Positions 1 through 36,069 are shown, numbered from the stretch's first letter. The stretch: 36,069 bases of DNA from an uncultured archaeon (GCA_964525635.1 CAZGJX010000035.1:1-36069); one strand, 5' to 3'. Numbers and translations are program-made. Notes: generated by a model not told the origin, from the letters alone.

Positions 1-101
1 CATGTGCTAATAAAGATTATGATTTAAAATATGTGAAGAAAAAAAAAATAAAAAGGTTATTTTGCGTTGATGAAAAATCACCAGACAGTAACATTTTTTA
101 A
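1..101 (+). CDS. Possible 3' end of a CDS entering from the left edge (…CANKDYDLKYVKKKKIKRLFCVDEKSPDSNIF*)
   Basis: Open frame from position 3 to TAA at 99-101. Too short to assign a family and could be chance. Confidence 0.3.
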   Translation, partial: CANKDYDLKYVKKKKIKRLFCVDEKSPDSNIF

Positions 102-164
102 TATATATTACCTTGAGAATAATGATTAACTGTATAATTATATAATTTATATGAGGTAATTTAT

Positions 165-380
165 ATAACAGAACAAATTAAAAAACAAGATATAGAATGG
201 GCGAGAGATTGGAATATAATAGTTAATATATTTGATTTAATAGATAAATTAAAAGAAGAATTTGGCCAATTGGATGTAACCTATCTTCGTGAAATACAAC
301 AGAAAATTATTTTATTAAATTTAGAAAAGTATGCATGGTCTTTAGAAAATTATATCGTTGAAAAATACTCTAAAGAATAA
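165..380 (+). CDS. Small helical hypothetical protein (71 aa) with a probable ATA start; absent from the ORF track
   Basis: GAGGT Shine-Dalgarno-like motif at 153-157, then ATA ACA GAA CAA… open to TAA at 378-380, reading ITEQIKKQDIEWARDWNIIVNIFDLIDKLKEEFGQLDVTYLREIQQKIILLNLEKYAWSLENYIVEKYSKE. In-frame stop at 135-137 and no ATG in the frame. Confidence 0.6.
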   Translation: MTEQIKKQDIEWARDWNIIVNIFDLIDKLKEEFGQLDVTYLREIQQKIILLNLEKYAWSLENYIVEKYSKE

Positions 381-509
381 TCATATTAACTATAGAATCA
401 AAATATGTTATATTCATCTTATTATTAATTATATTAAGAAATAAAGTTATTTAACTTATTTTAAAGACGAAAACTTAAAATTAAAAATCCCAATAACAAA
501 AAAGATTTA

Positions 510-1277
510 TTAATTATCATTATCTGATTCATTTTTTATTTCAGATTCACGATTTACTTCCGATTCATTGATTATTTTACCTTTTCCATTGGATTTTTCT
601 AATAATTCTGTTAAAATCACATTATTAAAAGAAATTAACATACGTGGGATATAACCTTCAGCCAAATAGGTCCCATCATCAACTTCTTCTTTTAAAGGAA
701 AAAGCTGTTTTTCTATAATACTAGAACCCATATAATCTCTTTCATATTCTCTATACCCATATATATTATTTTTAACTATAACCATTTTTCTTTTATATCC
801 TTCAGGTAATCCTGCCTTCTCTAAGAGTAGCAAGATTTTTTCTCTAGTTAATGAGTCAAGTAATTCTATATCCTTTTCAGTTCCTTCATAAGAGGGACCT
901 TCTTGAATATGTTCATAATCTATTTCTTTTTCCAAACCAGACATAATCTTAAATGCCATTGTTTCATCACCTTCATCTGCAGCAGTTATTTTATAGGCAA
1001 TTGCATATTGATCTCTTATTTTCGGTGCCATTTTAGCAGCAACGAATTTCATTCTTGTAGTTGTATTATTACCATGCCAGATCCATACTCTATATCTTTT
1101 TGGATCAAGAAATAAAAAAATGAAATCTGAATCTAATAATTCATACAAAGGTAGATCTTCTTCGATTTCTAATTCTTGGAACTCCTGTAATTCATCATTA
1201 AATTGGAATATTAATGTTTTTTCTTCTTCTTTCTCTGGAATCTTACCTTTGTCAATAGGTTCTTTTTGATTTGACAT
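510..1277 (-). CDS. Gelsolin-like domain protein (Asgard single gelsolin domain plus C-terminal 'X' domain, 1DGelX-like)
   Basis: Gelsolin-repeat signature LDSDFIFLFLD…VWIWHGNNTTTRMKFVAAKMAPKIRD…DEGDET, followed by a beta-rich C-terminal domain (LPEGYKRKMVIV…YIPRMLISFNNV). Confidence 0.8.
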   Translation of the reverse strand: MSNQKEPIDKGKIPEKEEEKTLIFQFNDELQEFQELEIEEDLPLYELLDSDFIFLFLDPKRYRVWIWHGNNTTTRMKFVAAKMAPKIRDQYAIAYKITAADEGDETMAFKIMSGLEKEIDYEHIQEGPSYEGTEKDIELLDSLTREKILLLLEKAGLPEGYKRKMVIVKNNIYGYREYERDYMGSSIIEKQLFPLKEEVDDGTYLAEGYIPRMLISFNNVILTELLEKSNGKGKIINESEVNRESEIKNESDNDN

Positions 1278-1403
1278 TAGTTAAATATTATATGATTTTT
1301 GAGTTTTTAATATTAATCTATTGGTTTATTTTAATTTCACTTTATTTAAAATTATTTATATATAAATGATAGAATTAGAAAGATATTTGTATAAAAATTA
1401 ATA

Positions 1404-1488
1404 TGCGGAAAGGGAGATTTGAACTCCCGTACTCCTTTGAGACTGGATTCTGAGTCCAGCGCCTTTGACCAGACTTGGCAATTTCCGC
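1404..1488 (-). tRNA. tRNA-Leu (anticodon CAG), intron-less, CCA not encoded
   Basis: Reverse complement reads GCGGAAA…GCCAAGTCTGGTCAAAGGC…CTGGA-CT-CAG-AA-TCCAG, a long variable arm, GGGAG-TTCAAAT-CTCCC and TTTCCGC-A. Acceptor, anticodon and T stems all pair. Confidence 0.96.
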
Positions 1489-1782
1489 TTTTTGATAGTT
1501 TTAAGGAATAAATTATAAGATATTTTTTTATCTTTTGAATAACGGATAAAAATCAAATATAAGAATAAATTATAATATAAATATTCAAATGAAAATACTA
1601 TAATTATTTTTATTTTTAAAAATAATATATTTTGTAGATTTTATTTTGGAATAATAATAATAATATCATTCTAAATTATTAAGACATTATACCTTTCTTA
1701 GAATCTATCAAATAAAAAAATATTTTTTATATTATTATTTATTTAACCTCCAAATCGACTAAAAAAAGATAATGGAATAAAT

Positions 1783-4053
1783 ATGAGTAAAATTCTCTCT
1801 AAAATAAGAAATATAGCATTTATTGGAAATTATTTACCAAGAAAATGTGGAATAGCAACTTTTACATATGATCTTTTAAATGCAATTTCTAATGAACTTC
1901 CAAATCAATCTTGCTGGGCAATAGCTATGAATGATTTTATAGAAGGTTATAATTATCCCTCTGATGTTCGGTTCGAAATAAATGTAAATCGACTAAATGA
2001 ATATAAATTAGCTGCTGAATTTATAAATATAAATAAAGTGGATATAGTATGTTTACAGCATGAATTTGGAATCTATGGAGGAGAAAATGGAAAAAATATT
2101 CTTGGATTAATTCAGAATTTAAGAGTTCCATTGATAACAACATTTCATACTGTTTTACTTAATCCTACTTTAGGACAAAAAATAGTAGTAGAAAAAATAT
2201 GTGAAAAATCAGATTATATTGTAGTAATGAGTTATAAAGCAATAGATATATTAAAAAAAAAATATTCTATACAAGAAAAAAAAATAATTGTTATTCCTCA
2301 TGGAATTCCTGATTTACCCTTTATGGATCCAAGTTTTTATAAAGATCAATTTGGTGTTGAGGGAAAAAATGTTTTATTAACTTTTGGTTTGTTAAATCCA
2401 AGTAAAGGAATAGAAATCGTAATTGATGCTTTACCAGATATTTTACGTGAACATCCTAATACTGTCTATATTATTTTGGGAGCAACACATCCAAATATAT
2501 TAAGAGAACAAGGAGAGTCTTATCGTCATGCATTACAAATAAGGGCAAGAAACAAAGGGGTTGAAGATAATGTTCTTTTTTATAATCATTTTGTTGATCT
2601 TAAAGAACTATGCAATTTTTTAGGTGCCACAGATATATATATTACCCCTTATTTAAATAAGGAACAAATTGTTTCTGGTACACTTTGTTATGCACTAGGT
2701 GGAGGGAATGCGGTAATATCAACACCTTATTGGCATGCTGAAGAACTTCTATCAAATGAAATAGGAAAAATTATTGATTTTAATGATTCTCATTCATTAG
2801 CTTCTCAAGTTCTTTATTTAATAAATCATAAAGTAGAAAGAGATTCAATGAGGAAAAAAGCATATAAGTTTACGAGAAAAATGGTTTGGAAAGAGGTTGC
2901 TCGAAAATATATTGAGGTTTTTACTAATACTCTGGCGGAAAGAATATCACATCCAGATCTAATATCACGTAAAAATTATTTACTTTCAACTCCATTTGAG
3001 ATGCCTGAACTAAAATTAGATCATATTTACAGATTAACTGATGATGTTGGTATTTTACAACATGCTAAATTTATAATACCAATTAGAAAACATGGTTACA
3101 GTACTGATGATAATGCTAGAGCATTAATAGCAACAATAATGGTAGAGAATTTATTTCCGGAAGATTATAATTTAGTTAATCTTGTTAGTAAATATTTAAG
3201 CTTTCTATTACACGCATTTAATGAGGAAAATAAAAGATTTAGAAATTTTATGGGATATGATCGTAGATGGCTTGATGAAACTGGGACTGATGATTGTCAT
3301 GGTCGTGCTATATGGAGTTTAGGTATAACTATTGGGTCATCAAAAATAAAGCGACTTGCAGATATTGCTTTGGATTTTTTTAATAGAAGTGTTTCTATTT
3401 TGCCAACATTAACTTCCCCTAGAGCTTGGGCCTTTGGTTTAATTGGAATTCATGCATATTTAATTCGTTTTAGTGGGGATAGCAAAATAAGAAGAATTCG
3501 GGAAGAATTAGCTTTTAAATTATATAACCTTTACTTAAAGAATGCTGAAGATAATTGGGAATGGTTAGAAGATATTATAACATATGATAATGGAAAAATA
3601 CCAGAGGCATTACTAATGTCTGGACAATGGATACAAAATAATGACATGGTAAATGCGGGTATTAAAATGTTAGAATGGTTGATAAAAATTCAAACGAACG
3701 AAAAGAATAGTTTTTCCCCAATTGGTAATAAAGGATGGTATCATAAAGATGGAGAAAAAGCTATATTTGATCAACAACCTATAGAAGCTCAAAGTATTTG
3801 TGAAGCATGTATAGAGGCTTATAAAGTAACTCAAAATAAAAAATGGATCTCAGAGGCAAGAAAGTGTTCAGAATGGTTTTTAGGAAATAATGATATAAAA
3901 ATTTCGCTTTATGATTATAAAACTGGGGGTTGTTATGATGGTTTAACATATAATGGTATAAATATTAATCAAGGAGCTGAATCTACGTTAGCTTGGGTAC
4001 TTACTCTTCTGAATATGTATTCATTTGAAAATCTAATTGAAATTAGTGAATAA
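1783..4053 (+). CDS. GT4 glycosyltransferase fused to a C-terminal (alpha/alpha)-barrel glycosidase-like domain
   Basis: N-terminal GT-B motifs GNYLPRKCGIATFT, LQHEFGIYGG, TFGLLNPSKGIE and QIVSGTL. C-terminal domain with GILQHA…HGYSTDDNARAL, FDQQPIEA and NQGAESTLA, typical of this two-domain family. Confidence 0.85.
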   Translation: MSKILSKIRNIAFIGNYLPRKCGIATFTYDLLNAISNELPNQSCWAIAMNDFIEGYNYPSDVRFEINVNRLNEYKLAAEFININKVDIVCLQHEFGIYGGENGKNILGLIQNLRVPLITTFHTVLLNPTLGQKIVVEKICEKSDYIVVMSYKAIDILKKKYSIQEKKIIVIPHGIPDLPFMDPSFYKDQFGVEGKNVLLTFGLLNPSKGIEIVIDALPDILREHPNTVYIILGATHPNILREQGESYRHALQIRARNKGVEDNVLFYNHFVDLKELCNFLGATDIYITPYLNKEQIVSGTLCYALGGGNAVISTPYWHAEELLSNEIGKIIDFNDSHSLASQVLYLINHKVERDSMRKKAYKFTRKMVWKEVARKYIEVFTNTLAERISHPDLISRKNYLLSTPFEMPELKLDHIYRLTDDVGILQHAKFIIPIRKHGYSTDDNARALIATIMVENLFPEDYNLVNLVSKYLSFLLHAFNEENKRFRNFMGYDRRWLDETGTDDCHGRAIWSLGITIGSSKIKRLADIALDFFNRSVSILPTLTSPRAWAFGLIGIHAYLIRFSGDSKIRRIREELAFKLYNLYLKNAEDNWEWLEDIITYDNGKIPEALLMSGQWIQNNDMVNAGIKMLEWLIKIQTNEKNSFSPIGNKGWYHKDGEKAIFDQQPIEAQSICEACIEAYKVTQNKKWISEARKCSEWFLGNNDIKISLYDYKTGGCYDGLTYNGININQGAESTLAWVLTLLNMYSFENLIEISE

Positions 4054-4145
4054 TAACTATTTATTTGTATAAACGTAAAATTAATAATATCAAACAAATA
4101 TCATAATACTATAAATATTTATTGGATAGGTATTGTCAAAATCAG

Positions 4146-5372
4146 ATGAATAAAAAACCAATTGTAATTATAAGTTCATATCCACCACGTTTATGTGGGA
4201 TTGCAACTTTTGCCGAAGAAGCAAGAGAATTTATCCAAAAAGCTAATCCAGAGAGAGAGGTCTTTGTTATAAGCCATGTAGATGGTGAGGGAGAAGGTGT
4301 ATTTCCTATTATAGATATTTCAAAATCTAATTGGTGGGAAGTCGTAGATAATAAAGTAGATGAATTAGATCCATATGTTATTCATTTAGAACACGAATAT
4401 GGTCTTTATGAATATAGAGATAAACGTGGTATTGGAGATAAAAATGAGGGATTTCTTATACTTTTAGAAGCAATTAATAAATATCCAATTATTGTTGAAC
4501 CTCATACAATACATGGTCGTCTAACAGATTTTGAAGCAGAATTTGTTTTTCAACTTTGTCAAAAGAGTGATATAGTATTATTTAAGTGTCATTATCAAAA
4601 GTGGCGTTTAGATTGGAACTTTCGCACAAAAGGCTGGGAAACACCTCAAAATATAATGGTCGTTCCACATGGTGCTAGAACTGATAAACGACGGGGTATG
4701 CATGAGGTTCCATTATTAAAAAAGGAATTGAATTTAGATACATCAGTTTTGGCTGATCATATAGTTGGAATGGTTGGATGGATTCAGTCTAATAAAAGAT
4801 GGGACATTTTAATATCGATGTGGGAAGAGATTCATAAGGAGATTAAAGAAAAAACTGGACAAAAATGGGATTTATTAGCAGCTGGTACTATTCGTGATCC
4901 TAATCACAAAAAAGATTATGAAACATGGAAATTAAACGTTCTAGAATTACAGAGTAAGGGAATCGCTCATTATTATGAATTCATTCCTAGAGGAGATGTT
5001 TATTATAAGATCATGGCTATATGTGATTTTATTATTCTACCAACTGTTGATGAAACACAATCTGGAACACTAGCACGGATTATTGCTTTAAATAAACCAT
5101 ATATTACAACCGCTCCAATGGAGGGTTTAACATCCCAAACTTTAGAAAACAAAGGAGGATTATTATTCACAACAAAAAAAATGCTAAAACAGGAGGTAAT
5201 AAAATTGGCCTGTGATAGAGATCTTCGTCTACAATTAGGGGAAAATTTAAAAAAATATCTTGATAATGAAGTTTCATGGAAAATAGTTGCAAAGCAATAT
5301 AATCAAGCCTATAAATTAGCTAATGAAGCTAAAAAAACAGGAGAAATTGTTAAGATTAAATCAGAATTTTAG
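4146..5372 (+). CDS. GT4-family glycosyltransferase (paralog of the upstream GT domain)
   Basis: SSYPPRLCGIATF, HLEHEYGLY, VVPHG and ETQSGTLA motifs parallel the upstream gene. ATG at 4146 is preferred over the TTG at 4122. Confidence 0.82.
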   Translation: MNKKPIVIISSYPPRLCGIATFAEEAREFIQKANPEREVFVISHVDGEGEGVFPIIDISKSNWWEVVDNKVDELDPYVIHLEHEYGLYEYRDKRGIGDKNEGFLILLEAINKYPIIVEPHTIHGRLTDFEAEFVFQLCQKSDIVLFKCHYQKWRLDWNFRTKGWETPQNIMVVPHGARTDKRRGMHEVPLLKKELNLDTSVLADHIVGMVGWIQSNKRWDILISMWEEIHKEIKEKTGQKWDLLAAGTIRDPNHKKDYETWKLNVLELQSKGIAHYYEFIPRGDVYYKIMAICDFIILPTVDETQSGTLARIIALNKPYITTAPMEGLTSQTLENKGGLLFTTKKMLKQEVIKLACDRDLRLQLGENLKKYLDNEVSWKIVAKQYNQAYKLANEAKKTGEIVKIKSEF

Positions 5373-5384
5373 GAAGGAGTAATA

Positions 5385-6341
5385 ATGAAAAATAAACCTT
5401 TAAAAGACCTTTTCCGACGTTATTCAGACAATCCAATTATTAAAGTACAAGATTTACCATATTGTGCAAATAGTGTATTTAATGCAGGAGCTATTAGATA
5501 TAATAATAATATATTACTATTAATGAGAGTAGAAGATAGAAAAGGAATTTCTCACTTAACTTTAGCTAAAAGTAATAATGGTATAAATAATTGGGAGATT
5601 GATACAAAACCTACTTTATTACCAGAACCTAAAGAATATCCCGAAGAGATTTGGGGAATAGAGGATCCTCGAATTACATACTTAGAAGAAGATAAATTAT
5701 GGGGTATTGTATTTACTGCCTATTCTATGGCAGGACCACTGATATCTTTAGCAACAACTGAAGATTTTAAAAATTTTAATAAATATGGTCCTATTATGCC
5801 TCCTGAAAATAAAGACGCAGCTCTTTTTCCTATTAAATTTAACAACCAATGGGCAATGCTCCATAGACCTGTATCATATATTCCCAGTTTTTCAGCTCAT
5901 ATTTGGATTTCATTTTCTCCAGATTTAAAGTATTGGGGAAATCATAAAATTATAATTCGGGCAAGGGAGGGTGCATGGTGGGATGCTAATAAAGTTGGAC
6001 TTTGTCCTCCACCCTTAAGGACTGATGAGGGATGGTTAATTCTCTATCATGGTGTTAAAGAAACAGCTAGTGGTATTATTTATCGCCTTGGTTTAGCACT
6101 TTTAGACATAGAAAATCCGTTTAAACTAATAGCTAGATCCGATGAATGGATTTTTAGCCCTTTAGAAAAATATGAAAGATGTGGAGATGTTAATAATGTC
6201 GTATTTCCATGTGGTTGGATTCTAAAAGGTGATGAACTTTATTTATATTATGGAAGTGCTGATAGTTCAATTGCTTTAGCAACAGCTTACCTTTCTGATT
6301 TGCTAGATTGGTTAAATAAACATAATTCATTAGCATTATAA
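5385..6341 (+). CDS. GH130-family beta-mannoside phosphorylase/glycosidase (5-bladed beta-propeller)
   Basis: NPII, VFNAGA, GIEDPRIT, NKDAALFP, LHRP, GWLILYHGV, NVVFPCG and YYGSAD motifs. Strong SD (AGGAAGGAG) upstream. Confidence 0.9.
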   Translation: MKNKPLKDLFRRYSDNPIIKVQDLPYCANSVFNAGAIRYNNNILLLMRVEDRKGISHLTLAKSNNGINNWEIDTKPTLLPEPKEYPEEIWGIEDPRITYLEEDKLWGIVFTAYSMAGPLISLATTEDFKNFNKYGPIMPPENKDAALFPIKFNNQWAMLHRPVSYIPSFSAHIWISFSPDLKYWGNHKIIIRAREGAWWDANKVGLCPPPLRTDEGWLILYHGVKETASGIIYRLGLALLDIENPFKLIARSDEWIFSPLEKYERCGDVNNVVFPCGWILKGDELYLYYGSADSSIALATAYLSDLLDWLNKHNSLAL

Positions 6342-6570
6342 TTTATGCATATTTCAAGGCTTACACTTATAGCTTGGCGAACTCCACCTAAGAAATATGA
6401 CGATTGAAAAAAGATCTTATCCCTATTAAAAGAGGGATTAATTACTTAACAATAAAATAGTATTGATTAAAAGTTCGAGAAAGAATCAATTTTGAAATCG
6501 TTTCGACTATCGTGAATGGGTAAAAAATTATTTATAAAGAGATCTAATTCTAATTTTTTGTTTTATTTCA

Positions 6571-7245
6571 TTATAAATTTGGACTAAAGAGTCTTTCTAT
6601 ATCTTCTTCATCAAATTGACCTTTCCACATCTCTTTTAACACTATATATCTGTCTTTTTTATTTGGATTAAACAAAGAATGGAATGTTCCAATGGGAATT
6701 TTATATATCTCACCAGAATCTACAAAATAATGTACTTTATTTCCATTTATAATGATAGGTTTTCCTTCTAATATTTCCCAAAACTCCATTCGCTTATTAT
6801 GGGTTTGAATTGAGATACCCATTTCGGGTTTAATATAAATTAAATTTTTATCTGGATATGTAAATTTAATACTATACCATTTTGATAAAACATCTATAAA
6901 TCCATCGGGGACATTATATATTCTTCTAAATTCTTCAGGATTGATGATTTCTTTTTTAGAATGTTCAAACTTATATGGATCATAAATTAGCTTATGTTGT
7001 GAGATATCTAAGTTAAATTGAACTTTTAATTTTAAATTCGATCTATTAATTATCATATAGTAATCTTCTGGGGCAATTTTTAAGTCATTTTGGTTAATAT
7101 CACTTGTAATAAATTTTGTATCATTAATTATATATATTTGATTTAATAAATCTTCATTTATTGAGATTTCCAACCTCTCTGTATCATTCTTACGCAATCC
7201 AGTACTTCTATTAGATTGTATTTCTTCTAAATATATATCTATCAA
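6571..7245 (-). CDS. Cupin protein with a type II mannose-6-phosphate isomerase C-terminal-like domain
   Basis: ISIQTHNKRMEFWEILEG resembles the LSLQxHxxRxEHW cupin motif 1, IPIGTFHSLFN resembles motif 2, and the C-terminus has FDEEDIERL (cf. EDDIVR). Confidence 0.7.
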   Translation of the reverse strand: MIDIYLEEIQSNRSTGLRKNDTERLEISINEDLLNQIYIINDTKFITSDINQNDLKIAPEDYYMIINRSNLKLKVQFNLDISQHKLIYDPYKFEHSKKEIINPEEFRRIYNVPDGFIDVLSKWYSIKFTYPDKNLIYIKPEMGISIQTHNKRMEFWEILEGKPIIINGNKVHYFVDSGEIYKIPIGTFHSLFNPNKKDRYIVLKEMWKGQFDEEDIERLFSPNL

Positions 7246-7454
7246 CTCTTTACTTAAGAATTATAACTATTTTCTGAGATTTTATGTGATCCTTATTAAT
7301 TCAAATAATATATCTCTTATTAATAAACTTAATAAAATGAAATCCAATAATCTAAACATTGAAATAGATAATTTTATTTAAATTAAGTCTATGTAAAAAA
7401 TCCTATAAAGAGCTTTTTATTCACACTTAATAAGTTCTAATTAATGAATAAGTT

Positions 7455-8351
7455 TTATTTGATTATATATTCTAATTTTTTACCTTCCTTTATATCAAGA
7501 TATAATTCACTACGAATTACATTTCGTATTATATATCCACCAATATGGAGTATCGAATCCTTTAAAACAGAATCCTGATCCATTGAAGCACTACAAGGAT
7601 ATGAATGGTGAGCTTTACTAATTTTTTCATCTAAAGATAAATCATTCTTTTTTTTATTTTCTATATATTTACATTTTAATTGTTGTACTATAAAATATGT
7701 TGAACCACAAGGAGCACTCTTTAAAACACAAACATCTTCTATACTTTTTCCATCATTATTCAGTCTGAATGAAACTTTTGGTTTACCTATTTGAAAATAA
7801 TTAATAAATCTACCAATAAAATTATGATTTTTAGTAATATTAAAATTAATTTTATTATATTCATCTTCTATTTCATTTAAAGCACAAAAAGGTTTTGGAA
7901 AAGCTGCTTGAATTCCTTCTTTTTCAAATAATTTTAAAACTTGTATTTGTAAACCAGTGGGAACCCAATTTGGTTCTTCAATAGGTACAATTACAGCTTT
8001 AATATCTTTATCCTTTAAAAATTCAGGTAATCCTGATAATAAATCTTGATGTATATATACAACTAATAAGAAATCTAATTGAGGTAAGTCATTTGGTAAA
8101 AATTGAATCGGATCATCAATAATTTCTGGTGTATTTTCACCAATCTTCTTATAATAATAGATATTTTTAGAATAACTTCCTATTGACTGCCTACATTTAT
8201 CACATTTAATTTTTTGCTCTAAATCTTCACATGCAGAACAGAAATTATCATTATTTAGTAAATGGCCTGTAAATTTTTCTGCAAAAGTTTTTGCATCGGG
8301 ATTTGATCCATATATAATTCCTAATTTTACATGGTTAGTATCTAAACTCAT
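7455..8351 (-). CDS. DUF166-family protein (Cys-rich, possibly metal or Fe-S binding)
   Basis: PKPFCAL, VLKSAPCGST, HHSYPCSASM and LHIGG motifs, plus N-terminal CxxC…CxxC. ATG at 8351 is preferred over the TTG at 8375. Confidence 0.7.
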   Translation of the reverse strand: MSLDTNHVKLGIIYGSNPDAKTFAEKFTGHLLNNDNFCSACEDLEQKIKCDKCRQSIGSYSKNIYYYKKIGENTPEIIDDPIQFLPNDLPQLDFLLVVYIHQDLLSGLPEFLKDKDIKAVIVPIEEPNWVPTGLQIQVLKLFEKEGIQAAFPKPFCALNEIEDEYNKINFNITKNHNFIGRFINYFQIGKPKVSFRLNNDGKSIEDVCVLKSAPCGSTYFIVQQLKCKYIENKKKNDLSLDEKISKAHHSYPCSASMDQDSVLKDSILHIGGYIIRNVIRSELYLDIKEGKKLEYIIK

Positions 8352-8594
8352 TTTATTATGATTAAATGAAATCAAATTCTAATTATATTTATTTTTATAA
8401 TATATAATAAGAATATTAACTCTAATTATGAACATGTTCAAAATTATATTTTAATATAAACCCATTAAAATAAAGAAACTAAAATTATCTTATCAAATCC
8501 TTAATTTAGATAAAAAAAAAGGTTTTTTCTGATTTGAATTATTTTATATCTAAATCAATTAATTTTTCATATAATAATAAAACATTATCATAAG

Positions 8595-9437
8595 ATGGTT
8601 GATCAAATAATTAAAGATAAATTCTTCTCAGAATTATTAGATAAATTATCATTTATTTTAGATGATTCAAAAAATAAATTTTCTTTGATACCATTAAAAA
8701 GTAAAAAGAACATGGTATATGAATTAATTTTGACAGATCGTTTAACTAATTCCTCAGAAATTTTTATTATAAAGAAGCTTCAGAGTGAAAAAGCTGATAA
8801 AGAATATGAAATGATTAATTATCTTAAAGCTCAAAAACTTCAAATTCCTAAGATTATATATTTTAAAAATCCCTATATTATTCAAGAAAAGGTTAATGGC
8901 GAGAATCTATGTGATTTTATCAATAATAATCTAAGGGGGAAAAAGGAACTATCAGAAGTAGATAATAAGATAACAAAAAAAATACTTCTGGCAATAAAAC
9001 TTTTAGCTAAGTGGTTAGCAGATCTTCATAAAAAAAACATAATTTTAAAAGAAGATTTTGATAAGATTATAGTCATAAATAAAGGAGATACACGGTTAAA
9101 AGATTTTATTATTAATTTTTCAAATAAAAAAATTTATGGAGTTGATTTTGAGGAGTCATATGAGGGGAATTACTTGGAAGATATTGCCTGGATATGTTGT
9201 TCTTTAATTGACACTGATCCAGGTATTTTTGAAATGGAAGAACCATTACATAAAATCGAATTAATAAATCTATTTTTAAAAGAATATTTTAAAATCAATG
9301 CTGATTTTAAATTTTCATTCAATTATTTCGCCAAATCTTTAATTGAGAATCTAAATTTAGTTATTAATCGAAGAGAGTTAAAGATAGGTGAACTTAATGA
9401 AAATTCTGTTTTAAATAAAATATTAAAGAAAATTTAA
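8595..9437 (+). CDS. Protein-kinase-like / APH-type phosphotransferase
   Basis: SKKNMVY, IIKK (beta3 Lys), EYEMI (alphaC Glu), WLADLH, catalytic loop KGDTRLKDF and DFEE (DFG equivalent). Confidence 0.75.
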   Translation: MVDQIIKDKFFSELLDKLSFILDDSKNKFSLIPLKSKKNMVYELILTDRLTNSSEIFIIKKLQSEKADKEYEMINYLKAQKLQIPKIIYFKNPYIIQEKVNGENLCDFINNNLRGKKELSEVDNKITKKILLAIKLLAKWLADLHKKNIILKEDFDKIIVINKGDTRLKDFIINFSNKKIYGVDFEESYEGNYLEDIAWICCSLIDTDPGIFEMEEPLHKIELINLFLKEYFKINADFKFSFNYFAKSLIENLNLVINRRELKIGELNENSVLNKILKKI

Positions 9438-9576
9438 TTATCCAATTCTTCAATATAAAAGTTTTTTCTTTTATATATAATTTTAAGAATTTTAGAATTT
9501 AGAAGAATAGTTAAAAATAACTTCTTATATTAAATTATCAATAAATTCTTTAACAATTATTTTTAGTGTTTTTAAA

Positions 9577-10329
9577 ATGAGTGGAATTACAGATTCTAAA
9601 ACAGCTATTAAGAAAATACAAATGCTAATTGATGAAATAAAAGCATTAAATACAGATAATATCCCCAAATTATTAGAACATCCTAAAAAATTACTTGAAT
9701 CTGTTGAAGCTTTTGAAGTAGAAAAAAATGAGAATATTAAAACAATTGAAACAAATACAGATGAAATTAATTCTCTTAAGTCAAAAATTTCGCAAAATGA
9801 CCGAGATATTATAAAATTAGATGAAGATATAAAGGATTTAAACACAAGAAAACAAGAGTTTATAGATAAAATTCAAGAGATTCAAAATAAATTAACTGAA
9901 GTTCAAGAAAATATAAAAACTAAAAAAGAAGAATATGAATCCAGAACTCAAAGATTGAAAGAATTAGAAAATATAATCTCTAGTTTAAAAGTAGAACAAG
10001 AGAAATTTGATGATAAAATAAAAGAACTTGAAAAAGAATTAGAAGGTAATTTTTTAAAAAGAAAGAATTATGTAGATAGCTATATAAATCGCGTGGCTGC
10101 TATGAATCTTTTGATTAGAAGAGATTATATTCAATCAGACCAAATCAGATTAATAAAACATTTACAATTGGATGCTAGTTTAGATCTAAAGAGTATTTTA
10201 ATTGCAATTGATATGAGAGAGGATAAAGCAAGACAAATTCTAAGGAAAATGGTCGAAGAGAATGGTCCAATAAAATATGACGAACAAACAGGGATAGTAA
10301 CCCTATTAGAGGAGGTTGATTTCAAGTGA
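9577..10329 (+). CDS. Long coiled-coil protein with a C-terminal winged-helix domain
   Basis: About 150 aa of heptad-patterned K/E/I/L helix, followed by QIRLIKHL…LDLKSILIAIDMREDKARQILRKMVEENGPIKYDEQTGIVTL (HTH plus beta-hairpin wing). Confidence 0.75.
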   Translation: MSGITDSKTAIKKIQMLIDEIKALNTDNIPKLLEHPKKLLESVEAFEVEKNENIKTIETNTDEINSLKSKISQNDRDIIKLDEDIKDLNTRKQEFIDKIQEIQNKLTEVQENIKTKKEEYESRTQRLKELENIISSLKVEQEKFDDKIKELEKELEGNFLKRKNYVDSYINRVAAMNLLIRRDYIQSDQIRLIKHLQLDASLDLKSILIAIDMREDKARQILRKMVEENGPIKYDEQTGIVTLLEEVDFK

Positions 10330-11063
10330 GCTCTTCAAAAGAAGTCTTAAGTCTAATAGAACAGTTTGAAAATATCTTTGATACATATCAACAATCACTG
10401 AAGAAAAATTCTGATGAAATAATTCAAAATCTTAGTTCAATCTGGAAAAATATGAAAACTGAGCAAGAGGAAATCGCAAAATTGGAAGAAACAATCAGAA
10501 CTCAAAATTCAGAATTAACTGAATTAAAAACTAAAGCAACTGAATTAGATAAAAAAATTGAGTCCTTAAAATCAACTAAGGAAGAATTAAATTCAAAAAT
10601 CATAGAACTTACATCTACTCTTGAAAGAAATACAACGGAGTTTAAAAAACCTGAATTTGAACTTGAGACCCTCCTATCTAATCTGAATTCTGTTAATGAT
10701 AAAATTCAAGAAAAAGAAACAGAAAAATCTGATTTAGATCAGAAAAAACTCAATAATGAACAAAAAGAAAAAGAATTGAAGATTAGTTATTCAGAAGAAA
10801 AAATGGATGCTTTAGAGAAACAATTAGTTGAAATTAGGGGTAAGAATTTCTTTAGTTCATTTCTTATTGAACATTCGGACGCAGAAGTTCCTGAAGTTGA
10901 AATATTAGCTACTATAATGAATAAGGGAGGACAAGCTAATTTAGAGGATTTGAAAAAATCACTTGATATTCCGCCAATTATGGCTGTCCGTACAATTAAA
11001 CAATTAGCAGTAAAAGGTATTATTAATTTAAATGAAGATACTAATGCAATAACTATGGGTTAA
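10326..11063 (+). CDS. Second long coiled-coil protein with a C-terminal winged-helix domain, coupled to the previous gene
   Basis: GTGA 4-nt start/stop overlap. Coiled coil followed by EVEILATIMNKGGQANLEDLKKSLDIPPIMAVRTIKQLAVKGIINLNEDTNAITM (wHTH). Confidence 0.78.
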   Translation: MSSSKEVLSLIEQFENIFDTYQQSLKKNSDEIIQNLSSIWKNMKTEQEEIAKLEETIRTQNSELTELKTKATELDKKIESLKSTKEELNSKIIELTSTLERNTTEFKKPEFELETLLSNLNSVNDKIQEKETEKSDLDQKKLNNEQKEKELKISYSEEKMDALEKQLVEIRGKNFFSSFLIEHSDAEVPEVEILATIMNKGGQANLEDLKKSLDIPPIMAVRTIKQLAVKGIINLNEDTNAITMG

Positions 11064-11101
11064 TTATTTTATTTTTTTTTTTATTATTCATTTTATTTTT
11101 T
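11064..11101 (+). terminator. T-rich tract, probable archaeal intrinsic terminator
   Basis: Long oligo-T runs directly after the stop of the coiled-coil gene pair. Confidence 0.45.
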
Positions 11102-11264
11102 AATTCAATTTATTAAAGATATGAAGATATTTGCATAAAATAAAATCAATTATCATCACATAATTATAGAAAAGTGAAATTCTTAGGTAAAGACAAAGCC
11201 AAATATTTTAATCATTATTTAATCTAATTTATGTATTGAAAAAATATTTTGAAGGTGAAGAATC

Positions 11265-11564
11265 ATCAAAACAAATTTAAAAATAATAATAATATCTCTT
11301 TTGATAGGTATTCCCATATCAATAATAGGATTGATTACAGGAATAGGTAATTTGATTCCTTATTTATCGATTGATTTAACCTATTTATGGATCGCAGTTG
11401 GATTTCTTATGTTTGGATTAGGAATAGCAATTCCAATTATAACATTATCTTTAGTTGGAGGACTTAATTCTTATACTGAAATAACAAGAAAATGTGTTAA
11501 ATGTGGAAAGGGTGTTCCTTGGGATGCTAAATTTTGTCCTTATTGCAAATATGAATTAACTTAA
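11265..11564 (+). CDS. Small membrane protein (2 TM) with a C-terminal zinc ribbon
   Basis: Two hydrophobic helices, then CVKCGKGVPWDAKFCPYCK. The ORF track starts at TTG 11301, but a GAAGGTGA SD at 11251-11258 points to the in-frame ATC at 11265. Confidence 0.75.
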   Translation: MKTNLKIIIISLLIGIPISIIGLITGIGNLIPYLSIDLTYLWIAVGFLMFGLGIAIPIITLSLVGGLNSYTEITRKCVKCGKGVPWDAKFCPYCKYELT

Positions 11565-11653
11565 TTATTTTTTTATCTTTTTTTATTATAGTTAGTCTAA
11601 TTTGAATCTAATAAAAAATTAAAGTCTAATTTCATTTCTAAATATATAAAACT

Positions 11654-12520
11654 ATGTTTGTAGAAAAAATCAAAGAAATACAACAAAAATATAATATCAT
11701 TGGAAGAACTAGTGAGTTAAAGAAAATCCTTATAGCTCGTTCAATAGGAAAAAACATCTTAATTGAAGGAGAAGTTGGTGTTGGTAAAACTACCTTAGCA
11801 GAAGCAATTTCAAAATACTATGATACAAATTTCTTTCGAGTTGATTGTTCGGAAGAAACATTAACTCATAATCTCATTGGACATTGGGATCCTCCTTTAG
11901 TTATTGCAAAAGGATATGTGGAAGATTCCTATGTATATGGGCCTCTTACATCTGCTATGGTAAATGGAGGATGTTTATTTATTAATGAAATAAATCGAAT
12001 GCCTGAGAGTACTCAAAATGTTTTATTAACCGCTTTAGATGAAAAGATTCTAGATATCCCAAAATTAAAGAAGATCAAAGCTAAAGATAGTTTCTTTGTT
12101 ATTGCTACACTTAATCCATCCGCTCATGTTGGTGTAACTGTTCTTGGGGAAGCAATTATGGATAGATTTATTTGGATTAAGTTGGATTACCAAAAAAAAG
12201 AGGAAGAGCTAGAAATAATCAAAAAAGAAGTAAATTTTAATGGAAGCATAGATGAGAATATCATTTATACTTCTCAGAAAATCGTTGAGGCAACAAGAAA
12301 TATTGTTTCAATCCGAAGAGGAAGTTCAATAAGAGGAGGAATCGATTTAGCAGCACTATTATCACAATATCAAGATTATAAAAGCTCTAAAAATTGGATA
12401 GAAGCTTCAATTATGGCACTATATAATAAAATTGAAATTGAAGATGGCATTACAAGAACAAAAAAGGAAGTAATAACAGATATAGTCTTATCGGTTCTAA
12501 ATAATTCAGATTTTCAATAA
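11654..12520 (+). CDS. MoxR-family AAA+ ATPase (CoxD/GvpN-like)
   Basis: Walker A GEVGVGKT, Walker B variant LFINEINR, QNVLL, ATLNP, AIMDRF (Arg finger) and GSSIRGG (sensor 2). Confidence 0.9.
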   Translation: MFVEKIKEIQQKYNIIGRTSELKKILIARSIGKNILIEGEVGVGKTTLAEAISKYYDTNFFRVDCSEETLTHNLIGHWDPPLVIAKGYVEDSYVYGPLTSAMVNGGCLFINEINRMPESTQNVLLTALDEKILDIPKLKKIKAKDSFFVIATLNPSAHVGVTVLGEAIMDRFIWIKLDYQKKEEELEIIKKEVNFNGSIDENIIYTSQKIVEATRNIVSIRRGSSIRGGIDLAALLSQYQDYKSSKNWIEASIMALYNKIEIEDGITRTKKEVITDIVLSVLNNSDFQ

Positions 12521-13632
12521 TCGATGATTTCTCAGAGGATATTCTCAAAGAGGAGGAGAAAAAACGACTTCATGTAAGACTTACAGATCTTCCTTCAGAT
12601 AAAGATATACTTAAGTTAGAAATTATAAGAAAAAGGAAGAAAAACCCCAGTTATTACCAACATTTGGCAAATACTTTAGACTATAAGCAAATCAAGGATT
12701 TAACTTATACTGCTATAGAACATAAAAATCTAGAAGCTATAAGAGGATTATTAAAATCAAATGTCTATGCCGCAACTGATGCATTAGATTGTGATGAAGG
12801 TGTGAAATTTTTTTCAGAAAAATCAAAAGAAGCCCCAGGGTTTATGCCAGAGGTCTATTTCTTTATTAGACGTCCTATATCTGAAAAATATCGATATGTT
12901 TTTAGAAGACTTGCTCGCCAAAGTATTTTAAAAACTTCTTTAAAAATTACTAGTCGTGGAATTCGTGGTTTTAAGAGAAAAACAATACCATACTATAAAA
13001 TTGGAATGCCAGAATTTAATATAGATGAAACAATCCAACATAATCCATTAAAAATTCTAAAAAGATCAATAAATTATCAAGATATATATGGAATAAAAAG
13101 AAAACGTCAAAAAAGAAAGGTGATTCTAATCCTTGATACAAGTGGCAGTATGTTCGGACGACTTTTATTAAATGCTGCTTTAACTACTTCGGTTTTAGCT
13201 CATAATTTAGTTAAAGAAAATTATTCTATCATATTATTTAATTCTACAGCGATAGTATTAAAAGTGATCAGAGAAAAGAAATCAATCAATAAAATTATTG
13301 ATGATATTTTAGATTCAGAAGCAGTTGGTTTTACTAATATCTATATTGGGTTGAAAAAAGGTTTAGATGAATTAAACAAATTACAAAAAAGAGCAAAAAA
13401 TGAATTTGCGATATTAATTACTGATGGTAATTATAATCGTGGAGAAAATCCAATAGATATTGCAAAGGAATTTCCGAAACTACATGTTATCGGGATGCCT
13501 CCAGATAATGATGCTGATTTAGGAATTCAAACTTGTAGAGAAATAGCAAAATCAGGGAAAGGTAAATTTTATGCTGTGAATGATTATAAGGAAATACCAC
13601 GAGCCTTGATTAATTTATTATCTCATACATGA
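12517..13632 (+). CDS. vWA (MIDAS) domain protein, partner of the MoxR ATPase (CoxE-like)
   Basis: ILDTSGSM (DxSxS), GFTNIYIGL and ILITDG motifs. The frame is open from 12505, so the true start is uncertain (ATA 12517 or TTG 12664). Confidence 0.85.
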   Translation: MIDDFSEDILKEEEKKRLHVRLTDLPSDKDILKLEIIRKRKKNPSYYQHLANTLDYKQIKDLTYTAIEHKNLEAIRGLLKSNVYAATDALDCDEGVKFFSEKSKEAPGFMPEVYFFIRRPISEKYRYVFRRLARQSILKTSLKITSRGIRGFKRKTIPYYKIGMPEFNIDETIQHNPLKILKRSINYQDIYGIKRKRQKRKVILILDTSGSMFGRLLLNAALTTSVLAHNLVKENYSIILFNSTAIVLKVIREKKSINKIIDDILDSEAVGFTNIYIGLKKGLDELNKLQKRAKNEFAILITDGNYNRGENPIDIAKEFPKLHVIGMPPDNDADLGIQTCREIAKSGKGKFYAVNDYKEIPRALINLLSHT

Positions 13633-13687
13633 ATAATTATTTAAAAAATTAGAAGTAAATAAATAAAAAAAAGATTTTAAAATATTT

Positions 13688-15577
13688 TTAGAAATTTTTG
13701 ACGTTAAATTTATTCCTCATAAGTACTAAAATACCAAAAATAAAAATTACAGCTAAGATAAATAATATGGAAATTTCATATCCAGGAATTTCCCCGTTTC
13801 CTCCACCTTCATTTCCATCTAATACTGTAATCTTTATTAATGCATTACAATTTTTATCATAATCACTATATGCGTAGATTTCAATCCAATATTCCCCTAC
13901 GGTAAGAGGAATTATATTTGTAATTAGACCATTCGAATCAATATTAAAATTTGCAGTATCATTTATCACATAATTTATATTTCCAGAAAGAACGGAAGCA
14001 TCAACGTTATAAGAGAGATCATCTCCATAATTAATGACTTGATCTAAAGGTATTTCATCCCATTTGGGGGGTACATTATTAAATGCATTTGTATTAACCA
14101 TTTCTAAATTATAGCTAAAAACACTATCATAAAAATAAAATATTCCCTTTAATAGGATCCCTGTATTCTTTTCATACCAAGCCATACCTCCAGGTAATGT
14201 CTGATCTAATACTTCTATTACATCAAATTGTCCAACTCCGGGTATATTGAGAATTGTTTCACCATTAACCAAAAACATATGATCCCCTTCACCATCAACA
14301 CTTATAGGAATTAAGTCACCATTTGATACATCTGTAAATATCCAAATAGGACTATGACTACTATCGTTAAAATGATTAGAACCAACTGGATTTTCCATGA
14401 TTCTATTCTGAGTATTTTCATCCCAATGACTACTAGAAGGAGTGCCCATGAGAACTAAATCCCATGTAACATTGAAAATATTATTAGATATTTGAGAATA
14501 AGTAAATTTTGAAGGAAAGCTTTCGGTTAACATATTAAATGTATAATCTATAAACATCCCATCAAATATATTTGATTCTTCAGAAATATATAATAACTCC
14601 TCATCAACATTATTTTGAATCAATGATTCATCTATTACTGGAGGAGTATATGCAGTAAAATTATAACTCTGGTATTCCGCTGGTGTCCATGCATAATCAA
14701 TTGATATACATTCCCCTATATGAAGATCTGAGATAAATAAACTGTTAACAATTGTTCCATCATAGTATAAATAGAGATTTATATTACTTTCATCAAAATC
14801 TCCAACATTAGAAACTTCTGCTGTAATCACATAATCATTATTAATTTGAATATTTTCTGGAACCTCTACTTCAACTTTTAGATCATGATTAAGGTCGTTA
14901 TGATCCATATTTGCATTACTATCTATAATATGCATATTATACGATTGAGCCCCACCAGCATAAATAAAGTCCCCAATTAAAAGAATCCCTGAATTCTTTT
15001 CGTAAAATGCCATTCCTCCAGAAGTTGTCAAATCGATAAGTGCAAATGCTTCCAATTCTCCAAATCCAGATATATCAAAAATAACTTCATGATTAACAGA
15101 AAAAATATGATTCCCTTCACCATCGACACATATAGGTATTTCATCTCCTATTGAAACATTTGTATATATCCATATTGGTGTATGACAATTATCGTCAAAA
15201 TAAGCGTCCCCACCTGCATTTTCCATCATTCTAGTCTGAATATTAACATCCCAATAACCTATATAAGAGGTACCTTCAATCATGAGTTCGAATATAACAT
15301 GAAACACATCATCAGATATTTGATAATAGGTTATATTTATAGGATAACCCAGACTTTCATATTCAATATATAACCCATCAAATATATTAATCTCTGCACT
15401 AGTAGATAATTCCTTAAATAATTTATTCTGAATCAAAGAATTATCCATATTTCCATCTATATGTACTTGATTACTTAAAAGTACATTAGGTATTACAATT
15501 TGTAGTGTAAAAATAGTCAAAATTAATAAAAGATTTGACTTTTTATTCTTATTGAATTTATATTTAAAATTTCTCAT
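13688..15577 (-). CDS. Cell-surface protein: signal peptide, duplicated ~160-aa beta domain flanking a CARDB/Ig domain, an Ig/cadherin-like domain and an IPGY-TM-basic (Loki-CTERM-like) anchor
   Basis: Basic plus hydrophobic N-terminus. CARDB-like HDLKVEVEVP…ITAEVSNVGDFDE…WTP…IQNN. Two NIFDG…PIWI…VDGEG…GGMAxYEKNxGILL repeats. C-terminus GEIPGYEISILFILAVIFIFGILVLMRNKF. Confidence 0.82.
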   Translation of the reverse strand: MRNFKYKFNKNKKSNLLLILTIFTLQIVIPNVLLSNQVHIDGNMDNSLIQNKLFKELSTSAEINIFDGLYIEYESLGYPINITYYQISDDVFHVIFELMIEGTSYIGYWDVNIQTRMMENAGGDAYFDDNCHTPIWIYTNVSIGDEIPICVDGEGNHIFSVNHEVIFDISGFGELEAFALIDLTTSGGMAFYEKNSGILLIGDFIYAGGAQSYNMHIIDSNANMDHNDLNHDLKVEVEVPENIQINNDYVITAEVSNVGDFDESNINLYLYYDGTIVNSLFISDLHIGECISIDYAWTPAEYQSYNFTAYTPPVIDESLIQNNVDEELLYISEESNIFDGMFIDYTFNMLTESFPSKFTYSQISNNIFNVTWDLVLMGTPSSSHWDENTQNRIMENPVGSNHFNDSSHSPIWIFTDVSNGDLIPISVDGEGDHMFLVNGETILNIPGVGQFDVIEVLDQTLPGGMAWYEKNTGILLKGIFYFYDSVFSYNLEMVNTNAFNNVPPKWDEIPLDQVINYGDDLSYNVDASVLSGNINYVINDTANFNIDSNGLITNIIPLTVGEYWIEIYAYSDYDKNCNALIKITVLDGNEGGGNGEIPGYEISILFILAVIFIFGILVLMRNKFNVKNF

Positions 15578-15932
15578 TGAGTATCACCCTTATTTTAATT
15601 AATTATATTGTTAATGATAAAATCGTAAATATTATTAATAAAACAATTTAGACCGATCTTTTACAGACTATTTTTTTTCAAAAATAGTTGATTATTGATA
15701 TATTAATTTTCTTTTTTTGATATTTTTAGATCAAATTTAAATCAAGTAGACAAATAAATATAACCGTAAGACAAAATTTTAAAATTATTGATTAGAACTC
15801 AGTCTTACAATATAATTTATAAATATAAAACATAAAACTCTGTAAATCACAATACTCTATAATATTTACATAAAAATTCTTCAAAAAAAAGAAAGAAAGG
15901 ATATTAAAACTAATCTAATAATTATTTTTCCA

Positions 15933-16658
15933 ATGAGCAATTATTCAAATATATCTTCAATTGGATTGGAGCATCCAAGTGTCAAGAAAGTAATCGAAAT
16001 AGCAGAAGCTATTGTTTATGAGAATAAAGTACTAAATATTGATGCTTTATACTATCGAGCTAAAAGAACGTTAAAAATTCCACGTAAAGGTTTAAATACA
16101 ATAATACAATTCTTGATAAATAAAAAAATCTTGGTAAATCGTTCAAAATATATAAAAAAAACAGTATTAACTAGTGATTTACGTCAGAAAATTTATAATT
16201 TCATATATAACAATATAGGAACACATTTTTCTCTTCTAAAAAAGCATTTTTCTTCTGAAGATAAATCGCAAAGTCCTGGTGAACTTATATGGCACTTAGA
16301 TATGCTTCTTAAATTCAATTATATTAAGAAATTGAATTTTCAAAAATACACTATTTTTCTTCCTTCTGAAATTGATGATGAATCTGGGGTTGTTTATTTC
16401 CTCATTAAGGATAGTTTAAATAAAAAAATAATTAATCTTTTAATTTCAAATGGATCTCTTAAAAGAAATGAAATCTACAAATTATTACAGGAAAAAAGAG
16501 AAAATGTTTATTATCATCTGAATGTTTTAATTGAAAATAAAATAATAAACCTTAATGAAAATAATGAGATTATAATAAAAAGCAATTTAAAGAAAAAAAT
16601 ATTGAAAATGTTTAGTAACAAAAAAGAAATACCTAAGATAAGTTATAAAGCTAATTAA
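15933..16658 (+). CDS. Multi-winged-helix (ArsR/MarR-like) transcriptional regulator
   Basis: Two clear wHTH units (LRQKIYNFIYNNIGTHFSLLKK…LIWHLDMLLKFNYI and KKIINLLISNGSLKRNEIYKLL…VYYHLNVLIENKII), plus a likely third N-terminal one. Confidence 0.8.
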   Translation: MSNYSNISSIGLEHPSVKKVIEIAEAIVYENKVLNIDALYYRAKRTLKIPRKGLNTIIQFLINKKILVNRSKYIKKTVLTSDLRQKIYNFIYNNIGTHFSLLKKHFSSEDKSQSPGELIWHLDMLLKFNYIKKLNFQKYTIFLPSEIDDESGVVYFLIKDSLNKKIINLLISNGSLKRNEIYKLLQEKRENVYYHLNVLIENKIINLNENNEIIIKSNLKKKILKMFSNKKEIPKISYKAN

Positions 16659-16705
16659 ATTCATAGAGAGAATATTTCTCAAATAATAAAAAAAAAGGAA
16701 ATAAA

Positions 16706-17992
16706 ATGGAATTAACACTATTAGCAGAAATCATTACGGTTTTTATAATTGCTGCTGTCGCTTTCATAGAAGCAATAAGGTTGCTTTTAAATAAAAGCAT
16801 CAAAAAGACAGTTCCAATTATATACTTTAGATTATTTTTTTATTTCTTTACCATAATGATGTTATTAGGAGGTCTTTCTCTTGTTTTTAATAATGAAATT
16901 CTTTCTCGTCTATGTGGTATTATGCTATTTCCTCTCTCCATCTCTCTTATTATTGCCATTAATTATTTAATGCGTGAAAGCTATTATTCAATTAGCCTTA
17001 TAATTGTCTTTTGTTTAGGAATTTTATATACATATGAAGGAATTAAACCAGAGTCAATCAATACGGCAATTCATTTAAGATATGCTAAATTATTCGAGAT
17101 TGGTTTGTTTGGTATAATATTTTTTTTATTTACCATAATAATATGTTTCTATTTTTTATATTGGGCAATTAAAACAAGGATCAATGCTCCAATTTTAATA
17201 AAAAAAGAAGCATCTTATTTATTATATACTATAGTTTTTGCATTTTTTGGAATAATAATTTTTTATTTAATTTCTTTTATAGAGCCTATTTACTTTTTAT
17301 TTTGTGAATTTTTTTTGATGATTGCTGTTGTAATGTTTAGATTTTCGATTCTCAGAGAGCCTAAACTATTATATATTTTACCTTTTACTATTTATCATAT
17401 CCTTGTTAAAGATAAAGAGGGATATCCATTATTTGACCATGACTGGGCTGAATCAAATATAAATGAAAGACTTTTTACAGGTTTTATAAACTCTGTACAG
17501 ATTATGAGTGAAGAAGTAATGAAAGTTGGTGGATTGTTGGATATAAATTTGAAGGAAGGTATATTGACTTTAAATGAATTAGATTATATAACTGTTGGAT
17601 TGGTTGCTTCTAAGTCATCAGGATTATTAAAAGATTCCTTGATGAAATTTTCTGCAGATTTTGAAAATAAATTTCAAAGAGAACTCAAAAAATCCATTAG
17701 AAATAGAGAGGTTTATAGTTCTGCTTATGAATTAATTGAAAAATATTTCTCAAATTTTCCCTATAAAAATATTAGAAGCAAGAAAGACCCTCTTTTACTT
17801 ACAATCAAACAGAGAGAACTTCCATTAGTATTGGATAATAAATTAAAAGAGATTTTTAAAGATGACGAAGATTATATGGTAAAAAAAGAAGAATTATTAA
17901 AGATCCCAAATGAAGTTTCCTCAAGTTTTTTTGACCTCTATGAAGAGTTGAGGGATAAAACTGAGGATAATCAAAAAGAGGAGGATAAATAG
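16706..17992 (+). CDS. 7-TM membrane protein with a C-terminal cytoplasmic longin-like domain (paralog 1)
   Basis: Seven hydrophobic segments in aa 1-220, then a beta-beta-alpha-beta-beta-beta-alpha longin pattern: IYHILVKDKEGYPLFDHDW…LFTGFINSVQIMSEEVMKVGGLLDINLKEGILTLNELDYITVGLVASK…LKDSLMKFSADFENKF. Confidence 0.78.
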   Translation: MELTLLAEIITVFIIAAVAFIEAIRLLLNKSIKKTVPIIYFRLFFYFFTIMMLLGGLSLVFNNEILSRLCGIMLFPLSISLIIAINYLMRESYYSISLIIVFCLGILYTYEGIKPESINTAIHLRYAKLFEIGLFGIIFFLFTIIICFYFLYWAIKTRINAPILIKKEASYLLYTIVFAFFGIIIFYLISFIEPIYFLFCEFFLMIAVVMFRFSILREPKLLYILPFTIYHILVKDKEGYPLFDHDWAESNINERLFTGFINSVQIMSEEVMKVGGLLDINLKEGILTLNELDYITVGLVASKSSGLLKDSLMKFSADFENKFQRELKKSIRNREVYSSAYELIEKYFSNFPYKNIRSKKDPLLLTIKQRELPLVLDNKLKEIFKDDEDYMVKKEELLKIPNEVSSSFFDLYEELRDKTEDNQKEEDK

Positions 17993-18280
17993 ATTTTTAA
18001 AAACTTATTCTATTATTATAGGGATTTTAATAGTAATTAGATTGTAAATAATCAGTCTAAATTATTTTATTAATGATGTTGAGTTTTTGGTAGTTAATAA
18101 AACATTAACTAAATATATAATAATCAAAATTATCTTAATGTTATTAGACTAATTGTTGGAAAGTTTTTATACTATAATCATTTGACTTTAATCTTAATTT
18201 GAACTATCTTAATAGAGAGTAGGAAAAAATAGAAGAGTTATTTTTTAATTTATAAATTAAAATATATCAAATTGGAAAAA

Positions 18281-19567
18281 ATGGAAGTTTTATTATTAAT
18301 AGAAATTATCATTGTATTTTTTATTGCTACAGTAAATATTTTCATAGCAATGAAAATGCATTTGAATCTCCAATTTAGGAATATTATTTCAATATTCTAT
18401 CTTAGAATGGTAAATTACTTTTTTGCTTTAATGATGTTATTTGGTGGATGTTATTTTATTTTTAACATTGAAATTTTATCACGTTTGTTTGGTATTATGA
18501 TTTTTCCACTTACAATATCTCTTGTATTGTCAATTAATTATTTAATGCGAGAAACTTATTTTTCTATAGGACTTATTATTGTGTGTTGTTTGGGTACATT
18601 ATTTTTATATGTAGGAATTCAACCGGATTCTTATAATGCAATGGTTTATTTAAGATATGCAGAAATATCAAAGATAGCTTTATTTGGATATCTATTCATT
18701 ATATTTATAGGAATAATATGTTATTATTTTTTATATTGGGCAATTAAAACATGGATTAATGTTCCATTTTTAATAAAAAAAGATGCTTCTTTCTTATTAT
18801 CTAGCATATTAATAGCTGTGTTTGGAATTTTTTTCTTTTATTTCATATCTCTTATAGAATCATTTTTCTTTTTATTTTCTGAGATTTTTTTAACAATTAG
18901 CATTGTTATTCTTACATTTTCAATCACTAGAGAGCCTAAACTTCTATATATTTTGCCTTTTACAATTTATCGTATCCTTGTTAAAAATAGGGAAGGCTAT
19001 CCATTATTTGACCACGATTGGGCTGAATCAAATATAAGTGAACTACTCTTTACTGGTTTTTTAAACTCTGTGCAAATTATGAGTGAAGAAGTGATGAAAG
19101 TAGGAGGATTATTAGATATAAACCTGAAAGAGGGAGTACTCCTTCTGAATGAATTGGATTATATTACAGTGGGAATAGTTACTTCTAAATCATCAGGATT
19201 ACTTAAAGATTCCTTAATGAAGTTTTCTGCAGATTTTGAAAATAAGTTTCAAAGAGAACTTAAGAAATCCATTAGAGATAAAGAAGTCTATGCGTCCGCA
19301 TATGAGTTAATAGAAAAATACTTTTCTAATTTTCCTTCTAAAATAATAAAAAGCAGAAAAGAATCACTCTTACTTACGACAAAAAAGAGAGAAATTCCAC
19401 TGGTACTTGATAACAAATTAAGAGCCATTTTTAAAGATGAAAAGGATTATTTAGTAAAAAAAGAAGAATTGTTAAAGACACCATATGAGATTTCATCAAC
19501 GTTTTTTGAACTCTATGAAGAACTAAAGGATAAATCTGAAAATAAAAAAAAAGAAGAGGATAAATAG
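18281..19567 (+). CDS. 7-TM membrane protein with a C-terminal longin-like domain (paralog 2)
   Basis: Colinear with the upstream gene (MEVLLLIEII vs MELTLLAEII), with a near-identical longin region and the same …KEEDK* end. ATG 18281 is preferred over TTG 18272. Confidence 0.78.
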   Translation: MEVLLLIEIIIVFFIATVNIFIAMKMHLNLQFRNIISIFYLRMVNYFFALMMLFGGCYFIFNIEILSRLFGIMIFPLTISLVLSINYLMRETYFSIGLIIVCCLGTLFLYVGIQPDSYNAMVYLRYAEISKIALFGYLFIIFIGIICYYFLYWAIKTWINVPFLIKKDASFLLSSILIAVFGIFFFYFISLIESFFFLFSEIFLTISIVILTFSITREPKLLYILPFTIYRILVKNREGYPLFDHDWAESNISELLFTGFLNSVQIMSEEVMKVGGLLDINLKEGVLLLNELDYITVGIVTSKSSGLLKDSLMKFSADFENKFQRELKKSIRDKEVYASAYELIEKYFSNFPSKIIKSRKESLLLTTKKREIPLVLDNKLRAIFKDEKDYLVKKEELLKTPYEISSTFFELYEELKDKSENKKKEEDK

Positions 19568-19755
19568 AGCCTTATCATCATTTTGTTTTTAGGAAAATAT
19601 AATCAAGGATCTTATCTAGCAATATTTCGCCAATTAAATCTAATTAAATTATTAATGATATAATATGATTATTAAAAATTTAGACCCACATGCTTTTTTT
19701 ATGGTAAAATACAATTTAATATATAGGATACTATTCATTTAAAAGAGAAAAGAAA

Positions 19756-21090
19756 GTGGTTCGCCCTCCTAAGACAGAGAAGAATATTTGTATTCGTTGT
19801 AAAGGTGCAAGGTTATTATGTGGAAAAAAAACTTGTCCTATTTTACTTAAAAGTTCAATATTAAAATCAATTATACCTTTTGAAGTGGGAAAATCTTTAA
19901 GAAATGTAGAGATTTTTGGGGCAAGTCCACCTGGTTTTTTTGTAGGGCATTTTAATTATCCTAATGTTAATATTGGTCCCTTAATTCCTTTTAATGAATT
20001 TGAAACCTTCGAAAATATTGACGATTATCATATCCTCGATGCACCTGAACTTTGGTTTGGAAGTTCAATGGATAATATTATTAGATATAGGAGTAGTTTA
20101 GTTAGAAGTAATTTCAAAGTGGATGTTAACATAGGTAAGCAAAAATTAAAAAACAACATAGCATTAAAAACTAAAAGATTATTGGAGACATCTCAAGAAC
20201 TTTCAATGGCGGCTCGGCCAGTTGATACAGAAACAAAATTGGAAAAATTAACTCTTAGAATGATTATGGATAATCATTCACAACCTATAGGGCCCTCAGG
20301 AAATACTGAAAAAATTCATATTACAGAAAATGTTAAAGTTCATCCTAAGGTTGATTATTGTGTTGCGGATACTGATTTAAAAGCAAGAGAAGCTATATCA
20401 GAATATTTATATTTTAAAGGAAATGTACCATTATCGACGATCGAGAGAATTTTTTCTGCTGGATTGCTAGGTGAAAATAAAAATCGCAGAATAGTTCCTA
20501 CAAGATGGTCAATAACCGCAATTGATGACATAATTTCAAAAGGATTAATTAAAGAGGTTAAAAAGTTTCCTGAAATTAATGATTATCAGATTTTTGAATC
20601 TAATTACCTTGATAATCACTTTAAAATCTTATTATTTCCGGGAAAATTTGCTTATGAAATGAATGAAGTGTGGGCTCCAAATTCTATTTGGAATAAGTCT
20701 TTCAATGGAGGACATCAGCTTTTAAAACCTCAAATAATAACTGATTATGAATTCTATAGAGGAAGAAAAAATTATGCGAGCAATATAACTGGTGCTTATT
20801 ATGCCGCAAGAAAATCAGTGTTAGAGTATCTTTACAGAATTAAAAAACAGGCTAAAATCTTAATCTTCCGAGAAGTTGGTTCTGGTTATACTGTTCCCTT
20901 AGGTGTATGGGTTATAAGAGAGACGGTAAAAAATGCTATGGATTTTGGAAATCCTATTATTATTGATAATTTTGATAATGCATTAAAAAAAATGGCAGAA
21001 AGTTTAACTATTGGATTGAAATATTGGGAAAAGAGTAGTAAATTAATTGAATTTCTTAAAACACAAAAAACATTAGATCAATTTATTTAA
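19756..21090 (+). CDS. nreA: Nre-family archaeal DNA repair protein (PCNA-interacting)
   Basis: N-terminal CIRCKG…LCGKKTCP, GASPPGFFVG…YPNVNIGP, RRIVPTRWSITAID, GAYYAAR, PLGVWVIRETV and a C-terminal PIP box QKTLDQFI. Confidence 0.92.
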   Translation: MVRPPKTEKNICIRCKGARLLCGKKTCPILLKSSILKSIIPFEVGKSLRNVEIFGASPPGFFVGHFNYPNVNIGPLIPFNEFETFENIDDYHILDAPELWFGSSMDNIIRYRSSLVRSNFKVDVNIGKQKLKNNIALKTKRLLETSQELSMAARPVDTETKLEKLTLRMIMDNHSQPIGPSGNTEKIHITENVKVHPKVDYCVADTDLKAREAISEYLYFKGNVPLSTIERIFSAGLLGENKNRRIVPTRWSITAIDDIISKGLIKEVKKFPEINDYQIFESNYLDNHFKILLFPGKFAYEMNEVWAPNSIWNKSFNGGHQLLKPQIITDYEFYRGRKNYASNITGAYYAARKSVLEYLYRIKKQAKILIFREVGSGYTVPLGVWVIRETVKNAMDFGNPIIIDNFDNALKKMAESLTIGLKYWEKSSKLIEFLKTQKTLDQFI

Positions 21091-21225
21091 TCTTTAAATC
21101 TATATTTTAAATATATATCAGTCGAAAATAAAGAAAATATACTCTCATGCTTATCTAAAAAAATAAATGTCTTATTTTTCTTTTTAACTTAACTTCTAAG
21201 GAATTTTTATTGATATGTTTGTATC

Positions 21226-22578
21226 TTGAAAAATCATAAAAACCAAAATTTAGTGAAAAAATTATTAAATGAACTATATCAATTTTCAAATCAAGGTGCT
21301 TATACTTTAGATAAGGAATTAAGTAAAAGTTCAATGATATATCATTACTATAATGAAATCATAAGGTTTTGGAGTAAAATCAACTTTATAGTTAAAAAAA
21401 ACTTAAGATTTATTGATCAAACATATAAACTCGATCAGAAGGAATTACCAATATATTTTTATGCAACTTATAGAATTTTATGGGAGAATTGTTCAATTTC
21501 GTCTATTTTGGAAGATTTAGGATATAAATATATTGATAGAAATGAAATAGAAAAATATGATAAACTCAAATCTTTTTTAAAAAAATTAAACACCTTTTCT
21601 CTTTCAATAGCTTTAAAAGGTAAAGAAATAGTAGAGAAAATAAGTATTGAGCAAGCAATTCCAACTTTTTTTATTAATAAATTGTTAAATTTCATGAATT
21701 TCAGATTTTTAAAAGAAAATATTGACGCAATGAATGACTCAACAATAAAAGATTATACTTTATGGTTTAATTTAAAAAAGATTGAGAAAGATAATAGATA
21801 TAATTTTAATTTAATAAAGAAGGAATTAAATGAAAAAGGAATTAATTTCTTTAAAGATCCTCATATTCCATATCTTTTTCACATCAAAAACAAGAAGGAA
21901 ATCACTAGATCTAAGTGGAATAAGAATGGATATTTAATATTCCAAGATAAAGCATCTGTTGCAGTAATTGAAATATTATCACCCAACGATTATGATTTTG
22001 TTTATGATATGTGTGCTGGACCTGGTATGAAAACAAGTTTGGTTGCTCAAATATCTAATAATAATCTGAAGATTATAGCTGTTGAATTCAATGAAAAAAG
22101 GGTAAAAGAAATAAAAAAATTACTAAAAAAATTCAATGTTAATATCTCAAGTCTTCTAAATGCTGATAGTATAAATCCTCCTTTCAATAATAAAATAAAA
22201 TTTGATAAGATTTTATTAGATGCCCCTTGTTCAGGAAGTGGAACTTTTTTATCCAATCCTGAATTGAAATGGCGTCAAAATTCAAAGTTTTTAAGTCAAA
22301 ATGTCTTACTTCAAGAAAAATTACTTAATTCAGCAATTAAACTATTAAAACAAGGGGGAATCCTTGTATATTCGACTTGTAGTTTATATGCTGAAGAAGG
22401 AGAATATCAAATAGAGAAAATCTTGAATGATTTAATACCTTTAGAATTACCAGATTGGTTAACTCCGGGTTATATTATTAATAATAAAAAAATTCCAGGG
22501 ACAGGAAGATTATTCCCATCAATTCACAGGACTCAAGGTTTCTTTATAGCAAAACTAAAAAAAAAGAATAAAAGTTGA
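21226..22578 (+). CDS. RsmB/NOP2/NSUN-family RNA m5C methyltransferase
   Basis: FQDKAS, DMCAGPGMKT, ILLDAPCSGSG, LVYSTCS (both catalytic Cys) and GFFIAKL. Confidence 0.92.
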   Translation: MKNHKNQNLVKKLLNELYQFSNQGAYTLDKELSKSSMIYHYYNEIIRFWSKINFIVKKNLRFIDQTYKLDQKELPIYFYATYRILWENCSISSILEDLGYKYIDRNEIEKYDKLKSFLKKLNTFSLSIALKGKEIVEKISIEQAIPTFFINKLLNFMNFRFLKENIDAMNDSTIKDYTLWFNLKKIEKDNRYNFNLIKKELNEKGINFFKDPHIPYLFHIKNKKEITRSKWNKNGYLIFQDKASVAVIEILSPNDYDFVYDMCAGPGMKTSLVAQISNNNLKIIAVEFNEKRVKEIKKLLKKFNVNISSLLNADSINPPFNNKIKFDKILLDAPCSGSGTFLSNPELKWRQNSKFLSQNVLLQEKLLNSAIKLLKQGGILVYSTCSLYAEEGEYQIEKILNDLIPLELPDWLTPGYIINNKKIPGTGRLFPSIHRTQGFFIAKLKKKNKS

Positions 22579-22602
22579 TTTGTGTAATTATTAAAAAGTT
22601 AA

Positions 22603-23427
22603 ATGAGAGAATTTCTTATGAGTAGAAAACAAAAATTTATGACTATAGGGCAAATTGATGCAACTGGAGTTACTGGGCCTCATGAAAAAGAATTAAGAGA
22701 AATTTGTGTCAGAAAGGCACCAATATTTAGAATGATGGATATTGATATAATTGAGAATATTATTATCAAAGATCTTAATGGAAAATTAGAGAATATTGGA
22801 TTTGATGAAGATTGGACGATTACTTTAGAATTTTTTCCACAAATAAAATTACATATATTATATTATGATTATGGTAATGAATTTGATGATATTAAAGATG
22901 AATTAAAAATTTTGTTCTCAGGAGAAAGAGCGTATTGGATACCTGGAGAAGATCTAGCTACATATATAGAAATTATTATGGATTTTATTGAAAAAAGAAG
23001 CAAATCTTTAACTTCATTAAATCAAAATTATAAAAAAAAAACAAATTTAATGCGTAAAATCATTGAACAACGTAAAATAGCATTTAAATTTATAAAAGAG
23101 ATAGATATTAAAGATTTTACACAATATTTAAATGCTAAAGTTTGGAAAACCACTTCTGGAATGAGAATAAAAAAGGAAATTTTTCCAGAAATATTTATTG
23201 AGATAATCTATGATAGTGTTAAATATGAATTGGATATATCATATTCAGGAAGCAAGTTAATAAATATTAGTCATTATCATATTGAATTAATTGGAACATT
23301 TCTTATAAATCATATCTTAAGATATATAGTAATTAATAATCAAGATAAGGAATTACCAGACATTTGCTATATGATGTTTTCTAGATTATTTACTAAAGAA
23401 AAAGGATGGTACTATAGAAGAAAATAG
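22603..23427 (+). CDS. Hypothetical protein with two DUF3786-like repeats
   Basis: EFFPQIKLHILYYDYGNEF…LKILFSG…IPGEDLA resembles the DUF3786 C-terminal motif. A second degenerate copy reads EIFPEIFIEIIYD…LDISYSG. Confidence 0.55.
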   Translation: MREFLMSRKQKFMTIGQIDATGVTGPHEKELREICVRKAPIFRMMDIDIIENIIIKDLNGKLENIGFDEDWTITLEFFPQIKLHILYYDYGNEFDDIKDELKILFSGERAYWIPGEDLATYIEIIMDFIEKRSKSLTSLNQNYKKKTNLMRKIIEQRKIAFKFIKEIDIKDFTQYLNAKVWKTTSGMRIKKEIFPEIFIEIIYDSVKYELDISYSGSKLINISHYHIELIGTFLINHILRYIVINNQDKELPDICYMMFSRLFTKEKGWYYRRK

Positions 23428-23482
23428 TCCTCTTAAAGAAAATTACTTTTCATTTTAAAATATTGAAAAAAATAAAAATTAA

Positions 23483-24043
23483 TTATATACTAGTCCATAA
23501 TTGAGCTCTTCCCTTTTTTCCTGTACGTTTTATTTTTCGATCACTTTCCAGATCAGATATTAATTTCCATATCTTAGAATTTGTTAATTTAAAATACTTT
23601 CTTAATTCTGGAGTAGACATTTCTTTATCATTTAATATATTTACAATTAATCTTTTAACCTCATCAATCGTATCTTCATCAGATTCTTCTGATTTATCTA
23701 CTTCTTCTTCTTCATTATCAGTTTCCATTTCAACCATAATACGAGAAGCAATTTTGTTTAAATTTTTAATATTTGTTTCAATATTCCTTGGTTTCATAAA
23801 AAGGCAACATAATTCTAAATCGTTTGGAAAAGCAACAACATAAAAATTATCATATAAAATTGCTCTTGGTTTTTTTCCAGCATTTCCACCACGGAAAGAT
23901 AAATAAAAATTAACTGCAAAATCATCTAAATTAACAAAATCTTTAATATTCTCAAATTTTTTTTTCCATTTAAGAAATGGTCCATTAATTAAATCAAATC
24001 CTACTAATGCAACAGAAAATAGTTCATTTTCTTCGAAATTCAT
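23483..24043 (-). CDS. uDENN/longin-like N-terminal domain, acidic linker and C-terminal winged-helix
   Basis: SVALVGFDLINGPFLKW matches the FDxxxGP start of uDENN/longin folds. D/E-rich linker, then IVNILNDKEMSTPELRKYFKLTNSKIWKLISDLESDRKIKRTG…QLWT (wHTH). Confidence 0.7.
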   Translation of the reverse strand: MNFEENELFSVALVGFDLINGPFLKWKKKFENIKDFVNLDDFAVNFYLSFRGGNAGKKPRAILYDNFYVVAFPNDLELCCLFMKPRNIETNIKNLNKIASRIMVEMETDNEEEEVDKSEESDEDTIDEVKRLIVNILNDKEMSTPELRKYFKLTNSKIWKLISDLESDRKIKRTGKKGRAQLWTSI

Positions 24044-24570
24044 TTTATCAACTCCTTACGTGTTAATACTTGATTTAATTCTTTTTCAATAGTTTGTATT
24101 AATTTAATTCTGTCTTGAGAATTTATTGCTGATAGACCAATTGTTTTTGTATGAAGTAAATTTTCTACTAATTTAAAATGCATTCTTCCATCCTTATTGC
24201 AGAGATCTTGTTTATTTGCAATTGCAATTATCGGGCAGTCATCAAGCATTATCTCCTTAGTTTCATTAATAAGCTGTCTTGATCGTAAAACATTTATTGG
24301 TGTAGAATCTGTTACAACAAGTATAAGGTCAGAACCTAAGACAAAATCGTTTAAATATGTTGTAATATAATATGTTTGGCCGCCAAAATCCCAAACTTTC
24401 AGTTTGTACTGGCCGAATTTAACCGTTTTAAGATCAAAACCTGCAGTAGGAATATATTTTTTTGTAGTTTCTTTTTGGGCTAACATTTTAACCATAGTTG
24501 TTTTCCCTACTGCTGGAAATCCAATTATCGAAACTTTAATAGTATCATTAATACCAGTTGTCCCTAACAT
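24040..24570 (-). CDS. Arf-like small GTPase (Ras superfamily)
   Basis: G1 GFPAVGKTT, G2 IPTAGF, G3 WDFGGQ, G4 NKQD, G5 SAI. ATGA overlap with the downstream gene. Confidence 0.92.
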   Translation of the reverse strand: MLGTTGINDTIKVSIIGFPAVGKTTMVKMLAQKETTKKYIPTAGFDLKTVKFGQYKLKVWDFGGQTYYITTYLNDFVLGSDLILVVTDSTPINVLRSRQLINETKEIMLDDCPIIAIANKQDLCNKDGRMHFKLVENLLHTKTIGLSAINSQDRIKLIQTIEKELNQVLTRKELIK

Positions 24571-24769
24571 AATTAAATCAAAATATTTTTGTTTTGTTAT
24601 GAAAAAACTGTATTTAAAAATAAAAAAAAAGAGTATTACCTTGGTGATATATAACAGTAATTATGACATGTTTTATTTAGTTGTCAATTAAATTATTATT
24701 TAAATTAAACTGAATTTTTAGCTTCTTGGGAAAATTTTATAATATTTTAAGAATAAATACACATTATCT

Positions 24770-25615
24770 ATGAATCAAAATAATAAGAGAGAAGATAATA
24801 ATAAATTTATTAAAATAATAATCGATGCATTAAAACTATTTAAAAATAATTATTTTAAGATCTTTCCTATATTTCTCTTTTTTTCTGTAATAAATTTAAT
24901 TATTAAAGTCTTTTCTTTAACAGAAATAAATTATCAACTAATATTATTAAGAGATCAAATAGAAGAAAACAGCTTTAATGAAGAACTAATTCTATTATAT
25001 TTTGGAGCAATAATAATCGAATTCATAACCTTTAGCATTTTTACTATTTTTGCTTTATCTTTAGTCTCTCGATATTTATATAAGAGATATACAAACCAAG
25101 AAGCAAATTTTCTAAAAGATTTAAAAAAATCCATCAATAAGCATTTAATTGTTATTCTTCTCTTATTAGGAGTATGTGTACCATTTGGAATGATTTTAAT
25201 TCTTCCAGGATTGTTAATTTATAAATATTCTATTTTCTCTATTTTTACTTATAATATCCCAGAAATTAAAAAACCCCTTTCTGATGCAAAAAACATCTCG
25301 GAAGGATATCTCTGGAGAATTATTATAATATTGATTCTAACTCTTATCATCGGATTATTATCGGCTTTTCCCGTTCGTTCAGTATTATGGAATTATTATG
25401 AATCGTTTATAATTTCAAGAGATTATGGTATGCTATTTTTATTCTATTTTGTATGTAATATTATCAGCATTATCCTTTCTCCATTGATTGTATGTTTATT
25501 AACATCTTTATTTCATTCTTGTTATGATTCATATAAAGTTGAAATCGAATATCTAAAATCATTAAGAGAAAAGAAAGAAAACTACAAAAGAAGGAACAAG
25601 GATAAAAAAAGTTAA
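24770..25615 (+). CDS. Polytopic membrane protein (about 5-6 TM) of unknown function
   Basis: IIDALKLFKNNY start, ILPGLLI…FS and S(K)…SEGYLWRI pattern of generic GDPD-membrane-domain-like proteins. Basic C-terminal tail. Confidence 0.65.
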   Translation: MNQNNKREDNNKFIKIIIDALKLFKNNYFKIFPIFLFFSVINLIIKVFSLTEINYQLILLRDQIEENSFNEELILLYFGAIIIEFITFSIFTIFALSLVSRYLYKRYTNQEANFLKDLKKSINKHLIVILLLLGVCVPFGMILILPGLLIYKYSIFSIFTYNIPEIKKPLSDAKNISEGYLWRIIIILILTLIIGLLSAFPVRSVLWNYYESFIISRDYGMLFLFYFVCNIISIILSPLIVCLLTSLFHSCYDSYKVEIEYLKSLREKKENYKRRNKDKKS

Positions 25616-25703
25616 ATTTTTTTTTTTTTCTAAAATAAAAATCGAAAATTAAATTTCTGAAGTAAATAAAAATAAATTAGTACCTTAATTTATTGGATTT
25701 GAG

Positions 25704-26495
25704 ATGTATATAAATTTCGAGAAAAAATTTGAATTAAATAAGGATGAAATAAATAATCCAGTAATATTAATTGGATGGCCAGGTATTGCTTTAGTAGGAA
25801 AATTAGCTATAAGTTCAATAAAGGATTCTATTGATGCTCAACTCTTTCTTGAAATAAAGTATTTCGATTTTCCACCTAAAAGTTTTGTTGAAAAAGGATC
25901 ACTTGGAGTTCCAACAGCTAAAGTATATTATAAACACAGAGAGTCTGGAGATTTATTTATATTAACTGGAGATTTTCAACCTCAGACTCCTGAAGGTGTG
26001 TTTGATTTTTCTCAAAAGTTTTGTGAGGAAATGAATATTATTACAGATGAAAAAATAAAGATGTATATAAGTACAGGAGCAATGGTATCAGATAAATCAC
26101 TTAATAAAAAAAAACCTGATGTTTATATATGTGGAACTGATGAAAAAATTGTAGAGTCTTTTCTAGAATTCGATAATACAACAATGATGGAAAATGGTAT
26201 TATTGCAGGAGCTAATGGTATCTTACCCGCTTGGGCAGGAAATAACGGTTATGCACCAGGAATATGCCTATTGGCGGAGACTTTACCTATGGGTATGATT
26301 AATTTAGATCCTAAAGCATCTAAAGCACTAGTAACCCTATTGAAAAATTATTTTGATATTGATATGGATTATGCAGAGTTAGATAAAAAAATTAAAGAAA
26401 TGGAAGATATGCTGGATAAATTTAAAGAAAAATCAGATTATTTTATGAGAGATCATCCTCTGGATGAAGGTCATGAAGACTCTTATTTCCGTTAA
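25704..26495 (+). CDS. PAC2-family proteasome assembly chaperone
   Basis: ILIGWPGIALVGKLA, ILTGDFQP, GIIAGANGIL, CLLAET and DPKAS motifs, with C-terminal …SYFR. Confidence 0.88.
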   Translation: MYINFEKKFELNKDEINNPVILIGWPGIALVGKLAISSIKDSIDAQLFLEIKYFDFPPKSFVEKGSLGVPTAKVYYKHRESGDLFILTGDFQPQTPEGVFDFSQKFCEEMNIITDEKIKMYISTGAMVSDKSLNKKKPDVYICGTDEKIVESFLEFDNTTMMENGIIAGANGILPAWAGNNGYAPGICLLAETLPMGMINLDPKASKALVTLLKNYFDIDMDYAELDKKIKEMEDMLDKFKEKSDYFMRDHPLDEGHEDSYFR

Positions 26496-26538
26496 AAAAA
26501 TTAAAAACTCTTTACATTATATAGATTAAAAAGAAGAT

Positions 26539-27414
26539 TTATGATTCTCTAATTTCTATTTCAAAATAAGTAGTTATACCAATTTCTTTTGCTTTTTTTA
26601 GTAAATATTGTTTTCTATCTTCAGAGTTAATTTTTAATAATGGTAAAAGGGGAATGAAAATAGCTGTGATTATAAAAGGCATCAAAGGCCATAAAACTAT
26701 CATACCAAAAGCAGTTATTGGATCTTTTAAGTCTACAGAAGGGAATAAGTTAGCATAGAATTCATAAAAAACAAATATAATAGAAATTCCTGAATATCCT
26801 TTAAGAATATATAAAAACCAGGATCCTATATTCTGAACTTTTGTATTTATAGGTTTATTTTCAATATATTTTTTATTTGTAAAGATTATTCCAGAATCAA
26901 TTAAAAAATATATTGCGGAATATACAATAATAGAAATTATAGCACAAATTCCTATTAATGGTAATATTAAAACCATCATTATGATACTATCATCAGCACT
27001 TTCAAGAAGAGTTGGTGCAATTATAAGTTCTCTAATAACTGCTAATTTTGATAAAATTAATGCAAGATTTAAAGTTAATAATGCGGGAAAAAAAAGCCTT
27101 ATAAAATTGAATTTCAACTCTTTATTGTTAGGTCTAAGTTCAATACCATATTGATATCTAGATTTAAATATAAATTTATGAAGTTTTAAAAATAACGGTG
27201 AAACCAGATAAGTTAGAGCAAATCCTATAAAGGGAGATATAATATATATAATTAAGAATACTAAAGTATCCCATAATATAATATTGTTGAAAAGAGAAAA
27301 ACGATAAATTTTAATTGGTTCCATGAAGAACCCCATAATAAAATTAGGTATAAATCCAAGAGAAACAAAAATAAAATAAATTAAAAACCATTTTTTAATT
27401 TTTGAAATTGTCAT
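26539..27414 (-). CDS. Hypothetical polytopic membrane protein (about 6 TM)
   Basis: Long ORF with multiple hydrophobic helices and LIDSGIIF / LKGYSGIS motifs. No family recognised. Confidence 0.65.
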   Translation of the reverse strand: MTISKIKKWFLIYFIFVSLGFIPNFIMGFFMEPIKIYRFSLFNNIILWDTLVFLIIYIISPFIGFALTYLVSPLFLKLHKFIFKSRYQYGIELRPNNKELKFNFIRLFFPALLTLNLALILSKLAVIRELIIAPTLLESADDSIIMMVLILPLIGICAIISIIVYSAIYFLIDSGIIFTNKKYIENKPINTKVQNIGSWFLYILKGYSGISIIFVFYEFYANLFPSVDLKDPITAFGMIVLWPLMPFIITAIFIPLLPLLKINSEDRKQYLLKKAKEIGITTYFEIEIRES

Positions 27415-27674
27415 CTTTTATTATATAAATTTTTTTAGAAATAAATTAGTGAAAATAATTAACTATCTTAAATAGAATTAACTTTTTTCAATATATTACA
27501 AATTAAATATCTATTTAAGGAAAAAATAAAATTAATACTTTTTTCATTGGAATAAAATATATGGTTTTTTCAATATAAAGAAGAAATCATTTATGATAAC
27601 ATTTAGGATTTTTTGGAAATATTATTCAACATATTAAATACATATCAGGTTTGATCATAGATAATATATTAAAT

Positions 27675-28553
27675 TTAATCATTAGATAATAAATTCCAAC
27701 TTTTTATTATATCTTCTGAACGTTTAATAATAATATCTTCAATAAATTCTTTTAAAGTTATTATCTTATCACAATGACCTGCTGCCATTGATGCATTCAA
27801 TGATTCTTTTAATTGTAAATGAAAGACTTTTTGATGGAATTTTTCATCAAATATATCTTGTTTTATAATTTTTTTTTTCCAATAATCAGAAGCAAGACTC
27901 TCTTCTGTTGGAATAATTGCAGTACCAAAACATACAGCATCAGCACCCATAATAAGAGCCCCTAAAAATCCTCTCGCATCTCCAATTCCACCTGCTGCTA
28001 TAATTGGAACTTTTAAAAGCTTTTTTGCCATAGTTAGATTAACAAGTGTAGTATTTTGATTAGGATTCTTAAATCCTGTTCCTTCAAGACCTACGAGAGT
28101 TATAGCATCAACACCCGCTCTTTCTACTGATTGAGCATGTTTAATTGTTGAACATTTATGAAACCAAAAACAATCATTCTCATGAATTATTTCTCCTATC
28201 TTATTAGCTCTATAAGCTGATGTTGTAAATATTTTTACACCTTCATCAATAGCTATATTTAAGAATTGTAAATAAGAAACCTCATCTCTATTAGTACTTA
28301 TTTCTTGAGGTGTTTTATTTGGAGGTGATATAGTAAAATTGATTCCCCATGGTTTATTTGTTAAATTTTTTACCTTTTGGATTTCTTTTCTGAATTCTTC
28401 TTCTGATTTAAAATTAATAGCAGTTAATATACCTAATCCACCAGCATTTGAGAAAGCAGCAGTAAATTCAGCTTTACCAATCATTGCAAAAGCACCCATA
28501 ATAATTGGATACTTTATATGTGCCATCTCTGTTATTTTTGTTTGCCATTTCAT
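27675..28553 (-). CDS. Nitronate monooxygenase / FabK-like FMN-dependent oxidoreductase
   Basis: KYPIIMGA, SNAGGLGIL, TNKPWGIN, GVDAITLVGLEGTG and PIIAAGGIGDARG…GADAVCFGT. Confidence 0.88.
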   Translation of the reverse strand: MKWQTKITEMAHIKYPIIMGAFAMIGKAEFTAAFSNAGGLGILTAINFKSEEEFRKEIQKVKNLTNKPWGINFTISPPNKTPQEISTNRDEVSYLQFLNIAIDEGVKIFTTSAYRANKIGEIIHENDCFWFHKCSTIKHAQSVERAGVDAITLVGLEGTGFKNPNQNTTLVNLTMAKKLLKVPIIAAGGIGDARGFLGALIMGADAVCFGTAIIPTEESLASDYWKKKIIKQDIFDEKFHQKVFHLQLKESLNASMAAGHCDKIITLKEFIEDIIIKRSEDIIKSWNLLSND

Positions 28554-28740
28554 ATATTAATACCATTTTTATTTAACTAATTTTTCATAATAATGAGTAT
28601 TTAGAATTATACCATAGTTCTTACGAAATATATATAGCTAAAAAATTATTATTTTTAAAATGATTTTCTATTTATAATTCATTTATTTTGGTTATAATAT
28701 TTTATTATAAGAATAATTTAATTGATGTAATTTGTATAAT

Positions 28741-29634
28741 ATGCACAATAATCCTAAATTAGCTAGAAATATTAACCTAAATCCTATATTTTATCAATTA
28801 AACTCGAAATCTCAAAATTATATTTGTGATATTATAAATATAACAAGAAGAAAAATAGGATTGAATTCTGTAAGTAGTATCATATTATTTGGAAGTCAAA
28901 TATACAATAAAAAAGAAAATATTCTCGTATCCGATTGTGATTTATTAATTATTTTGAATGATAATATTTCTAAATGTAAGATCAAAGATTTGGATAGATA
29001 TATATTAGCATTAGAAATAAAACACAATTATCGAGATAACAATCCTAAATTATTAAAAAGAATATTATCATATCTTCAAAAAACAACAGGTATGTTTGTC
29101 AGTCATTTTATTACAACAAAAAAATATTGTAAAAAACAACTATTTCATAAAATATTTCAAATAAATCATTTATTTAGTTTTCTTTTTGCTCCCAGAAAAA
29201 TTGTATTAAACAGCGTAATGAGTAATAACAAGGAAATATACGGTGAATCATTAATTAACTTTATCAAGAAGGAAAATACTCCTAGTAAATGGGATATTTT
29301 TAAGAGTCTTTTAATGAATTTGATTATTTCATTTTTTTCAATTATTATTACTCCATTTAGAAAATTAAATGCAATATATTACCAATTAGAAGCCGTAAAA
29401 TGGTCATTAAAAGCAGTAAATTATTATATTTTTAGAGATTCAAAATCTCTAAACGAAATTATAATAAGATTCTCAAATGATAAAAATAACTGCTTAATTA
29501 GGATAAATATGCATTATCTAAAGAGATTTTTAAGATTAAGAAAACAACCTTTTAATGATATACGGTTTATAATTAGATCTCCTATTAAGATCATAAAAAT
29601 ACATAAAGTAGCATTTAATTATCTATTAAAATAA
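28741..29634 (+). CDS. Pol-beta-superfamily nucleotidyltransferase with a helical C-terminal domain
   Basis: SIILFGSQ…SDCDLLIIL matches the hG[GS]x…DxD motif. ATG 28741 is preferred over TTG 28732. Confidence 0.75.
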   Translation: MHNNPKLARNINLNPIFYQLNSKSQNYICDIINITRRKIGLNSVSSIILFGSQIYNKKENILVSDCDLLIILNDNISKCKIKDLDRYILALEIKHNYRDNNPKLLKRILSYLQKTTGMFVSHFITTKKYCKKQLFHKIFQINHLFSFLFAPRKIVLNSVMSNNKEIYGESLINFIKKENTPSKWDIFKSLLMNLIISFFSIIITPFRKLNAIYYQLEAVKWSLKAVNYYIFRDSKSLNEIIIRFSNDKNNCLIRINMHYLKRFLRLRKQPFNDIRFIIRSPIKIIKIHKVAFNYLLK

Positions 29635-29879
29635 TTAACTATATCATAGATTTTTATAAAATAATGTGGAAAACCAATAAATGATTTATCAGTTTCATTC
29701 ATCTATTATTGGGAAAATTGATTTTTTTTATGGAATGCAAAATTGATTGTCCCTTTTTTCAAAGAATAATTATAGATTAAGATAAGTTTATAAATCAAAT
29801 TCTCCTTTTCAATCATAGAGCAATAATATAGATTTTATATAGGTTTTACAGATAAAAAAAAGAGAATTTAGAGATAAAT

Positions 29880-30179
29880 ATGATTGATTGTTATGATAAA
29901 ATATTAAATCTTTATCATGAAAAAATAGAACATAATTTCATGGATATTGATGATGAAACATGGATTCTAAATGCAAATTATTTACGGAGTTTTGTTAACA
30001 AATTAGATAAAGAAATTGAAAATTATGAAAAAGTAAAGAATTGTGTACTTTTACTAATAAATTTATGTTTTGGTATTGAAGATACTGATCATTATGTTAA
30101 CAAAGGAAAATCTTATAAAGAACTTAGCCAATTAGAGAAAGAAAATTATACTACCTTATTAAAAGCTGAAACTAATTAA
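29880..30179 (+). CDS. Small helical hypothetical protein (99 aa)
   Basis: ATG-started ORF in otherwise unoccupied space with typical composition. Confidence 0.6.
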   Translation: MIDCYDKILNLYHEKIEHNFMDIDDETWILNANYLRSFVNKLDKEIENYEKVKNCVLLLINLCFGIEDTDHYVNKGKSYKELSQLEKENYTTLLKAETN

Positions 30180-30219
30180 ATATAAAGATTTTTTATAGAA
30201 TTAGATTTAGTCGTATACT

Positions 30220-32475
30220 TTAAAATACTTTCAATTCTTTTAGTTCATAAATCTTATCAAAATCATAAAAGATTTTATCTAAACGAGTAATTTCTGAAAG
30301 TAATTGTTCTTTTACCTTTTTATCATTTATAAAAGTATCTAATATTATTTGATAAAAATTAACATTATATTCTGATGTTAAATCAGATATTTTCTCAAGA
30401 TCTTCCCTTTTTATTCCTTGTTCTTCTAAATGATTTAATATCCCCTCAAATTCATTTCTTAGATTAATTGTTGCCCATAATGCATTTTGTGTTTTTCTGT
30501 ATAATTCTTTTTCTTTATCATAAATGATTGAATCTTCTTCTGAGAGGTTTGATTGGTTTTTTAAATTCTCAATTCGTTCATTTAAAAGTTGTTTTACTCT
30601 ATCATAAATTCTTATGGCATCATATATTTTACTGAGAGATTTTATTAGATCAGCTCTTCTCATAAGAGTGGCTTCAATAATCTTTAGATAAGCATCTTCA
30701 TAATACGTTTGGATTGTACCAAAGGTTGATTTTTCTAATTCTCCAATTTTTAATTTAATTTGATTCAGATCTTCATAAAAGTTTTCTTTTAGAGATTCAG
30801 ATATATCATTTTGTTTTAAAGATTTATAAATAATTTTTGTTAAATCTTTAATTATACCTGCTTTATCCGCTAATTCATTTGCTTTAGCAGCAATTTGAGT
30901 CATACTTCTAAATTCTCCTTCTTTTTCACAAAATTTTAAGATTCTTATTCCATCATTCATTAAATCAAGATATTTTTCTTTATTTCTTTTAATGTAATAT
31001 TTGGCATCTTGTATTTTTTGCATTGCTCTATCCATCTGGATATCTAATTCAAAAATATAATCTATTAAGGTTATTTGTTTTCTTTCTTGAAGTAGTCTTG
31101 ATTTTCTATCCATATCTATTAAAACACTTTTACCAGCATAAAACCATAGAATACCAGCAGGAAGCCAGAAAAAAATAGAAAAAACTAATGTATTAAACAT
31201 CGTTCCTAATAAGGAAATTAACATAAATGAGATTAATAATGTTAGACCTTTTCCAATTTGTTCAGATAAATTAAAAAATGAAGCTGCTGTTCCTTTATGT
31301 TCGGGTAAATTAACATCAATCATAACAGCATTTCTATTAGCAACAGGACCTGCACTTAATAGTGAAGCAATTAATGCGAATATAAAAAAATAAATATACT
31401 CTGGATATCTAATAAAAATTTCTCCTATTGTTTTGAATAAATAAGAAAATGTTTCTGAAGCTGGAATTGGATCTGGGAAAGAAATATTTAATTTATTTAT
31501 ATCTACCGGCGTCAATAGAAATAACATTAAAAGACCTGTTGGAATAGCTAGTATCATACATATGGTTGATAGACGAACTCTGTTTTTTTTATTTCTTCGA
31601 TAGAGTATATCTCCAAGATTTGAGAGAAGAATATTCCCTAATAGATAACCAATTCCAATCAATGCCGCAAATATTGCTGCTGTTTGCATACTAATTGCAT
31701 CAGGTATCATAAAAAAATATTCATCTATTAAAATGGTTTGTATAAAATATATTAATATTGTCCCGGGAATTATTGAAAAAAAACCTTGTATAATAAGATA
31801 GAGATTAGTTTTTTTACCTACAATTTCTTTTAAATCATCTTTAGAAATTCTAAAACTATATTCTAAATTTAAATCACTTAATTCCATTAATTCTGCTTCA
31901 CTCGTTCCTCTATATGGAAGCTTAATAAAAAGTAATAGGAACATTATTAATATACTTATTCCAGATAATAAGAAAAAGGGAAATCTCCATCCAAATATGG
32001 GGCCTAAGAAGCCTGATAAACCTTGACCTATTGCATTTGATATAGCACTGAGGATTGCTAAAATCCCAAACCAACCAGATCTTTCATCAGGAGGTATGGC
32101 ATCCGAAATAATTGAATATCCAATAGGAAGAACGCATCCAAGACCAGCACCACTCAACATACGAGATGCAATCACCATTTCCAAATTTGATGAAAATCCC
32201 GTCATTAACATTCCAATTGTCCATGAAACTGCTCCAGTAAATAAAATAGCTGTTCTATTAAATTTATCCGCATAATAACCCCAAAATAGAGCAAAAAAAG
32301 CACTAACCAATACAAATAGAGCATCAGGGATGGCTATTAATGACTCTGCTATATTGAATTCATCCATAATAGCAGAATAACTAGGGATTAGCATGCTAGC
32401 GCATGCAATAGACACAAATAGTAGTAAACAAACTAAAAGAATTGGAATAAGATCCTTCTTTTGTATTTTTGTTAT
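30220..32475 (-). CDS. MFS transporter (spinster-like) fused to a ~280-aa soluble alpha-helical C-terminal domain
   Basis: MFS motif A WGYYADKFNRT, SRMLSGAGLG, ISDAIPPDERS, GWRFPF and DVNLPEHKGT. The frame extends upstream of the listed GTG (32415) through TM1, so the start is probably ATA 32475 or ATC 32481/32487. Confidence 0.85.
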   Translation of the reverse strand: MTKIQKKDLIPILLVCLLLFVSIACASMLIPSYSAIMDEFNIAESLIAIPDALFVLVSAFFALFWGYYADKFNRTAILFTGAVSWTIGMLMTGFSSNLEMVIASRMLSGAGLGCVLPIGYSIISDAIPPDERSGWFGILAILSAISNAIGQGLSGFLGPIFGWRFPFFLLSGISILIMFLLLFIKLPYRGTSEAELMELSDLNLEYSFRISKDDLKEIVGKKTNLYLIIQGFFSIIPGTILIYFIQTILIDEYFFMIPDAISMQTAAIFAALIGIGYLLGNILLSNLGDILYRRNKKNRVRLSTICMILAIPTGLLMLFLLTPVDINKLNISFPDPIPASETFSYLFKTIGEIFIRYPEYIYFFIFALIASLLSAGPVANRNAVMIDVNLPEHKGTAASFFNLSEQIGKGLTLLISFMLISLLGTMFNTLVFSIFFWLPAGILWFYAGKSVLIDMDRKSRLLQERKQITLIDYIFELDIQMDRAMQKIQDAKYYIKRNKEKYLDLMNDGIRILKFCEKEGEFRSMTQIAAKANELADKAGIIKDLTKIIYKSLKQNDISESLKENFYEDLNQIKLKIGELEKSTFGTIQTYYEDAYLKIIEATLMRRADLIKSLSKIYDAIRIYDRVKQLLNERIENLKNQSNLSEEDSIIYDKEKELYRKTQNALWATINLRNEFEGILNHLEEQGIKREDLEKISDLTSEYNVNFYQIILDTFINDKKVKEQLLSEITRLDKIFYDFDKIYELKELKVF

Positions 32476-32790
32476 AGGGATAGTGATCTAATCTCTTTAA
32501 TTATAATTAGGATTATTTAATAATAATTTGAAATTTATTAAATTTTTACTCTATCAATTTTAATATTTAAATGTTTTTTGAGGATCACTATATATTCGTT
32601 AAATTCAGAAAATGTAGTTATTTGATGATTACTCATTAAATATGTTTAGATATCCTTAATTTTTGCTATTTATAATAAAAGAATAATAAAATTATTTTCT
32701 AAAAATTAATAAAAAGATCTATAGATTACAAGATATAAAACATTCAAATAATTGATTTTTTGAATATAAATAAAAAAAAAAGAAAAATCT

Positions 32791-34905
32791 CTACTTTCTT
32801 ATTCTTATTTTAATAACAACATATGATAATCCTATTAATAACGAAGTAAAGATTATATATATATCATAACCAGGTATTTTATTTGGTGGATCGGGATAAT
32901 AATCCGGATCTAGAGGATTTGTACCATACTTTACTTCAGTACCATCTTTCCAACCATCACCATCTGTATCTGGATTATCTGCTTCTGTATTCCAAAAGTA
33001 TTCCTGTAAATTAGATAATTTATCATTATCAAAATCTAAAGAAGAATCATCAATTAATGGATTTAATGAATATTCAATTTCCCACCCATCAGGCATACCA
33101 TCTCCTTCTGAATCGGAGTTATTTGCATATGTTCCTAATTGATATTCTATTAAATTTATCAAATCATCGGAATCGTAATCTTGGTTTGTATCATCATTAA
33201 TTAAATCAAGATTATTATGATATTCCCAGAAATCTGGCATTGTATCTTCATCAGAGTCCGTATTATTAGCGGATGAGCCTATTTGACTCTCTAATAAATT
33301 AATTAACCCATCTTCATCTTTATCTAAATCCTCGTCCATAATAAATATCTCAAGATCATTAAAATATTCATAACCATCTAACATACCATCATTATCAGTA
33401 TCAGCATCATTCACATAACTTCCAATTTGATGTTCAATGAAATTTCCAAGTCCATCACCATCTAGATCAAGTTCTGTATCATCTGATATAGGATTTAGTC
33501 CATTTTCTACTTCATAACCATCTAACATACCATCATTATCAGTATCATTTATCAATGGATTTGTATTTCCATAGTATTCAACATAATCGTTTAATCCATC
33601 AAAATCGGTATCATTTAATCTTGGATCTATCCCATTTCCTTGTAGAATTTCAAAAATATCAGTTAATCCATCTAAATCAGTATCACCATAGGATTCTCTA
33701 AATATCTTCTTACTATATCCATTAATTTCTACTAGAATCTCATAGCTAGTTATATCTTCCCCTGGATCTAATTCAATTGATCCAGAATAATGTTCAAATC
33801 CATGAGATGTTGAGGTATTATTCTTTAGATCCTCAGTTTTTACAATTATATCAGAATCCACTGAACAAACAGACATATTTATTGTCTCAATATTACCATT
33901 ACCATATAAATTAAATGAATAGGTTAATACATTTGCAGAAGAGCTAAGTAATAAAGATGTTAATGCGGGGGGTATGATTGAATGACCAGCAATTCCATCA
34001 TATTGTCTAGGATGTTGTGAATGCTGATAACCTGCACAATAACTGGTTACTTTTGGAGCTAAATCTGAAAATTGCTCTTCCATAGACATTACTCCATCAC
34101 TATTTATATCCACACCGTTATAAAAGGAGTCAATAAAATAGTAAGTAAAAACACCATTTCTTAATTCAATCGTTTCAATACTTAATTCTGTTGCATCACA
34201 TGCTGTAATGATATATCTCCCAGAATCCTGAGATTCAAGAATCATACCTCCACTATTACAAGAATCAATTATAACATATTTCTCTACTGAAGGCATATAT
34301 TGTAATTGTAAAGCTAAATTAGAATCCATATAAACGTTAGCTAAAGTATAGGGATCAGTATCATAAGGACATATAAAATGTTGTCCTGAATCTTCTCCTC
34401 CGTGACCTGAAAAGTAAAAGAAAAATACATCATCAGAATCAATTATTATTTGAATTTGAGTAAGTGCTGCAATTAACCCAGCACGTGTAGCTTCACTATT
34501 CTCAAGTATGATAATATTTTGATCTGGAACGTTACATCCATACATAAGATAATATCTCATATCTCTTGCGTCTAGAACACAGTAATTTAAATCTGATAAC
34601 CATTGATATCTTTCTATTCCAATCAAAATAGCATATACATTTTTTGTCGCTAAAGCTATTTTATTATTTTTAAATATTTTTTGAACATCTAATACTGGAT
34701 TGATATCATTTTTCTTAAAAGATATTTTATCTGATTTTTCTAAAATAGCTTCTCTTTTTATACTATTTTTTGTTGTTTCCATATTTGATGGATTATCAAA
34801 AGAAAACAGAGGTGTAATAGTACCAAAAATACAGATTGTGTTTATTAAAAATATAGCAATAAATAATTTTGCAATATTATCTTTTTTTATTTTAAGTTTT
34901 GGCAT
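32791..34905 (-). CDS. Secreted, surface-anchored caspase-like (peptidase C14, metacaspase-type) protease with Ca-binding DxDxDG (thrombospondin type 3-like) repeats and a Loki-CTERM-like tail
   Basis: N-terminal signal/TM. YAILIGI…LNYCVLDA, catalytic His in YFSGHGG, catalytic Cys in IIDSCNSGG, NGVFTYYF. About 11 DxDxDG-type repeats. C-terminus KIPGYDIYIIFTSLLIGLSYVVIKIRIRK. Confidence 0.88.
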   Translation of the reverse strand: MPKLKIKKDNIAKLFIAIFLINTICIFGTITPLFSFDNPSNMETTKNSIKREAILEKSDKISFKKNDINPVLDVQKIFKNNKIALATKNVYAILIGIERYQWLSDLNYCVLDARDMRYYLMYGCNVPDQNIIILENSEATRAGLIAALTQIQIIIDSDDVFFFYFSGHGGEDSGQHFICPYDTDPYTLANVYMDSNLALQLQYMPSVEKYVIIDSCNSGGMILESQDSGRYIITACDATELSIETIELRNGVFTYYFIDSFYNGVDINSDGVMSMEEQFSDLAPKVTSYCAGYQHSQHPRQYDGIAGHSIIPPALTSLLLSSSANVLTYSFNLYGNGNIETINMSVCSVDSDIIVKTEDLKNNTSTSHGFEHYSGSIELDPGEDITSYEILVEINGYSKKIFRESYGDTDLDGLTDIFEILQGNGIDPRLNDTDFDGLNDYVEYYGNTNPLINDTDNDGMLDGYEVENGLNPISDDTELDLDGDGLGNFIEHQIGSYVNDADTDNDGMLDGYEYFNDLEIFIMDEDLDKDEDGLINLLESQIGSSANNTDSDEDTMPDFWEYHNNLDLINDDTNQDYDSDDLINLIEYQLGTYANNSDSEGDGMPDGWEIEYSLNPLIDDSSLDFDNDKLSNLQEYFWNTEADNPDTDGDGWKDGTEVKYGTNPLDPDYYPDPPNKIPGYDIYIIFTSLLIGLSYVVIKIRIRK
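33367..33547. repeat. Perfect 37-bp direct repeat (33367-33403 and 33511-33547) inside the protease repeat region
   Basis: TTCATAACCATCTAACATACCATCATTATCAGTATCA occurs twice, 144 nt apart, and encodes DTDNDGMLDGYE. Confidence 0.9.
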
Positions 34906-35284
34906 ATTTTATCCTTTTAAATTTCTTAATTCCTAATTATTCCCTTTAAGGACTTAATATGAAAAAAATAAAGTCATTTATAAAAGGTGAGGTACAATCT
35001 TTGAATAATTAAAAATTATTTTAATGTGTTGTATATCATCAATAATATTTTTCCGGATAAAAAGGTATTAGGGAAAACTTTGAATGTTTTTAAATGAATA
35101 AATAATGAGAAAATACATTCTGTTCTTTTTTTTAACTATATCCCTCCTAATTTCCAAATATATTCATAGAAAGGATATCTACAATATTATATTATATATA
35201 ACTTAGCATGAAAGTTCAGTCATTTCTATTGTGTCCTGATATAAATTTTTTTATTATTATCAAGTAGATTTATTCTTTAAAAAA

Positions 35285-35569
35285 TCAAAGATGTAATTCC
35301 TTACTTCCATGAAAAATAGATATTATTTCTAAATGATCCTTTTTAATTAAATATATTATACGATAATTTCTAAAAAGTATTTCTCTGATATTAGAATTAT
35401 TTGCTTCTGGAACTATACGCCCAATTTTAGGAAATTGGTTCAGATGACCTATCATTTCAAAAATTTGTTTCACTAAAAAATCAGCATACTTAGGAGAATC
35501 CTTTGATATATATTCAGCAATACTATCTAGTTCTTCAAGTGCATTTTTTGTCCATTTTATTTTAACCAT
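35285..35569 (-). CDS. RelE/ParE-family type II toxin
   Basis: KIKWTKNALEELDSIAEYISKDSP…LNQFPKIGRIVPE…IREILFRNYRIIY…IISIFHGS is the classic RelE/ParE pattern. Confidence 0.9.
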   Translation of the reverse strand: MVKIKWTKNALEELDSIAEYISKDSPKYADFLVKQIFEMIGHLNQFPKIGRIVPEANNSNIREILFRNYRIIYLIKKDHLEIISIFHGSKELHL

Positions 35570-35757
35570 TTTGCTAAACGCTCTTTAGCTTCTTTATGTG
35601 TGAATATATTACCCTCTTCAGAATCCTTTAATCCCTTTTCAATCTTTTTTCTTACATATATTGCTTCAATTATATCCTCCATACTTACATTATTAGGTAA
35701 TGATTTTATCATTTCTATAATACTATCCTTTTCAGTTGCCATAATGTTTGTCATCAT
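35557..35757 (-). CDS. Cognate antitoxin
   Basis: Small ORF directly upstream of and overlapping the toxin. IKSLPNNVSMEDII…IEKGLKDSEEGNIFTHKEAKERL…W is typical of ParE-associated antitoxins. Confidence 0.82.
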   Translation of the reverse strand: MMTNIMATEKDSIIEMIKSLPNNVSMEDIIEAIYVRKKIEKGLKDSEEGNIFTHKEAKERLAKWLK

Positions 35758-36069
35758 TTAAAGTAATATCTTTAATAAATATATAATACCTCTCTCTATT
35801 AATTTTTTATTATCCCTATATCTTTTACTTTCTTTTAAAAAAGGATATAAGAAGGTAGAAAAATTTCATAAATTATTTAAGAATGATCCTGTTTCCCTAT
35901 GATATCCTCATACCCATTATATATTAAATTCATTCTAAATTTAAAGTTAAAATATAAAAACGATTAATAAAAAATTTTAATAAAAAATCTGAATATTCAA
36001 TTAGATCTTTTAGGTATTATCCTTATATTATTAATATATTTACAATATTTCGTAAAAGTTCGGTTTCAC

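Follow-up and report, generated by a model that had tools for sequence, protein, structure and literature searches.

An operon conserved across Lokiarchaeia encodes an Arf-like GTPase and a GP-motif longin with a C-terminal winged helix

Background

In Asgard archaea, small GTPases on the one hand and longin and roadblock proteins on the other each number in the dozens, which raises the question of how the two sets pair up. Operons rarely help in matching these GTPases to their regulators, and operons that combine the two are uncommon in MK-D1 (Tran et al. 2024, PMC10933270). For the Asgard longins that carry a Gly-Pro (GP) motif, the identity of the partner GTPases is a question posed by a 2025 survey of longin GAPs (PMC12290439). 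The locus described here provides one ready-matched candidate answer, an operon of an Arf-like GTPase and a GP-motif longin. The pair is conserved in single copy across a whole class, cultured strains included, and at 176 and 186 amino acids the module is of a size that suits direct biochemistry and structure work.

Gene organisation and conservation of the pair

The window, i.e. the whole stretch of DNA that was analysed, is 36,069 nucleotides long; it is AT-rich and archaeal, and its relatives belong to the Promethearchaeota (Lokiarchaeia). The sequencing runs that contain the source DNA are salt-marsh metagenomes. Two genes on the minus strand are considered here. The first, at 24040..24570, encodes an Arf-like small GTPase of 176 amino acids with motifs G1 to G5 and the catalytic Gln65. 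The second, at 23483..24043, encodes the partner, in which a longin domain is followed by a winged helix; a sequence-only reading of the locus had described it as a protein of 186 amino acids downstream of the GTPase, and this open reading frame is indeed present. The same reading, which named no strand, had the stop of the first gene overlapping the start of the second, which is also correct: on the coding strand, the TGA of the GTPase gene and the ATG of the partner gene share the four nucleotides ATGA at 24040..24043 (TCAT on the plus strand). The flanking genes on both sides lie on the opposite strand, and the stop codon of the partner gene is followed by a convergent intergenic spacer of 55 nt with oligo-T runs (23428..23482, minus strand), which is likely to mark the end of this unit. 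Hence the two genes are taken to form a two-gene operon.

The arrangement is retained in other GTDB species, in which an orthologue of the GTPase gene lies directly upstream of the partner gene in all 80 of the 80 loci, an obligate synteny that argues for a pairing beyond chance. In 77 of these loci the reading frames overlap, by 4 nt in 49 cases, 11 nt in 21 and either 1 or 14 nt in 7; the ATGA overlap and its retention point to translational coupling of the two genes. The partner is the better conserved of the two proteins, with 63-87% identity to its orthologues, compared with 50-77% for the GTPase, and its gene is present as a single copy in the source genome. A search among longer proteins, itself weak evidence, found no fusion of the two.

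When 400 genomes of the phylum were scanned for the partner, it was found in 122 of the 134 that belong to the same family. Every family sampled within the order and the class has it too, with E values of 1e-42 to 1e-97. Loss of the pair was considered as the cause of the 12 absences within the family, five of which were examined. In two of these genomes the contigs end inside the neighbouring gene, and in the other three the neighbour is missing as well; these five absences are consequently attributed to assembly gaps and loss is ruled out in them. Judged by these matches, the pair is near-universal and single-copy in the Lokiarchaeia; rather than being unique to one genome, the pairing extends across the class.

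The Arf-like GTPase

The product of the first gene had been identified as an Arf-like GTPase with intact G1 to G5 motifs, and both descriptions hold. Against the Pfam Arf family (PF00025) it scores 69 bits, where the cut-off is 22.3; its Roc and Ras scores are lower than this, and its score of 20.1 bits against Gtr1_RagA is under the cut-off of 22. The closest solved structures are Arl3, Arl8, Arl1 and Arf1 (E 4e-15 to 1e-11), and the orthologues are annotated in the databases as 'ADP-ribosylation factor-like protein'. Read from the sequence, the motifs are GFPAVGKT for G1 (residues 17-24), Thr42 for G2, WDFGGQ for G3 (residues 60-65), NKQD for G4 (residues 119-122) and SAI for G5 (residues 147-149). 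All five are kept across 86 orthologues, in which a family-specific block, TDSTPxNVL, is also conserved.

The presence of WDxGGQ together with NKxD in an Asgard archaeon is shared with the Asgard ArfR and Arf-like proteins (Vargova et al., bioRxiv 10.1101/2024.02.28.582541; PMC11914678). However, the ArfRs that have been studied bind membrane through an N-terminal amphipathic helix, the defining feature of membrane-binding Arf/ArfR proteins (bioRxiv 10.1101/2024.02.28.582541). No such helix was found in the GTPase studied here, in which only the 11 residues MLGTTGINDTI precede strand 1, and the protein is therefore probably soluble.

Fold and conserved surface of the longin domain

Pfam and NCBIfam contain no family for which the partner scores above cut-off, and most of its relatives are annotated as hypothetical in the source databases. 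An AF2 model of the whole protein was built from a 42-sequence alignment and has a pLDDT of 74; for the longin domain alone the pLDDT is 77 and the pTM 0.71. These AF2 models are of moderate confidence only. From the model and its comparison by VIA-align, residues 1-106 (23726..24043, minus strand) are assigned as a GTPase-platform domain of the longin/roadblock type. In the model, strand 1 (residues 8-17) and strand 2 (21-29) are followed by helix 1 (39-51), strands 3 to 5 (61-83) and, beginning at residues 89-92, one long C-terminal helix, not two. The domain thus starts with strand 1, at residue 8, and is without the N-terminal helix of roadblock proteins, giving it the topology of a longin.

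GTPase platforms fill nearly all of the top VIA-align rows for this domain. The ranking is headed by MglB (3t1r_A, Z 9.4), TRAPP (Bet5/Trs23, 3cue_A, Z 9.3), Mon1-Ccz1 (Z 9.2) and a Loki longin (8yqg_B, Z 8.9), followed by LAMTOR and adaptin small chains, the whole range being Z 8.4-9.4; FLCN, NPRL2 and SMCR8 are not prominent in it. Foldseek found no match to the partner model in the PDB at an E value of 0.001 or better, and when the partner family profile was compared with solved structures the winged helix was matched and the longin domain was not. The earlier description of this domain as uDENN/longin-like can accordingly be retained in part. The longin fold, with its GFDxxxGP turn, is upheld by topology, by structural similarity and by the invariance of the Gly-Pro pair. 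The uDENN assignment found no Pfam match: in a Pfam scan of 27 partner members at E values up to 10, in which 78 families were matched, Folliculin, NPR2 and uDENN were absent among the best 25.

The turn between strands 1 and 2 is formed by Gly21 and Pro22 (23978..23983, minus strand), at the end of VGFDLINGP (residues 14-22). In the family alignment of 144 sequences G21 is found in 144, P22 in 143, D17 in 142 and F16 in 141, and G21, P22 and P59 are invariant in 27 diverse partner members, including those from other Asgard families. A GP motif ends the b1-b2 loop in FLCN, NPRL2, SMCR8, C9orf72 and some Asgard longins, and adjoins the arginine finger in GAP longins (PMC12290439); the Gly-Pro of the partner occupies this same place. 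The a1-b3 loop, RGGNAGKKPR (residues 51-60; 23864..23893, minus strand), is also conserved, with G53 in 142 of the 144 sequences, P59 in 143, R60 in 128 (Lys in a further 8) and R51 in 124 (Lys in a further 5). If the domain follows the topology of longins, one end of the sheet would carry both the b1-b2 turn and the RGGNxGKKPR loop, which makes R60 or R51 candidate arginine fingers, and either might act as such.

Most longin platforms, TRAPP, Mon1-Ccz1 and Ragulator among them, are GEFs or effectors/scaffolds. That the longin of the partner is likewise a GEF, or a passive effector or scaffold, instead of a GAP nevertheless appears unlikely. In the structural comparison the GEF platforms of TRAPP and Mon1-Ccz1 score level with MglB, a GAP, and because these Z values are tied the fold cannot separate a GAP from a GEF or a scaffold. 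Against a GEF or scaffold role stands the GP motif, which is reported for GAP longins and is missing from the non-GAP longins with which they were compared (PMC12290439). The arginines bear on both sides of the question: R60 and R51 are kept in about 86-89% of the 144 sequences, but no arginine is invariant across all distant members, in which these two positions are taken by Met, Leu, Gln or Asn.

The encoding of a small GTPase beside a regulator of the roadblock/longin superfold, seen here in all 80 loci, is also a characteristic of MglA/MglB and of prokaryotic operons that combine a small GTPase with a Roadblock/LC7 protein. MglB, the best structural match of the partner, functions as a dimeric GAP. 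The partner differs from it in beginning with strand 1, i.e. in having the longin and not the roadblock topology, and in having a winged helix, while the accompanying GTPase scores as an Arf and not as MglA. The GP motif and the analogy with MglB are the reasons for which GAP-type action is favoured.

The partner can also be compared with the GP-motif longins FLCN, NPRL2, SMCR8 and C9orf72 (PMC12290439), with which it shares the longin fold, the Gly-Pro turn before strand 2 and the conservation of basic residues nearby. As here, the client GTPases of the GP-motif GAP longins come from the Arf/Rag side of the superfamily, and for SMCR8-C9orf72 an action on Arf is reported. Unlike them, the partner is without a DENN or d-DENN part and shares an operon with its predicted client GTPase, and its gene, present in single copy, was not found to be joined by one for a different longin as a second subunit. 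The GP turn, the fold and the synteny together support the prediction that the two proteins are a matched GTPase-regulator pair.

The acidic linker and the C-terminal domain

The longin domain is joined to the C-terminal domain by an acidic disordered linker (partner residues 107-126; 23666..23725, minus strand) with a net charge of -11, in which the AF2 pLDDT falls below 50 at residues 110-122. The winged helix itself (residues about 127-186; 23486..23665, minus strand) has a net charge of +7, and its basic wing, KRTGKKGR, corresponds to residues 172-179. Both the linker and a wHTH with this wing had been claimed beforehand, and the charge of the one and the structural matches of the other, at Z of about 10, agree with this. 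The VIA-align matches of the winged helix (Z 10.6-9.3, with 58-69 residues aligned at an rmsd of 1.5-3.2) are wHTH regulators of archaea and bacteria, Z-alpha and the winged helix of Rpa2, and the best solved match of the partner family profile is an Lrs14-like archaeal regulator (E 2e-4). The source-genome partner's own HTH scores are below cut-off (HTH_27 14 bits, HTH_5 13 bits), whereas two orthologues from sister families, L090 and L091, are above it (HTH_DeoR 27.6 against 21; HTH_5 23.7 against 22), and the best HTH_11 E value among the partner members is 7e-8. Near-invariant positions are N155, S156, W159 and K160 at the start of the recognition helix, and R173, K176, K177, G178 and R179 in the wing. 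The conservation of the winged helix and these HTH matches are consistent with DNA binding.

The C-terminal domain is not the same in all lineages. In three Asgard families outside the class, a GTPase 38-41% identical to the one described here is encoded directly upstream of a GP-longin, so the synteny found in all 80 loci has a counterpart elsewhere in the Asgard archaea. One of these partners (L084) is without the C-terminal domain and has a poly-Arg tail; in the other partners from outside the class, the winged helix is replaced by a tail of about 80 amino acids with two helix-hairpin-helix-like motifs ((HhH)2-like), whose Pfam matches are below threshold (IMS_HHH E 0.021, HHH_5 E 0.15). 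More distant relatives that consist of the longin only have no GTPase nearby. From these comparisons, the GTPase and the GP-longin are an old conserved core, to which the winged helix is added as the Lokiarchaeial version of a variable tail, and in the proteins compared this tail is always basic or of a nucleic-acid type.

A longin followed by a winged helix is in itself the layout of NPRL2 and NPRL3 (PMC3521125, PMC3747258). The combination is thus not unusual in itself, and the link from GTPase to transcription that the sequence-only reading had put forward is one reading of several. On the analogy of NPRL2/NPRL3 of GATOR1 (Npr2/Npr3 in yeast), a role in GTPase regulation is predicted for the partner. 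However, NPRL2/3 have two or three winged helices after the longin domain (PMC3521125, PMC3747258) where the partner has one, are about 380-570 amino acids long as opposed to 186, and have an intervening domain in the position of the acidic linker; their client is Rag/Gtr and not Arf-like, and the winged helix of the partner resembles a prokaryotic DNA-binding type.

The partner could still be a minimal GAP of the NPRL2/NPRL3 kind that does not involve DNA, with the longin as the GAP and the winged helix serving for protein-protein contacts or dimerisation, or as an anchor to membrane or another scaffold. In the GATOR1 subunits NPRL2/3, the C-terminal winged helices bind protein and are not known to bind DNA. 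Beyond the common architecture and GP motif, the indications of such a relationship are a weak Atlas match (score 0.77) to an Asgard cluster with Pfam NPR2 in 19% of its members and a poor Foldseek alignment of the whole partner model to a GATOR1 chain (TM 0.32), and the failure of the source-genome winged helix to reach any Pfam HTH cut-off, like the want of any C-terminal domain in L084, would also agree with it. This possibility is nonetheless rather unlikely, as the winged helix is strongly basic and conserves both its Lys/Arg wing and the N-terminus of its recognition helix, the best solved matches of the family profile are DNA-binding regulators, and divergent orthologues exceed the cut-offs of HTH_DeoR, HTH_5 and HTH_11. 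Furthermore, the tails that replace the winged helix elsewhere are also of polyanion-binding types, and the client is an Arf-like protein, not a Rag. NPRL2-like longins (asCOGs) and other conserved Asgard operons have been catalogued by Liu et al. (bioRxiv 10.1101/2020.10.19.343400), the main text of which does not describe an operon of a GTPase and a longin-winged-helix protein.

Proposed function of the pair

The reading preferred here, to which we would give about an even chance, is that the two proteins form a cognate GTPase-longin complex, probably GAP-like, for which DNA or another polyanion serves as a tether. The longin of the partner, probably as a homodimer, would bind the Arf-like GTPase, a soluble protein translated together with it, at the switch face. 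Its most conserved surface, composed of the Gly-Pro turn and the RGGNxGKKPR loop, would then read or accelerate GTP hydrolysis, as do MglB or the longins of FLCN, NPRL2 and SMCR8. The basic winged helix, on its flexible acidic linker, would anchor the complex to DNA or to another polyanion, and the nucleotide state of the GTPase would decide whether the winged helix engages and at which place, or the reverse. What the analysis shows is the structure of the genes, the folds, the conservation of the motifs, the obligate synteny and, in relatives, the sharing of the promoter element; beyond this we infer a physical complex, GAP-type action and DNA binding, as well as, from the promoters considered below, a role in the cell cycle.

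Promoter elements and a possible link to cell division

A promoter element, ATATCAC-CAAG-GTAATAC, is found 63-80 nt before the start of the GTPase gene (24633..24650, minus strand). It is the degenerate form, in this genus, of a dyad, rTAATAy-N3-5-rTATTAy, that characterises the family, and is directly followed by a T-rich stretch (24611..24630, minus strand) that may serve as a TATA-like sequence. The element is conserved in position, at about -73 from the start codon, in 76 orthologous GTPase promoters, with a perfect dyad in 35 of the 76 and at most one mismatch in 52. The same dyad occurs at about -75 in the ftsZ promoters of the family, where 12 of 30 have a perfect copy and 19 of 30 one with no more than a single mismatch. 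As a background level, 3010 roughly delimited upstream regions of the source genome contain a perfect dyad in 2 cases and one with at most one mismatch in 52.

Because the operon and ftsZ have the dyad in common in most relatives, the tethered GTPase-longin complex may have a role linked to cell division or chromosome handling. The winged helix, together with this sharing of the dyad with ftsZ, suggests that a eukaryote-like GTPase module is linked to the chromosome or the cell cycle. Such a link, if true, would bear on the origin of NPRL2-type regulators. In the source genome, the dyad of the GTPase promoter is rearranged and has 3 mismatches, and 44% of upstream regions do as well as this. 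A link to a cell-division regulon is thus upheld at the level of the family, but for the source-genome operon it is weak.

The control of a DNA-binding protein by a small GTPase, as envisaged in the sequence-only reading, would take the form of a GTPase-gated transcription factor. The partner would be a sequence-specific regulator, for example of its own promoter and of the dyad of ftsZ and xerA, and its binding to DNA would depend on which nucleotide is carried by the GTPase on its longin. A winged helix of the ArsR/DeoR/Lrs14 type would suit this role, as would the dyad, which most relatives have at about -73 before the operon itself and which is also present in the ftsZ promoters; the partner is, moreover, as highly conserved as a reader of a conserved DNA site should be. 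In the source genome the strict dyad precedes ftsZ-a (at -74), ftsZ-b (at -70 or -103, according to which start codon is used) and the gene for a XerA-like recombinase (at -37), these being three of the few promoter-proximal strict dyads there. Yet the dyad is tied to no particular protein, the partner included, and the same genome that has a perfect copy at ftsZ-a has a degenerate one at the promoter of the operon itself. Nor is the strict dyad enriched in the source genome, where 35 copies compare with 38-51 in shuffles. Finally, related lineages replace the winged helix with a module of a non-specific type or with none, and these swaps of the tail fit tethering better than sequence-specific regulation; a GTPase-gated transcription factor is thus regarded as distinctly improbable.

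A 24-nt matrix built from the GTPase promoters of relatives and applied at a threshold of 16 bits identified only 17 sites in the source genome. No ftsZ gene is among these 17, and the genes at the top sites, which encode a NERD-UvrD helicase, a GPP34-like protein and URO-D, form no coherent set. It is very unlikely that the rTAATAy-N3-5-rTATTAy dyad before ftsZ1, ftsZ2, xerA and, in most Lokiarchaeia, the operon itself is read by the partner, with the Arf-like GTPase gating the transcription of division genes. Were the partner to read the ftsZ/xerA dyad, the pair would represent a switch from GTPase to chromatin, NPRL2-like in its layout and older than the membrane-bound versions of eukaryotes, and division genes would be gated by an Arf-like GTPase in close relatives of eukaryotes.

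One further feature of these promoters is the enriched word AGATTCATAT. It was considered as the possible start of the divergent neighbouring gene, which is ruled out by its position; since it lies at about -60 in most loci, it is assigned to the promoter element.

Variation in the partner and the GTPase

The winged helix is not a constant feature of partners carrying the GP-longin domain, the longin domain with an invariant Gly-Pro turn. In loci from other Asgard families (L084:1453-1848, L083:1288-1857 and L092:1258-1848, all on the minus strand), it is replaced beside the same GTPase by either a poly-Arg tail or a tail of ~80 aa, the latter containing two helix-hairpin-helix-like motifs. 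The GTPase itself varies in two of these out-of-class lineages (L084:1849-2331 and L092:1845-2324, both minus strand), where G3 reads DLAGH, the catalytic Gln being replaced by His. Eukaryotic Sar1 likewise has His at this position.

Promoter elements elsewhere in the genome

The strict palindrome, rTAATAy-N3-5-rTATTAy, is present in only 35 copies in the 4.45 Mb of the genome. Outside the window, it precedes each of the two ftsZ paralogues as well as a gene for a XerA-like tyrosine recombinase, with Phage_integrase and SAM-like N domains (at about G000:C9 32555-32572, G000:C16 21512-21529 and G000:C14 49379-49395). The top genome-wide match to the 24-nt GTPase-promoter matrix, learned from relatives' promoters, scores 20.6 bits; the gene that begins 84 nt downstream of it encodes a NERD-UvrD-type helicase (G000:C37:32993-34765, plus strand).

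Also met among the matrix matches was a 343 aa protein (G000:C86:10837-11868, minus strand) with a match in Pfam to GPP34 (Golgi phosphoprotein 3 family, E 1.7e-10), a membrane-trafficking family of eukaryotic type represented here in an archaeon.

Flanking genes

Convergent to the GTPase-partner pair is a gene encoding 274 aa (22603-23427, plus strand), the only match of which is a weak one to DUF3786. Of 80 related loci, 74 have it in the same position, and in 58 of the 80 it is accompanied by a NOL1/NOP2/Sun-type methyltransferase gene (21226-22578 in the window). Being on the opposite strand, the 274 aa gene is outside the operon. Further out, the plus-strand genes at 19756-21090 and 25704-26495, which by eye we take to encode an Nre-type DNA-repair protein and a PAC2-type proteasome-assembly chaperone, respectively, look like common housekeeping genes of archaea and show no obvious tie to the pair.
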